From: Thermoplasmatales archaeon SW_10_69_26
GTDB taxonomy: Archaea; Thermoplasmatota; SW-10-69-26
Length of the DNA stretch: 59,661 bases
Direction of reading: 5' to 3'
NCBI GenBank assembly: GCA_003009755.1
Contig: PXUB01000023.1
Span: forward strand, 1 to 59,661
The notes under the pieces were generated by a model, which ran no database searches, had not been told where the DNA came from, and saw only the letters and a list, made by a program, of their open reading frames with translations. Below, piece after piece: positions 1 through 59,661 of the stretch (position 1 is its first letter; every line of letters begins with the position of its first letter). Both the position numbers and the translations under genes were made by a program.

Positions 1-1
1 G

Positions 2-682
2 ATCGCCTACGAAGCAGGCCGGCTCCACGTCGTCTGGAAGGAATCGATCCTCGACAACCCTGATCCCGACCCTGGCTACGCCGTCAAACCCCTCGACGAT
101 CCCGACAGCGGCTGGGTGATCGATGCTGTCCCGCAGGAACCGGTCTCCTGTGATGAGGAGCCGGGCGTCGGGGCTGCGCCGGACGGCTCGGCCTGGGTCA
201 GTTGCCGCGGCAACGACGGCATCACGGCCTGGCACCGCACTCCTGACGGTGCCTGGAGCCACGAGCAGGTGAGCGATGGATCCAACCTCGTTCCTCCTCG
301 GACTCAGCAGGGGTTGGACCGTTACAGCGCGATCGCAGTCGATGACGACGGCGTGCCGCACGTCGTGTTCAACACACTGGCACCGGTGTTCTTCGAGAAC
401 GACGTGACCCGGCCCGGCCAGCCTCAGTACGCAGCCCGCGTGGATGGAGACTGGACGGTGGAAACGATCGACCGGGATGGACAGGACAACGGCCGGAATC
501 CCGGCATCGCCTTGGACGAGGCCGGGCGCCCGCACGTCAGCTACGTGCTGGCGAACCGGATCGATCCCAACCCGGGCCACCCGTGTCCTGGATGCGGTGA
601 GTTGAACGAACGTCATCAGCTTCGCCACGCCCAACCGCTGGCCACCACACTGCTCGGCGATCTGCCCACGGTGCCACGCTAG
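2..682 (+). CDS. Secreted/extracellular beta-propeller-like protein, 5'-partial (runs off the window start)
   Basis: Frame is open from nt 2 (IAYEAGRLHVVWKE...). Repeated W-x-x-E-x-(V/I)D and IA(V/L)DxxGxPH(V/I) blade-like motifs. Confidence 0.6.
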   Translation: MAYEAGRLHVVWKESILDNPDPDPGYAVKPLDDPDSGWVIDAVPQEPVSCDEEPGVGAAPDGSAWVSCRGNDGITAWHRTPDGAWSHEQVSDGSNLVPPRTQQGLDRYSAIAVDDDGVPHVVFNTLAPVFFENDVTRPGQPQYAARVDGDWTVETIDRDGQDNGRNPGIALDEAGRPHVSYVLANRIDPNPGHPCPGCGELNERHQLRHAQPLATTLLGDLPTVPR

Positions 683-984
683 CCGCTTGCATCTCCGGCA
701 GGGTACAGCCGTTGCTTCTGCTCGGCCTCGCGCACCTCGATCAGCGCCTCGTCCAGCAGCTTGTCCACGTCGTAGGCCACCAGCTGCCTCGTCGTCTCCA
801 AGCGGCGGGCGATCTCGGGACCGTGGATACCCGGTTGCTGGTTGATCTGTTGCAGCACCTTCTCCCGCGTCGAGCGCGGCTCGCGGTCGGCGAGGTCCGA
901 TCCCTGAACGTAGAACCGGCGATCCAAGCCCTCGCGGCGACTGTGGACGAAGGCGGCGTCCTCGAGCCGCTGCACGTGGTACAC
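679..984 (-). pseudogene. Tandem winged-helix regulator, N-terminally truncated remnant
   Basis: GYGAVVYHVQRLE...PGIHGPEIARRLETTRQLVAY resembles the double wHTH of 36390..37547. An in-frame TAG at 1028-1030 removes the first HTH helices. Confidence 0.55.
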
Positions 985-1027
985 GACGGCACCGTAGCCG
1001 CCCCCGGGCCTCGCGGACGAGCGCCCC

Positions 1028-1340
1028 TAGACTGCCGGCTGTGCTTGGGTTAAGCTCTCGCTCGGCCTCAGGCGGTGAAAGCGCGGAGCCGAGACGAAGG
1101 AGTAGCCAGAGGCTACTTCGATGTCGACGGCGACAACGCTTGCAACAGGCGCACTTGTGGAACTCGCGTCGTCGCCGCCTGAGCGCGGCCCCGCCGTGAG
1201 GGGGGTCACGGAGACCGCTCCCCCTCGATTTGGTGAACATTTCCTGGCCAACCGCTCGTAGGGGGAGACCGTGGGACCGGAAATGTTCTGGTCTCCCGAG
1301 ACCGGCGCGAGAGCCTAAGCAAAACAAGACCGGCAGTCTA
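1028..1340. mobile_element. MITE-like non-autonomous element, ~46-bp imperfect terminal inverted repeats, TA duplication at the asd stop codon
   Basis: Left end TAGACTGCCGGctgtgcttgggttaagctctcgc; reverse complement of right end TAGACTGCCGGtcttgttttgcttaggctctcgc. No transposase ORF inside. Confidence 0.8.
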
Positions 1341-2366
1341 TCCCACGTAGTCCCGCTCGACGGCCAGCTCGGCGTTCATCACCGAGCAGCCGGCGGCGCC
1401 GCGCACGGTGTTGGAGCCCAGGCACACGAGCTTGACGGTGCCCGTTGGGTCCTCGCGCACGCGGCCGACGGTGACGCCCATGCCGTCGTCGACGTAGGTG
1501 TCGCGTCGGGGCTGGGGCCGGTCGGGGTCGTCGGTCACGCGGATGACCTGCTCGGGGCTGGCCGCCAGGTCGGCAACCTGCTCGGGCGGGCGGTAGGTGG
1601 CCAGCGTGTGCGCGACGTCCTCGGGCGTGGCGTCGTCGGCCAGGTCGAGGTGGAGCACGATCGTGTGCCCCTCGGGGACGGGGACGCGGGTGGCGGTGGC
1701 GGAGACGGACAGGTCGCGGTGGGTGATCGAGTCGGCCTCGCGGCGGCCGAGGATCTTGCAGGGCTCGGTCTCGATCTTGTCCTCCTCGCCGCCGATGCGG
1801 GGAAGGACGTTGGCGGTGGCGTCCAGCGAGGGCACGCCGGGGTAGCCGGCGCCCGACAAGGCTTGCAGCGTGACGACGTCGACCCGGCGGAGGCCGTGTT
1901 CGTCGAGGAGCGGTTTCAGCGGGGTCACGGCGACGATCGCCGAGCAGTTGGGGTTGGCGACGAGGAACCCGTCTCGGTCGGCAACGAGGTCGAGGTGGTC
2001 GGGGTTGACGTCGGGCACGACGAGCGGGACGTCGGGGTCCATGCGGTGGGCGCTGGCGTTCGTGAACACCGCGTGGCCCTGCTTGGCCAGCCGGGGTTCC
2101 AGCTGCCTGGCGGCCGAGCTGGGGATCGCCGAGAAGACGGCCTCGGCCTGGAGGTCGGCGTCCGTCGAGAGCACGGTCTCGTCCCGCACGGCCTCGGGCA
2201 CGTCGCCGGGCGCGATCCAGTCGACGGCTTGGCCGTAGCGTTGGCCAGCGCTGGAGGAGCCGACGAGCTCGGCGAGCGCGAACGTGGGGTGGTCGTGGAC
2301 GAGGCGCACGAACTGCTGGCCGACGGCGCCGGTGGCGCCGAGCACGGCGACGGGGGTCTTGGTCAC
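1338..2366 (-). CDS. asd: Aspartate-semialdehyde dehydrogenase
   Basis: VLGATGAVGQ Rossmann motif, ANPNCS catalytic Cys, QALSGAG, RVPVPEGH, NTVRGAAG. Confidence 0.97.
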   Translation of the reverse strand: MTKTPVAVLGATGAVGQQFVRLVHDHPTFALAELVGSSSAGQRYGQAVDWIAPGDVPEAVRDETVLSTDADLQAEAVFSAIPSSAARQLEPRLAKQGHAVFTNASAHRMDPDVPLVVPDVNPDHLDLVADRDGFLVANPNCSAIVAVTPLKPLLDEHGLRRVDVVTLQALSGAGYPGVPSLDATANVLPRIGGEEDKIETEPCKILGRREADSITHRDLSVSATATRVPVPEGHTIVLHLDLADDATPEDVAHTLATYRPPEQVADLAASPEQVIRVTDDPDRPQPRRDTYVDDGMGVTVGRVREDPTGTVKLVCLGSNTVRGAAGCSVMNAELAVERDYVG

Positions 2367-3769
2367 GATGGTACCTCCGGGGCGTCCTCGATCAGGAACT
2401 CGTTGTGCAGGGCGGACAAGGTCGTTTCGAGGTCCTCGTCGTCGACGACGAAGCTGAGGGCGACGTTGCTGGAGCCGACGCTGATCATGTTGACGTTGAC
2501 GCCGGCCTCGCCGACGACGGTGAACACGCGGCCGGCCACGCCGTGGTGGCTGCCGATGTCCTGGCCGACGAAGCAGACGAGGGAGAACCCGCGGTTGACG
2601 GTGACGTTCTCGACGGTGGGGATCTCGGCCTCGCGGATGAGCTGGGCGGCCTGCTCGGCGTCGTCCCCGTCGACGAGGAGCGCGAAGCTGGCCTGGCTGG
2701 CGGCCATGTTGACGACGTTGATGTCGGCGTCGCCGAGCGTGGCGAACACGTCGCGGCCGACGCCGGGCGTGTAGGCCATGCCCGAGCCCTGCATGCGGAC
2801 GATGGCGAAGCCCTCGCGAGCGCCGATCGCGCGCAGGTGCTCGGGTTCGTCCATCGGCGGCCCGATGCGGGTGCCGGGGGCTTCGGGGTTGAGCGTGTTC
2901 TTGACGAGGATCGGGATCGTGCTCTCGTCGAGCGGTTCGACGGTGCGGGGGTGGAGCACGCGGACGCCGAGGTAGGCGAGCTCGGCGGCCTCGTCGTAGG
3001 TCATCTCCTCGATCGGACGGGCCTGGCTGATGCGCTCGGGGTCGGCGGTGAGGAACCCGTCGACGTCCTTCCAGACCTCGAGCGCGTCGGCGTTGAGGGC
3101 GTGGGCGATGACGGCGCCGCTGTAGTCGGAGCCGCCGCGACCGAACGTGGTGACGTGACCCTCCTCGTCGCGGCCGAAGTACCCGGTGACGACGGGGATC
3201 TGGCCCGCCTGCAGGCGGGGCACGAGCTCGTCGCGCACGTTGTGGCGGGTCGGGCCCATCCAGGCGGTGGCGAGGCCGTAGGTTCCGTCGGTGACGATGC
3301 CCAGCTCGTCGGCGTCGATCGCGTGCGCGTCCTCGCCGCGTTGCTGGAGCGCGAACGACAAAAGCCGGGCGGCGAGGCGTTCGCCGAAGCTGACGGCGAA
3401 GTCGCGCGTCCTGGGCGTAAGCTCCTCGGTGTAGGCGATGCCGTACAGCAGGCGCTGGAACTCCTCGAGCACGGGGTCGAGCGCGGCGGTGCCCTCCTCG
3501 ACGAGGTCGGGCGCGGCTTCGGCGAGCGCGACCTCGTGGCGTTCGCGGGCGTGCTCGATGAAGCCCTCGACGTGGTCTTGGCCCTCCTGGACGTCCTCGA
3601 GGGCGTCGAGGATCTCGTCGGTGAAGCCGTTCAGGGCGGAGACGACGATGACGAGCGGTTCCTCGCGATCCTCGACGAGGCCGGCGACGTGGGCGAAGTC
3701 GGATCCCTGGCGCAGGGAGGAGCCGCCGAACTTGAGCACGCGCGCGGTTTCGGGGGTGCCGGGGCTCAC
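2363..3769 (-). CDS. lysC: Aspartate kinase with two C-terminal ACT domains
   Basis: VLKFGGSS, TTFGRGGSDYS, WKDVDGFLTADP, VLHPRT. GTG start overlaps the upstream stop (GTGA). Confidence 0.95.
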   Translation of the reverse strand: MSPGTPETARVLKFGGSSLRQGSDFAHVAGLVEDREEPLVIVVSALNGFTDEILDALEDVQEGQDHVEGFIEHARERHEVALAEAAPDLVEEGTAALDPVLEEFQRLLYGIAYTEELTPRTRDFAVSFGERLAARLLSFALQQRGEDAHAIDADELGIVTDGTYGLATAWMGPTRHNVRDELVPRLQAGQIPVVTGYFGRDEEGHVTTFGRGGSDYSGAVIAHALNADALEVWKDVDGFLTADPERISQARPIEEMTYDEAAELAYLGVRVLHPRTVEPLDESTIPILVKNTLNPEAPGTRIGPPMDEPEHLRAIGAREGFAIVRMQGSGMAYTPGVGRDVFATLGDADINVVNMAASQASFALLVDGDDAEQAAQLIREAEIPTVENVTVNRGFSLVCFVGQDIGSHHGVAGRVFTVVGEAGVNVNMISVGSSNVALSFVVDDEDLETTLSALHNEFLIEDAPEVPS

Positions 3770-4854
3770 GGGTGGCCGACCCCCTCGTGCGGTCCGAAGA
3801 AGCGATCGTAGGTCCGCATGGCGTCGTGGAAGGCCTCCTGGGCCCAGCGGTTCTCGTCGATCGCGTCGACGGCGCTGTGCAGGGCCTCGTAGACGTTCTC
3901 GCTCTCGTCGTTGAGGGCCTGGATCTGGCGGTACAGCTCGGCGTTCTCGCCGGCGACCTCGGCGGCGACGTCGCTTTGCTTGAGGAAGGTGGGGCCGCCG
4001 AGCTCGGCCAGATCCGCGTAGTCGAACGCGGATCCGGCGAGGACGTCGGCGTAGGCGAGGTTGAGGGCGTGTGGGAGGCCCAGCGTGAGCGCCATGGCTT
4101 CGTCGTGGCGGTCCAGCGGGAAGCGGACGACGTGGGCGGCCGATCGCTCGAACAGCTCGACGGCTCGCTCGGTCGCTTCCTCGTGCCCGCAGTCGCACAC
4201 GAGCACGTTCTTGTCGGAGAGGACGCGCGTCCCGGGACCCCACAGGGGGTGGACGCTGGTGACGGGCTGGTCCTCGGCCAGGCGCTCGAGTTCGTCCTCG
4301 ATCGGGGATTTCAGCGAGGCGACGTCCATGACGAGGACGTCGACGCCCTCCAGATCGCGGAGGACCTCGGCGGTCTCGGCGGGCGGGGTGGCGAGGATGA
4401 CGATCTCGCAGCTCTCGGCCGTGGACTTGGGATCGGTGGTGAAGGGGAAGCCCTCGAGCGGGCCAGCGACGTCGTTGATGATGACCTCGTAGCCGAGGCC
4501 GTTGACGAAGTGGGCCAGCCAGGCGCCCATCTGACCGGCGCCGCCGACGATGAGGACGCGACCTTGGCCGCCTTTGACGGGTTGCAGACCGTCGGACTCC
4601 TGGGCGCGGAGGGCTTCGCTGATGAGGATGCGGGCCAGGCGTTCGCCGATCTCGGGCGCCAGGCCGCGGTCGGTGAAGCCCTCGCGGATGCGGTCGACGA
4701 CCTGGCGTTCGACGTCGTAGTCGCGGATGCCGACCTGCTCTTCGCGTTTGAGCTCGCCGGCGCGGCGGGCGGCCTCGACGCGGTCCTGCACGAGGCTGAC
4801 GAGCCGCTCGTCGAGCTTCTCGATCTCCTGGCGGACCTGGTCAAGCTCCGCCAT
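3766..4854 (-). CDS. tyrA: Bifunctional chorismate mutase / prephenate dehydrogenase
   Basis: N-terminal AroQ-type CM (LDQVRQEIEKLDERLVSLVQDR), then IVGGAGQMG, DVASLK, SVHPLWGP, HDEAMA. Confidence 0.9.
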   Translation of the reverse strand: MAELDQVRQEIEKLDERLVSLVQDRVEAARRAGELKREEQVGIRDYDVERQVVDRIREGFTDRGLAPEIGERLARILISEALRAQESDGLQPVKGGQGRVLIVGGAGQMGAWLAHFVNGLGYEVIINDVAGPLEGFPFTTDPKSTAESCEIVILATPPAETAEVLRDLEGVDVLVMDVASLKSPIEDELERLAEDQPVTSVHPLWGPGTRVLSDKNVLVCDCGHEEATERAVELFERSAAHVVRFPLDRHDEAMALTLGLPHALNLAYADVLAGSAFDYADLAELGGPTFLKQSDVAAEVAGENAELYRQIQALNDESENVYEALHSAVDAIDENRWAQEAFHDAMRTYDRFFGPHEGVGHP

Positions 4855-5935
4855 GGCCTCGCCCCCTGCGCATCGCGAACAGATCCATGATGGCGCACGC
4901 CATCGTGGCCTCGACGACCGGGACGGCGCGCGGCAGGATGCAGGGATCGTGGCGGCCCTCGACGGTGAGCGAGGTGTCCTCGCCGGTCTCGAGGTCGATC
5001 GTGTCCTGGGGTTGGCCGATGCTGGTCGGCGGCTTGAAGATGACCTCGGTCCGGATCGGCATGCCGCTCGTGATGCCGCCGAAGACGCCGCCACCGTCGT
5101 TCTGGGCGGTCTCGATGCGGCCAGCCTCGTCGTAGGTCCAGTTGTCGTTGTGCTCGCTGCCGCGCATCTCGGTCGCGTCGTAGCCTTGGCCGAACTGGAC
5201 GCCCTTCGTGGCGGGCAGGCTCATCATCGCGTGCCCGACGACGCCCTCGACCTTCTGGAACAGGGGCTCGCCGAGGCCGGGTGGCAGGCCCTCGGCGATG
5301 CATTGGACGATGCCGCCGAGGCTGTCCTCGTCGTCGCGGGCCTCGCGGATCGCTTCGGTCATGCGCTCGGCGGCGTCCGGGTCGGCGCAGCGGACGAGGT
5401 TGTCCTCGACGTTCTCGCGGATCTGCTCGACCGTGTCCAGCTTGGGCGCCTCGACATCGGCGACCTTGCGGACGTGGGCGGCGACCTCGATGCCGCGCTG
5501 GGCGAGGTACTTGCGGGCGAGGCTGCCGGCCATGACGAGGCCGGCGGTGAGCCGGCCGCTGAACATGCCGCCGCCGCGGTAGTCGTTGCGGTCGGCGAAC
5601 AGGATGCGGGCGGTGAGGTCGGCGTGGCCGGGTCGGGGCTTGGTGAGGAACTCGTGGTACTTGCTGGAGTCCACGTCCTCGTTGTGGATGAGCATGAGGA
5701 CCGGGGCGCCGGTCGTGACGCCGTCCTTGGTGCCGGAGTCGATGGTGCAGACGTCGCCCTCGTCGCGGGGCGTGGTGACGTCGGATTGGCCGGGGCGGCG
5801 GCGCAGGAGGGCGGGTTGGACGTCGGTATGGTCGAAGGGGATGCCGCTGGGGACGCCGTCGACGAGAACGCCGACGACGTCGCCGTGGCTTTCGCCGAGG
5901 ATCGAGACCTGGAAGTCGTTGCCGAGCGTGTTCAT
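4841..5935 (-). CDS. aroC: Chorismate synthase
   Basis: GESHG, PRPGHAD, DYRGGGMFSGRLTA, GRHDPCI motifs. Confidence 0.97.
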   Translation of the reverse strand: MNTLGNDFQVSILGESHGDVVGVLVDGVPSGIPFDHTDVQPALLRRRPGQSDVTTPRDEGDVCTIDSGTKDGVTTGAPVLMLIHNEDVDSSKYHEFLTKPRPGHADLTARILFADRNDYRGGGMFSGRLTAGLVMAGSLARKYLAQRGIEVAAHVRKVADVEAPKLDTVEQIRENVEDNLVRCADPDAAERMTEAIREARDDEDSLGGIVQCIAEGLPPGLGEPLFQKVEGVVGHAMMSLPATKGVQFGQGYDATEMRGSEHNDNWTYDEAGRIETAQNDGGGVFGGITSGMPIRTEVIFKPPTSIGQPQDTIDLETGEDTSLTVEGRHDPCILPRAVPVVEATMACAIMDLFAMRRGRGHGGA

Positions 5936-6062
5936 GGGCTCACCTTCGGTCGGGGACCGCGAGAGCGGCTCGGGGGCACGCGCTCGAGGGGGAGCTCGAG
6001 GACGGGTCGATGGAATGGCATCCACCGATGAAGGCAGAGGGGATCGACCGAGCGCCCTTCGG

Positions 6063-6177
6063 GCTGGCCCGCGAGACGGCCGACGAGGCAGCCGTGCAGC
6101 CGTCGTCGCCTTCCATCGAGGTAGCCTCGGGCTACCTCTGCTTCAGGCTCCTTGGCTTCGGCCGTTCGCGGACCAGC
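6063..6177. repeat. Structured palindromic element, a second copy of the MITE core
   Basis: Outer stem GCTGGCCCGCGAGACGGCCGA / TCGGCCGTTCGCGGACCAGC; inner hairpin GAGGTAGCC-TCG-GGCTACCTC (6118-6138). Similar to the reverse complement of 1067-1183. Confidence 0.7.
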
Positions 6178-6191
6178 GTGACCCCGATCCG

Positions 6192-7472
6192 TCATCGGGC
6201 CCCCTCCCTCGGTTCGTCGGGGTTCGTGTCGATCTTGGCGCCGAGGCGGTCCATCACGGATGGGAACTCGGGGTAGGAGACGGCGTGGGCGTCGGTGGGG
6301 CCGGTGACGGTGACGGGTTGCTGGGCGGCCAGGCCGGCGACGGCGAAGGCCATCTGGATGCGGTGGTCGCCGCGGCCGTCGACGGTGCCCCCGGAGAGCA
6401 GGCCGCCTTGGATGCGGGCGCCGCCGTCGAGGGCTTCGGTCTCGACGCCGAGCTCGTCGAGGCCCTCGACCACGGCCTCGATGCGGTCGGATTCCTTGTC
6501 GCGCAGGTGCGGGGCGCCGGTGAGCTCGCTGGTGCCTTCGACGGTGGCGGCGAGCACGGCCAGCGCCGGGAACAGGTCGGGGTTGTCGGAGAGGTCGACG
6601 TCGGCGGGTTGGGTGGCCTTCCCGGTGACGGTGAGTGCCTCGGCCTCGCGTTCGACGGGGGCGCCGAAGCGGCCGATCAACTCGGCGATGCGTTCGTCAC
6701 CTTGGCCGGTGTCCTCGGGGAGGTTGGTGACGGTGACGTGGCCGCCGGTGATCGCGGCGGCGACGAGGGGGAAGGCGGCGGCGCTGTAGTCGCCGGGCAC
6801 GGCGACGTGGGCGGCCTCGAGGTCCTGGGGTTCGATCGCGAACGTGTCGGGGCCACGCTCGATCGTGACGCCGGCGTCCCCGAGCACGCGACAGGTGAGG
6901 TCGACGTAGGGCTTGGAGGCGATCTCGCCTTTGACCTCGAGCTCGAGGCCCTCGGGCATGAGGGGGGCGGCCAAGAGCAAAGCGGTGACGTACTGGCTGG
7001 AGGCGGTGGCGTCGACGGACGTGGAGCCGCCGTGGACGGGGCCCGCGATGCGGACGGGCGGGGTGCCGTCGGGGTCGAGGTCGACGTCGGCGCCCAGCGA
7101 GGCGAGCGCGTCGGCGAGCGGGCCCATCGGTCGTTCGTTGAGCGAGCCGTCGCCGGCGATCACGGACTCGCCCTCGCAGAGGGCGGCGATCGCGGTGGCG
7201 ATGCGGAGCGTGGTGCCGCTGTTGGCGACGTCGATCTCGGCGGGGGCGAGGTGGGCGCCGCGGACGACGAGCTCGGTGCGGGTGGCGACGGTCTTGGCAC
7301 CGAAGCCGAGGATGGCGTCGTGGCTGGCGCGCGTGTCCTCGCTCCAGAGGGGCTGGCTGACGGTGCCGCCGCCGGCCGCGAGCGCGAAGAACATGCCGCG
7401 GTGGGTGACGGACTTCGAGCTGGGGGCCCGCGTGGTGCCTTCGACGGGGCCGGGGCGGACGGTGAGGCTCAT
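6192..7472 (-). CDS. aroA: 3-phosphoshikimate 1-carboxyvinyltransferase (EPSP synthase)
   Basis: APSSKSVTHR, ANSGTTLR, SSQYVTALL, LRDKESDRI, GDHRIQMAF, SYPEF. Confidence 0.97.
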   Translation of the reverse strand: MSLTVRPGPVEGTTRAPSSKSVTHRGMFFALAAGGGTVSQPLWSEDTRASHDAILGFGAKTVATRTELVVRGAHLAPAEIDVANSGTTLRIATAIAALCEGESVIAGDGSLNERPMGPLADALASLGADVDLDPDGTPPVRIAGPVHGGSTSVDATASSQYVTALLLAAPLMPEGLELEVKGEIASKPYVDLTCRVLGDAGVTIERGPDTFAIEPQDLEAAHVAVPGDYSAAAFPLVAAAITGGHVTVTNLPEDTGQGDERIAELIGRFGAPVEREAEALTVTGKATQPADVDLSDNPDLFPALAVLAATVEGTSELTGAPHLRDKESDRIEAVVEGLDELGVETEALDGGARIQGGLLSGGTVDGRGDHRIQMAFAVAGLAAQQPVTVTGPTDAHAVSYPEFPSVMDRLGAKIDTNPDEPREGAR

Positions 7473-8320
7473 CGGGCCACCTCCCCGTCGCGGGTGCCCG
7501 TGGTGATGATGGGGCTGTTGTAGGGCTGCCAGGCTCCGCGCACGGCGGCGGTGGCTTGCTCGGAGCAGACGGCCCCGGTCGCCGGGCCGGTCCCGGAGAG
7601 ACCGGCGGCCTGGGCGCCGGCGGTCAGCGCGCGGTAGGCCGGGTCCATCGGGGAGCCGAGCGCGGCGGCGACGCCGAGCCCGTTGAGGGTGAGGGCCGTG
7701 GGCCAGTCGTCCTCGGCCAGCCGGTCCAGGGCGTGCTCGCTCGCGGGGCGGGCCTGGTCGAGGTCGTCGACGTCGGCGGTGAAGCGGCGGCTCGTGGGCA
7801 CCAAAAGGAGCACGGGTCGCGATGCGCCAAGAGGTTTTCGTCGCAGGATCTCGTCCTCGCGGTTGTCGGTGACGACGAGACCGCCGAGCAGGCTGGCGGC
7901 GGCGTCGTCGAGGGCGCCGGTCACGGTGACGCCGGCTTGTCGGGCGGCGGCGAGGCCGAGCTCGAGCACCAGCTCGGGGTCCCGGCGTTCGTCGAGGGCG
8001 TCGAGGATGGCGAGAACGATCGCGTTGGCGGCCGAGCTGGAGGATTTCAGGCCGCGGGCGATCGGGATGTCGCTGTCGGTCGCGACCGTGCCGGACAGCT
8101 CCTCGTCGTAGCGCTCACCGACGACGTCGACACAGGCTTGGGCTAGCGAGGGGTCGGCCTCGGGCTCGTCCCCGACGGTGACGTCGACGGGGCCGGGCTC
8201 GGAGGTGAGCTCGACGTGGGCCGTGGTCTCGAGATCGAGCCCGATGGCGGCGCCTTGCCCGGTGGGGATGGCGTTGACGACGGTGAGCGCGCCGCCGGAT
8301 CGACCTTCGCCGACGAGCAT
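7469..8320 (-). CDS. aroK: Archaeal (GHMP-type) shikimate kinase
   Basis: TVVNAIPTGQGAA, IPIARGLKSSSSAANA, TGALDDAAASLLGG, GLSGTGP. Confidence 0.93.
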   Translation of the reverse strand: MLVGEGRSGGALTVVNAIPTGQGAAIGLDLETTAHVELTSEPGPVDVTVGDEPEADPSLAQACVDVVGERYDEELSGTVATDSDIPIARGLKSSSSAANAIVLAILDALDERRDPELVLELGLAAARQAGVTVTGALDDAAASLLGGLVVTDNREDEILRRKPLGASRPVLLLVPTSRRFTADVDDLDQARPASEHALDRLAEDDWPTALTLNGLGVAAALGSPMDPAYRALTAGAQAAGLSGTGPATGAVCSEQATAAVRGAWQPYNSPIITTGTRDGEVAR

Positions 8321-9783
8321 CAGGTCGCCTCCTGGCAGGCTCGTTCGAGGGCGCGGGTGCGGGCGGCGGTGCTCATGCGGGCGCGGGTGGCCTCGTCGAC
8401 GTCCTCGCCAATCCAGAAGGCCAGCGAGCGGACGCCTTGGGCGACGAGCAGGTCGAGCCCGTCGAGGGTGCAGGCGCCGGCCTGACGGGCGCGCTGGGCG
8501 AAGGCGGCGCGGTGGCCGTAGTTGGCGTCGAAGGCCACGGCGTGCGAGAGCGCGTCGTCGGGGACGGGCGGGTCGACGGGCGTGGCGTTCACGACGACGC
8601 CGTCGACCGGTAGCGCCTGGGCGAGCGCCTCGGGCTCGAGGTCCACGACGCGGACGTCGGCGTCGGGGGCGTCGGCGAGGCGTTCGGCGCGCTTGCGGGT
8701 GCGGTTGGCCAGGCGGATCTCGGCGCCGGCCTGGGCGAGGGCGTGCGTCAGGGCGCGGGCGGTGCCGCCGGCGCCGAGCACGAGCGCGGGTCGGCCGGCG
8801 AGGTCGTGGCCGCGGGCTTCGAGGGCGTCGCGGGCGCCGAGGCCGTCGGTCATGTGGACGGCCAGGTCCCCGTCGTCGAAGCGGAAGGTGTTGGCGGCGC
8901 CGACCTCGTGGGCTTCATCGGTGGCGCGGTCGGCGGCCTCGTAGAGGTCGACCTTGTGGGGGGCGGTCGTGTTGCCGCCGGCGGTGTCGACGGCCAGGCC
9001 CTCGAGCACGGTCTCGAGGTCTTCGGGGGCGACGTCGAGCAGCCGGTAGCGGGCCTCGATGCCGAGGTGGGCGAAGCCGGCCTCCTGCATCGGTGGGGAC
9101 AAGGAGTGGCCGACGGGGTGGCCCAGCAGCACGTAGTCGTGCCGAGGCTCGGGCGAGGGGGGGGGTCGGGGGAACCGCGCCTGCAGGTCGACTGGCAGCT
9201 GGCCGGGCACGGGCGAGCCGTCGGGGTCGGCGTAGACGAGGGCTTGGCCCAGCGGGCTGGCGAGGCCGCGGACGAGGCTATCCTCGGTGCCCATGAGGGC
9301 GAAGGGGGTGCCGATCTCGGGAGCTTGGAGCGCGGCCTCGGCGAGGGCTTGGGCGTCCCCGGGGCCGTCGCTGGCGGTGGCGAGCTTGGCGACGTCGGCG
9401 TCCTCGGCCAGGTCGGCGAGCTCGGCGACGATCTCGTCCGGGGCGGGCGTCGTCTCGCGGTGATCGCTGACGACCACCTGGGCGTTGACCCCGTGGGCTC
9501 GACGGGTGAGGTCCTCGCGGAAGGCGGCGTCGTGTTCGACGTCGACGAGGTCGGCGCCGGCCTCGAGCGCCTCCCTCAGGCGTCGGCGTCGCTCGTCCTC
9601 GTCGAGGCGGTCTAGGCCGCCGTCCTCGGCTCGTCGGCAGGTGGCCAGCACGGGCCGGTCGACGGTGGCGATCGCGGCGGTGATGGCGTCGGGATCGAGG
9701 GCGTCGAGGCGGACCTCGACGACGTCGGCTCGGCTGGGGGGCGGGTCGTCGTCGGGGAGCCAGGTGGCGACGACGAGCGCCAG
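8320..9783 (-). CDS. aroDE: Fused type I 3-dehydroquinate dehydratase / shikimate dehydrogenase (probable CTG start)
   Basis: AroD motifs ADVVEVRLD, ATCRRAEDGG, DVAKLA, PGQLP; AroE motifs GHPVGHSLSP, TAPHK, GAANT, LGAGGTARA. The AroD N-terminus lies upstream of the first GTG (9651). Confidence 0.9.
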   Translation of the reverse strand: MALVVATWLPDDDPPPSRADVVEVRLDALDPDAITAAIATVDRPVLATCRRAEDGGLDRLDEDERRRRLREALEAGADLVDVEHDAAFREDLTRRAHGVNAQVVVSDHRETTPAPDEIVAELADLAEDADVAKLATASDGPGDAQALAEAALQAPEIGTPFALMGTEDSLVRGLASPLGQALVYADPDGSPVPGQLPVDLQARFPRPPPSPEPRHDYVLLGHPVGHSLSPPMQEAGFAHLGIEARYRLLDVAPEDLETVLEGLAVDTAGGNTTAPHKVDLYEAADRATDEAHEVGAANTFRFDDGDLAVHMTDGLGARDALEARGHDLAGRPALVLGAGGTARALTHALAQAGAEIRLANRTRKRAERLADAPDADVRVVDLEPEALAQALPVDGVVVNATPVDPPVPDDALSHAVAFDANYGHRAAFAQRARQAGACTLDGLDLLVAQGVRSLAFWIGEDVDEATRARMSTAARTRALERACQEAT

Positions 9784-9785
9784 GT

Positions 9786-10799
9786 TTAGACCTCCTGGAC
9801 CGTCTCCTCGATGGCTTGGCCGAAGTGGCGGCCGCCCTCGTGGGCTTCGTGGACGAGCACCTCGTCGCCGTCGTCGAGCTCGGCGACGCTCGTCGGTCCT
9901 TGGGGGGTGACCAGGCGGATCGTCTCGGCGTTCTGGAGGACGAGGCTGCCCTCGGCGTCGTCGGTGGCGAGCTCGACGAGCAGCATCGGGCGGCGTTCGA
10001 TCTTGGCGCGGCCGGTCGTCACGGTGCGCGTGTTGCCCTCGCGGTCGACGGCGGTGAGCTCGGTGCCGGCGCGGACCTCGCTGAGGTAGCGGGTCTCGTC
10101 GTCGGGCGCGAGCGCGTAGCCGTGGACGGCGCCGGCGTTGACGCGGAACGGGCGCGAGCTGACGTAGCCGGCTTCGGTGGCCTCGCTGGCGACGAGGGCC
10201 AGGAAGGCGCTGCGGGAACCGACGAGCAGCCCCTCGTCGGGTTCGAGCAGGCTGGTCGTGTCGACGCAGACGCGGTCACCCATGCCGGCGGGCTCGATGG
10301 CGGTGACCTCGGCCCTCGCGAGCTCCAACAAGCCGCCCTCGCGGTCGATACGGCTGGCGACCTCGTGGACGCGGGCGGGATCGTCGGTGGCCAGCAGGAT
10401 GCCGTCGGCGCCGGTCTCGAGCGTGGTAAGCGCGATCTCGGCTTCGTCGGCGGTCTCGACGCGGGCGAAGAGGTCGGTGCCGTCGCCCGTCCAGGCGAGC
10501 AGGTTCTCGAGCGGGATGATCGACCAGTCGCTGGCGGCGACGACGAGCGTGTCGACCTCGCCGGCGAGCTTGCGGGCCTGCTCCTGGTCGTCGGGGTCCT
10601 CGATCGCGACGATCCGAGCTCGGCGGTCGCCGAGCTCGATCGTGTCGCCCTCGCGGTGGGCCAGGGGGACGCGGCCGACGCTGGCGACCTCCTCGGCTTC
10701 CTCGGGCGTGGTGACGACGCGGTCGGCGCCGGCTTCGAGCGCGGCGCCGGCGACCTCGTCCAGCCGCCCGGTGGGCTGGACCCACAGCTCGGCGGCCAT
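9786..10799 (-). CDS. 3-dehydroquinate synthase II (archaeal AroB')
   Basis: DWSIIPLENL, GMGDRVCVDT, RPFRVNAGAVH, KIERRPMLLVE, LQNAETIRLV. Confidence 0.95.
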   Translation of the reverse strand: MAAELWVQPTGRLDEVAGAALEAGADRVVTTPEEAEEVASVGRVPLAHREGDTIELGDRRARIVAIEDPDDQEQARKLAGEVDTLVVAASDWSIIPLENLLAWTGDGTDLFARVETADEAEIALTTLETGADGILLATDDPARVHEVASRIDREGGLLELARAEVTAIEPAGMGDRVCVDTTSLLEPDEGLLVGSRSAFLALVASEATEAGYVSSRPFRVNAGAVHGYALAPDDETRYLSEVRAGTELTAVDREGNTRTVTTGRAKIERRPMLLVELATDDAEGSLVLQNAETIRLVTPQGPTSVAELDDGDEVLVHEAHEGGRHFGQAIEETVQEV

Positions 10800-11602
10800 C
10801 AGGCCAACTCCTTCGTCTTACCCTCGGAGAGGACCTCGTCGACGGTGTCGCCGTCGAGCACGATGCGCCGGAGGGCGCGCGTGGTGAGCATCGGGTCCTC
10901 GGCCTGGAAGACGTTGCGGCCGATCGAGACGCCGGCGGCGCCCGAGCGGATGGCGCCTTCGACCTGCGCGAGCGTGCCGCGGACGCCCTCGGTCTTCGGG
11001 CCGCCGCTGATGAGGGTCGGCACGGGGCAGCCCTCCACGACGCTCTCGAAGCCCTCGGGGGTCCCGGTGTAGGGGACCTTGACGAGGTCGGCGCCGAGCT
11101 CGGCGCCCAGGCGGGCGACGTGGGCGACGTTGTCGACGCTGTGCGGGTCGTCGATGGCGGGTCCGCGGGGGTACAGCATGGCCATGAGCGGGACGCCCAG
11201 CTTCTGGCAGGAGCGGGCCACGCGGCCCAGGTCCTCGACCATCTCGGATTCCTGGTCCGCACCGACGTTGACGTGGACGCTGATGCCGTCGGCGCCGAGA
11301 GCCAGCGCCTCCCGGGCGTCGGCGACGATGCGTTTGTCGTTGGGGTCGGGGTTGAGGCCGGTGGAGGCCGACAGGTGCACGATCAGGGAGGTGTCGCCGA
11401 GCGCGGTGGCGACGGCGGGGACCAGGCCTTTGTGGACGACGACGGCCGTGGCGCCGCCGCGGCTGGCTCGGTCGACCGCTTGGACGGGGCTCTCGAGGCC
11501 GTCGATCGGGCCCGAGGAGGTGCCGTGATCCATCGGGACCACGACCGCGCGCCCCGAGGGGGCGATCCGTTCGAGTCGGAGACCGATGCCGGGATGCGTC
11601 AT
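10799..11602 (-). CDS. 2-amino-3,7-dideoxy-D-threo-hept-6-ulosonate (ADH) synthase, class I aldolase fold (AroA')
   Basis: VVPMDHG, LIVHLSAST, YPRG, AELGADLVKVPYTG, GRNVFQ; directly upstream of DHQS II. Confidence 0.92.
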   Translation of the reverse strand: MTHPGIGLRLERIAPSGRAVVVPMDHGTSSGPIDGLESPVQAVDRASRGGATAVVVHKGLVPAVATALGDTSLIVHLSASTGLNPDPNDKRIVADAREALALGADGISVHVNVGADQESEMVEDLGRVARSCQKLGVPLMAMLYPRGPAIDDPHSVDNVAHVARLGAELGADLVKVPYTGTPEGFESVVEGCPVPTLISGGPKTEGVRGTLAQVEGAIRSGAAGVSIGRNVFQAEDPMLTTRALRRIVLDGDTVDEVLSEGKTKELA

Positions 11603-11627
11603 CGCGGCAAGCAACCCTCGACCCCCG

Positions 11628-11655
11628 CTTAAGCGTTTGTGTACATCAGTGGACA
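11628..11655 (-). promoter_or_regulatory. TATA box (CTTAAG) of the aro operon plus adjacent palindrome TGTACA-N4-TGGACA
   Basis: TATA-like hexamer 26 nt before the ADH synthase ATG; imperfect palindrome at 11640-11655. Confidence 0.5.
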
Positions 11656-11746
11656 AGAGAGTCCATCTAAGAGAGCAGTAACACTGATGGTGGCGACCCG
11701 CCACGAGTAACGCTTTTTGCCCACCGGTGCTTGTTTCTGTCCATCG

Positions 11747-12259
11747 ATGAAGGATCTCTTGGCCGAGCACTTCTCGCGGTACCCGGCTCGTTCGCGTGTG
11801 GCCCGCCTGATGCTCGATCGCGGCTTCGCGGTCCGTGACGGGGACGTCTGGGCCGGGAACGTGGGCCTCTCGGACACCGCGCTGGCCCGCGCTGCCGACG
11901 TCGACCGCCGGGTCGTGCGCTCGACCGTGGAGACGGTCGAAGCCAACCCCGAGCTGTCGCGGATCTTCGCCAAGCTCGAGCCGACCTGCCACCTGCGCCA
12001 GGTCGCGCCCGCCCTCGGCTGGGGCGTGCTGGAGATCGTGCCCACCGACGCCAGCCAGCCCGGCATCCTGTCGGGCGTGGCGTCCGTCATCGCCGAGAAC
12101 GGGATCAGCATCCGTCAGGCGATCGTCGACGACCCGCAGATGGCCGAAGAGCCGCGGCTGTTCATCGTGACCGAGGGCTCGATCCCCTCCCGCATCCTGC
12201 CGGAGATCCAGGAGGTCCCCGGCGTGCGGGAGGTCGTGATCGGGTCGAAGGCCGACTAG
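11747..12259 (+). CDS. ACT-domain regulator of amino-acid metabolism (archaeal COG2150-like)
   Basis: FSRYPARSRVARLML, LARAADVDRRVVRSTV (HTH-like), PGILSGVASVIAENGISIRQAI (ACT); divergent from the aro operon. Confidence 0.85.
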   Translation: MKDLLAEHFSRYPARSRVARLMLDRGFAVRDGDVWAGNVGLSDTALARAADVDRRVVRSTVETVEANPELSRIFAKLEPTCHLRQVAPALGWGVLEIVPTDASQPGILSGVASVIAENGISIRQAIVDDPQMAEEPRLFIVTEGSIPSRILPEIQEVPGVREVVIGSKAD

Positions 12260-12271
12260 AGCCAAGAGCGG

Positions 12272-12315
12272 CGAACCCGACCACAGACGCACGTAGGCAC
12301 GGAAGACCCACAGAG
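12272..12315 (+). repeat. CACAGAG-type 9-nt-period intergenic repeat (copy 1)
   Basis: Its reverse complement aligns end to end with 38581-38625; lies between convergent genes. Confidence 0.6.
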
Positions 12316-12382
12316 ACCGGACAACCCTGCCGAGCGGGATCGATGGGGAACGGAGAACGGAGGAGAGGCAGGCCCAGCGCGG

Positions 12383-12994
12383 CTACGTGCCGAGGAGCGC
12401 GATCGAGGCCGCCTGGGCGACCGCTTCGGCGCGGAAGAGCAGGCCGACGAGCGCGGCCGTGTGGAGGCCGGTTTCGAGCCAGACCGGCGCGGCGAGCAGC
12501 GAGGGCCACAACGGTTTCCCCGCCGATCGCGCGATCAGCGCGGCGACGACGAGGCCGATCGAGATCGGGACACCGTAGGTGACCGCCAGCCCTCCGTAGA
12601 GGAACAGGTCGCTGAACATGCCACCGGGCATGTTGGGAAGCTCGGCAGCGATGAACAGGCCGGCCACGAGGCCGAACCCGAGGAAGGCCGAGACGGCCAC
12701 GACCGGGAACCACCCTCGTTGAGCGAGGTGGACCGTCGCGACGAGGACGAGCAGCGAGCCGACCAGGCCGCCGGCTGCCAGCAGCTCGGCGTTCGCCGGT
12801 GTCGACGAGGCCTCGGTGAGCTGCCAGAAGCCGAAGACGAAGGCAGCCACCTGAGCCCCGACCGCGATCAAACCAAGCAGCCCCCACAGCGTCGGTTCGA
12901 CGATCTCCCGTCGAAGCAGCGATCCCGAGCTCGTGGTCCCCCATCGGTTCCTTATCGTGCCACAGCCCCCGCGGACGGACCTGAAGAAGCCCAC
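12383..12994 (-). CDS. Hypothetical multi-pass membrane protein (start uncertain, possibly ~12919)
   Basis: Five to six hydrophobic segments; N-terminal ~25 codons look non-coding. Confidence 0.6.
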   Translation of the reverse strand: MGFFRSVRGGCGTIRNRWGTTSSGSLLRREIVEPTLWGLLGLIAVGAQVAAFVFGFWQLTEASSTPANAELLAAGGLVGSLLVLVATVHLAQRGWFPVVAVSAFLGFGLVAGLFIAAELPNMPGGMFSDLFLYGGLAVTYGVPISIGLVVAALIARSAGKPLWPSLLAAPVWLETGLHTAALVGLLFRAEAVAQAASIALLGT

Positions 12995-13053
12995 CTTCCG
13001 CGCCTCTCGTCCACCTGGTGCTACCTCTCGCTGTCCGCCTCCGTCTTCTTCCC

Positions 13054-13092
13054 CTCTGTGTGTTCTCTTTGCCCTCTGTGTCGCTGTGGTTG
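13054..13092 (-). repeat. CACAGAG-type intergenic repeat (copy 2)
   Basis: ctctgtgtgttctctttgccctctgtgtcgctgtggttg downstream of the sulfatase. Confidence 0.55.
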
Positions 13093-13129
13093 GCTGCCCT
13101 CCGCGCCCTCCGCGGCGCTTTCTCCCATC

Positions 13130-14572
13130 TTACACCGAGAACGCCTTCGCTGTCCACTCGTGGAACGGGTCCTCGGTGAGCTCCATCCAGTGCAGCATCT
13201 CGTCCTGCAGGTGCTCGAGCCGGCCGCGGTAGGCGGGGTGGTCGATGAGGTTGTGCAGCTCGTGGGGGTCCTCGGCGAGATCGTAGAGCTCGTCGACCTC
13301 GTAGGCGTTGTAGATGAACTTGTAGCGCTGCGTGGCCACCATGCGTTGGGAGAAGAAGCCGAACTCGTCGCCGTGGTACTCGGCGAAGAGGCTCTGGGGC
13401 CAATCGTCGGGCGTCCGGCCCTCGAGGAGGGGCACGAGGCTGCGGCTGCTGGGCGTGTCATGGGGCTCGAGGCCGGCGGCCTCGCGGATCGTGGGAGCCA
13501 GATCCTGGAGGCGAGCCATCTGCCGGTTGACGCTGCCGGCCTCCACGTGCCCGGGCCAGCGCACGTGCATCGGGATGTGGTAGGTATCCTCGTACATCAG
13601 CGGACCCTTGTTGAACTGGCGGTGGGCGCCGGCGAAGTCGCCGTGGTCGGTGGTGTGGACGACGAGCGTGTCCTCGGCGAGCCCCAGCTCGTCGAGGGCC
13701 TCGAGCACGCGGGCGATCTGGTCGGAGACGAGGGAGACGGAGCCGAAGTAGAGGCTGACGGCGTGGGCCCACCGTTCCCAGGTGAAATCTCGGACCCCTC
13801 GGCGGCGGAGGTGCTCGGCGTGGAGCCCGGGTTTGCCGGCGAACGTGTCGGCGAACGAGCGCCAGGGCTCGATGTCGTCGGGCTCGTACATCGAGGCGTA
13901 GGGATCGGGGACGAGGTAGGGGAAGTGGGGGTCGACGAAGTCCAGGCGGTGCAGGAAGGGCTCGTCGGCGCGGGCGTGGTCCTCGAGGGCGTCGATCGTG
14001 AGATCGGTGAAGAAGGCCGACTGCAGGGCCTGGGCGGGGGCCTCGACGGTGCCGGCGATGAGCGTGGGGTCGCGGTCGTGGTCGGTCCACACGGTGTCCT
14101 GGGGTTCGATCTGGTCGTCCCTGACGCCCAACCGGCGGCGGTGCTCGGCCAGGGCCTCGTCGTCGGGATCGTCGGGGCCCTGGTAGCTGTCGAACCCGAA
14201 CGCGCCGGGGCCCTCGTCTCTGTTGACGTGCCATTTGCCGACGTAGCTGGTGCGGTAGCCGGCGTCCTTGAGTGCGCGGCTGACCGTGGACAACCCGGTC
14301 GAGAGGTTCCGCTGGAGGGCTTCGGGCCCGTGGGAGTTGTTCAACATGCCGTGCGCGTGCGGGTACTGGCCCGTGAGTAGCGAGGCGCGGGCGCTCGAGC
14401 AGATGCTCGTCGGCGTGTAGGCCTGCTCGAAGCGCATCCCCTCGGCCTGCAGACGGTCGTGGCCGGGGAGGGCAAGGCCGGGCGCCTGGGGCATCGCTGG
14501 CCCCTCGGGCGCGCTCACATCGTAGCGCTCCTGATCGGTCACGATCAGCAGGACGTTGGGCCGGTCGGGCAC
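13130..14572 (-). CDS. Sulfatase-family hydrolase (Cys-type)
   Basis: PNVLLIVTDQ, ICSSARASLLTG, GKWH, DPHFPY, TDHGD, ELYDLAEDPHELHNL. Confidence 0.9.
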   Translation of the reverse strand: MPDRPNVLLIVTDQERYDVSAPEGPAMPQAPGLALPGHDRLQAEGMRFEQAYTPTSICSSARASLLTGQYPHAHGMLNNSHGPEALQRNLSTGLSTVSRALKDAGYRTSYVGKWHVNRDEGPGAFGFDSYQGPDDPDDEALAEHRRRLGVRDDQIEPQDTVWTDHDRDPTLIAGTVEAPAQALQSAFFTDLTIDALEDHARADEPFLHRLDFVDPHFPYLVPDPYASMYEPDDIEPWRSFADTFAGKPGLHAEHLRRRGVRDFTWERWAHAVSLYFGSVSLVSDQIARVLEALDELGLAEDTLVVHTTDHGDFAGAHRQFNKGPLMYEDTYHIPMHVRWPGHVEAGSVNRQMARLQDLAPTIREAAGLEPHDTPSSRSLVPLLEGRTPDDWPQSLFAEYHGDEFGFFSQRMVATQRYKFIYNAYEVDELYDLAEDPHELHNLIDHPAYRGRLEHLQDEMLHWMELTEDPFHEWTAKAFSV

Positions 14573-14664
14573 GCCGGCCGAAGCTCGTTGCCGGGCAAAA
14601 GCCGCCCGCGGCGACGGCCTGAGCGGGCCGGCCAGGGCTTGGCGGACCAGACGAGGGCTTGCCG

Positions 14665-15534
14665 CTACTCGGCCTCGGCGGGCGGGACGGTGGCCTGCTC
14701 GTCGGCGGCGGCCTCCTCGGCCTCGACCTGGGGCAGCTCCTCGAGCCGCTTTCGGGCCGTGCGCGCCCCGGTCCAGGCCTCGCTGAGCAGCTCGGTCTGG
14801 TCCTCGACGAGGGCGGGATCGTCGGTCCACATCGCGACGTCCTCACCCTTGAACAGGTGGGTGTCGTCGGGGATGTAGTGCGTCATGAGGACCTGGGAGG
14901 CGTCGACCACGAGGACGCTGGATCCGGCCGCGCCGCTGTCGCGGTGGCGGACGTCGGCGTACTGACGGGCCTCCTCGATGTCCATCCGGTTGCGGGCGAG
15001 GATCGGGCACTGGACGCGCGCCAGGACGCCCTCCTCGGTCGTCTTGTCGTGCATCAACGGGGAGTAGTAGTTGAGGCGGAGGGGAGCGTTGGCGGCGCCG
15101 AGCAGCCAGACGCTCTTCTCGGCCTCCTCGATCATCTCCATCATCTTGTTGAGCACGTTCTTGCGGCCTTTGTGGATGCGGAAATCGCCGGCACCTTGGA
15201 TCGTCGGCGAGCCGTCGGATTCGACGAGACCGTCGAAGCGGGCCCGGTCTTCCTCGATCTGCGCGAGGCGCTGCTCGTAGCGCTCCTCGAAGCGCTCGAG
15301 GTGCTGGTCGAAGGGACGAGGCAGGAAGCGCTTGGGCCGCTCGGGGATGACCTCGACGAGCGACTTCTCGTGCAGGTCGTCGATGACGCCGTAGATCTTG
15401 GTCCGGGGGACGCGGGAGACGTCGGCGACCTCGCGGGCGGTGGCCTCCTCGAGCTCGACGAGGGCGAGGTAGGCTTTGGCTTCGTACTCGGTGAGGTCGT
15501 ATTCCTGCAGCTTCTCGATCTCGCTCTCCTTCAT
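14665..15534 (-). CDS. TrmB-family transcriptional regulator
   Basis: LTEYEAKAYLAL, VSRVPRTKIYGVIDDLHEK, plus a C-terminal effector-type domain. Confidence 0.88.
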   Translation of the reverse strand: MKESEIEKLQEYDLTEYEAKAYLALVELEEATAREVADVSRVPRTKIYGVIDDLHEKSLVEVIPERPKRFLPRPFDQHLERFEERYEQRLAQIEEDRARFDGLVESDGSPTIQGAGDFRIHKGRKNVLNKMMEMIEEAEKSVWLLGAANAPLRLNYYSPLMHDKTTEEGVLARVQCPILARNRMDIEEARQYADVRHRDSGAAGSSVLVVDASQVLMTHYIPDDTHLFKGEDVAMWTDDPALVEDQTELLSEAWTGARTARKRLEELPQVEAEEAAADEQATVPPAEAE

Positions 15535-15614
15535 CGCGACGCCTCCACGACCCCCCACCGCCGTGGTCACGGCTAACAGGCTCCCTGTCACCAGCGTCGG
15601 TGACGGCGGGCCAC

Positions 15615-16376
15615 CTACTCGCGTGGGGAACGAGCGTCGTCGGCGAGCCGGCCCAGGCGCTGGCGGATGTGGTCGAGCGCGTCGGCTCGCGCCTGCTCGC
15701 TGTCGAAGCCGTCGAGCACGGTCGCGGCCTCGTCGCGGGTCAGATCGTCGGCGGCCTCCTCGATGGCCGGCAGCGCGCGGGTGACCTCGTCGACGACGGC
15801 GATCGAGGCTCGTCGCACCGTGCGGGACAGCGGGTTGAGGTCCACGGCGACGACCGTCTTGCCCATGGCCACGAGGGCCTCGGTCCGATCGCCGTCCTCG
15901 AGCGGCACGAGCACGCAGTCGGCCTCGTGGATGCCGTCTTCGGCGACGAGCGCGCGCTTGCTGTCGAGACCGGGGATGCGGGCCTGCGGGTCGGCGCCGA
16001 GCACGTCGGTGCAGCCGGCCGCGGCGAGGCGATCGGTGATCTTGCTCACGCGCTCGTCGCTGCGGTGGAAGAGGTTCACCTCGACCCCGCACCCCAGCGC
16101 CCGCTGGAGGCTGGCCACCTGGGCCGGGCACAGGGCGGCGACGTTGCCGTTGACGCTAACGACCGCGTTCTCGGCGTCGACGAGGGCGGCCGCGGCGGCG
16201 CGCGCCTGGCGCTGGGCCGGCGGGCTCGTGGCCTCGCCGATCAGGTAGTCGAAGGCCTCGCCGCGCCCGTGAGCGATCAGGCCTTGGGGGGCCACGTAGC
16301 CGTCCTCGACCCCGTCGGCGAGGGCCTCGCGTGCCTGGAGGCTCTCGTGCCGGGGGTGGGACTCGGGGACCGTCAT
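15615..16376 (-). CDS. Archaeal phosphopantothenate synthetase (4-phosphopantoate--beta-alanine ligase)
   Basis: [46 protein letters not shown]. Confidence 0.93.
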
Positions 16377-16588
16377 CGGCGAGCCAAGCTGCGGGCTGGC
16401 CTTAACGGCTCGGGCCCGACGAGCCCACGGGTCAGGCCCCTTGTCGGGCCAGCCCGATCGGGGCCCGATGCACCTGCTGGTGGTCGCCCACGACCTCCCC
16501 GGTGTTCGGTGAAGCCGCGGGTGTCTCGACCGTCGGCCCTCTCTTCGACCCTCGCGCGCCGCAACGTCCTGCCTGTTCCCTTGCCTCC

Positions 16589-16620
16589 CTGCCTGTGTGC
16601 CTCCGTGGCTTCGTGTGTTC
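16589..16620 (-). repeat. CACAGAG-type intergenic repeat (copy 3)
   Basis: Reverse complement reads CACACGAAG-CCACGGAGG-CACACAGG. Confidence 0.45.
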
Positions 16621-16774
16621 ATCGTCACCGCGATCGTGTAGCTGGTCTCCTCCATCCTTGTGAGGCTCTATTCGCGTCCGGGGAGCCGTTGCAACGCGCG
16701 TGACAGTGGGTCCGCTGTTCGCGAATACGCGGTTGCGATGCTGTTCTTAAGGGGATGGACCGCCGGTGAGGGTG

Positions 16775-17278
16775 ATGCGAGGTCCCCGGTCGGTCTGGTC
16801 GATCGCCACGCTCGCCGTGGCGCTGCTCGCCGTCGCGGTGGGTGGCCACGCCCTCCAGGGAGCCCAGGCCCCCCTATCCGGCGAGGGTTCGCACTACGTT
16901 CAGGTCGTCCAGACCGACGGATCGGGTGTCGTGGCGGGTCTGGTGACCGAGACGACCGAAGGCCCGTTGGGCCTGTCCAGCGACCGATCGGTCGCCGACG
17001 AGGGCTGGGTGATCGTTCACCCCGAGGACGTCGAAGCCCGGTCCGAGGTCGAGCTGCGGGAGGAGATCCCGTTCGAGGACCCGAACGGTGGATCCTGGAT
17101 GGAGCGCGAGGTCGCGATCGGGACCGCGACCGCGTGGACGGTCCCGGTCGGCCAGCCCCGCGAGGACGCCTCGCTCGATGGCCCCTACAACTTCGCCGTC
17201 GTCGTCGACTGGGACCAGGTCCCCGAGGACAGCGACCTGACGACGACCTACGTCGACGAGATCTCGTTCGTCGAGTGA
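16775..17278 (+). CDS. Hypothetical secreted protein
   Basis: N-terminal signal peptide, acidic body; CTTAAG TATA-like box ~25 nt upstream. Confidence 0.65.
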   Translation: MRGPRSVWSIATLAVALLAVAVGGHALQGAQAPLSGEGSHYVQVVQTDGSGVVAGLVTETTEGPLGLSSDRSVADEGWVIVHPEDVEARSEVELREEIPFEDPNGGSWMEREVAIGTATAWTVPVGQPREDASLDGPYNFAVVVDWDQVPEDSDLTTTYVDEISFVE

Positions 17279-17323
17279 CCGCGCCGCGTGGAAGCCTGAA
17301 CCTTTGGTATTAACTACCAAGGT

Positions 17324-17520
17324 TTGGTGGGGGCCCTGACGCAGGCGGCGACCTCGACGACGTTCGAGTTCACCAACGAACCAGGGACCTTGGCGACCAT
17401 CGGGGCTGCTCTGGCCGCCGAGGACGTCCACGGGTTCACGCTGTGCGCGAAGGAGTCCACCACGACCCTGCGCGGAACGTGCTCGAAGCCGACGAGCCCG
17501 CGGGCCAGGCCGGCGGTTGA
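17324..17520 (+). pseudogene. Possible decayed ACT-domain gene fragment
   Basis: FEFTNEPGTLATIGAALAAEDV resembles an ACT beta1-alpha1 motif; the frame degenerates afterwards. Confidence 0.3.
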
Positions 17521-17619
17521 CGGAGGACGCTGCTCTCGGGTCGTGGAGGAGGACCAGCGGCCCGACCGATGGCCAGGGACCCAACAACGCTTATGCCGCG
17601 CCGGGTCGTCGTTGGCCCG

Positions 17620-19053
17620 ATGGTCTCCCGCGCCACGCTTTTGGCGGTCGGCACGCTGGCCGCCCTCGGCCTGCTGGCCGGCTGCCTCGGCTCGACGACC
17701 GACGACCTCGAGGCCGGCTCGACCGTGAAGCCCGCCGTGGACGTGGGCCCCGACAACCCGATGTCGTTCGTCGAGTCCCGCGTCACGCCGGCCGTGCACT
17801 TCGGCCACGGGCTCTACGAGCCGACGATCGACGTCTCGGGCAGCGGCGTGATCTACGTCAGCGCGCACACGACGGGCGTGGGAACGACCGGCGCGCCGGC
17901 CTTCTACAGCACCGACGACGGCCAGTCGTGGCAACAGCTGCCCTTCGCCGGACCGGCCACGATGCCGGAACCGGGCCACGGCGGCACGCCGCCGCCCAGC
18001 GACGAGATCTTCATCGTCGCGGGCGACGACGGGCAGGCGTGGGGCGTGGACATCCTGCTGGCCACCTTCCCTGTGAACGGCTGGTGTGGCGACGGCGCCG
18101 AGCACTGCTACCACAATCCCGACGCCTACGACGAGGCTCGCGCGCAGACCTCCCGCGCCGACGCGATCACCGGGGCCGACGAGGCCTGCAGCCCGCTGAA
18201 CCTCAACGACCGCCCGTGGGCAGCTTACGCCAACGACACGCTGTTGATGGTGAACAACCCCGGTGGCGGACCGGTCCAGGTCGCCGCGATGGACGTGCCG
18301 CCCGCCAACTACGTCGAGACGTGGAACCCGGTGCAGGGCCCGACGTGGAACCTGTGCGCCGGCGAGGGGGGCGGCTCGATCCCCGGCATCCCCGATCTGC
18401 ACGACGACGGGTTCTTCGCGGTGCCGCAGACCCAGGACGGCGACCTCGTCGTCGTCACGGGGAACGCCGACGACGTGATGGACGTCGAGCAGCGCTCGGT
18501 GTTCGAGAACAGTCACGAGCCGGTGTCCGCGATCGGCAACTACGGCCAGGTCGTCTTCGACGAGCAGGACACGATGTTCGCCTCGGCGATGAACAACAGC
18601 GCGGCGGAGCCGCAGGCCAGCGCCGGCGGCATCCACCTGGCCACGAGCACCGACCGGGCCCAGACCTTCACCGAGAACACGATCCGGTTCGATCGCCCGG
18701 TCAGCTCGGTGTACATCGACGGCAACGAGAACGGCCCCGGCGCCGTGATCAACTGGGGCCTCGTCGAGGAGGAGTCGGGCCCGACCGACTGGTACCTTGG
18801 CCATCTGCGCATGGCCGAGGACGGCACGCCGGTGATCGAGAACGCGACGCTGGCCGTCGAGGACGGCCCGCCGGCCTCCCGTCACGTGCAGGGCGCCGCC
18901 GTCGGCCCCGACGGCCGCGCCTACATGGTCATGTCCGACGTCGAGGGCAACGACGACGTCGAGATGGCGCAGAACGCCGGTTCGACACCGTTGACGGTCG
19001 TCGTTCAAGAGGAGGGCTCGGCGCTGCCGGTGACCGACGCCGCGGACGGGTGA
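17620..19053 (+). CDS. Lipoprotein with BNR/Asp-box beta-propeller-like domain
   Basis: LLAGC lipobox; Asp-box STDDGQSW and STDRAQTF; YEPTIDV, NDRPW. Confidence 0.75.
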   Translation: MVSRATLLAVGTLAALGLLAGCLGSTTDDLEAGSTVKPAVDVGPDNPMSFVESRVTPAVHFGHGLYEPTIDVSGSGVIYVSAHTTGVGTTGAPAFYSTDDGQSWQQLPFAGPATMPEPGHGGTPPPSDEIFIVAGDDGQAWGVDILLATFPVNGWCGDGAEHCYHNPDAYDEARAQTSRADAITGADEACSPLNLNDRPWAAYANDTLLMVNNPGGGPVQVAAMDVPPANYVETWNPVQGPTWNLCAGEGGGSIPGIPDLHDDGFFAVPQTQDGDLVVVTGNADDVMDVEQRSVFENSHEPVSAIGNYGQVVFDEQDTMFASAMNNSAAEPQASAGGIHLATSTDRAQTFTENTIRFDRPVSSVYIDGNENGPGAVINWGLVEEESGPTDWYLGHLRMAEDGTPVIENATLAVEDGPPASRHVQGAAVGPDGRAYMVMSDVEGNDDVEMAQNAGSTPLTVVVQEEGSALPVTDAADG

Positions 19054-19061
19054 GCCTTGGG

Positions 19062-19345
19062 TTAAGCGGAACCGAAGCTCGCCTTCATCCGTCGAACGAT
19101 GGCCGTTCCGAAAAGAGAGCCAACGACGGCTGGCAGGAACACCACCGGGATCTCCCGATGCTCTCGCGCGGCGGAAGAACCCTGGTGCACTGCCCGTCGT
19201 TCCGTGCCCGACACGAAAACCTGTTCGCCGTGGACAGCCGGGGCTTGGCCGCGTGCGGCCTCTCCGAGCGCCAACGACCAGAGCTTCTCCCCGTCCGAAG
19301 CATCCAACACGTGCAACGCCCCGTCGGCGACGAGACAACGTCGAC
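19062..19345 (-). pseudogene. PQQ-like beta-propeller repeat fragment
   Basis: ADGALHVLDASDGEKLWS...PAVHGEQVFV, a single repeat with no credible start. Confidence 0.45.
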
Positions 19346-19359
19346 GGGCGTGAGTGCGG

Positions 19360-20484
19360 CTAGATTGGGGCGCCGGTGAGCGCCAACCTCGGGTACGCGA
19401 ATGTCCGGTTGACGCCGGGGGCGGAGACCAGGGCGCTATCCTCCGACAGGGCCACGTCCTCCCCGAACGCACTCACCAGCGGATCGCCCGACGTCCAAGC
19501 CTGTCTTAGCTCCCACGTCCCGCCGGCCTGCCGCTGCAACAGACTGGCAGCGTTCAGCGTACTTCCGCGGAGCACGGTCCCGTTCTCCATCACCAGATCC
19601 GCCGTGTGATCTGTCTCGTGTCGGTCCTCGAGGACCCATTCCCCATCGGAGGTCCGCCGGTAGAAAGCCAGATCCTGTTCGGCCGGCGAGATCTGGCAGA
19701 CGAAGCTCGTGACGATGCCCTCCTCCCCCACGGCCAGGTCCAGCAGGTACACCAGACAGCCATCCGGAGCCGGCACGGGAGCCGTCTGGACCCATTCGCC
19801 CTCCGCACTCTCCGTATAGGCCACGAGGGGTTCGAGTAGGCCTTCGAGTACCACCATACCGTCATCCATCCCGAAATCGTCCCGCGTCCCGTAGGGACCC
19901 TGGAGCTTTGCTTCCTTCATCCACTCCGAGCCCGAGCGATCGAAGACGTACACGCTCCCGGTCTTGTTCGGCGCCTTTGTATCGCCGGTGTCAAGGGCAG
20001 CAATGTGCCCGTCCTCGGCAACCACCTGCATCCCGAGGCTGCCTGCACGACTTGCAGGAGAGTCGGAGAGCAACGTGTCCGTGTGCGTCCAATCGCCTGC
20101 GCCGGTCCGCGTGTACACGAAGACGGCGCCCTGGGAATCGTCGAACAGCGGGTCTGCCACGGCGACCACGCCGGGATCGACGGAGACCGCCCAGCCGAAG
20201 GCGGAGGTGACGTTCGACGGTCGAGGGAGCACCCCGTCGTGGCTCCAGCCGACGCCGTCGGAGCGCTCGTAGACGACGACGGCGTCACCGTGCGTGGCCG
20301 CCAGCGTCGAACCGTCGGCGTCCATCCCCCGCTCCGGATACCCATACCGGTCCCAGATCTCTGTTTCCACCGCGTCCGAGGGAGCCGGAGACACGACCGA
20401 CGACGTGAGGCCGACGCTGGGCTGAACACACAGCGCGACGAAGAGGAGGACGGCGCCAAGCCTCGCCAAGCAGCGGTGACTCAC
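19360..20484 (-). CDS. Secreted FG-GAP-like repeat beta-propeller protein
   Basis: Signal peptide; SAFGWAVSV, QGAVFVYTR, TGSVYVFDR, AFGEDVAL repeats. TATA-like box at 20507-20513 favours the GTG at 20484. Confidence 0.7.
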   Translation of the reverse strand: MSHRCLARLGAVLLFVALCVQPSVGLTSSVVSPAPSDAVETEIWDRYGYPERGMDADGSTLAATHGDAVVVYERSDGVGWSHDGVLPRPSNVTSAFGWAVSVDPGVVAVADPLFDDSQGAVFVYTRTGAGDWTHTDTLLSDSPASRAGSLGMQVVAEDGHIAALDTGDTKAPNKTGSVYVFDRSGSEWMKEAKLQGPYGTRDDFGMDDGMVVLEGLLEPLVAYTESAEGEWVQTAPVPAPDGCLVYLLDLAVGEEGIVTSFVCQISPAEQDLAFYRRTSDGEWVLEDRHETDHTADLVMENGTVLRGSTLNAASLLQRQAGGTWELRQAWTSGDPLVSAFGEDVALSEDSALVSAPGVNRTFAYPRLALTGAPI

Positions 20485-21064
20485 GAGAGGAAACCCGAAG
20501 ATCACCGGTTAAGCGTTCTCCAACTACCTCCCGTGAGCGAGATCTCCTGTCCTCCCTTCATATCGATCTCGGGAGGATTCCTTTCCCCTGACCCCCAGAA
20601 CAAGCAGGGATTCATCCTCCTTCGCGAAGCTCGGATCGTTCATGACCCCCACGTCCCTCTCCAAACAGAGGATCTCGCAGCTATGGCGGAAATCCGTGAC
20701 ATAGGTTGTCGAATCCCCCACTACGACCCCTCGCTAGGAGCGAACGTTGCGTAAACGATTGCTGACCGTCACCTCGGCGACCATCGCCCTCGTCCCTGAT
20801 GGAGAACTGGGGGGACTCCGCGTTCCAACGGGGATTGGAGGACTGACTTTCGGCCCCTCCTTTCGCTCTCGGCAGGGCGGAGGACGCACCGAGACTGGGC
20901 CGAGGATCAATGGCGCCAAGCTGCGACGCCACGGATGTTGCCGAACGGGCACGGAACGAGCCCGATGGATCTTGGAGTGCCGCCTCCACGTGCGGCGCCC
21001 AACCGTTCGCCCCCGCTGAACAACGCCTTTGCGTCACCGCGTTGGCCCACGATGCGGTGGTACG

Positions 21065-21298
21065 ATGACCACGTTCGAGACGATCGAGAAGCACGAAACG
21101 GAGTTCGGGAACAACAACTTCGTCCAGGTGGCCCGCAAGATCGCCAAGGGCGAGGACGACGACTCCAGCACGGAGTTCATCTCGTTGACGCGCGGCTACC
21201 TGGATGCTCAGGGTTCCCGCCGCTACAAGACGAACCTCTCGCTGCCGCCCGAGCCCGACCTCGTCGGGTTCGTGAAGGACGCGCTCGAGGACGTCTAG
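21065..21298 (+). CDS. Small conserved archaeal protein, possibly PC4/Whirly-like nucleic-acid-binding
   Basis: FETI...FGNNNFVQVARK...EFISLTRGY...RYKTNLSLP: beta-rich pattern with a C-terminal helix; typical codon usage. Confidence 0.6.
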   Translation: MTTFETIEKHETEFGNNNFVQVARKIAKGEDDDSSTEFISLTRGYLDAQGSRRYKTNLSLPPEPDLVGFVKDALEDV

Positions 21299-21317
21299 GC
21301 GCCGGGCCCGGGGCGGC

Positions 21318-21869
21318 TCACGTCGCCCCGCTCTCCTTCTCTTTCAACAGCATCTCGAGGTAGCTGCGCCGCTCGCGTTCCTCCAAGCCCAGGTCCTCGG
21401 CCAGGGCGAGCACGGCCTCGCGCGCCTGCTCGTGGTCGCCTTCGACGACGGTCTCGATCTCGACGAAGGAGCCCAGGCCCTCGACCTCGTCGAGCACGAC
21501 CGTCAGGTCCGTCAGCTCGAACACCTCACGGTCCTTGACGACGCGGCCGGCGAGCTCGAACCCGAGCGCGGTCAGCACCTGTCGGGCGCGTTCCTCGTCT
21601 TCGACGGCGAGATCGATCTCCTCGCGCGTCTTCGTCGCCTCGTCGAGCTTGGGGCCCTTGTAGGTGATCTTCACCCGGGGGCCGGCCTGGCGGACGCGCA
21701 GGGCTTCGTCCGTGTCGGCGAACGATCGTTGGGGGTGGTCGAAGTAGGCGTCGGTCTCCCGTCGGTGGTCGATCGCTCGGGCGTCCTCGGCTTCGAGGCG
21801 CTGGCGCACGCGGTCGAGATCGTCGACGGGTGCCTTGATCTCGACCTCGACCGGTCCCTGGGTGCCCAT
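21318..21869 (-). CDS. cyaB: CYTH-domain protein (class IV adenylate cyclase-like triphosphatase)
   Basis: EVEIK (ExExK), DEALRVR, TYKGPK, KTREEI, GLGSFVEIE, RSYLEM. Confidence 0.9.
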   Translation of the reverse strand: MGTQGPVEVEIKAPVDDLDRVRQRLEAEDARAIDHRRETDAYFDHPQRSFADTDEALRVRQAGPRVKITYKGPKLDEATKTREEIDLAVEDEERARQVLTALGFELAGRVVKDREVFELTDLTVVLDEVEGLGSFVEIETVVEGDHEQAREAVLALAEDLGLEERERRSYLEMLLKEKESGAT

Positions 21870-21906
21870 GCGGGGAATCTACATACCCCCTCCCTGCTTG
21901 AAGTTC

Positions 21907-22572
21907 GTGGCTCGACGACGGTTGATCGCTGTCGTGCTCTTGGCGGTGCTGACCGGCGGGTGCGTGAGCTTGTCGCCGGCCCAGATCCCCGCCAGCTCGC
22001 TGGATGCCGGGACGGGCAACGGCTGGCAGGCCGACCCGGCCAACAGCACCGCGGTCGAGGGCGGATGGTTCTCCAAGCGATCCGTGGACGCCTACATCGA
22101 CCGAGCCGACGACGACCGCGGCCATCCCGGGCGGATGACGGTCGTCTCGCTGCGAGGCCTGCTGTCGCCCGACCGGGAGGAGCTGCGGGAACGCGTCGAG
22201 GAGCAGATCCGCCAGAACGCCGAGCAGAACGGGCTCGAGCTGGAGACGCAGACGAACGAGGGCCAGCGCGATCTCGGGAACGGCGCGCGCTCGTACTTCG
22301 TCACGTTCAACGCCACGGCCGCCGCGGAGGGCTCGGTGTTCGCCAGCGACGCCGAGGTGCGGTTACTGGGCGAGGTGTTCCGCTGCACCGGCGGGGCCAC
22401 GGTCGTCATCACCGGGTCGGCCCAGATCTCCTCCTCGGAGTCGGTCGGCGGTGTGGCGACGAGCGAAGACCGCGATCCGCGGACCTGGGCGGAGATCGTG
22501 CGCGACCCGGTGGGCACGGTCGACGGGTTCCGGGGGCAGGGCTTGGTCTACAGCATCGATTGCGGTGGGTGA
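21907..22572 (+). CDS. Lipoprotein of unknown function (DUF6517-like)
   Basis: ARRR...VLTGGC lipobox; acidic body. Confidence 0.6.
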   Translation: MARRRLIAVVLLAVLTGGCVSLSPAQIPASSLDAGTGNGWQADPANSTAVEGGWFSKRSVDAYIDRADDDRGHPGRMTVVSLRGLLSPDREELRERVEEQIRQNAEQNGLELETQTNEGQRDLGNGARSYFVTFNATAAAEGSVFASDAEVRLLGEVFRCTGGATVVITGSAQISSSESVGGVATSEDRDPRTWAEIVRDPVGTVDGFRGQGLVYSIDCGG

Positions 22573-22748
22573 GAACCGCTCACAGGACAACGATCGACGG
22601 TACGACGGATGCCGGTCTCCCCGGACGGCAGGCCCTGAGCCGACCGATCGACGCGGCAGGAGCCGATCCCTGTTAGGAGCTGGTGACGAGGGGGCCCGAG
22701 CTCGGGCTCCCCACCGCCTCCGGCGTCCCTTCGCCGGCCAGCCGGAGC

Positions 22749-23441
22749 CTACCGCGCTCCGACGGCGTCCTTGATGACCTTGTTCTCGGCGGCGGACAGC
22801 GTCTTGTGGACGGCGGCCTTCGAGACGTCGAGGATCTCGCCCAGCTCCTCGAGCGTCGTCTCGCGCGGCGTCGAGTAGTAGCCGAGCGCGACGGCCATCT
22901 GGAGAACGTCCTGCTGGCGGGAGGTCAGTTCGAGATCTTCGGGCCGTCCCGGTGCGGGGTCCCAGGGGCCGACGTTGAGCAGGTCGAAGCCCTCCGGGTC
23001 GAGGAAGCGGTTGACCTGCTTGGTGAGCTCCACGAAGGCGCGGGTATCTTCGGAGCTGGCTGAGACCAGCGTGCAGTGGATGTAGCCCTCCTGGACGACG
23101 AGCGGCAGGAAGAAGGCGTCCGCGCCCAGGGCCGAGAGCGCCATATGGAGCGGGTCGCCGTGGTCGCCGACGGTGGGCAGGCGGAAGGGCACCTCGACGG
23201 TGAGCGCATCCTCGCGCTCGGCCACGACGTCGTACTCGCCGTACTCGCCCTCGAAGTGACCTTCGACGAGCTCGCGGGCGTGATCGAGGTCGGCGTGAAC
23301 CGTGTAGAGGGCGCGTTCGATCCGCGCCTCGGGATCGGACCGGAGCGGGTTGATGACGATCATCGCGTCCGCGTGGACCTGCGTGAACGTGCACAGCACG
23401 TTGTCGCGGCCGGCCACGCGGAACGAGAGCTCGGTCAGCAC
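22749..23441 (-). CDS. HTH-10 (bacterio-opsin activator-type) transcriptional regulator
   Basis: C-terminal LTSRQQDVLQMAVALGYYSTPRETTLEELGEILDVSKAAVHKTLSAAENKV. Confidence 0.88.
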   Translation of the reverse strand: MLTELSFRVAGRDNVLCTFTQVHADAMIVINPLRSDPEARIERALYTVHADLDHARELVEGHFEGEYGEYDVVAEREDALTVEVPFRLPTVGDHGDPLHMALSALGADAFFLPLVVQEGYIHCTLVSASSEDTRAFVELTKQVNRFLDPEGFDLLNVGPWDPAPGRPEDLELTSRQQDVLQMAVALGYYSTPRETTLEELGEILDVSKAAVHKTLSAAENKVIKDAVGAR

Positions 23442-23668
23442 ACGCCGAAGCAGGCTTCGCGGGCCGATGGTTGTTTCGGTTGCCGGTTCCGCTCGGGGAG
23501 GGCTTGGCCAGCTCGGCACGCATCCCCGACCCTCGCCCGTTCGCGACCTCTACTGATTCATCCCGAGAGGGACGCCCGAAAGTTTAAGCCCCTCGTTATA
23601 CATTCACATGGCCCTGCGGCGGGCTGGCATCCGTTCCCGGTCGCGACCAGTGGCGCCCAGGGAGAGGG

Positions 23669-23869
23669 GTGAGTAGCATAGCTAGCGACGACGATCCGCT
23701 CCACCAGGACAAGCAGCTGAAGGTGAAGATCCCGCTACGCCAACACCTCCGGCTGCACTCCCTCAAGGTGCTCACCGGTCAGACCATCTCGGATACGGTT
23801 GCCGAGGCGGTGACCCAGCATCTGGAGGGGTTCGACGACCTGCCCGAACCGGGCACGGACGTCGATTGA
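23669..23869 (+). CDS. Small ribbon-helix-helix-like protein
   Basis: KQLKVKIPLRQHLRLHSLKVLTGQTISDTVAEAV; GGGGTG start context; TTTAAG upstream. Confidence 0.65.
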   Translation: MSSIASDDDPLHQDKQLKVKIPLRQHLRLHSLKVLTGQTISDTVAEAVTQHLEGFDDLPEPGTDVD

Positions 23870-23912
23870 ACACCCCGCGGACCGTCCGCGGGGTGTCTTT
23901 CGTTTCTCTTTC
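23870..23912 (+). terminator. 12-bp GC hairpin followed by a T-rich tract
   Basis: ACACCCCGCGGA-CCG-TCCGCGGGGTGT then CTTTCGTTTCTCTTTC, directly after the stop codon. Confidence 0.7.
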
Positions 23913-23990
23913 GACCGGCGGCCGGACGGTCTCCCCGAAGGGACTAAGGTGGGCGGAGCTCTCCTGCAAGCGACCGGTTCGGTGACCTCC

Positions 23991-24809
23991 GTGCTTCGGC
24001 GGACCTTCCAGATCTTGAGCGGTGTCGGTGAGAAGACCGAGCAGAAGCTGTGGCAGCGCGGCATCACGACGTGGTCGGACCTGCGGGAGGCCGGCGACGA
24101 CCGGTTGCCCGGCCGCGTGCAGCGGCGCCGCGAGGCCCACGAGGACCAGTTGGCGATGGCCGAGCATCACCTGGCCGACGACCACACGGCTCCGTTCGAC
24201 CGGTGGCTGCCCGACCGCGAGATCTGGCGGATCCTCCAGGAGGCCGGCGACCGCGTGATGTACCTCGACATCGAGACGACGGGGCTGTCCTACCCCGAGG
24301 GGCGGGCCACCGTCGTGGGCGCCCACACGGACGCCGAGGGGACCCAGCTGCTCGTCCGCGGGCAGGACCTGTCGAGCCGGGCGGTCCAGGACCTGATCGA
24401 CGACGCCGCCTGCCTGGTCACGTTCAACGGTCGCCGCTTCGACGTGCCGTGGCTGGAGCGCGAGTTCGACGTCTCGGTCGACGTCCCGAACGTCGACCTG
24501 ATGTACGCGTTCCGGCGCCTGGACATCACCGGCGGCCTCAAGTCGATCGAGAAGCAGCTGGGTCTCGATCGCGGCGAGGAGATCGACGACGTGGGCGGCT
24601 ACGAGGCGGTCAAGCTGTGGCGACGCTGGGAGCGTGGCAACCACGACGCGCTCGAGCGCTTGCTCACGTACAACGAGGCCGACGTCGTGAACATGCAGCC
24701 GCTGGCCGACATCGCCTACGAGCGGCTGAAGGCCGAGGTCTACGACCCCCACGAGCCGGACGACCCCCAGGCCCAGCAGGCCGAGATCCCCGTCGAGGAC
24801 GCGGGGTAG
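23991..24809 (+). CDS. RNase H-like (YprB / RNase_H_2) exonuclease with N-terminal HhH
   Basis: SGVGEKTEQKLWQRG, YLDIETTGL, TFNGRRFDVP, GGLKSIEKQLG, YNEADV. Confidence 0.88.
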   Translation: MLRRTFQILSGVGEKTEQKLWQRGITTWSDLREAGDDRLPGRVQRRREAHEDQLAMAEHHLADDHTAPFDRWLPDREIWRILQEAGDRVMYLDIETTGLSYPEGRATVVGAHTDAEGTQLLVRGQDLSSRAVQDLIDDAACLVTFNGRRFDVPWLEREFDVSVDVPNVDLMYAFRRLDITGGLKSIEKQLGLDRGEEIDDVGGYEAVKLWRRWERGNHDALERLLTYNEADVVNMQPLADIAYERLKAEVYDPHEPDDPQAQQAEIPVEDAG

Positions 24810-24861
24810 CTTCACCGGCCCCTCCCCAGCCTACAACTCTCCCCTGTGCGGTGGTCCTCCC

Positions 24862-25365
24862 GTGAGCGACTGGCCGACCGAAGAGGAGGATCTTCGCCCG
24901 CCGGTGCGGGCCTACCTCGAGGACGAGGGCTACGAGGTCCGCGACGAGGTGTGGATCAACGGCCGCATCGCCGACCTGTACGCCTACTGCGGGGACGAGG
25001 AACCCCTCGCGGTCGAGCTCAAGCTCACAAACTGGAAGAAAGCCGTCCGCCAGGCGCAAGCCTACCAGCTGGGCGCCGTCTTCACCTACGTCGCGTTGCC
25101 GATCCTGCACGTGCCCAGGGTGATGCGGCGCGCCCAGGACCTGCGCTCGCGCAACGTCGGGCTGCTGGGCGTGGCTCCGGGGACGGGCAGCGGGTTCCAG
25201 CCGGCCAGCGAGGAGCTCGAGCACGAACCCGGCGACCCGGACGTGCGCGAGCTCATCGAGCCCGGCGACAGCGACCGGTTCTTGCCGTTCCTCGCGACGA
25301 AGATCGTCGACGACGCCGAGCGACCCAAGCGCCGCGAGACGAAGATGCCGCGCTGGCGGCCGTGA
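24862..25365 (+). CDS. Putative PD-(D/E)XK-family nuclease
   Basis: DEV...RIADLY...AVELKL..WKKAVRQAQAY motif pattern. Confidence 0.65.
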   Translation: MSDWPTEEEDLRPPVRAYLEDEGYEVRDEVWINGRIADLYAYCGDEEPLAVELKLTNWKKAVRQAQAYQLGAVFTYVALPILHVPRVMRRAQDLRSRNVGLLGVAPGTGSGFQPASEELEHEPGDPDVRELIEPGDSDRFLPFLATKIVDDAERPKRRETKMPRWRP

Positions 25366-25452
25366 GGCCCGGCCCTCGGCCCGCTGGCGGGCCTCGGCCG
25401 CGAGCTCCTTGCCGTCAATCGTCGGACGGCCGACGAGGGACGGCCCCGGCGA

Positions 25453-26853
25453 TCACGACGCGGTGGTCTCGATCGCGTAGAGGCCGGTCTGCACGTCGGC
25501 GGCGTACGTCACGTCGCCGTCGCCGACGGCGTCCATCGTCACCGGGATGCCGCCCAGGTTGAACCCGAAGCAGCACTCGGTGCCGGGCCGGTAGCCGGTG
25601 TCCTCGTTCGGCAGGTAGGCGCTGACCACGCTCGGGTCGGCCCGCTGCTCGGCCGAGGAGATGTCGATCACCCAGCTGCCGGCGTGGTAGTGGGACAGGT
25701 GCAGGCGGCCCTGGTCGATGCGGAAGAAGTGCGCGCTGAACAACAGCTCCTGCGAGCCGGTCCCGGCGGGGTTCGTCCACGTCGACTCCAGGGTCGGATC
25801 GCTCAGGTCGCTGCCGTCGAGGATCCAGACCGGCGAGGGCGTCTCGTTGTGCCGGTCCTCGAACACCTCGCTGCCGACGACGATCGTGCGCTCGCCGTCG
25901 ATCCACTCGGCGTCGACGGTGTGCGTGTACCAGGGGCTGGCCTCGCCGCCCGGCGTCCAGCGGGAGACCAGCTCGGGCGCGGAGGGCTCGGAGACGTCGA
26001 GAACGTGCATGCCCTGGTAGGCGTAGGCCACGTACAGCAGGGGTCCGGCCTCGGGGTCGTCGATCGGCTTCATGTCGTGGGCGTAGGCGCTACGCAGTCC
26101 CCAGGAGGGGTAGTTGCCCGGGTTGTCGTAGTCGGGGACGTCGCTCATCTCCTCCCCGGCGTAGCCGTAGTGGCCGACCTTGACGAGGTCGGTGCCGGTG
26201 GGGGTGTCGACGATCTCGAGGATCTGGACGCCGTAGTTGAGCGCGAACACGTACGTGGCGCCGTCGAAGCTCTTGATGTCGACGGTGTGGGCGCCGCCGT
26301 CGAGCGGCAGGAAGGCGACCTGCTGGGGGTCGGTCCGATCGGAGGTGTCGAACAGGCGGACGCCGGCCTCGTCGTTCTCGGTGTTGCCCTCGGTGCCCAG
26401 GACGACCCACTCGCCGTCGTCGCTGGCGGCGATCGACCGGTCGCCGCCCAGCGCTCGCTCGTCGTGCCATTCGCCGACGACCTGCATGTCGTCCGGCGAG
26501 CTGACGTCGACGGCGTAGAAGCCGTGGTCGCCCTGCAGGGTGGACGAGGCGAACAGCGTGTCGCCGGCCAGGGCAAGGGCGTGCGTGCCGGAGGCGCCCT
26601 CGTCCACGAAGGAGAGGTGGTCGAGCAGCTCGGCGTTGTAGGCGACGTCGTGCTGCACGGGGTTGGCGTGGTCGTGGGCGTCGCCGGTGGCCGTCATCGC
26701 CTCGAGGGCCGCCTCGTCGGCGGTCCCGTCGGCGGCAGCCTCGCTGTCGGCGGGACCCGCGTCCTCGTTGCCGATGCAGCCGGCGGTCACGAGCAGGCCG
26801 AGGGCGAGCACGGCGAACAGGCAGCGCTTAATCGTCTCTCGAGGAGGGGACAT
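25453..26853 (-). CDS. LVIVD-repeat lipoprotein
   Basis: VTAGC lipobox; repeats FYAVDVSSP, VRLFDTSD, MHVLDVSEP, WILDGSD, WVIDISS; His-rich AHT/AHD/SAH motifs. Confidence 0.8.
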   Translation of the reverse strand: MSPPRETIKRCLFAVLALGLLVTAGCIGNEDAGPADSEAAADGTADEAALEAMTATGDAHDHANPVQHDVAYNAELLDHLSFVDEGASGTHALALAGDTLFASSTLQGDHGFYAVDVSSPDDMQVVGEWHDERALGGDRSIAASDDGEWVVLGTEGNTENDEAGVRLFDTSDRTDPQQVAFLPLDGGAHTVDIKSFDGATYVFALNYGVQILEIVDTPTGTDLVKVGHYGYAGEEMSDVPDYDNPGNYPSWGLRSAYAHDMKPIDDPEAGPLLYVAYAYQGMHVLDVSEPSAPELVSRWTPGGEASPWYTHTVDAEWIDGERTIVVGSEVFEDRHNETPSPVWILDGSDLSDPTLESTWTNPAGTGSQELLFSAHFFRIDQGRLHLSHYHAGSWVIDISSAEQRADPSVVSAYLPNEDTGYRPGTECCFGFNLGGIPVTMDAVGDGDVTYAADVQTGLYAIETTAS

Positions 26854-26858
26854 CGTGA

Positions 26859-27893
26859 TCACGTTCCGTTGGCGGTATCGTCGGTGACGGGCAGGTCGAC
26901 GACCTGGGTTCGGTAGGCGATGATCTCGGTCGCGGCGGCGCCGAAGCCGCCGGCGACGTGTTCGAAGGTCCACTCGCCGCCGGCCTCGGTCGAGGAGCCG
27001 TAGGCAGCCGTCAGGCCGCCGCCGACCTGGGTCACCTCGATTTCGGTCGTCTCGCCGGCGGGGTCGGTCGTCGTCTCCTGGTAGTGGCCCGGCTGGCCGG
27101 GGGCGACGTCGATGTTGCCCACGATCTGGGCGAAGCTGGCTTCGTCCTTGGCGTCGGGGACGGAGGCCGAGCCGGTGGGCGGGGCCGGTTGCAGCTGGAG
27201 GTCGATGGCGCCGACGACGCGACCGTCGATGAACTGCTCGCGGTCGTGGGGGACCTTGACGGGGCCCGCGTAGCCGGTGCCGTGATCGGTGACCTGCATC
27301 GAGGCGCCCAGCGGACCCTCGAGCTCGGTGATGGCGCGCTGGTCGGCGTCGTAGGTCAGGTTGACCGAGGTTCCCTCGCCGGTCATCCCGATCTCGGCGG
27401 TCTGGTCCGTCGTCGAGAGGACCTCGGCCTCGAGGTCGGTCTCGTACAGCGTGGTCGACCACGTCTGGCCTTCCTCGAGCGGGAAGGACAGCGCTTGGAA
27501 GGGCTCGCCGTGGACGCTGAAGCCCAGCGTCTGGGCGTCGATGGTGCCGAAGCCGGGGAAGTGGGCGAGGACGGCCGGGTGGGAGAACCCGTCGGCGGGC
27601 ATGCCGACGCGGTACCCGTTGCCGGTCTCACTGGCGACAATGCGCGTGATTTGGTGGGTTTCGCCGGTGTTCGCGTCCTCGATCTGGACCTCCCAGAACA
27701 TGCCGGGCGTCCACGTCGGCGGCTCGGACAGATCAGCCTCCTCGAGAGCCGCGCTATCGTTGGCGGTGTCTGTCTCGTTGCCTTCGTCGGCGGCGGAGGC
27801 CGCCTCCGCGTCGTCGCTTGCGTCGTCGCCTCCCAAGCATCCGGCGGCGCCGGCAGCGACGAGCAGCAACCCCAGCACCAGCGCTCGCTTCAT
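26859..27893 (-). CDS. Hypothetical lipoprotein
   Basis: MKRALVLGLLLVAAGAAGC lipobox, acidic linker, PTWTPG.W motif. Confidence 0.7.
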   Translation of the reverse strand: MKRALVLGLLLVAAGAAGCLGGDDASDDAEAASAADEGNETDTANDSAALEEADLSEPPTWTPGMFWEVQIEDANTGETHQITRIVASETGNGYRVGMPADGFSHPAVLAHFPGFGTIDAQTLGFSVHGEPFQALSFPLEEGQTWSTTLYETDLEAEVLSTTDQTAEIGMTGEGTSVNLTYDADQRAITELEGPLGASMQVTDHGTGYAGPVKVPHDREQFIDGRVVGAIDLQLQPAPPTGSASVPDAKDEASFAQIVGNIDVAPGQPGHYQETTTDPAGETTEIEVTQVGGGLTAAYGSSTEAGGEWTFEHVAGGFGAAATEIIAYRTQVVDLPVTDDTANGT

Positions 27894-28046
27894 CGGGCCC
27901 GCCAGCGCCGAGGGGGGTGAAGAGCGTTGGGGCACGGGCGTTGACCGGTCCCTCGGGCGAGGGACCCCGCGGGTTGGACCACCGGGAAACGCTTAAACCG
28001 GGGCCGCTCTTTCAGCCGCCACCCGGCCGGGGAGACCCGGTGCAGC

Positions 28047-28119
28047 GGGGCCATAGGGTAACTTGGCATCCTTGCGCCTTCGGGTGGCGTTGATGCCGGT
28101 TCAAATCCGGCTGGCCCCA
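28047..28119 (+). tRNA. tRNA-Pro(CGG), CCA not encoded
   Basis: Acceptor stem GGGGCCA/TGGCCCC, anticodon arm GCGCC-TTCGGGT-GGCGT, T arm GCCGG-TTCAAAT-CCGGC; TTAAA box at ~27993. Confidence 0.93.
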
Positions 28120-28240
28120 TCGTCCCCGGTTGCGTCCAAGCTCGACGAGCCGGATTTGAACGCAGTTCAAGCGAGAGAGCTCCGCTCTCGAGCGAGCACG
28201 TCCGAGCCCAGCGAGGACGTGCGGACTCCGGCTGGCCCCA
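28120..28240. repeat. tRNA-associated att-like relic
   Basis: Inverted copy of the T arm (28148-28161) and a 14-bp direct repeat of the tRNA 3' end (28227-28240). Confidence 0.7.
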
Positions 28241-28405
28241 CTTCTGGACGGCCGAAACCACAGCGAAGCGGCCCTCGAGACGCGCCAGCGAGGATGCGTT
28301 CGAGCCGCGAGATCGGCCCCGAGCCCTCGACTCGAGCGCCGGCGGTCTTGGGGTGCGTGGACGCGTTCTCCGCGGCCGGGCGCCCTCGCTTGCCGTTTCG
28401 GATGC

Positions 28406-29578
28406 TCAAAGCGGCAGCACGAACACGAGCCCCCAGCAGGCGCCGAAGGCGAGCACGAGCGAGCCGATCCAGGCGAGCACGGTGCGGATGATCTTGCGGG
28501 CGCTGACGGCTTCGGAGCCGGCGGCCAAGCCGCTGCCGACGACGGCGCTAATCACGACCTCGTTGAAGCTGATCGGGATCCCGAAGAGGACGGCGGTTTG
28601 CGCGATCAGGTAGGAGGGGAGCAGCGCGGCGATCGATCGGCGGGGGCCCAGCGACCCGTAGTCCTGGGCGACGGCTTTGATCATGCGCGGTGCGCCGGTC
28701 CAGGAGCCCAGCAGCATGGCGCCGCCGGCGACGCCGATGACGTGCATCGGCTCGATGACGGTGCCCTCGACGACGGGCAGCATCGGGCCGGCGGCGAGCC
28801 CGACCTGGCTGCCTCCGGCGGAGAAGGCCACCAGGGCTCCCAAGGCGACCACGAACCGGCGAGCCCCCTGCCGGGGGTCCGAGCGGACGGTCGCGTAGAC
28901 GAGGGCACCGACGGTCAGCGCAGCGGCCGCCGTAGCCAAGGGCATCCCCAACGAGGGGTCGAGATCGAGCTTCCAGGCGGTCCAGCGGGCCAGCGACCCG
29001 CGCTCGCCCGGGGAACCGAGCAGGTCGAAGCGCAGATGCGCCAGCGTGAGGCCGAGCACGCCGCCCAACGACGGGATCAGCCAGCGCTCGGGCACGCCGT
29101 CGGCGCGGAGCAACCGGGCGATACCGTAGGCCGCGCCGCCACCGAGGAACGGGGTCCCGACCCACAGGGCGCCGATCTGGGCGTACTTGGGCCAGTTCGG
29201 GTCGCCGCCGAGCGCCAGCCCGGCACCGACGACGGCCCCGGTCACGGTGAACGCGGTCGCGATCGGGTAGCCGGCGAACACACCGATCGCGACGAGGATC
29301 GCCGCGGCCGACAGCGCCAGCGCTGCCGCCAGCGGGGGGATCGCTTGACCGATGACGAGCTCGCGGCCGACGGCTTCGGTGACGCTGCCTCCTTGCAACA
29401 GGGCGCCGGCGAGGCCGAGCACGCCGACGAGCAGCGCGGCTCGCAGGACGCCGATCGCGTTCGCGCCGACGGCCGGGGCAAACGGTGTCGACCCTGTGGA
29501 GCCGGCTCCGATCGCCCACGCCATGAACAGGCCGGCGAGGGCGGCGACGACGAGGATCGGGACCGCAGCGAGAGCCAG
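28406..29578 (-). CDS. PiT-family inorganic phosphate transporter (probable CTG start)
   Basis: FMAWAIGAGSTGSTPFAPAVGA, GAVVGAG, AFSAGGSQVG, GIPISFNE. The first TM helix lies upstream of ATG 29524. Confidence 0.88.
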   Translation of the reverse strand: MALAAVPILVVAALAGLFMAWAIGAGSTGSTPFAPAVGANAIGVLRAALLVGVLGLAGALLQGGSVTEAVGRELVIGQAIPPLAAALALSAAAILVAIGVFAGYPIATAFTVTGAVVGAGLALGGDPNWPKYAQIGALWVGTPFLGGGAAYGIARLLRADGVPERWLIPSLGGVLGLTLAHLRFDLLGSPGERGSLARWTAWKLDLDPSLGMPLATAAAALTVGALVYATVRSDPRQGARRFVVALGALVAFSAGGSQVGLAAGPMLPVVEGTVIEPMHVIGVAGGAMLLGSWTGAPRMIKAVAQDYGSLGPRRSIAALLPSYLIAQTAVLFGIPISFNEVVISAVVGSGLAAGSEAVSARKIIRTVLAWIGSLVLAFGACWGLVFVLPL

Positions 29579-29603
29579 CCCGGTCCCTCCCGTCCCAACC
29601 CGC

Positions 29604-30239
29604 TCAGCGGTCGACCGTTGGGGTCGAGCCGCGGCGGCGGGCGTCTTCGAGATCCTGCTCGACGCGCTGGGCGACCTTCTGCTTCAGCTCGTCCGCGTTG
29701 ATGTTGATCTCGAACGCGTATCGGTCCTCTTCGTTCGCGATCTCGGCGAGGTTCGCGCTCACGATCCGGTTGTCGAAGTAGCAGGGGGCCGTCCGCGTCA
29801 TCAGGTGCTCGTAGATCGTCTCCTCGAAGCTGCGGAGCAGGCCCCGCAGGCGGGTGTCGACGGCGCGTCCGGTCAGGCGCGAGGCCTCGGCCACGCGGCG
29901 GATCACGGATTCCTCGACGTAGGCGACGCTCTCGGGCGCGACGAGCGCCTCGCCCGCCCGCTCGAGATCCTCGCCGCTGGACTGACCTTTCTGTTCGCCC
30001 TCCCCTCGATGGAGGCTGGCTTGCGCGGCCGTGCGCGGGCGGAGATCCTCCTGGATCGTCTCGCCCGTGCGGGGCCGCCAGTGATCGAACTCGTGGAGCG
30101 CCTCGCGGAACCGCCGGGCCTCCATGCGGGGGTGGGCCTGAGAACCGAGGTCCTGGAGAGCCTTCGAGATCCGGTCCCCGTGGGCGACGACGTGGTCCCA
30201 GTCGCCCTCCACACGGAAACCCGAGATGCGCTCTTCCAT
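29604..30239 (-). CDS. DUF5828-like archaeal protein
   Basis: MEERISGFRVEGDWDHVVAHG, FDHWRPR, YEHLMTRTAPCYFDN. Confidence 0.7.
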   Translation of the reverse strand: MEERISGFRVEGDWDHVVAHGDRISKALQDLGSQAHPRMEARRFREALHEFDHWRPRTGETIQEDLRPRTAAQASLHRGEGEQKGQSSGEDLERAGEALVAPESVAYVEESVIRRVAEASRLTGRAVDTRLRGLLRSFEETIYEHLMTRTAPCYFDNRIVSANLAEIANEEDRYAFEININADELKQKVAQRVEQDLEDARRRGSTPTVDR

Positions 30240-30389
30240 CGCTTGGACAACCCTGGCAGGCATCACCCTTCAGGGTTTCGGATGAACCCTCACCGTCGAC
30301 GGCCGAACGACAGCGACCGAGCCGGTCGGTTGCATCCACAAGGACCCCTGCACCCCAACCCGTTTCAAGGGAAGGGGGGTTGCGTCGGC

Positions 30390-31388
30390 GTGGCCGACCG
30401 AACGTGGACCACGTTCCTCCTCCGCTACGGGGAGATCGCGATCAAAAGCGACGGCGTCCGGCGTCACTTCGAGGACAAGCTGGAGGCCAACCTCAAGCAC
30501 GGCTTCGCCGTTCGGGGCCTCACGGCGGTCATCGACCGCACGTGGGGCCGGTTCTTCCTCGAGTCCCCCGACGAGGACGTCGCCCGAGAGGTGATCTCGC
30601 GGACCTTCGGCCTCGTCCACGCCTCCCCGGTCGAGGTCGTGGACGCCGACCTGGATGCGATCGCCGACGAGGTCCGCCGGCAGGCGGCCGGGCACATCAG
30701 CCCCGACGAGACGTTCGCCATCCGCGCCCGCCGGACCGGCGACCATCCCTTCGGCTCGCCGGACGTCGGCCGGGTCGGCGGGGACGCGGTGCTACAGGCG
30801 GTGCCGGAGGCCGAGGTCGATCTCGACGACCCGGACCGCGAGATCCACGTCGAGGTGCGCCACGCCGAGGCGTTCGTCTTCACGGAGTTCATCGAAGCCC
30901 CCGGCGGGCTCCCGGTGGGCGCCCAGGGCAAGATCGTGGTCCCGCTGGGCGGGCCTCGCGGGCCGGCGGCGGCGTGGTTGTCGATGCGTCGAGGCTCGGA
31001 GGTCCATCTCGTCGTCCCGGCGGAGGCCGTCGCCCTGGGCGAGGTCTTGGCCCCCTGGGCGCCCGGGATCCAGTGCACGCTGCTGCCGGGTTCGTGGTCG
31101 CGGGAGGGGTTGCTGGCGGCGGCCGAACAGGTCGCCGCGGACGTGGAGGCCAACGCGATCGCGCTCGGCGAGCACGAGGCCCAGGCCGAGGGATCGCAAG
31201 CCATCGACCATCCGGTCCTGCGTCCGCTGGCGGGGCTCCCCGGCCGCCGGTGGCCACGGGGAACCTACCGGGTCTCCAAGGAAGCCGCCAAGGCGCATCC
31301 GGGCACCTGTTGGGACAGCGAGGGACAGGGCCCGGGGGACGTCGCACAGGCCCTCGGGCGATCCGAGACGCGAGAGCTATCCCTTTGA
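30390..31388 (+). CDS. THUMP-domain ThiI-like protein with a degenerate PP-loop
   Basis: LLRYGEIAIKS, FAIRARRTG, VDLDDPD, PGGLPVGAQGK; PP-loop SGGxDS is replaced by LGGPRG. Confidence 0.8.
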   Translation: MADRTWTTFLLRYGEIAIKSDGVRRHFEDKLEANLKHGFAVRGLTAVIDRTWGRFFLESPDEDVAREVISRTFGLVHASPVEVVDADLDAIADEVRRQAAGHISPDETFAIRARRTGDHPFGSPDVGRVGGDAVLQAVPEAEVDLDDPDREIHVEVRHAEAFVFTEFIEAPGGLPVGAQGKIVVPLGGPRGPAAAWLSMRRGSEVHLVVPAEAVALGEVLAPWAPGIQCTLLPGSWSREGLLAAAEQVAADVEANAIALGEHEAQAEGSQAIDHPVLRPLAGLPGRRWPRGTYRVSKEAAKAHPGTCWDSEGQGPGDVAQALGRSETRELSL

Positions 31389-33245
31389 CTAGCGCTCCAG
31401 GCGCTCGATCATCGAGTCGTACAGCTGCTCGCGCTCGGCGTCGGCCGTGTTGCGCAGCCGCTGGAGGATGAGCTCGGGCGTCGAGCGGGCGACGACATCC
31501 ACCTTCGGTGTGCGGTCGACGATCAGCTCGTTGTCCTCGTCGAGGCCCTGGGCTTCGATGCCGTCGGTGCGGGCCTCGACGTGCTCGAGGATGTAGGGTG
31601 CAAGGTGCGTGACGAGCACGGCCGGGGCGTCGCGCTCGTCGAGGCGGTCGACGACCTCGGCCAGGATCGCGGCGGCGGCCTCGAGCTCGGTCATCGCCTC
31701 GAGCTCGTCGGCGAGCACGAGCACGTCCTCGCCGTCCAGCAACAGGTCCTCGATCGTGCGCAGGAACCCTTCGAAGGCGCCGGCGCCGAGCTGGCGCGGA
31801 CGCTCGTAGTAGGCCATCCCGTCGAGCAGGGGCACCTCGGCGTCGTCGGCGGGTACCGGCAGGCCCAGGTGCGCCAGCCAAGCGATCTGGGCCAGCGTCT
31901 CGATGAGCGTCGTCTTCCCGCCGCTGTTGGCGCCCGTGAGCAGGGCCACGCCCTCGGGCAGCGGATAGTCGACGCGGGTGCCCTCGGGGCGGATGTCGAG
32001 GTGGAGGGCGCCCTCGACGGAGAAGGTCTCCGCCGGCTCGGGCACGTCGAGCTCGAGATCGCGGGCGGCGCGGGCGACGGCTTGCCAGCGATCGAGATCG
32101 ATCGCTTGGGAGACCATCGCCTCGACGCCCTCGCGGTGCTGGCGGACGGCGGCGGCCACGTCGCGAGCGGCCCCGTAGCGCTCGATGGCGCGGTCCTGGC
32201 GGACCTCGCTGCGCAGGCGCTCGAGCCCCTCGGGGTCGACCTCGAGGGGGTACTCGTCGCTGAAGGGAGCGCCGACGAGCCCGGTCTCGTCCTTGAAGCG
32301 CTCGCGGGCCTCGGCTTGGGCCTCGGAGATGACGGTCTGGACGGCCTGGCTGTGGCCGCCCTGCATGACTTCGAGCACGTCCTGGCCGCTGATCGAGACG
32401 TCCTCGATCTCCTGCTCGACGGTCTCGTTCGCCAGCTCGACGCACTCGCGAGCGATCTCCTCGAGGTCGGGCGGCTCGGCGACGGCCTCGGCCTCGAGCG
32501 CGTCGAGGATCGGCGTGGCGTGGTCGTCGACGTCGAGCAGGTCGGCCAGGCTGGCCAGGGCCTCGAGCAGCTCGCGGTTCGTCTCGGCCCAGGCGCGGTC
32601 GGCCCAGGGCACCGCCTGCCATCCTTGGCCGGCGGTGATGTGGACGCTGCCGGGCGGGGTCGGGCCGGTGGTGGCGGCGAGCACGACGCCGTGATGGTCC
32701 ACGGTGTCGGTCTCGGTGGCCACCTCGACCCAGCGGTCGAGGTCCTGGGCGCGGACCTCCTCGAGCGCGGGCCCGTCCTCGATGAGGACGGCGACGTCGC
32801 GTTCGGGCTGGGGTCGGGGCTGGCTGGGGTGGTCGACGCCCTCGAGCGCCTCCACGACCGTGTCGAGGTCGGCGTCGGCCAGGTCGTCGAGGCGCTGGCG
32901 AGCCTCGGCGAGCCGGTCCTCGAAGGTGGTCTCGTCCGTGGCGGGGACGAGCGTCTCGAGCTGGGCGCGGCCGAGGTTGGTGACGGCGCGGTCGAGGAAC
33001 GGTTCCAGCGCCTCGCGGGTCAGCGTCTCGGCGTCGTCGGTGACGAGCCAGTCAACCTCGTCGCCGCGGTGGGCCTGCACCATGCGCACAGCGCGTCGAC
33101 GGCTGATGCCCTGGACGCCGCTGAGCTGGGCGACGTCGCCGCGGTCGAGGGCGGCGATCAGCTCGTCTCGGCCGCCCAGCGAGCGTTCCAGACGCTGGAG
33201 GAGCTTGTCGCCGATGCCGGGGAGATCGATGCCCTCCTGCGTCAC
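31389..33245 (-). CDS. MutS-like ATPase with N-terminal helix-hairpin-helix (archaeal MutS5-like)
   Basis: LPGIGDK HhH; Walker A LTGANSGGKTT; AGAFE; Walker B LADELE; VTHL. Confidence 0.85.
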   Translation of the reverse strand: MTQEGIDLPGIGDKLLQRLERSLGGRDELIAALDRGDVAQLSGVQGISRRRAVRMVQAHRGDEVDWLVTDDAETLTREALEPFLDRAVTNLGRAQLETLVPATDETTFEDRLAEARQRLDDLADADLDTVVEALEGVDHPSQPRPQPERDVAVLIEDGPALEEVRAQDLDRWVEVATETDTVDHHGVVLAATTGPTPPGSVHITAGQGWQAVPWADRAWAETNRELLEALASLADLLDVDDHATPILDALEAEAVAEPPDLEEIARECVELANETVEQEIEDVSISGQDVLEVMQGGHSQAVQTVISEAQAEARERFKDETGLVGAPFSDEYPLEVDPEGLERLRSEVRQDRAIERYGAARDVAAAVRQHREGVEAMVSQAIDLDRWQAVARAARDLELDVPEPAETFSVEGALHLDIRPEGTRVDYPLPEGVALLTGANSGGKTTLIETLAQIAWLAHLGLPVPADDAEVPLLDGMAYYERPRQLGAGAFEGFLRTIEDLLLDGEDVLVLADELEAMTELEAAAAILAEVVDRLDERDAPAVLVTHLAPYILEHVEARTDGIEAQGLDEDNELIVDRTPKVDVVARSTPELILQRLRNTADAEREQLYDSMIERLER

Positions 33246-33317
33246 GGGAGGCGAACAACCGACCCCCGACTTAAGGGGCTCGCTCCGGGATGCGAGGGGT
33301 GCGATGCGTTCGCCTCC

Positions 33318-33833
33318 TCACAGGCGGTCGCGGATCTGGACGAGGACGTCGTGCTGGTTCTCCAGGTGGCGGTTGACGTCCTCGCGCATCCCGCCGAGAT
33401 CCTCGTGGATCCGGTCGAGCTTGGCCCCGTTGCGGTCGAGCTTGGCGCCGTGGCTGTCGCGGATCTCATCGAGCTTGGCGCCATGGCTCTCGCGGATCTC
33501 ATCGAGCTTGGCGCCATGGCTGTCACGGATCTCGTCGAGCTTGGCGCCGTGGCTGTCGCGGATCTGGTCGAGCTTGGCACCGTTGCTGGTGACGCCGTTG
33601 GCGACCGCGCGGACCTGGTCCTTGGTGGCGTTGATGAGCAGGGCCAGGACGCCGGTCGCGACGCTGGCGACGGTGCCGAACGTGATCAACAGCTCGCCGA
33701 CGTCGTTCCACCAGCCGGCGCGTTCGCCGGCGACGCCGAGCAGCGCGAGCCCGAGACCGACCGCTGCGAGCAGCCACAGCAACCGCTCGAGACGGTTCAG
33801 GTCCACGATGAATTGTGGGATCCGAACACGCAT
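33318..33833 (-). CDS. Two-TM protein with a C-terminal 11-residue tandem-repeat coiled coil
   Basis: Two hydrophobic helices, then (D/E)SHGAKLD(E/Q)IR repeated about 4.5 times; start may be the GTG near 33806. Confidence 0.7.
   Translation of the reverse strand: MRVRIPQFIVDLNRLERLLWLLAAVGLGLALLGVAGERAGWWNDVGELLITFGTVASVATGVLALLINATKDQVRAVANGVTSNGAKLDQIRDSHGAKLDEIRDSHGAKLDEIRESHGAKLDEIRDSHGAKLDRNGAKLDRIHEDLGGMREDVNRHLENQHDVLVQIRDRL
33415..33585. repeat. 33-bp coding tandem repeat
   Basis: Units start at 33436, 33469, 33502, 33535 and 33568 (partial), plus a 21-bp variant at 33415. Confidence 0.9.
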
Positions 33834-33985
33834 GAAGGTTGCGGGGAGGGGTGAACGTATCCGTCTTGTCCGGCGCTGGCGCCGAGAACCGACGCCCTCG
33901 CGGGGGGCGGTTCGGGGTTGGAAACGTTTAGGGCCTCGGCGCGCCTGGCTGGGCCGATGGCCGAGGCTCGCGGGGGTGCATCGGG

Positions 33986-34903
33986 ATCCGCGTCGTCGTG
34001 ATGGGGGCCGGCGCGATCGGGTCCATGCTGGGGGCTCGGTTGGCCGACGAGCACGACGTGACCTTGATCGGGCGCGAGGCTCACGTCCGCGCGATCCGGG
34101 AGCGTGGGCTCGAGGTGACCGGCCACACCCAGCGCACCGTCGACGTGGACGCCCGCACGGACGCCCACGAGTTGGATCCAGCCGACGTGGTCTTCCTCAC
34201 AGTGAAAGCCTACCAGACCGAGCAAGCGCTGGCGGACGTCGAGCCGGCGATCGGCCCCAACACGTTCCTCGCAACCCTGCAGAACGGCTTGGGCAACCTC
34301 GAGCAGCTGGCGCGCCGCGTCGGCGAATCGCACGCGATCGGCGGCACGACGAGCCACGGCTGTCTCTTCCACGGCCCCGGCCGCGTCGAGCACACGGGCG
34401 TGGGCGACACCGTGATCGGTCCGATCGCGCCCCCCGACCGCCCGGCCCACCACCAGCTGGCCGAGGCGTTGACCGAGGCGGGCATCGAGGCCGAGGTCGC
34501 CGCCGACATCCGTCCCCAGCTGTGGGCCAAGGCGGCCGTGAACGCGGCGATCAACCCGGCGACGGCGATCGCCGGGCTGCCCAACGGCGCTCTGCTGGAC
34601 GTCGACGAGCTCGAGCGGTTGCTCGAGGCCGCCGCCCGCGAGGTCGAGGACGTGGCCCGCTCGGAGGGCATCGAGGTCGAGGAGGGCGCCTGGGTCGACC
34701 GGGCTCGGACGGTGGCCAAGCAGACCGCTCGCAACCGATCGAGCATGCTTCAGGACGTCGAGCGCGGCCGCCGCACCGAGATCGACGCCATCTGCGGGCG
34801 CGTCGTCGAGGTCGCACGCCGCAACGGCGTGCCGGTGCCGCGCAACCAGACGCTGCACGGGCTCGTGAAAGGGATCGAGGCGACGCGCACCTATGACGGG
34901 TGA
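33986..34903 (+). CDS. panE: 2-dehydropantoate (ketopantoate) reductase, probable ATC start
   Basis: (I)RVVVMGAGAIGS, TVKAY, LQNGLGN, WAKAAVNAAINP, SSMLQD, RTEIDAICG. Confidence 0.92.
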   Translation: MRVVVMGAGAIGSMLGARLADEHDVTLIGREAHVRAIRERGLEVTGHTQRTVDVDARTDAHELDPADVVFLTVKAYQTEQALADVEPAIGPNTFLATLQNGLGNLEQLARRVGESHAIGGTTSHGCLFHGPGRVEHTGVGDTVIGPIAPPDRPAHHQLAEALTEAGIEAEVAADIRPQLWAKAAVNAAINPATAIAGLPNGALLDVDELERLLEAAAREVEDVARSEGIEVEEGAWVDRARTVAKQTARNRSSMLQDVERGRRTEIDAICGRVVEVARRNGVPVPRNQTLHGLVKGIEATRTYDG

Positions 34904-36275
34904 GGTCCGCTCGGGGGCGGCCACCCGCACCGCCGTCGTCACGGTCGCCATCGCACTCGTCCTGTTCCTGGGCAAGCTGGCAGCCGCGTGGACCTCCGGT
35001 TCGGTGGGCCTGTTGTCGACGGCCGTCGACAGCGGCCTGGATCTGGGGATGAGCCTCGTCGTGCTGGCTGGCATCCGGTTGGCGCAGATCCCCGCCGACC
35101 CCGAGCACCCCTACGGTCACGGCAAGTTCGAGAGCGTCGCCGGGCTCGTGGAGGCCGGCGTCCTGGCCGCGGTCGGCATCCTGGTCGGCACCGTCGGCGT
35201 GCTGCGCGTGCTCGATCCGGACCCGGTCACGCTCGACGCGTGGATGGTCGGCGTGCTGCTCGTGTCGGCGCTGGTCGGGGCCGAGCGCGGCTACACCCTG
35301 CACAAGGAGGGCCAACGCCACGGCTCGGCTGCGCTGTCGGTCGACGCCTGGCATTACGCGACCGACGTCGTGACCTCGCTCGTCGGCCTGTTGGGAGCCT
35401 GGCTGGCCACGCAGGGCTGGGCGTGGGCCGACGGCGGAGCCGCGATCTTCATCGGCGGGTTCCTGGCGGCCGGGAGCCTCCACGTGGGATGGCGTGCGGC
35501 CGGGGATCTGGTCGACAGGGTTCCGCCGACGTTGACCGAGCGGGCGGCGGCCGCGATCCGGTCGGTCGCCCGGGTCGAGAACGTCGACCAGGTGCGCGTG
35601 CGAGGCGCGGGCCCGGACACGTTCGTCGACGCCACGGTCGACATCCCGCGCTCGCTGGGCCTCGAGCAGGCCCACGAGGTGATGGACCAAGTCGAGGCTC
35701 GCGTCGAGGAGGAGCTGGGCGGAGCCGACGTCACCGTGCACGCGGAGCCGGTCGCGGCGAGGGAGACGGCGATCGCCGAGCTCAAGGTCCTCGCGGCCCG
35801 GGACCCCGACGTTGTGGGGATCCACGAGATCCTCGTCGACGAGATCGGCGACGAGCTGTACGTCGACTGCCACGTCGAGGTCGCCGAGGACGTGACCCTG
35901 CGGGAGGGGCACGAGATCGCTCACCGGTTCGAGGCGCGAGCCAAGCGCGAGGTCGAGGCCGTCGCCGGGATGCGGACGCACATCGAGCCGGCTCCCCACG
36001 ACCCGCGGGAAGGCCAGGATGTCACCGACGAGCACGACGACCTGGTCGCCGCGATCGGCAAGGCGATCGAGCAGGGCCCGTTCACGGGCCGAGGCTCGAT
36101 CGCGCTCAAACGCGTGCCGCCGAACCTCGAGGCGGTCGTGGCCGCCCGGTTGCCGGGCGAGACGGAGCTCGAGCAGGCCCACCGTGCGGCGCACGAGCTC
36201 GAGCACGAGCTGCTGGGCGAGATCGGCGGGCTCGACCGGGTCGTCGTCCACATCGAGCCCGAGGAGAGCCCATAG
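34893..36275 (+). CDS. Cation diffusion facilitator with three C-terminal dimerisation-type domains
   Basis: DSGLD, DPEHPYGHGKFE, HYATD; three ...AH...E...(V/T)H(A/I)EP modules. Confidence 0.9.
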   Translation: MTGEVRSGAATRTAVVTVAIALVLFLGKLAAAWTSGSVGLLSTAVDSGLDLGMSLVVLAGIRLAQIPADPEHPYGHGKFESVAGLVEAGVLAAVGILVGTVGVLRVLDPDPVTLDAWMVGVLLVSALVGAERGYTLHKEGQRHGSAALSVDAWHYATDVVTSLVGLLGAWLATQGWAWADGGAAIFIGGFLAAGSLHVGWRAAGDLVDRVPPTLTERAAAAIRSVARVENVDQVRVRGAGPDTFVDATVDIPRSLGLEQAHEVMDQVEARVEEELGGADVTVHAEPVAARETAIAELKVLAARDPDVVGIHEILVDEIGDELYVDCHVEVAEDVTLREGHEIAHRFEARAKREVEAVAGMRTHIEPAPHDPREGQDVTDEHDDLVAAIGKAIEQGPFTGRGSIALKRVPPNLEAVVAARLPGETELEQAHRAAHELEHELLGEIGGLDRVVVHIEPEESP

Positions 36276-36389
36276 GTTCCCCGAGGGAGTACGTCTCCGA
36301 GCCCCGCGAAGAGACGTACGAACTCCGTGACCAGCCCAGTCGATCGGCCTGGGACCGTCGAGGGCGGCTCTTGGAGCTCCCGGCGGGGC

Positions 36390-37547
36390 CTACGCCACCA
36401 CGGCCTTGGCTTCCTGCGTGACGCCGACCTTCTGGCAGCGGCCCTCGCGCTCGCGCGTGACGACGCCGGCGTCCTCGAGCTTCTGCAAGTGCCAGCTGAC
36501 CAGCGCCGCCGAGTAGCCGAGCGCCTTGGCCGCCTCGGCTTGGCTGGCGCCGGGATTGTCGGCGTAGAACTCGGCGATGCTGCGCGCCTTGTCGTTCTCG
36601 AGGGCGGGCAGGATCGCCTGCTCGGAGTCGGAGACCTCGCCGGGCAGGAAGAAGCACCGCTTCCCGTTGGTCTTCTCGGAGGTGACCAGATCGGCCTTCT
36701 CGAGCTTGCGCAGGTGGTGCAACAGCGTGCCCCAGCTGGCGTCGAGCTCGCGGGCGAGCTCGCTGAGGTGGATGCCCGGATCGTCCTCGATCGCCTCGTA
36801 GATCGTCTGGCGGGCCGGATGATCGAGGAGCTCGTCGCGCTTGATCCGGGTGTAAAGCGGAGCCAGGCCCGGCGCCCAGCGGAGGTAGCGCCAGGCGCGC
36901 GTGTACCAAGCGGCGCTGCCGGCGGCCGCGGAGCCGCCCGCGGCGGCGGAGGCGGCGATGGCTTGACCCTTGCGGGTCTCGGGCCAGGCGGCTGCGAGGC
37001 CCTGGCCGAGGTCGACGGTCACGGACGCGATGCCGGCGCCCAGCCAGACGACGCCTTCGCCGAGGCGGGTGCCGGCCCAGGTGATCGCGGAGCCGGTGGT
37101 GGCGAGCCCGCCGACGACGAGGCCGGTCGTCTCGACGGCGAGCCAGGCGGTGGCCTCGCCGACGGCGACGGCGGCCGTGGCGATCTGCGTGCCGGTCCAG
37201 CCGGCGGCCGTGCCGACGGCCGAGCCGGTCCAGGTGGCGGCGGAGGCGATCGCCGAGCCGGCGACGGCCAGGGCGTGGCCGGTGGCCTCGGCAGCTGTGG
37301 CGATCGCGTCGCCGACGGCGGCGAGCGAGCCCGAGATCTCGTCCAGCGCGGAGGCTTCCTCGCCGGCGTCGTCCGTCTCGGCCTCGGCGGCCGTCACCAC
37401 GTCTTCGGCTCCCGCGTCCACGTCGACATCGCTGGTGCTGTCCTCGACCTCCTCGGCGCTGGGCGAGCCGGCCATCCCGAGGCCGGCGACCGTCACCACG
37501 AGCGCGAGCGCAGCGAGCCACGTCGACGCATGGCGGAAGCCGGTCAT
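36390..37547 (-). CDS. Signal peptide + amphipathic Ala/Gly repeats + C-terminal tandem winged-helix regulator
   Basis: LYTRIKRDELLDHPARQTIY..PGIHLSELAREL..GTLLHHLRKLE; second HTH PGASQAEAAKALG..LVSWHLQKL. Confidence 0.8.
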   Translation of the reverse strand: MTGFRHASTWLAALALVVTVAGLGMAGSPSAEEVEDSTSDVDVDAGAEDVVTAAEAETDDAGEEASALDEISGSLAAVGDAIATAAEATGHALAVAGSAIASAATWTGSAVGTAAGWTGTQIATAAVAVGEATAWLAVETTGLVVGGLATTGSAITWAGTRLGEGVVWLGAGIASVTVDLGQGLAAAWPETRKGQAIAASAAAGGSAAAGSAAWYTRAWRYLRWAPGLAPLYTRIKRDELLDHPARQTIYEAIEDDPGIHLSELARELDASWGTLLHHLRKLEKADLVTSEKTNGKRCFFLPGEVSDSEQAILPALENDKARSIAEFYADNPGASQAEAAKALGYSAALVSWHLQKLEDAGVVTREREGRCQKVGVTQEAKAVVA

Positions 37548-37762
37548 CACGGACCAGCCCGCTGACGAGTTCATCAATCTTGGGGTACGGTCGTTTGACG
37601 GTGGAGGAGAACCGATACCTTGCCGACCAGAACGACGGACAGATGACGGATGGTATACCTATTCCCCGTAACGGAGACGGTCCCGCCGGCTGCTCGGCCG
37701 CATCGGGCCCGCAGGGGGAGGCACCGTTGCGGTGAAGTAGGATGGGCTGCTTGCCGGCGGTG

Positions 37763-38002
37763 ATGCGACTGGTCACCCGGGACAGCGACGGCAAGCCGGA
37801 CACGCCGTTGTCCTTCTGGATCGGGCTGGTCTTCGTCGGGACAGCGGTCGGTTTCGAGGCGGCCAACATCGGGCCCGGCGGGTTCCAGATCACGCCGACC
37901 TTCGGGGACATGGGCATCAACATGTTCCTGTTCATCACCGGGCTGACCGCGCTCGTGCCCGGCCTCTTCCTCACGCTGGTGCGGGACCACGAGGAAGCCT
38001 AA
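37763..38002 (+). CDS. Small two-TM membrane protein
   Basis: Two hydrophobic helices; high-GC3 codon usage. Confidence 0.55.
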   Translation: MRLVTRDSDGKPDTPLSFWIGLVFVGTAVGFEAANIGPGGFQITPTFGDMGINMFLFITGLTALVPGLFLTLVRDHEEA

Positions 38003-38104
38003 GTCCTACCCCCGACGCGACGGGCCCGGCGGTCGGCGGTCGTCGGTGCCTGGCCATCGCAGATGGAAACCCTCTTGAGGCCGGTTACCGCATCCCTCCC
38101 TGGG

Positions 38105-38368
38105 ATGCACGAGATGGACGCCCGCCGAAAGAACCAGCTCCTCTTCTACCTGGACATCGTGGCCCTGGGTCTGGGCGCCGTCGCGCTCGTCACGCTGGTC
38201 CACGATGCCTTCCAGGCCGGGTACGCCAGCCAGGTCGCCTCCGCCGCCCTCGGCGACTACCTGTGGCGGATGGTCGCCGAGATCGGCGTCGTCGCCGTCG
38301 CGCTGGTGTACTTCCTCACCCGGTTCTTCCGGATCCGGATCCGCGAGCTCTCCAACCCCTGGGGCTAG
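38105..38368 (+). CDS. Small two-TM membrane protein
   Basis: MDARRKNQLLFYLDIVALG...; two hydrophobic helices. Confidence 0.6.
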   Translation: MHEMDARRKNQLLFYLDIVALGLGAVALVTLVHDAFQAGYASQVASAALGDYLWRMVAEIGVVAVALVYFLTRFFRIRIRELSNPWG

Positions 38369-38377
38369 GGGCTCGCT

Positions 38378-38625
38378 CACAGAGGACACCGAGCCCCCAA
38401 GCCACAGAGGCAGGCATGGCCGGAGAGGAGGCTGAGACCCCTGGCGAGCCGGGCCACTGTGCTTGAGGGGACCCTCCCCGTTCCTCGCCCGGAAGCTCCG
38501 AATCCGTCACCGGGCGGCCCTGATGTCCTCTGGCCATCTTTGCCCGCCCGCCGTCTTCCGCTCGCGCTCTACTTCCTCCCCTCTGTGGGATCCTCTGCGC
38601 CTGTGGGCCTCCGTGGTCGGGTTCG
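38378..38625. repeat. Two CACAGAG-type repeats in opposite orientation (copies 4 and 5)
   Basis: cacagaggacaccgag...ccacagagg (38378-38411, +) and ctctgtgggatcctctgcgcctgtgggcctccgtggtcgggttcg (38581-38625, -) between convergent genes. Confidence 0.6.
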
Positions 38626-38663
38626 TCCCTGCGTGCCCTCCACGAGGCTCGTCCTCCCCGAGG

Positions 38664-39539
38664 CTACCCTTCGTAGTCGTAGGCCGGCCGGAACACCGAG
38701 CCGCCCCTCTGCCGGTACTCCTTCTCGCGGACGCGGTCGCTGAGCTCGTCGAGCACCTCGTCGATCGATTCGCTGACGACCTCGTTGAGCTCCTCGCTTT
38801 GCAGCGTGTGGATGACGGAGTCCAGCGTGGCGTCGGTGACCTCGCGGACGAGGCGCTTGCCGGGGCGCGTCCGGACGAGCACGCCCACCCGTGGGTTGTC
38901 CTCGAGGGCGTTCCGGACGGACCGGTGGATGTTCTCGCGATGGTCCTCCATCGAGTTGCCGACCGTCTCCGTCCAGCGGGCGCGCATCATCGGGTCCCGC
39001 AGCGTGCTGATCGAGGTCAACACGATCGGGTCCGTGATCTCCTCGAGCAGCACGCCCTTGTAGTGGTTGATCAGCCCGCGCACCAGGGCGTAGGACCAGT
39101 CGCGCTCGGGGACGTTCTCCATCGGGTAGGTTTCGACGACGTAGATGCGGAGCAAGCGGACGAGGCGGACGGCGCGGAAGCCCCAGTGGGCGATCGGCAC
39201 CATGCCGACGAGCTCGTACCAGTGGTTGCGGGTGTAGGCGAGCTTGCTGGTCGCCTGTCGGACCTCGCCGAGGAACTCGAGCGCGAAGATCCCGAGGATG
39301 ACGAGATCGATGGCGACGATCGTCGTCTCGGCGTAGCCGGGCAGGAAGTCGGCGTACACGTCGCGGGCGACCAACAGCAGGATGTCGAGGACGGCCAGGC
39401 CGACCATCAGCCAATCGCCGGCGTTCACGGGTTCGAAGCCGCGGGACAACAGGTCGCCGAGGTCGCCGCCGTGGTTGCCGCGTTTCTGCACTGGCGACCA
39501 CCGACGGCCCTCCGCCTCGGGCTCGACGGGTCCAGACAT
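38664..39539 (-). CDS. Voltage-sensor-like (S1-S4) membrane protein without a pore domain
   Basis: S1 LAVLDILLLV, S2 IFALEF, S3 WYELVGMVP, S4 RAVRLVRLLR, then a soluble helical tail. Confidence 0.75.
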   Translation of the reverse strand: MSGPVEPEAEGRRWSPVQKRGNHGGDLGDLLSRGFEPVNAGDWLMVGLAVLDILLLVARDVYADFLPGYAETTIVAIDLVILGIFALEFLGEVRQATSKLAYTRNHWYELVGMVPIAHWGFRAVRLVRLLRIYVVETYPMENVPERDWSYALVRGLINHYKGVLLEEITDPIVLTSISTLRDPMMRARWTETVGNSMEDHRENIHRSVRNALEDNPRVGVLVRTRPGKRLVREVTDATLDSVIHTLQSEELNEVVSESIDEVLDELSDRVREKEYRQRGGSVFRPAYDYEG

Positions 39540-39589
39540 GCGCAGGGCTAGGCCACGGGGCAGCAAGAAGCCGGCGGTCCAGGCTGGCG

Positions 39590-40402
39590 TCAGTCCCGGT
39601 CGGCGTCCACGCTGTGGACGTCCACGGTGGGGCCCTCCTCGCCGCCGCGCAGCGCCTCGCCCAGCCGGCGGGCGTCCTCCCAGGCGGCCACCAGCACGAC
39701 GTCGAGCCCGCGCTGGGCGGCCGAGCGGGCGACCTCCTCGGCGGCGAACGCGATCGGGCCCTGGGGGGCCTCGAGGCCGGCGCGTTCGGTGAGCACCTCG
39801 GCCTCCACGCCGCTGGTGACGAGCACGTCGGGATCGGCCTCGATCGCCTGGAAGGCCTCCTGGACGGCCCTCGGGCCGGGCAGGGAGGCCGGCGGCGGCA
39901 GGCGGAGCAGGTCCACGTGCCCGGGATCGAGGTCGACGACGCCGGTCAGCCCGCCGACGGTGACCAGCTCGCCGGGCTGGCCTCCCTTGCGCACCGTGCC
40001 CGTGCTCGGGCTGTCGGCTTGCCGGGCCACCAGGCGGCCCTCCTCCATGAACAGGCCGACGTCGTCGCCGGGGGCCAGCCGCTCGTCGGCGACGGCGACG
40101 CACTCCTCGATGTGCATCATCTCGCCCAGCGCCCGGTCGACGAAGGCCTTCAGGCCGACGAAGTGCTCGTGCAGGGACTGGACGCCCTCGCTCGTGATCC
40201 GCACCGCGCGCGAATCGTCGTCGTCGAAGGCGACCAGGCCCTCGTCGGCCAGCTGCTCGAGGTTGTAGGAGACACCCTGGATCGTGAGATCGGTGGGCTC
40301 GGTGAGGTCGGAGGCCCGCAAGGGGCCGCGCTTCACGAGCTCGAGCAGGATGACGAACCGGACGGGGATCGGCGGGTCCTCGGCCACGGCGGGGGCTGAC
40401 AC
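39590..40402 (-). CDS. Archaeal wHTH transcriptional regulator (COG1497-like)
   Basis: LTIQGVSYNLEQLADEGLV, ITSEG, GDDVGLFMEEGRLVA, SAAQRGLDV. Confidence 0.75.
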   Translation of the reverse strand: MSAPAVAEDPPIPVRFVILLELVKRGPLRASDLTEPTDLTIQGVSYNLEQLADEGLVAFDDDDSRAVRITSEGVQSLHEHFVGLKAFVDRALGEMMHIEECVAVADERLAPGDDVGLFMEEGRLVARQADSPSTGTVRKGGQPGELVTVGGLTGVVDLDPGHVDLLRLPPPASLPGPRAVQEAFQAIEADPDVLVTSGVEAEVLTERAGLEAPQGPIAFAAEEVARSAAQRGLDVVLVAAWEDARRLGEALRGGEEGPTVDVHSVDADRD

Positions 40403-40466
40403 GACGGAGGAGGGGATGAATGTGGGGGTCCCGCGACGGCGCGCTGTAAGGACAAGAAACGGGGGG

Positions 40467-40505
40467 ACCACCAAGTACGCGAGGGGACGCCAGGGCACAA
40501 AGGGG
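40467..40505 (+). repeat. CACAGAG-type repeat variant (copy 6)
   Basis: accaccaagtacgcgaggggacgccagggcacaaagggg, with a similar ~9-nt periodicity. Confidence 0.35.
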
Positions 40506-40552
40506 AGCAGCTGCCGTGACAACGCCGCCCGGCGGCGAGTCACAGGCCCTTC

Positions 40553-41440
40553 GTGGCCTTGGCGATCCTTCGTGTCCTTCGCCGCGCCCGGCGGTGGGTC
40601 TACCAGCTGTTGCAGGGCACCCACCGCGGGTTCGGGCTCTCGCGCACGGTCAACGTCGCGATCATCGCGTTGATCCTGGCCAACGTCCTGGCGTTCACGC
40701 TGGAGAGCGTCGACAGGCTCGGGATCCGCTACTACGACGGGTTCCGCCTGTTCGAGACCATCTCCGTCGTCCTGTTCACGATCGAGTACCTCGGTCGGTT
40801 GTGGGTCGCCCCCGAGCACGAGGCCTACGATGGCTCGATCCGCGGACGGCTGCGCTGGGCGATCACGCCCTTGGCGCTGGTGGACCTGCTTGCGATCTTG
40901 CCGTTCTACCTGCGCGGCGTGGTGCCGGTCGACCTGCGCGTGTTGCGGATCCTGCGGTTGCTGCGCTCGGTGCGGGTGCTGAAGCTGGCTCGCTACAGCA
41001 CCGCGATCCGCGCCCTGGTCGAGGTCGTCCGACGGAAAAGCGCCCAGCTCGTCATCACGTTCGTCGGCGCGGGCCTGTTGATCCTGCTGGCGGCCTCCTT
41101 GATGTGGATCGTGGAGGGAAACGTGCAGCCGGAGGCGTTCCCGAACGTACCGGCCACGCTGTGGTGGGCGGTCGTCACGTTGACGACGGTGGGGTACGGG
41201 GACGTCGTGCCGGTCACGACGGCCGGCAGGATCCTGGCCGGCGTCATGGCGATCCTCGGTATCGCGTTCATCGCCGTCCCCGCCAGCATCCTGGCCTCCG
41301 GGTTCGGCGAGATGTTCCAGACCGAGCCCGAGGGCGAGCTCACCTCCGAACAGGGGGCCGATCAGACCCCCGAGCCGCCGTTCGCGTGCCCGCACTGCGG
41401 CGAGACGATCGACGAGGGGCCCGAAGGGGCGCGGGAGTGA
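40553..41440 (+). CDS. 6-TM voltage-gated potassium channel with a C-terminal zinc-ribbon motif
   Basis: S4 LRVLRILRLLRSVRVLK, filter TTVGYGD, C-terminal CPHCG. Confidence 0.93.
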   Translation: MALAILRVLRRARRWVYQLLQGTHRGFGLSRTVNVAIIALILANVLAFTLESVDRLGIRYYDGFRLFETISVVLFTIEYLGRLWVAPEHEAYDGSIRGRLRWAITPLALVDLLAILPFYLRGVVPVDLRVLRILRLLRSVRVLKLARYSTAIRALVEVVRRKSAQLVITFVGAGLLILLAASLMWIVEGNVQPEAFPNVPATLWWAVVTLTTVGYGDVVPVTTAGRILAGVMAILGIAFIAVPASILASGFGEMFQTEPEGELTSEQGADQTPEPPFACPHCGETIDEGPEGARE

Positions 41441-41653
41441 GGCCGACCCGGGCCGACCACGTCCCGAGCCCAGCTTGACCCCCGAGCACGCCGAGGATCG
41501 GGTCTGCGGGCGTGGCCGCCTGCCGTGGGCCGTGGTCACGGTCACGACGGTGGGCTAGGGCGACGTGGCGCCGGTGAGCCCGGGTTCGCCGCGATGCTGG
41601 GCCCGGCGAGGAGACGACGAGCATCGTCGAGCTCCCGGCGGCTCGCCGACGGG

Positions 41654-42259
41654 TTAGCGCCGGTCCGCGAGCTCGGCCAGCACGTCGGCCAGGTCGACGC
41701 CGTGCTTGTTCGCGAGCACGAGCGAGTGGTACCACAGGTCGGCGATCTCGTGCGCCAACGGGTCCCCGTCGTCCTCGCCGCGGGCGCGGGCGACGACCTC
41801 GGCGGCCTCCTCCTCGACCTTGGCCTCGGCCAGGTCCTCCTCCCTCAGAAGACGGCTCGTCCACGAGCCCTCCGGTTGGGCCTGTCGACGGTGATCGACG
41901 ACCTCCTGGAGCCGGGGCAAGATCGGGATCGCCTCGTCGGCGACCTCGTCGAAGAAGCAGCTGGTCTCGCCGGTGTGGCAGGCGGGCCCGGCGGGGTCGA
42001 CGATGGCCAGCAGGGTGTCCCTGTCGCAGTCGGCGGCGAGGCCGACGAGCCGCTGCGTGTTGCCGGAGGTCTCCCCCTTGTGCCACAGCTCTTGGCGGCT
42101 GCGGGACCAGTAGTGCATCTCGCCGGTCGCCAGCGTCTGCTCGAGCGCCTGCTCGTCCATGTAGCCGAGCATGAGCACCCGCCCCGTGCGGGCGTCCTGC
42201 GTGACGCAAGGGACCAGGCCATCCTGCTTGGCGAAGTCGACGTCCTCGACCGTGGCCAT
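41654..42259 (-). CDS. hisIE: Bifunctional phosphoribosyl-AMP cyclohydrolase / phosphoribosyl-ATP pyrophosphatase
   Basis: [45 protein letters not shown]. Confidence 0.95.
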
Positions 42260-42338
42260 CGGCTCGACAGGCCAAGGGGGGTTCTTGGTTGCCACGGTGA
42301 GGCGAAGGTTGACCCGGTAGGCGTCGTTGACGGAGCTG

Positions 42339-43115
42339 ATGTACGAACGTTCCGGCCGGCTGGCGGACCAGCGGGGCTTCGCGCCGTTCACGGACGAGGT
42401 CGTGTCCGAGGCCACACCCAAACGGGTGCGAGCCGTGAAGGACGGCGAACCGGTGCTGGACTCGATCCAGGCTCGGCTGGCCTGGGTCGAGGGGCCGACG
42501 CCGCAGTACGCGGTGCCGGCGGCCGACGTCGACGGCCAGCGGGTCCGGTTCGGCGATCCCTTCGACGACGATCGGCTGGGCACCGTGGAACCCGTCGGTC
42601 TGGACGGGGGTCGGCCCGAGCGGGCCCACGGCCTGCGGGTCGTCGATCCCCCACCGTCCGCGCCGGGCCTCGAGGATCACGTGCTGCTCGCCTGGGACGC
42701 CGTGGACGAGTGGTACGTCGAAGACGAGCGCCAGCGCGGCCACCCGCGGGACCCCTACCATCGCATCGATCTTCACACCAGCTCGCGGGAGGTGGTCGTC
42801 GATCTGGACGAGGCGCGGCTGGCCACGTCGACGCGGCCGCTGATGCTCGTCGAGACGGGGCTCCCGGTCCGGTTCTACCTGCCGCCGGAGGACGTGCGCT
42901 CGGATCTGCTGGAGGAGAGCTCGACCCGCACCCGGTGCGCGTACAAGGGCCAGGCTCGGTACTGGCACGCCCACGGTCGCGGCAGCGACGTCGAGGACGC
43001 CGCCTGGAGCTACGAGGAGCCTGTCGCGGCCTTCGAGCGCCTGGCTGGGTGGGTGTGTTTCGACCAGGCCAAGGTCGACGTCATCGTCGACGGCGAACCC
43101 CTCGGCGAGGGCTAA
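42339..43115 (+). CDS. DUF427-domain protein (tandem domains)
   Basis: [40 protein letters not shown]. Confidence 0.85.
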
Positions 43116-43215
43116 CCCTTGAGATTCGCGTGGGCGGGCGCGGCGGGCCTCCGCGAGGGGCTCTGTGAACGTCATCGAGTCGAGGTTGAGGGGTCTCCGA
43201 GCGCGTGTATCGTGC

Positions 43216-43987
43216 ATGCATCGACGCTCGGGTATCCTCGCCGACGAGCAGGAGTTCGGCCCGTTCGCCGCGGACAAGGTCGCCGCCGAACCCACCCCCA
43301 AGCGCGTCCGAGCCCTCGAGCCGACGAGTGGGTTCTGGACACCGATTGGGCGTCGATCGCCTTGGGGCGAGGGACCCACGCCCGACTACGCGATCCCGTT
43401 CGCCGACGTCGACGTCGAACTTGCCACGGGCCAACCGAGGGAGCACGAGCGGCTGGGCACCGTCGAGGACGTGGCGATCACGCAGGACGGGGCTCGGCGC
43501 GGGGGCACTGGGGTGCGGGTCCAGCGGCCACCCGAGCACGCCCAGCGGTTGCGCGACCACGTCGTGTTCGATTGGGACGCCCTCGACGCCTGGTTCGTGG
43601 AGGACCAGCGCCAGCGCGGCCACCCGCGGGACCCCTACCACCGGATCGACGTGCACGCCAGCTCGCGACGGATCGAGGTCGCCCTCGGCGACGAGACGGT
43701 GGCCGACACCGACCGGGCGCTGGGCGTCGTCGAGACGCGGCTCCCGTTCCGGTTCTACGTGCCCGAGGTCGACGTCCGCGGACCTGTTGGACCCCAGCCA
43801 GACGCGGACCCGATGCGCCGACGAGGGCAAGGCCCGGTGCTTCCACGTCGACGTCGGGGGCAAACGGGTCGAGGACGCGGCCTGGACCTACCCCGCGCCC
43901 GAGCCCGGGTTCGGCCGGCTGCAGGACCGGATCTGCTTTCCCCAGGAGACGGTCGACATGCAGGTCGCCGACACCGAGCTCTCGTGA
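43216..43987 (+). pseudogene. Frameshifted DUF427 paralogue
   Basis: Colinear with 42339..43115 until ~43780. The C-terminus (DLLDPSQTRTRC...DAAWTY) continues in another frame, and YKG is changed to DEG. Confidence 0.8.
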
Positions 43988-44028
43988 CGACGCGGCGATA
44001 CCCTGAAAAGGCGTGACATGGATGTGTC

Positions 44029-44892
44029 ATGGGCATGGCTGGGACCGTAGAGGTCGAAGCGGGGGGCGCGGCCGATCGCCCAGCCGTGTTCGCGCTGGAT
44101 GACGACCGGCGGTTCACGTACCTGAACGACGAGGCTCAGTCGATCTTCGGGCGTCCCCGCGAGGAACTGGAGGGCGACCAGCTGTGGGGCTGGCTGAGCG
44201 ACGAGGTGCGGGAGACCTACCAGGAGACGATCGAGACCGCGGCCGAGACCGGCGACCCGGCCCAGGCAGAGGTGCGCTGCCTGGGCGAGAGCCGCTGGTA
44301 CCACATCCGAACCTACCCGATGGAGGGTGGCGTCTCGGTGCACCTGCAGGATCTCGAAGCCGAGGCTGAGCGCGAGCGGGAGCTCGAGCGCCGCGAGCAA
44401 GCCTTGCGGCAAGCGCACGAGATCACCGCCGACCGCGAAGCCAGCCCGCGCGAACAGATCGAACGGCTGCTGGGCGTGATCCGCCGGACCCTGGGGACCG
44501 ACGTGGGCCTCGTATCTCGCTACGACGAGACGGAGGAGGCCTTCGAAGTGCTCTCGGCCGATACCGTCTCGAACCTCGAGCTCCACGAGGGCCAGCTCCT
44601 CCCGCCCGAAAAGACGCTGGCCTGCTCGGAGGTGATGGGCGCCGACCAGACCCTCGCCATCCGCGACCTCGGAACCCAGGCCTCGGACCTGTTCGAGTCC
44701 AGCGCCGGCGTCCGCAGTTACCTCGGTGCTCCCGTTCACGTCGACGGCGAGGTGTACGGCACGTTCTGCTTCTTCGCCTCCGAGCGGCGCTGCGAGGACT
44801 TCGACGACTGGGAGACCAGCTACGTCGACCTGTTCAGCGACGCGGTGGGGGCCGCCATCGAGCGCACGGGCGGTCTCGCGGCACCCGGCTGA
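44029..44892 (+). CDS. PAS + GAF sensor protein without an output domain
   Basis: FALDDDRRFTYLN (PAS), SYLGAPVHVDGEVYGTFCF (GAF). Confidence 0.8.
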   Translation: MGMAGTVEVEAGGAADRPAVFALDDDRRFTYLNDEAQSIFGRPREELEGDQLWGWLSDEVRETYQETIETAAETGDPAQAEVRCLGESRWYHIRTYPMEGGVSVHLQDLEAEAERERELERREQALRQAHEITADREASPREQIERLLGVIRRTLGTDVGLVSRYDETEEAFEVLSADTVSNLELHEGQLLPPEKTLACSEVMGADQTLAIRDLGTQASDLFESSAGVRSYLGAPVHVDGEVYGTFCFFASERRCEDFDDWETSYVDLFSDAVGAAIERTGGLAAPG

Positions 44893-44915
44893 GATGTTCG
44901 GCTGCCCGTCGGTCC

Positions 44916-46544
44916 TTGAAGGTATCGAGGCCTGACGGCCACGTGAACGAGGGGCCCGATCCGGTCGAGGTCGTCTACGACCGCATCACGGACGCCGTGT
45001 TCGCGCTCGACCGGGACTGGCGGTTCACCTTCCTCAACGACGAGGCCGAACGACTCCTCCGCCGATCGCGGGAGGACCTCTTGCACAAGAAGGTCTGGGC
45101 GGAGTTCCCCGAGGCCGTGGGATCGACGTTCCAGGACGAGTACGAGCGGGCGATCGAGGCCCAGACGCCGGTGGCCTTCGAGGAGTACTACCCGCCCTTG
45201 GAGACCTGGTTCGAGGTGCGGGCCTACCCCTCACCCTCGGGGTTGTCGGTATACTTCCACGATATCACGGACCGCGTCGAGCACCGCCAGCGGCTGGCGG
45301 GGCGCGAGGAGGCCCTACGGGACGCCTACGCGATCGTCGGCGACCGCGAACGGTCGGCCAGCGACAAGATCCAGGCCCTGCTGGGGGTGGTGCGCCGAAC
45401 GCTCGAGACCGACGTCGGCATGTTGTCGCGCACGAACCTCGCCACCGGTCGCTACGTGATCGAGGCCGCGGCCGGGAACCAGCCGCGGCCCGAGCCCGGC
45501 GACGAGCTGGACATCGCGGCGGCACCCTGCTGTCGCCACGTGGCTCAGACGGGCGAACCGATGGCCCTGCATCACGTCCGCGAGCAGGCGCCCGCCCTCT
45601 CCGGTGGGGCCCTCGACCTGGAAGCCTACCTCGGCGTGCCGGTGCGCGTCGACGAGGAGACGTACGGGACGTTCAACTTCTACAGCCGCGAACCACGCAA
45701 GGCGCCGTTCACCGAGTGGCAGGACACCTTCGCGAGCCTGCTAGCGGACTGGACCGGCAACGAGCTCGAGCAGGAGAAGCGAGCCCAACAGATGCGGCGG
45801 TCGAACCGACGGTTGGCGACCACGACGCGCCGCTTGGAGCGGTTCGCGCGGGCAGCCTCGCACGACCTGAAGGAACCGGCGCGCACGGTCGCCAGCCAAC
45901 TGCAGCTCATCGAGGATCGCTTCGGGGAGGCGTTGGGCGAGGAGGGCCGCGAGCTGTTGGGCTTCGCCCAGCAGGACGCCCGGCACATGCGGGACATGGT
46001 GCGCGGCTTGCTGGCCTACGCTCGGATCGAGGCTCGAGAGACCCAGCGGGTCCCGGTGGACCTCGAGTCGGTGGTCGACGACGCCTGGGCCGGGGTCGAG
46101 GTCCCCGTGAGGGAGGATCTCGAGGTGATCGTGGGCCAGCTGCCGGTCGTCGGCGGCGATCCCGTGCAGCTTCGCACCCTGTTCGCCAACCTGTTCGAGA
46201 ACGCGGTCCGCTACAGCGACCAGGCGCCACGCATCGAGATCGAGGCCGAGGCCGAGGGGGGACGATGGCGGATCAGCGTCGAGGACGAGGGCATCGGGAT
46301 CCCCCAGGCCCACCACGAGCGGGTCCTGGATCCCTTCGAGCGCCTGGAGCCGGCCTCCGAGGCGGGTGGGGCGGGCTTGGGGTTGGCGATCGGCCAGCGC
46401 ATCGTGGACCGCCACGATGGCGAGCTCGAGGTGGCCTCGACGCCGGGCGAGGGCTCGACGTTCTCGTTCAGTTTGCCGCCGGCCCCGACGGAGCCCTCCT
46501 CGGAGGCGGAGCTGGGCCCCGAGCGGGGATCGCTGGTGCTGTGA
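44916..46544 (+). CDS. PAS-GAF sensor histidine kinase
   Basis: ASHDLKEP H-box, NLFENAVRY, DEGIGI, GAGLGL, GSTF; start may be the GTG at 44943. Confidence 0.92.
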   Translation: MKVSRPDGHVNEGPDPVEVVYDRITDAVFALDRDWRFTFLNDEAERLLRRSREDLLHKKVWAEFPEAVGSTFQDEYERAIEAQTPVAFEEYYPPLETWFEVRAYPSPSGLSVYFHDITDRVEHRQRLAGREEALRDAYAIVGDRERSASDKIQALLGVVRRTLETDVGMLSRTNLATGRYVIEAAAGNQPRPEPGDELDIAAAPCCRHVAQTGEPMALHHVREQAPALSGGALDLEAYLGVPVRVDEETYGTFNFYSREPRKAPFTEWQDTFASLLADWTGNELEQEKRAQQMRRSNRRLATTTRRLERFARAASHDLKEPARTVASQLQLIEDRFGEALGEEGRELLGFAQQDARHMRDMVRGLLAYARIEARETQRVPVDLESVVDDAWAGVEVPVREDLEVIVGQLPVVGGDPVQLRTLFANLFENAVRYSDQAPRIEIEAEAEGGRWRISVEDEGIGIPQAHHERVLDPFERLEPASEAGGAGLGLAIGQRIVDRHDGELEVASTPGEGSTFSFSLPPAPTEPSSEAELGPERGSLVL

Positions 46545-46553
46545 CGGGGCGTC

Positions 46554-47317
<764 letters not shown>

Positions 47318-47321
<4 letters not shown>

Positions 47322-47938
47322 CCGTCCTCCTCCGGCGTCCCCCATTCGACGTGGCCCTTGGTGGATTCGACGTCGGCGCTGGGGCGCATCGCTTCGCGCA
47401 GGCACAGGCCCAGGGCCTTGGTGGCGGCCTCGGCGACGTGGTGGCGCATCCCGTCGCGGAGGACGCGCAGGTGCAGGGTCGCGTTGGCGTTCAAGGCCAG
47501 GCTGCGGGCGACGTGGTCGGCCAGCGGGGCGACCTCGTCCAGGTCGGTCTCGTGGTGGGCGCGGCCGCCCAGGTCCAGCGCGGCCTGAACCAACGCTTCG
47601 TCCATGGGGACGGTGCGGTCGGCGAAGCGCGCGATCTCGGCCTCGGCGAGCGGGGCCAGCGCGGCGCCGAGCGTGATGCCGAGATCCTCGACGACGTGGT
47701 GGGCCAGGTCGCCGGTGGCTTCGACGGTGCCGGACAGCCGCGCGTAGCGCAACAGGGTCTCGACCAGGTGGGTGGCGCCGGCGGGGTCGACCGGCTCGTC
47801 GAGGCCGCCGTGGTCGTTCCAGTCGACCCTCACGTCCGCGGCCTCGCGCTCCTCGCCGGCGGGGACGGGTTCCACGTCGACGTGGACCCTCGTCTCGCCG
47901 GTGGATCGCTCGGCGGTGAAGCGCTCGGGCCTGCTCAC
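47318..47938 (-). CDS. hisB: Imidazoleglycerol-phosphate dehydratase
   Basis: [31 protein letters not shown]. Confidence 0.9.
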
Positions 47939-48651
47939 GCCAGCGCCTCCTGGGCGTCCTCGAAGTCGAGGTCGCCGGTGTAGAGGGCGGTCCCGACGAC
48001 GGCGGCGTCGACGCCGGCCGCCTCGAGGTCCTGCAGGTGCTCGATCGTGCTGATGCCGCCCGAGGCGATGATCGGCACGTCCAGCTCCTCGACGGCCGTT
48101 TCGGCCGTGTCGATGTTGGGGCCCATCATCTTGCCCTCGCGGTCGATGTCGGTGAGCAGGACGCCGCCCAGGTCCTGGCCGTCGAGCCGGTGCAGGCCCT
48201 CCTCGAGCGTGAGCTTGGTGCGCTCGGTCCATCCCTCGACGGCGATCGTGCCGTGCTTGAGCTCGAGCCCGACGAGGATGCGGCCGGGGAACTCCTCGCA
48301 GATGTGGTCCAGCCAGGGGCGGTCCTTCCAGGCGCGCGTGGCGACGATCGCCTTCGCGGTCGGGTGCGGGTCCAGCAGGTCGCGGATCGGGCGCGCGCCG
48401 CGGAGGCCGCCGCCGATCTCGACCGGGACCGGGCTCTCGTCGACGATGTCGTGCACGAGGTCGTCGTTGTCCCGGCCGCTGGACAGCGCGCGGTCGAGGT
48501 CGACGATGTGCAGCGCGTCCGCGCCGAGCTCCCACCACCGGCGGGCTTCCTCGACGGGCTCGTCGCTGTCCCAGATGCGCTGGTCGGGGTTGCCTCCGCG
48601 CAGTTGCACGGCGTGGCCGTCGTAGAGGTCGATGGCAGGGATGACGTTCAT
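47935..48651 (-). CDS. hisA: ProFAR isomerase
   Basis: VIPAIDL, LHIVDLD, EIGGGLR, TDIDREG, IASGGI. Confidence 0.95.
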
Positions 48652-49250
48652 CGGTAGGCCTCCAGGAGGTTGGCGTAGGCGTCGAGCACGACGCGGCCCG
48701 CCTGGCTTGACTTCTCGGGGTGGAACTGGGCGCCGATCACGTTGTCGAACGCGACGATCGCAGGGAACGTCTGGCCGTACGTGGTCTCGGCGACGGTGTG
48801 GGGGTTGTCCGGCAGCGCGTAGGAGTGCACGTAGTAGACGTGCCGGTCGTCGAGGGCCTCGACGGGGTCGCGGGCGTGCTCGATCGTGTTCCAGCCGATG
48901 TGGGGCAGCCGGTCGGCGTCGAGGGGTCCGACCTTGCCGTCGACGAGGCCCAACCCGCGGCCCTCGCCTTCGACGGAGCCCTCCGCGAACAGCTGCATGC
49001 CCAGGCACACGCCCAAAAGCGGCAGGCCGTCGGCGACGGCGTCGCGGATCTCGTCTCGGACGGGAGCCAGCGCTTGGGCGGCGGGTCCGAAGGCGCCGAC
49101 GCCGGGCAACACGAGTCCGTCGGCCTCGCCCGCGCCGTCGGTGGCCGGAGCGAGCTCGACGTCGAGCCCGGCGCGCTGCAGCGCTTTCGTGAGCGAGTGG
49201 ATGTTGCCGACGCCGTAGTCGAGCAGACGGACGGTCGGGCGCTCCGACAT
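48648..49250 (-). CDS. hisH: Imidazole glycerol phosphate synthase glutaminase subunit
   Basis: DYGVGNIHS, LPGVGAF, GVCLGMQ, YVHSY, QFHPEKS. Confidence 0.96.
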   Translation of the reverse strand: MSERPTVRLLDYGVGNIHSLTKALQRAGLDVELAPATDGAGEADGLVLPGVGAFGPAAQALAPVRDEIRDAVADGLPLLGVCLGMQLFAEGSVEGEGRGLGLVDGKVGPLDADRLPHIGWNTIEHARDPVEALDDRHVYYVHSYALPDNPHTVAETTYGQTFPAIVAFDNVIGAQFHPEKSSQAGRVVLDAYANLLEAYR

Positions 49251-50296
49251 CACGGGCCTCCGTCGTCGAGCATGGATTCAACCGCGTCGAGGAGGGCGTC
49301 GTTGACCTCGGGGGGCCCGATCGTGGCGCGGAAGCAGGCCTCCAAGGTCTCGGAGCCGAAGTCGCGGACGAGGACGCCCCGATCGGCGAGAGCCCCCTGC
49401 ACCCGCGAGCTGGGCCAGGGGGTCTCGACGAGCACGAAGTTCGTCTCCGTCGGGAACGGCGACAGGCCCATCTCCTTCAGCCGGCGGCTGACGCGGGCTC
49501 GCTCCTCCTTGACGATCTTGGCCACGCGGTCGACGTGGCCGGGGTCCTCGAGCGCGCGGCGGGCGATCTCTTCGGTGATGCGCGGGACGCGGAAGGGTCC
49601 GCGGACCTTGCGGACCTCCTGGGCGAGCTCGGGCGGCATCAGGGCGTATCCGAAGCGTGTCCCGGCGAGGCCGGCGTCCTTGCTGAGGCTGCGCAGGATG
49701 GCGACGTCGTCGCGGTCGCGCAGGTGCATCGCGTCGGGCTCGTCGGTGAAGTTGACGTAGGCCTCGTCGACGACGAGCAGGCCCTCGAAGCGGTCGGCGA
49801 CGTCCTCGACGACGTCGATCGGGAACGCGTTCCCGGTCGGGTTGTTCGGTCGGCAGACGACGCCGAGGTCGGCGTCGGCGGCGACGAAGGCATCGCCGTC
49901 GAGCCCGAACTCGTCGGTGAGGGGCACGGGCTCGGGGTCGCAGGCGTTGCACGTCGTCCACAGCGGGATCATCGAGAAGCTGGGCGGATGGTAGGCGACC
50001 TTGCCCTTGGGGTCGGTGAACGTGCGGACGAGCAGGTCGATGAGGTCGCTGGAGCCGTTGGCGGTCACGACGCCCTCGGCCGGGTGGTCGTGGACGTCGG
50101 CGATCGTGGCCCGCAGCTCGTCGCTGTACCCGCTGGGGTAGCGGCGCACCTCGTCGGGGTCGACCTCGGCCAGCGCCTCCTGGATGACGGGGTTGGTGTC
50201 GAAGAGGTTGGCGTTGTCGGAGAGGTTGATCCCCTGCCGGTCGACGGGCTCGTAGGCGGCCAGCTGGCGGATGGCGGCGCGGGGTTCGGGGCTCAC
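49250..50296 (-). CDS. hisC: Histidinol-phosphate aminotransferase
   Basis: PNNPTG, VDEAY, RSLSKDAGLAGTRFGY. Confidence 0.94.
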   Translation of the reverse strand: MSPEPRAAIRQLAAYEPVDRQGINLSDNANLFDTNPVIQEALAEVDPDEVRRYPSGYSDELRATIADVHDHPAEGVVTANGSSDLIDLLVRTFTDPKGKVAYHPPSFSMIPLWTTCNACDPEPVPLTDEFGLDGDAFVAADADLGVVCRPNNPTGNAFPIDVVEDVADRFEGLLVVDEAYVNFTDEPDAMHLRDRDDVAILRSLSKDAGLAGTRFGYALMPPELAQEVRKVRGPFRVPRITEEIARRALEDPGHVDRVAKIVKEERARVSRRLKEMGLSPFPTETNFVLVETPWPSSRVQGALADRGVLVRDFGSETLEACFRATIGPPEVNDALLDAVESMLDDGGP

Positions 50297-51585
50297 GGGG
50301 ATCCCTCCTCGATGCTGCGGGCGTGGGCGTCGAAGCCCTCGATGCGGGCCAGCTCGCTGGCGGCCTCGACGAGGGCCTCGTCCACGTCGTCCATGTGGGC
50401 CACGTGGACGTGCTTCGTGAAGGTGGCGACGCCGATGCCGGAGTGGGCGCGGGCGTGGCCACCGGTCGGGAGCACGTGGCTGGGGCCGGCGGCGTAGTCG
50501 GTGAGCGGGACGCGGGCTTGCTCGCCGGTCACGATGCAGGCCGGCCCAGTGAGCCGATCGGCGATTGCCTCGTCGTCCTCGTGCAGGATGGCCAGGTGCT
50601 CGGGCGCCAGATCGTCGACGAAGGCACGCGCCCGATCGGGGTCCTCGCTCCAGAGGACGCCGCCGCGGGCGGCCAGGGCTTGCTCGACGACGTCGCGGCG
50701 GGACAGGCCCTCGAGCGCCTCGGTCAGCGCCCGGCGGACGCGCTTGGCGAGGGACTCGTCCTCGCAGATCGCCAGCGCGACGGCGCGGGGGTCGTGCTCG
50801 GCTTGGGCGGCCAGCTCGCGCGCGACAGCGCCGGGGTCGGCGCGGGCGTCGGCGAGGACGGCGACCTCGCTGGGGCCGGCGGGGGCGTCGATGCGGACCG
50901 AGCCGGCGACGTGCTGCTTGGCGGCTTGGACGTAGACGTTGCCGGGGCCGACGACCGCATCGTTGGCGGGCACGGTCCCGGTGCCGGCGGCGAGGCCGAG
51001 CACGGCTTGGGCGCCGCCGAGGCTGACGACGCGGTCGACGTCGAGCAGCTGGCAGGCGGCCAGCACCAGCTCGTGCGGGCGGCCGTCGGGGCCGGGCGGC
51101 GAGGCGAGGGTGACCTCGTCGACGCCGGCAACCTGGGCCGGGATCACGGTCATGGCGACCGTGCTGGGGTAGGCGGCGGTGCCGCCGGGGACGTAGATGC
51201 CTACTCGCTCGAGCGGGACCGCGCGCTCGCGAGCGCGGACGCCGCCGCCAGCGAAGGCGGTCGCTTCGTCGTCGGCTCGGGCCGCGTGGTAGGCGCGGAT
51301 CTGCTCGCTGGCGGTCTCGAAGGCGTCGACGAAGGCCCCCGGCGCCTCCTCCAGGGCCGCCTGGCGCTCGGCCTCGGGGACCGCGAGCTCGTCGAGGGTG
51401 ACGTCGTCGAAGCGCTCCGTGAACGCACGCAGCGCGTCGTCGCCGCGCTGGCGGATGCGCTCGGCCATGCGGCGGACCTGCTGGCGCACGTCCTCGGGCA
51501 CGGCCTCCGAGCGCTGGAGGATGCGTCGGCGGACCTCGTCGTCCAGCTCGGCCAACGGGCCCTCGTGGGCGAGCGCCACCGTCAT
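50293..51585 (-). CDS. hisD: Histidinol dehydrogenase
   Basis: YVPGGTAAYPST, GPGNVYV, AGPSEV, QAEHD, APEHL, SHVLPTGG. Confidence 0.96.
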   Translation of the reverse strand: MTVALAHEGPLAELDDEVRRRILQRSEAVPEDVRQQVRRMAERIRQRGDDALRAFTERFDDVTLDELAVPEAERQAALEEAPGAFVDAFETASEQIRAYHAARADDEATAFAGGGVRARERAVPLERVGIYVPGGTAAYPSTVAMTVIPAQVAGVDEVTLASPPGPDGRPHELVLAACQLLDVDRVVSLGGAQAVLGLAAGTGTVPANDAVVGPGNVYVQAAKQHVAGSVRIDAPAGPSEVAVLADARADPGAVARELAAQAEHDPRAVALAICEDESLAKRVRRALTEALEGLSRRDVVEQALAARGGVLWSEDPDRARAFVDDLAPEHLAILHEDDEAIADRLTGPACIVTGEQARVPLTDYAAGPSHVLPTGGHARAHSGIGVATFTKHVHVAHMDDVDEALVEAASELARIEGFDAHARSIEEGSP

Positions 51586-52457
51586 GGCACGAGCCTCTCG
51601 ATCGGGGTGACGAGGATGCCTTCCGCGTCGACCTCCTTGAGCCCGCGGACGAGGCCGAAGACGTCGTCCTCGGGCACGACGGCGTGCACGGCCACCATCT
51701 CGTCGCGGTCGAGCAGGTCGAGCACCGTCGGGGAGGAGAGGCCGGGCAGCATCTCGCGCACGGTGTCGATCTTCTCGCGGGGGACGTTGGCCATCAGATA
51801 GCGGCTGTCCTCGGCCTCGAGCACGCTCTCCATGACCCAGACGAACTCCTGCAGCCGCTCGCCGGTGTCCTCGTCGGCCAGCGAGTCCCTGTTGGCGACG
51901 AAGACGGCCTGGGAGTCGAGGATCGTCTCGACCGGTTCGAGGCTGTTGGCGGCCATCGTGGAGCCGGTGGAGACGAGGTCGACGACGAGGTCGGCCACGC
52001 CCAGGTGAGGCGTGATCTCGGTCGCCCCGCTGACGGGCACCAGGTCGATCTCGATGCCGCGCTCGTCGAACCACTGGCGGGTGATCGTCGGGAAGCTGGT
52101 CGCCACGCGGACGCCGTCCTCGACGTCCTTGATGCCGCTCCAGTCCGTCGTCTCGGGGACGGCGAGCATCAGCCGGCAGCTGCCGAAGCCCAGGCCCAGC
52201 ATCTGCTCGACGTCGGCCTGGGCTTCCTTGACCTGGTCGAGCCCGGTCACGCCGGCGTCGGCCACGCCCTCCTCGACGAACTCGGCGATGTCGCTCGTGC
52301 GGACGAAGAGGACCTTGATCTCGCCGTTCTCGGTATGGGCCTGCAGCTTGCGCTCGTGCGTGACGTCCAGATGGAACCCGGCCTGCTCGAGCAGGTCGAT
52401 CGCGGGATCGGACAGCCGTCCTTTGTTGGGGAGCGCAAGCTTCAGCGAGTCGGTCAT
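51582..52457 (-). CDS. hisG: ATP phosphoribosyltransferase, long form
   Basis: ALPNKGRL, SGATE, DLVSTGST, C-terminal regulatory domain PGLSSPTV; TTTAAG box at 52488-52493. Confidence 0.96.
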   Translation of the reverse strand: MTDSLKLALPNKGRLSDPAIDLLEQAGFHLDVTHERKLQAHTENGEIKVLFVRTSDIAEFVEEGVADAGVTGLDQVKEAQADVEQMLGLGFGSCRLMLAVPETTDWSGIKDVEDGVRVATSFPTITRQWFDERGIEIDLVPVSGATEITPHLGVADLVVDLVSTGSTMAANSLEPVETILDSQAVFVANRDSLADEDTGERLQEFVWVMESVLEAEDSRYLMANVPREKIDTVREMLPGLSSPTVLDLLDRDEMVAVHAVVPEDDVFGLVRGLKEVDAEGILVTPIERLVP

Positions 52458-52819
52458 CGGGAAGCGGCTCGGCTACGGGCCGACTCGCTTAAAGGCTTGG
52501 TGTGGAGGGGCAAGGGGCGGGGAGGGGTCAGGCGCCACGTCTCGATCGAGCTTTGGCCCGATCCCATCACCCGGTGGGGTGACCCTGCCGGCGGTCTGGC
52601 CAGGCTGGCACGGGCCCGCCCGGCGGCCGATGGTGGCCGCTCACGCGGGTCGCCCTTCCGGCTTGTCGCCCCAGTCGAGGCCAGGCGCAGGCAGGGCGCG
52701 GAGGGGGCGGGGGTAGGGAGCCCGCTAAGCAAGCGGGGCCAGCCACATCGCTGTCCACTCGGGTTCGTCGGAATCGTTGGCGATCGTCAACAGGCTCTTG
52801 CCCGATTGAGAATTCGCGT

Positions 52820-52957
52820 TTAGCACCCACTGCAGACTTGGTTGACGTAGTTGCGGTTGCTGACCTCAGCGGGATCGACCAAGCAGTCGTCGCAAAGCGG
52901 GCCCTCGTGGTCCTCGAGGAGGGAGAGGATGCGCTGCTTGGCGGTTCCCTCGGTCAT
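52820..52957 (-). CDS. 45-aa Cys-rich micro-ORF or gene fragment (not in the ORF track)
   Basis: MTEGTAKQRILSLLEDHEGPLCDDCLVDPAEVSNRNYVNQVCSGC, with two CxxC motifs. Confidence 0.45.
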   Translation of the reverse strand: MTEGTAKQRILSLLEDHEGPLCDDCLVDPAEVSNRNYVNQVCSGC

Positions 52958-53137
52958 CGGGGTTGCGGGATTGGGGAGCCGGCATGAGGCTGTTTTGGAT
53001 CAAAGTCGTTGTCTCACCGGGCTCATCTCCCGGGCGACGCGCTGCGTATCGCCGTCTCCTTCGCCACGTCGACGAGCTTCTTGGCGTCGTGTCACGACGT
53101 ACGAGGTCCCTGGCGCGAGGCTAGGTCTTCCCTTCGC

Positions 53138-53404
53138 TCAGCCATCGCCGTCATCCTCGTCGTCTTCACGCTCGGCTCGGTCGATGATCTCTCCTGCCCG
53201 GTTCAGCAGGCCATCGCGGAAGCTTGTGTCCGCGGTGTCGTCGGGGATCCGCGAGCCTTGAGTGTGCAGCCATTCGTTGAGCAGCTTGCGTGCGACCCGG
53301 GCGTCGGCGAGGCGACCATGGGCGACTTCGAGAGCAACAAGCGTGTAGAAGAGCAGGCACGCCCGACGGAACAGTCGTTCATGGGTGGATCGCTGCAACT
53401 CCAC
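53138..53404 (-). CDS. Hypothetical small protein
   Basis: 88-aa ORF with an acidic tail, downstream of the wHTH gene. Confidence 0.4.
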   Translation of the reverse strand: MELQRSTHERLFRRACLLFYTLVALEVAHGRLADARVARKLLNEWLHTQGSRIPDDTADTSFRDGLLNRAGEIIDRAEREDDEDDGDG

Positions 53405-53457
53405 TGATCGAGACAGCAGACCCTCATCCTCCCAGCCTTTGTCCAGCCGCCACGCCC

Positions 53458-53763
53458 TTATTCGTCCAGGTTCGGCGTGAGGTCCTCGGCCTCCTCGCGG
53501 GCCCGAGTCATGTCCTGGCTGAGGATCTCCTGGACGACCGAGTGATCGGTGTCGATCTGGAAGAGACGAGAGTTGCCCAGAGTGCGGGTTTGCTTGATCA
53601 TGCCCAGCCGCTGGAGCTCGGGGAGTTCGTCGTAGACGGTGGGGCGGGAGACGTCGGACTTCTCGGCCATCTCGGTGATGCTGTAGTCGCTGAGCGGGTG
53701 GTCCCCGAGGAAGTCCAGCAAGCGGGCCCGAGGCGTGTCCCCGAAGTAGTCTGTAAAACCCAT
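53458..53763 (-). CDS. Small winged-helix (ArsR-like) protein
   Basis: FGDTPRARLLDFL..DYSITEMAEKSDVSRPTVY..TRTLGNSRLF. Confidence 0.8.
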   Translation of the reverse strand: MGFTDYFGDTPRARLLDFLGDHPLSDYSITEMAEKSDVSRPTVYDELPELQRLGMIKQTRTLGNSRLFQIDTDHSVVQEILSQDMTRAREEAEDLTPNLDE

Positions 53764-53824
53764 CTTACACCTCTGTCAGTCAGTGTGTGCGTTATCCTAT
53801 ATATGGGTTCGCCTATCCTCGCTC

Positions 53825-54103
53825 GTGCGAGAGCTCACACGAGCTGAGGCTAAGGTCTGCTTCAAGCTCTATAGGGAAGGATGCTTCGGGAGCCACTGGC
53901 TTCTCAAGGACACGGCCGCAAGCGGCTTCCCCTCCCACGAGCTCGACGCAGCCAAAGCTGCGATCGATGAACTTGTCCGAGATGGGATCCTGCGCGAGAA
54001 GCCGACCCAGCACGGCGAGGGCGTCTTCATCAACCCCAAGATCAAGAACGAGCTCTACGAGCGGATCCGCGAGCACGACGGCTTCGAGTGGCTACCGAAA
54101 TAG
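53825..54103 (+). CDS. Small hypothetical protein, possible winged-helix fold
   Basis: KLYREG..GFPSHEL..AIDELVRDGIL..KPT..G..VFINP; divergent from the wHTH gene across CCTATATATGGG. Confidence 0.6.
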   Translation: MRELTRAEAKVCFKLYREGCFGSHWLLKDTAASGFPSHELDAAKAAIDELVRDGILREKPTQHGEGVFINPKIKNELYERIREHDGFEWLPK

Positions 54104-54121
54104 CGCTGGTCCCCTCCTCGG

Positions 54122-54310
54122 TCAGAGGTCTTCGCGGACCCCATCCCACGAGCGGGATCGGCCTTCCTCGTACCCCTCGACACTGGCGAGGACGCCGTCC
54201 TTGATGGCCTCGTTCTCCAGAAGCTCCAGGGTCGCCTGGAGGCGTTCGAACTCCTCGACAGGCATCTCGACGACATCGCCCTTACGGAGATGATCGATCG
54301 CGGTAGTCAT
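54122..54310 (-). CDS. Phd/YefM-like antitoxin (short)
   Basis: VVEMPVEEFERLQATLELL...EGRSRSWDGVR matches the Phd/YefM C-terminal pattern. Confidence 0.55.
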   Translation of the reverse strand: MTTAIDHLRKGDVVEMPVEEFERLQATLELLENEAIKDGVLASVEGYEEGRSRSWDGVREDL

Positions 54311-54438
54311 ACCGTACCCTCCAGGGACACCCCCATGTGGTCATGGGCGGTCATAGCCTTTGTGTTCGGAGCCGATCGCCGGTGGACGCGCCCTGGATCG
54401 GTCACGTCCTCCGGGAACTCTCCCAGGGCCTTGGTGGC

Positions 54439-55971
54439 TCAGTCATCGCCGTCGCCCTTGGCATCCTGTCGAGCTTGCTCCCACGCATTACGGGCCTGGA
54501 CGGTGCGCCGATGGCCGGGCCCGTTGTCTTCCTTGGAGAGATGGTAGGCTCGTTTGAACACCTGGGCAGCCTGCTCGGCCTCGCCGACATCCCTCAGGCA
54601 CGAACCGTGGGTCATCAACAGATCGATCAGCTTGTAGGTCGGCCCGCCGGCGTCCTCGAGGATCTCGACGGCGCGTTCCTTGTAGGGGAGCGCGAAGGCA
54701 GGGAACCCGACGCTGTGGAGGTTGCCGGCGACGTTGGCGATCGTCATGGCGACCTTCTTCGGGTCGTCCGGGTGATCGGAGATCAGGCCGTCCACGGCTT
54801 CGTCGATCAGGTGTCGGGCCCGTTCCTCGTTGCCACGTTCGAGGGCGACACGGGCCAGTGGATAGCGACCGTAGGCGGTTCGTTGGGCCGGCGTCCAGCG
54901 AGAGAACCACTCCAGGTCGGTTGCTTGCTCGAAGAGCTGCTCAGCCTGATCGAGCTCGTCGAGATGCGTGTAGGCGTGGCCGAGACCGATGAGCAACTGG
55001 CGGCGTCTTGGATCCTCCCAGTCTTCCTCCCGGGCGTGGTCCAGCACCCGCTCGTACATCGGGATCGCCTCCTGCGGGTGGCCGGCCCGTTGGGTGACGC
55101 CGGCGAAGCGTTTCAGCAGGTCGATCGTGTCGGGGTGGTCTTCGCCGCGGGTCTGCTCGTAGTAGCCGAGCACCTCCTCGAAGTAGGGGTGGGCCTGTTC
55201 CCACCGACCCCATCGATACAGCTGCTTGGCAAGGTCCTCGGAGGCTTGAGCTGCCAGCGGGTCCTCGTCGCCGAAGACCTCGTGCAGGATCGCTCGGCGG
55301 TCGGTCAGCTTGTTCACGGCCTCGTCCCGGTTGTTCAGCGCATCGTGGACCGAGGCTAGCGTCTCCAGCGCGTCGGCGTAGGCGACGTGTCGCTCACCGA
55401 GCACGTCTTTGGCCACCTCGGCCGCGCGCCGAGCTTGTTGGAGAGCCTGCTTGGCTTTTTCTTGGTCGAGCAGGTGCTCACAGCGAGCCAGCAGTCGGGA
55501 GACGTCCTCGTCGGGGTCGGGATCGGCGACGTAGCGCTGGAAGTCGGACTTGGCCAGGTGGTCCTCGAGGGACTGGGTGCCCGCCTCGATGGCGCCTTGC
55601 AACCAGGCAGCGGCCTGCCCGGTGTCGCCCTCGCCGATCCGACGAGCTCCCTCGTAGTAGAGAGCGGCGGCTCGCCGGGCGACCGAGTCAGCCTCGCTGA
55701 GAACGCGAGGTGCTGGGTACTTGCCGATCATGAGGCCGACCAGGTTCTGGTCCCACTCCGAGTCCCCGGCGGCCTTGGCGAAACGGCCAGCGAAGCGTTC
55801 GGCCTCGTCGAAGCGTTCCAGCCGCTGCAGCGAGAGGACGACGAGGGCGCCGACGTGGAACGAGGGATGCTCGTCCCACAGCTCCCGGCTTTCGTCTCGG
55901 CAGGTTCCGTAGTCGGCGTCGACGAAGGCGCGGACGCAGTCGCGGAAGATGTTGTGGTGATCGTCGGACAC
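54439..55971 (-). CDS. Tetratricopeptide-repeat protein
   Basis: Kinesin-light-chain-like TPRs (LGERHVAYA, FGDEDP, RGEDHPDT, NGPGHRRT). Confidence 0.8.
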   Translation of the reverse strand: MSDDHHNIFRDCVRAFVDADYGTCRDESRELWDEHPSFHVGALVVLSLQRLERFDEAERFAGRFAKAAGDSEWDQNLVGLMIGKYPAPRVLSEADSVARRAAALYYEGARRIGEGDTGQAAAWLQGAIEAGTQSLEDHLAKSDFQRYVADPDPDEDVSRLLARCEHLLDQEKAKQALQQARRAAEVAKDVLGERHVAYADALETLASVHDALNNRDEAVNKLTDRRAILHEVFGDEDPLAAQASEDLAKQLYRWGRWEQAHPYFEEVLGYYEQTRGEDHPDTIDLLKRFAGVTQRAGHPQEAIPMYERVLDHAREEDWEDPRRRQLLIGLGHAYTHLDELDQAEQLFEQATDLEWFSRWTPAQRTAYGRYPLARVALERGNEERARHLIDEAVDGLISDHPDDPKKVAMTIANVAGNLHSVGFPAFALPYKERAVEILEDAGGPTYKLIDLLMTHGSCLRDVGEAEQAAQVFKRAYHLSKEDNGPGHRRTVQARNAWEQARQDAKGDGDD

Positions 55972-55973
55972 TC

Positions 55974-56600
55974 TCAGCCCTCCCGTGCCACCGGGACGCG
56001 TTCCTCCAGCGTGGTCACGACACGGTCCAGCTTCCCGACCAACCGCTCGAAGCCCTCGCCGACCTCCTTACGCGCCTTGGCGCGTTGGAAGGCGTCGACG
56101 AGACTTCGGTAGTACCACAACTGGTCGCTGGCGCTCTCGGTGGTGAAGATCGACCACAGCTCCTCGCCCTGGTCGCGATGGTCGGCAAGGATCGAGCGCG
56201 CGTTGTGCAGCTTGTCGGCCGCCGAGACGAGCAGCGCGTCCGGGTCGGCCTCGACGAGATGGTCGAGGTAGGCCTCCTTGCGCTCTCGCCAGGGCGGCTT
56301 GGGTGTCTCGAAGGTGTCGCTGCATGCCGCCACGATCTCGGCCACGCGCTCGCCGAAGCGGTGCTCGATGTCGGCCAGGCGCTCTTCGCCGCCCTGGTCC
56401 TCGGCCGCATCGTGCAGCAACGCCGCGATCGCCGTCTGCTCGTCGCCTCCGTGTTCGAGGACGAGGGAGCTCACGGCGAGCAGGTGGGCGGTGTACGGTG
56501 CGCCCGTGCCCTTGCGAAGCTGGCCTCGGTGAACCTCGACAGCGTAGGCCAGCGCCTCCTCGAAGTCCTCACCGAGCTGCGGGTCGCCGGTTGCCGGCAC
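55974..56600 (-). CDS. HD-domain protein, small alarmone hydrolase (RelA/SpoT hydrolase / Mesh1)-like
   Basis: H-x-GQ-x-RK..PY..H, AALLHDAAED, ADKLHNAR. Confidence 0.85.
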   Translation of the reverse strand: MPATGDPQLGEDFEEALAYAVEVHRGQLRKGTGAPYTAHLLAVSSLVLEHGGDEQTAIAALLHDAAEDQGGEERLADIEHRFGERVAEIVAACSDTFETPKPPWRERKEAYLDHLVEADPDALLVSAADKLHNARSILADHRDQGEELWSIFTTESASDQLWYYRSLVDAFQRAKARKEVGEGFERLVGKLDRVVTTLEERVPVAREG

Positions 56601-56931
56601 GCCACAGGGAAGGCAAGCCCAGCCTGAAACGATGACGCAAGACGGTTCGACCCACCTTGGATCTATGGATCACGCACCGGCCTCGGTCCGCCCCTATCCC
56701 TCGACCCAATCGATCGCCTGGCTGACCTCCTCCGCCGTGGTCTCCTCCTCCTCCTCCTCCTCCTGGTCCGAGCTCGCGAGGGACGGGACGGAACGACGGA
56801 TCAGAGAGCGAGGGGCGAGATCGGGCGACATCGCCGACGAGTCTGGCGACGGTAAGGTGGGCAGCAGAGCGGCGTGGGTGGGGCACCCTTTTAAGCTGAC
56901 TCCCACCTGGAACGTCCAGGGAGCCCCGGGC

Positions 56932-58914
56932 ATGGTTGCGACGCACGGCGACAAGGTCAACTTCATCTGGTCGATCGCGGACCTGCTCCGCGGCGACTAC
57001 AAGCAGTCCGACTACCAGAAGGTCATCCTCCCGCTCACCGTCCTTCGCCGGTTGGACTGCGTGACGGAAGCCTCGAAGGAGACGGTCCTCCGCGAGGACG
57101 AGCGTCTCGAGAAGCAGGACATCGAGAACAAGCATCGGGCGCTCAAGCGAGCCGCCGGCCAGCAGGTCTACAACACCAGCGAGCACACCTTCGAGTCGCT
57201 GGTCAAGGACCCCGAGCACCTGGCCGACAACCTCCGCTACTACATGAACAGCTTCGACCCGAAAACGGTCGAGATCCTCGAGAACTTCAACTTCGACCAG
57301 CAGATCGACAAGCTCGAGCAGGCCGATCTGCTCTACCAGGTCATCGAGCGGTTCAAGACGATCGACCTGCACCCGGACAACGTCCCCAACGAGGAGATGG
57401 GGACGATCTACGAGGAGCTGATCCGCAAGTTCAGCGAGCTGAGCAACGAGACCGCCGGCGAGCACTTCACGCCGCGCGAGGTCATCGAGCTCATGGTCGA
57501 GCTGATGTTCTGCCCGGACGACGAGGAGATCAGCTCAGGCCCGATCGTCCGCTCGCTGTACGACCCGGCCTGCGGAACGGGCGGCATGCTGACCGTCGCG
57601 GAACGCCACCTCAAACAGCTCAACCAGGCGGCCAACCCGCAGCTGTACGGCCAGGAGCTCAACGACTTCTCGTACGCCGTCTGCAACTCGGACATGCTCG
57701 TCAAGGGCCACAACCCTGACAACATCGAGCGGGGCAACTCGTTCAGCGAGGACGGCTTCCCCACGAAGCCGTTCGACTACATGCTCACCAACCCGCCCTT
57801 CGGCGTCTCCTGGAAGAAGGTCGCCGACGTGGTGGAGAACGAACACGAGAACCAGGGCTTCGATGGCCGCTTCGGCGCCGGCACGCCGCGCAAGTCCGAC
57901 GGTGCCTTCCTGTTCCTGCAGCACATGCTGTCCAAGATGAAGCCCGCCAGCGAGGGCGGCTCGCGGCTGGCGATCGTCTTCAACGGCAGCCCCCTGTTCA
58001 CCGGCGGCCCCAACAGCGGCGAGTCCGCCATCCGGCGCTGGATCATCGAGAACGACTGGCTGGAAGCCATCATCGGGCTCCCCGAGAACCTGTTCTACAA
58101 CACCGGCATCCACACCTACATCTGGGTGCTCACGAACCGCAAGGAAAACCACCGAAAGGGCAAGATCCAGCTGATCGACGCCAGAGAGAAGTATATCGAG
58201 TTGAAGAAGAACCTCGGAGACAAGAGCCACAAGCTCTCGAATCAGGACATTCGCGACATCGTCCGCTGGTACGGCAAGTTCGAGGAGACAGACAACTCGG
58301 TCATCCTCGACAACGAGGAGCTGGGCTACCGGCGCATCGTGATCGACCGCCCCCTACGCTTGAGCTTCGAGGCGACCGAGGAGCGCATCGAGCAGCTCGA
58401 CGACGAGCGCGCCTTCACCAACCGCGACGAGGACAAACAGCAAGCGATCAAGGAGGCGCTCCGCAAGCTGCCTGACAAGACATGGGCGAGCCAGGACGAG
58501 TTCCACGAAGCCCTCGACAGGATCTTCGGCCAGACTGGTCTCGACGTCACGAAGAGCGTTCGCGGCAACATCGAGAACGCGCTCGGCGAACGCGACCCCG
58601 ACGCCGAGATCTGCACTGACGGCGGTGAGCCCGAGCACGACACCGACCTTCGCGAGCGTGAACGCATCCCGCTGGGCACCGACCCGCACGAGTACTTCGA
58701 AGAGGAGGTCAAGCCTCACGTGCCGGATGCCTGGGTCAACGAAGATTCACGCTACCACGACGAACAGGACGGCAAGCTGGGATCGGTCGGATACGAGATT
58801 AACTTCAATCGCTATTTCTACGAGTACGAGCCGCCGAGGCCTCTGGAGGAGATTGACGCGGACATCCAGGAACTTGAGGAGGAGATTACTAGGCTGCTAT
58901 CGGAGGTCAAATAG
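56932..58914 (+). CDS. hsdM: Type I restriction-modification methyltransferase subunit
   Basis: FIWSIADLLRG, GEHFTPREV, YDPACGTGGML, TNPPFG, GYEINFNRYFY. Confidence 0.96.
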   Translation: MVATHGDKVNFIWSIADLLRGDYKQSDYQKVILPLTVLRRLDCVTEASKETVLREDERLEKQDIENKHRALKRAAGQQVYNTSEHTFESLVKDPEHLADNLRYYMNSFDPKTVEILENFNFDQQIDKLEQADLLYQVIERFKTIDLHPDNVPNEEMGTIYEELIRKFSELSNETAGEHFTPREVIELMVELMFCPDDEEISSGPIVRSLYDPACGTGGMLTVAERHLKQLNQAANPQLYGQELNDFSYAVCNSDMLVKGHNPDNIERGNSFSEDGFPTKPFDYMLTNPPFGVSWKKVADVVENEHENQGFDGRFGAGTPRKSDGAFLFLQHMLSKMKPASEGGSRLAIVFNGSPLFTGGPNSGESAIRRWIIENDWLEAIIGLPENLFYNTGIHTYIWVLTNRKENHRKGKIQLIDAREKYIELKKNLGDKSHKLSNQDIRDIVRWYGKFEETDNSVILDNEELGYRRIVIDRPLRLSFEATEERIEQLDDERAFTNRDEDKQQAIKEALRKLPDKTWASQDEFHEALDRIFGQTGLDVTKSVRGNIENALGERDPDAEICTDGGEPEHDTDLRERERIPLGTDPHEYFEEEVKPHVPDAWVNEDSRYHDEQDGKLGSVGYEINFNRYFYEYEPPRPLEEIDADIQELEEEITRLLSEVK

Positions 58915-59621
58915 TGTCTACTCCCGATGTGATTTCTGGTCAGTCCCCAACAGAGTTCCTAGACCTCCCTGAGAATTGGAAAGCAAGACGGGTAAGGACG
59001 TTCCTCGAAAAGGTCGACGACCGAACGGAGGAGAGCGATGCACCCCTTCTCTCGGTTTCGAAGTACACTGGCATCCGACCGAGGGAGGAAGTCGACAGAG
59101 ACCGTGAGTTTAGAGCCGATTCTACTGAGGGCTACAAGATCGTGGAGCCAGGTGACCTAGTTGTCAACATCATGCTGGCCTGGGATGGTGCGGTCGGTTT
59201 CTCTGAGCATGAGGGGGTTGTAAGCCCTTCGTACGAGATTTATCGCCTCACCGGTCAGGGGGACATGACATACTTCCACTACCTCTTCCGTTCTGAACTG
59301 TATCAATATGAATTTGCGAGGCATTCGACGGGTATCCGGAGGTCGAGATGGCGCCTATACAAGTCGGATTTCTTCCCTATTGAGGTCCTTTATCCACCCC
59401 TAGAGCAACAATCCCGCATCGCCTCCTTCCTCGACCACCACACCGCCCGCATCGACCGGCTCGTCGAGAAGAAGCAGCGCCTGCTCGAGCTGTTGGAGGA
59501 GAAGCGGCAGGCGGTGATTACTGAGGCTGTCACAAGGGGACTGCGCCGGGCTGATACAAAGCTCGCCCTCGCCCAAAACCCCAGACTGGCCTCTGATCCG
59601 ACTCGACCCAGTAGAAACTGA
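58914..59621 (+). CDS. hsdS: Type I R-M specificity subunit, single-TRD (half-size or frameshifted)
   Basis: LPENW, a low-GC TRD, PPLEQQSRIASFLD...LLEEKRQAVITEAVTRGL, then an early stop. Confidence 0.85.
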   Translation: MSTPDVISGQSPTEFLDLPENWKARRVRTFLEKVDDRTEESDAPLLSVSKYTGIRPREEVDRDREFRADSTEGYKIVEPGDLVVNIMLAWDGAVGFSEHEGVVSPSYEIYRLTGQGDMTYFHYLFRSELYQYEFARHSTGIRRSRWRLYKSDFFPIEVLYPPLEQQSRIASFLDHHTARIDRLVEKKQRLLELLEEKRQAVITEAVTRGLRRADTKLALAQNPRLASDPTRPSRN

Positions 59622-59661
59622 TTCGAAGAATAAACGGCGGGTTCGGCGACTTTTGTTTTGA

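Follow-up and report, generated by a model that had tools for sequence, protein, structure and literature searches.

An archaeal gene for a pore-less voltage-sensor domain fused to a conserved helical domain in the cytoplasm

In the proton channel Hv1 (VSOP, HVCN1) the membrane part is a voltage-sensor domain (VSD) alone, with an aspartate midway along S1 and a short coiled coil at its helical cytoplasmic C-terminus. The motif RxWRxxR is reported as a conserved element of Hv1 (PMC8804609, PMC10377628), and its S4 is described as carrying three arginines plus an asparagine (PMC13661669). At the selectivity residue Asp112, only replacement by glutamate is reported to retain proton selectivity, with neutral mutants becoming anion-selective (PMC3607825). 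Ci-VSP and TPTE join a VSD directly to a cytoplasmic domain with no pore in between. TMEM266 (HVRP1, C15orf27) is described as a pore-less S1-S4 voltage sensor (PMC6392501) that apparently conducts no ions (PMC3607825). According to a 2023 review that drew on database searches, all prokaryotic VSDs known come with a pore domain (PMC10377628), and both this review and one from 2024 report that Hv channels have not been found in bacteria or archaea (PMC10377628, PMC13095418). An earlier phylogeny placed the split between pore-less and channel VSDs back in bacteria (PMC3607825).

Here we describe a gene of Thermoplasmatales archaeon SW_10_69_26 that encodes a VSD without an ion pore, followed by a conserved helical cytoplasmic domain. 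The gene belongs to a previously undescribed prokaryotic family: in the literature outside subscription journals, we found no description of pore-less prokaryotic VSD proteins, and neither Pfam nor NCBIfam holds a model of its own for the family. Its existence contradicts the 2023 review (PMC10377628) and supplies candidate prokaryotic Hv channels. Such a family would bear on the ways in which microbes sense their membrane potential, and on the origins of Hv1, the voltage-sensing phosphatases and TMEM266.

A voltage-sensor domain with no pore after S4

The window is the whole stretch of DNA analysed, the 59,661 nucleotides of contig PXUB01000023.1. Listed for it are seven DNA sequencing runs from three studies, labelled halite metagenome, and no RNA runs. 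The VSD gene lies in a stop-to-stop frame at 38664-40103 on the minus strand, in which the ATG at 39539 gives a protein of 291 amino acids; its Met-Ser start is matched by the starts of the closest homologues. It is present in a single copy in the 2.82-Mb genome, and the protein contains no cysteine. The gene and the features of its membrane part are as follows.

38664..39539, minus strand: coding sequence of the pore-less VSD protein (P0001), 291 amino acids plus stop
39426..39449, minus strand: pre-S1 cytoplasmic motif LSRGFEPV, residues 31-38, near-invariant in the 29 close homologues
39129..39422, minus strand: VSD, S1-S4, residues 40-137 (KvAP profile match, AF2, VIA)
39384..39386, minus strand: codon of D52, the polar residue in mid-S1 (sequence and family alignment)
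39276..39287, minus strand: S2 charge-transfer-centre motif F85-A-L-E88 (sequence and family alignment)
39147..39176, minus strand: S4 arginine ladder R122, R125, R128, R131 (sequence and family alignment)

The AF2 model shows four helices in the membrane part (S1 at residues 40-62, S2 at 68-95, S3 at 99-113 and S4 at 119-137), with a block pLDDT of 84-93 over residues 31-140. VSDs of channels are oriented with both termini inside the cell, and the loop charges of this protein, as we read them, agree with that arrangement. S1 contains LAVLDILLLV with D52 at its centre, S4 reads R-A-V-R-L-V-R-L-L-R, and the acidic residue of S3 is E109. A charge-transfer centre is described as an aromatic and an acidic residue in S2 together with an acidic residue in S3 (PMC13095418); the VSD protein has all three, as F85, E88 and E109. 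A preliminary description of this DNA had noted the open reading frame, the four transmembrane segments, the S2 F-x-x-E motif, the S4 arginine ladder and the S1 stretch, and sequence and AF2 model confirm each of these.

Sequence and structure comparisons point to the VSDs of cation channels. A profile of the 29 close homologues, compared with the PDB, gave the KvAP VSD as its best match (E 2.2e-4), and also matched two bacterial Nav-type channels, 4dxw and the BH1501 protein 6vwx (E 4e-3 to 8e-3); PDB matches of the family are confined to the S1-S4 part. With Pfam Ion_trans, the VSD protein alone scores 14.1 bits, under the cut-off of 25, and the match ends at position 105 of the 241-position profile. 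Three relatives exceed this cut-off (P0052 at 34.5 bits, P0063 at 30.0 and the protein of locus L057 at 33.6), and 42 of 76 family members match Ion_trans at E ≤ 0.1, the best at 4.9e-9. Superposition on known VSDs, proposed as a check in the preliminary description, agrees with a VSD fold: in VIA comparisons the model overlays the VSDs of Ci-VSP, KAT1, KvAP and NavMs with an rmsd of 2.6-3.6 Å over 97-104 residues, at Z values of 7.4-8.9 that are middling for helical proteins on the tool's scale and are to be weighed only with the sequence evidence. Individual values are Z 7.7 and 2.6 Å over 98 residues for the Ci-VSP VSD (4g7v), Z 7.7 and 2.7 Å over 97 residues for KAT1, and Z 8.9 and 3.4 Å over 102 residues for NavMs. 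A Foldseek search with the whole model found no match in the PDB at E ≤ 0.001, and we set aside its weak rows to 6TM channels, which run over about 280 columns at an rmsd of 15-30 Å and reflect the VSD only. Overall, the helices, the S4 charges, the sequence similarity and the fold all place the protein in the voltage-sensor domain superfamily, corresponding to S1-S4 of Ion_trans. Its closest solved relatives, by sequence profile and by structure, are KvAP and the bacterial Nav-type VSDs (4dxw, 6vwx, NavMs, NavAb); they have the same spacing of S4 arginines, and like it they carry acidic residues on S2 and S3. In those proteins an S4-S5 linker and a pore always follow, whereas here S4 is followed by a soluble helical domain.

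The S5-P-S6 segment of 6TM cation channels (Kv, bacterial Nav) is missing from the VSD protein. Kyte-Doolittle hydropathy in 19-residue windows never exceeds 0.9 past residue 137, compared with 1.9-2.2 for S1 and S2, and S5-P-S6 is therefore absent. Ion_trans_2 has no match in the protein. Modelled alone on a 76-row alignment, the C-terminal domain gives a pLDDT of 90.0 and a pTM of 0.67. Hydropathy and this soluble model together uphold the earlier observation of a soluble helical tail, and rule out a degenerate pore in it, an outcome that would have counted against the preliminary description. A search of proteins 511-2000 amino acids long likewise turned up no fused longer relatives at E ≤ 0.001, which, with the tool used, is weak evidence. 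These results support the conclusion that nothing beyond S4 is able to span the membrane.

The mid-S1 aspartate across the family

We found 81 full-length family members, from Thermoplasmata, Halobacteriales and Leptospiraceae MAGs; among 164 collected proteins, 81 carry the VSD and the C-terminal domain in a single match. Variants include four proteins of 454-572 amino acids with what appears, as read from their sequences, to be a large insert after a first hydrophobic helix (P0106, P0107, P0111 and P0114), and one with a DUF2341 region at its N terminus (P0083). PADLOC assigned no anti-phage defence family to P0001 or to three relatives.

The preliminary description had likened D52 to the aspartate of Hv1, and proposed that the protein is either an Hv-like proton channel or a stand-alone voltage sensor. 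An aspartate in mid-S1 is unusual for a plain sensor, and on that comparison, which is drawn from motif resemblance, D52 would take the place of the Hv1 selectivity residue Asp112. The profile alignment pairs the D52 column with a mid-S1 serine of KvAP. TMEM266, for its part, has a serine at the Hv1 aspartate position. Helical-face conservation moments range from 0.02 to 0.18, too low to show which way D52 faces.

Across the 81 members, position 52 is Asp in 34, Ser in 39, Asn in five, Ala in two and His in one, and even among the 29 close homologues it varies (Asp in 20, Ser in five, Asn in three, His in one). On the family tree this amounts to at least eight changes. The nearest clade of the VSD protein is Asp throughout, with starred all-Asp sets of 6, 8 and 11 rows. 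Within the family, Asp arose in three separate clades. A starred Ser clade is nested inside the VSD protein's own Asp clade, with everything else kept. The S1 aspartate is thus not conserved, an outcome that the preliminary description had named as refuting its proposal.

These data bear directly on the reading of the protein as an Hv1-like proton channel, in which the VSD would conduct H+, a pair formed by D52 and an S4 arginine would serve as the selectivity filter, and the C-terminal domain would act in assembly or gating. We consider this unlikely. The membrane part is indeed a VSD without a pore, the Asp is present in mid-S1 of the VSD protein and its nearest clade, at the column of the KvAP serine, and its separate appearance in three clades hints at a selected role. 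However, 47 of 81 members have Ser, Asn, His or Ala in its place, including the nested Ser clade, whereas in Hv1 the Asp is a conserved selectivity filter at which neutral substitutions are reported to abolish proton selectivity (PMC3607825). S4 also differs: the Trp of RxWRxxR, whose absence had been remarked on already, is indeed missing between the first two arginines, and there are four arginines where Hv1 has three plus Asn. The cytoplasmic part, about 130 amino acids long, models as a conserved domain of five helices, as opposed to the single short coiled-coil helix that holds the Hv1 dimer. Finally, the 22 PDB sequences matched by the profile at E ≤ 10 include KvAP and bacterial Nav-type channels and no Hv1 chain, and none is among the best 50 VIA rows per list, absences that do not in themselves exclude kinship. 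Of the two options first proposed, the stand-alone sensor without a pore holds up, while the Hv1-like channel is weakened by the variable S1 residue and the missing Trp. A more specific version, in which the family is a missing prokaryotic branch of pore-less sensors whose Asp clade conducts protons, independent of or ancestral to Hv1, strikes us as quite improbable; if true, it would extend voltage-gated proton channels to prokaryotes for the first time.

The cytoplasmic domain and its possible role as an output

The tail after the VSD comprises about 150 amino acids, is non-hydrophobic and all-helical, and contains the following domain.

38703..39098, minus strand: cytoplasmic all-helical C-domain, residues 148-279 (AF2, conservation)

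A 10-residue linker (138-147) connects S4 to this C-domain, whose helices span residues 148-186, 189-199, 201-213, 225-246 and 249-279. Its conservation equals that of the VSD, to which it is always attached. The conserved elements are the motifs EEITDP (166-171) and SEELN (248-252; S-x-E-x-N) and L246, which is kept in 75 of 81 members.

We could not match the C-domain to a described family or fold in the resources searched. Foldseek found no solved fold for it (best E 0.89), and no Pfam family recurs in this region across members. The best rows of the wide VIA comparison are generic long-helix proteins, IpaB (Z 8.4, rmsd 15.5) and a T7 protein (Z 8.3, rmsd 12.0), and were set aside. DUF445 (PF04286) was likewise rejected as its identity: matches are stray and sub-threshold (P0111 at E 0.0097; one of 76 members at E 0.0047), and a DUF445 structure row in the Atlas, at TM 0.50, is marked "under the bar". 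The DUF445 model has no match in the window's genome, nor in five scored genomes of family f1 and nine of family f2. The VSD family profile, by contrast, matched every f1 and f2 genome that was scored with it. Two proteins that appeared to consist of the C-domain only, P0046 and P0055, start with V or L, not M, and were taken for gene fragments. A heptad scan of the C-domain helices showed weak a/d enrichment, and a two-copy homodimer prediction on a 68-row alignment scored 0.23 against a mark of 0.42, to which the tool's verdict is "no answer".

The protein resembles Ci-VSP and TPTE in layout, its VSD leading straight into a cytoplasmic domain with no pore in between. It differs from them in having an all-helical C-domain, and neither Pfam nor NCBIfam gave a match to a phosphatase family; since the protein is free of cysteine, a Cys-based phosphatase site is impossible. 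With TMEM266 it shares the pore-less S1-S4 sensor, but TMEM266 is eukaryotic and we found no sequence link between the two.

The reading we favour, to which we give an even chance, is that of a pore-less voltage sensor in which movement of S4 drives the cytoplasmic helical domain. In this mechanism, a change in membrane potential would move arginines R122-R131 past the charge-transfer centre formed by F85, E88 and E109. By way of the linker, the movement would reach the long helix that opens the C-domain (148-186) and bears EEITDP, and the output would be a change in C-domain conformation or in partner binding. Voltage-sensing phosphatases and TMEM266 follow an analogous logic, but the output here would be a different one. 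Voltage-driven movement of S4, the role of the C-domain as output and a target for this output are inferred; the assignment of the C-domain as output domain is argued from conservation alone. If so, the protein would offer a small, cysteine-free, single-domain system for studying how voltage sensing is coupled to an output other than a channel.

The sensor's charges are intact in the VSD protein and in most of the family. Position 85 is Phe in 68 of 81 members (Trp in nine, Tyr in four), position 88 is Glu in 61 (Asp in nine), and position 109 is Glu or Asp in 70; D78 is kept in 80 of 81 and P115 in all 81. Arginine occupies S4 positions 122, 125, 128 and 131 in 65, 64, 62 and 50 members, respectively, with a further nine having Lys at 131. 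In about a dozen distant members the C-domain is retained although the arginine ladder of S4 is gone, so the core function of the family may not require voltage sensing. This pattern, along with C-domain motifs that are among the most conserved in the family, would fit a VSD-derived membrane anchor, in which the four helices would only tether and orient the helical domain, with a role unrelated to membrane potential, and would have no voltage function. We regard such an anchor as quite unlikely: the VSD protein and most of its relatives keep the complete set of four arginines, together with the two acidic countercharges and the aromatic gasket residue, and retention of this kind across Thermoplasmata, Halobacteriales and Leptospiraceae is not expected of a mere anchor.

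Neighbouring genes

Three further open reading frames give the local context of the VSD gene.

39590..40420, minus strand: regulator with HTH_20 and DUF7839 (Pfam; start codon not fixed)
40553..41440, plus strand: complete 6TM Kv-type channel (Ion_trans 3e-27, Ion_trans_2 4.8e-15)
38063..38368, plus strand: 101-amino-acid open reading frame, convergent with the VSD gene (two hydrophobic stretches; no Pfam family)

The Kv channel that the preliminary description placed at 40553, beyond a regulator, is borne out by these Pfam matches. It contains TVGYGD, which we take to be the K+-channel filter signature, and its gene is divergent from that of the regulator; the interval between the two holds no notable inverted repeats. 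BLASTP found no significant similarity between the Kv-type channel and P0001 (E 0.55), and we rejected an origin of the VSD protein as a recent duplicate of its neighbour's sensor.

This arrangement could suggest a locus-specific partnership, with the VSD protein either modulating the neighbouring Kv channel as an accessory sensor or tethering the HTH-DUF7839 protein to the membrane in a voltage-dependent manner to control the Kv gene. The regulator is co-oriented with the VSD gene and ends 50 nt upstream of it. The two are adjacent in the window and at all three loci of the same taxonomic family, and the divergent Kv gene recurs at two of those three. Farther out, the regulator adjoins the VSD gene at none of 17 more distant loci, a Kv-like gene lies within 5 kb at only one of them (L040), and three bacterial loci have neither gene near the VSD gene. 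Adjacency among close kin may be merely inherited gene order. DUF7839, single-copy in the window's genome, is also matched in the Methanocaldococcus, Haloferax and Methanosarcina control genomes, and therefore looks like a general archaeal regulator. Given these data, we hold a locus-specific partnership to be highly doubtful, and the regulator is probably not part of the mechanism.

The neighbourhood survey suggested in the preliminary description thus recovered synteny with the Kv gene and regulator in the closest relatives and none beyond. No neighbour recurs outside close kin among 124 open reading frames at 20 archaeal loci and 25 at four further loci, as called with a GC3 filter and then greedily by length, a procedure by which some high-GC genes are missed or mis-stranded. 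A DSP-type phosphatase was rejected as a general neighbour: it occurs at three loci of one genus, and its family is absent from the window's 95%-complete genome. The lack of a neighbour conserved across the family fits a self-contained protein, as the pore-less sensor that we favour would be. On the other side of the VSD gene, the 101-amino-acid open reading frame also adjoins it at two other loci, L032 and L034, as detected by tblastn.

Gene layout and voltage-sensor fold

The gene for P0001 lies within a longer open frame:

40103 to 38664, minus strand: open frame
39539 to 38664, minus strand: P0001, coding from the ATG at 39539 (291 aa)

The closest homologues of P0001 also begin with Met-Ser at this ATG, so the gene limits of the preliminary description (38664..39539) are correct; the ATG is separated by 50 nt from the end of the preceding same-strand gene. 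The sequence contains the motifs read previously: S1 LAVLDILLLV with D52, S2 F-x-x-E as F85-A-L-E88, and a four-arginine S4 ladder, R122-A-V-R125-L-V-R128-L-L-R131. As had also been claimed, the protein is pore-less after S4: hydropathy over 19 residues stays at or below 0.9 in every window past residue 137 (S1 and S2 reach 1.9-2.2), ruling out an S5-P-S6 unit downstream. Loop charges read from the sequence fit an N-in, C-in topology, the orientation of channel voltage-sensor domains (VSDs).

Pfam Ion_trans matches P0001 below threshold (E 0.027, 14.1 bits, cut-off 25), with residues 42-132 covering profile positions 5-105 of 241, and an NCBIfam scan gave no match. Ion_trans is found at E <= 0.1 in 42 of 76 family members, and three relatives exceed the Pfam cut-off, their match limited to S1-S4. 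A profile of 29 homologues searched against the PDB identified the KvAP voltage sensor (2kyh, E 2.2e-4; 1ors, E 3.1e-4) and two bacterial Nav-type channels (4dxw, E 4.2e-3; the BH1501 protein 6vwx, E 7.7e-3), all within S1-S4, while the C-terminal half matched no chain better than E 0.47. Structure prediction and superposition, proposed earlier as a check, gave an AlphaFold2 (AF2) model with block pLDDT 84-93 for residues 31-140. This part superposes on the VSDs of Ci-VSP (Z 7.7, rmsd 2.6 Å, 98 residues), KAT1 (Z 7.7, 2.7 Å, 97 residues), KvAP (Z 7.4, 3.6 Å, 104 residues) and NavMs (Z 8.9, 3.4 Å, 102 residues), Z values that alone are middling for helical proteins. Taken together, the superpositions and the sequence evidence settle the VSD fold predicted for P0001.

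The family and its cytoplasmic domain

Thirty clusters, with proteins of 245-313 aa, came from a word-indexed search; when 1.84 billion representatives were searched exhaustively, 134 proteins matched at E <= 1e-3 and 56 at E <= 1e-10. In 81 of 164 proteins, the VSD and the helical cytoplasmic part (C-domain) fall in one continuous family-model match; this set omits P0002, a near-copy of the query, and requires a match from profile position 36 or earlier through 250 or later. Among these 81 members, P115 is kept in all, D78 in 80 and W107 in 76; position 85 is F in 68 and W or Y in 13 more, position 88 is E in 61 and D in 9 more, and position 109 is E or D in 70. The S4 arginines R122, R125, R128 and R131 are kept in 65, 64, 62 and 50 (plus 9 K), respectively. 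In about a dozen distant members this ladder is gone and the remainder kept. That the VSD is an anchor without a voltage role is, in our view, rather unlikely.

The C-domain matches the sensor in conservation: L246 is kept in 75 of the 81 members, E166, E167, D170 and P171 in 52, 47, 56 and 55, and S248, E250 and N252 in 51, 52 and 48. AF2 modelled this tail poorly with 29 alignment rows; given the C-domain alone and 76 rows, it reached pLDDT 90.0 and pTM 0.67, with five helices:

Residues 148-186: predicted helix
Residues 189-199: predicted helix
Residues 201-213: predicted helix
Residues 225-246: predicted helix
Residues 249-279: predicted helix

Foldseek with this model returned no specific fold (best E 0.89), the best C-domain rows of a VIA comparison with 48,161 chains were generic long helices (Z 8.0-8.4 at rmsd 12-15 Å), and no Pfam family recurs in the C-domain across members. 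A weak lead to DUF445 failed in a direct search, and a VSP-type phosphatase site is excluded since P0001 has no cysteine. From these comparisons we treat the predicted C-domain as a new cytoplasmic domain, with no activity assigned.

On the best-supported reading, we propose that P0001 is a pore-less voltage sensor: S4 would move with voltage, this movement would be transmitted through the 10-residue linker to the C-domain, and the C-domain would act as output on a putative target. We judge this proposal about evenly balanced, with any explanation beyond it, the anchor, and the proton-channel and locus-partner readings discussed below taking the remainder. The data show the VSD fold, the intact sensing residues, the lack of a pore, the conserved attached domain and the breadth of the family; movement of S4, the output role of the C-domain and its target are inferred. 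VSP and TMEM266 share this sensor-to-output logic, but the proposed output domain of P0001 is different and new.

A 2023 review states, on the basis of database searches, that a pore domain accompanies every VSD known from prokaryotes (PMC10377628); the same review and one from 2024 state that bacteria and archaea lack Hv channels (PMC10377628, PMC13095418). Palovcak et al. (2014) mention without description a VSD sequence set clustering with no annotated family. Our full-text literature search, of main texts outside subscription journals, turned up no account of VSD proteins in prokaryotes that lack a pore. The novelty lies in the prokaryotic occurrence of such a protein and in its cytoplasmic domain, itself new; pore-less VSDs as a kind were already known. 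Outside the window, an ESM Atlas cluster of 459-aa proteins, mostly from Methanobacteriota, has CorA throughout (100%) and Ion_trans in 90%, suggesting a VSD fused to a CorA-type Mg2+ channel, and Bacillota clusters of 124-130 aa with the Ion_trans part only may be VSD-only mini-proteins.

Named records with relatives comprise five Thermoplasmata or Thermoplasmatales MAGs, one Halobacteriales MAG and three Leptospiraceae or Leptospirales MAGs; by ESM Atlas features, rather than alignment, Actinomycetota and Chloroflexota may hold additional clusters. The family profile matches 40 of 401 sampled genomes of the window's phylum, and 32 of these matches extend into the C-domain, among them those in all six genomes belonging to its taxonomic family (G000 included). 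Sequencing runs listed as containing the stretch are DNA runs labelled halite metagenome; none is RNA. The gene is single-copy in the window's genome and forms a tandem pair in two relatives of one genus (G128:C31:12534-14242, at locus L034 7028-8682; G113:C171:1640-3360), the L034 paralogues being 60% and 43% identical to P0001. Two further genomic matches contain one in-frame TAG (G312:C434:756-1487; G018:C20:5918-6610), which could be explained by pseudogenisation, misassembly or recoding of the stop. Four low-GC relatives among the exhaustive-search representatives (P0106, P0107, P0111 and P0114; 454-572 aa) appear to have a hydrophobic helix, a soluble insert of ~150-300 aa, and then the S2-S4 part and C-domain; we read a conserved GIEPHR motif in the insert.

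The S1 aspartate and proton conduction

The preliminary description had likened the S1 Asp to the selectivity Asp of Hv1, with an alignment of homologues set beforehand as the test. The Asp is not conserved: the column holds D in 20 of 29 close homologues (S 5, N 3, H 1) and 34 of 81 family members (S 39, N 5, A 2, H 1). On a maximum-likelihood tree computed with this column left out, it needs at least eight changes; Asp occupies three clades apart from one another, and nested in the window protein's Asp clade is a starred clade of five Ser members. The nested Ser proteins retain the arginines, countercharges and C-domain motifs. The family's function, whatever it may be, is independent of the S1 Asp.

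Hv1-like proton conduction by the P0001 VSD would suit some of these observations. In the profile alignment the D52 column falls on a mid-S1 Ser of KvAP, and in other VSDs the counterpart of Hv1 Asp112 is a polar mid-S1 position of this sort; moreover, the window protein belongs to sets of 6, 8 and 11 rows that are starred and have Asp throughout, and the repeated gain of Asp suggests that it has some role. We nevertheless consider proton conduction unlikely, given the unconserved Asp and the nested Ser clade: work on human Hv1 reports that neutral Asp112 substitutions make the channel anion-selective and that only Glu keeps proton selectivity (PMC3607825). The conserved Trp of the Hv1 RxWRxxR motif is missing from P0001 S4, a caveat raised at the outset, and this S4 has four arginines versus three plus Asn in Hv1 (PMC13661669). 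The family profile matched no Hv1 chain in the PDB at E <= 10, though KvAP and bacterial Nav-type channels were present. Of the two possibilities first offered, the stand-alone voltage sensor is supported, with its VSD fold and no pore, and the Hv1-like channel is weakened.

Gene neighbourhood

Beside P0001 lie the two genes named in the preliminary description:

39590-40420, minus strand: regulator, HTH_20 + DUF7839
40553-41440, plus strand: Kv channel, Ion_trans 3e-27, Ion_trans_2 4.8e-15

A local functional link, with P0001 as a locus-specific partner, would be in keeping with all three loci of the window's taxonomic family, where the regulator adjoins the VSD-family gene, and with the Kv gene adjoining in two of them. 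This association is confined to that taxonomic family: the regulator is at the gene in 3 of 20 related archaeal loci and in none of the other 17, one of which has a Kv-like gene ~4 kb off, and three bacterial loci have neither. We find such a partnership distinctly unlikely. The regulator is single-copy in the window's genome, its family is also matched in Methanocaldococcus, Haloferax and Methanosarcina control genomes, and P0001 has no significant similarity to the neighbouring Kv channel; with the limited synteny, the most plausible reading of the arrangement is a gene order that close relatives have inherited.

Three genomes of one genus carry a DSP-type Cys phosphatase gene of ~160 aa (PTP-SAK / Tc-R-P; L043:6261-6740, L049:8895-9377, L051:4965-5450) on the same strand as the VSD-family gene and 0.2-1.7 kb from it, pairs reminiscent of a voltage-sensing phosphatase whose two parts are encoded separately; the window's own genome has no member of this phosphatase family. 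The Kv channel has a short CPHCG-containing tail with sub-threshold matches to DUF7575, DUF7576 and DUF7577 (E 0.11-0.25), and its C-terminus may be zinc-ribbon-like. A 395-aa protein (36390-37577, minus strand) has a hydrophobic N-terminus, a long Ala/Gly/Thr/Asp-rich region and two C-terminal winged-helix domains (HTH_24, 3.3e-20; HTH_HVO_0163_N, 2.2e-18), with a homologue at the same position in L034. Upstream, a 460-aa ORF (34893-36275, plus strand) encodes a putative cation-diffusion-facilitator-type transporter, judged from sequence, whose L034 homologue at the same position is 56% identical over 449 aa.
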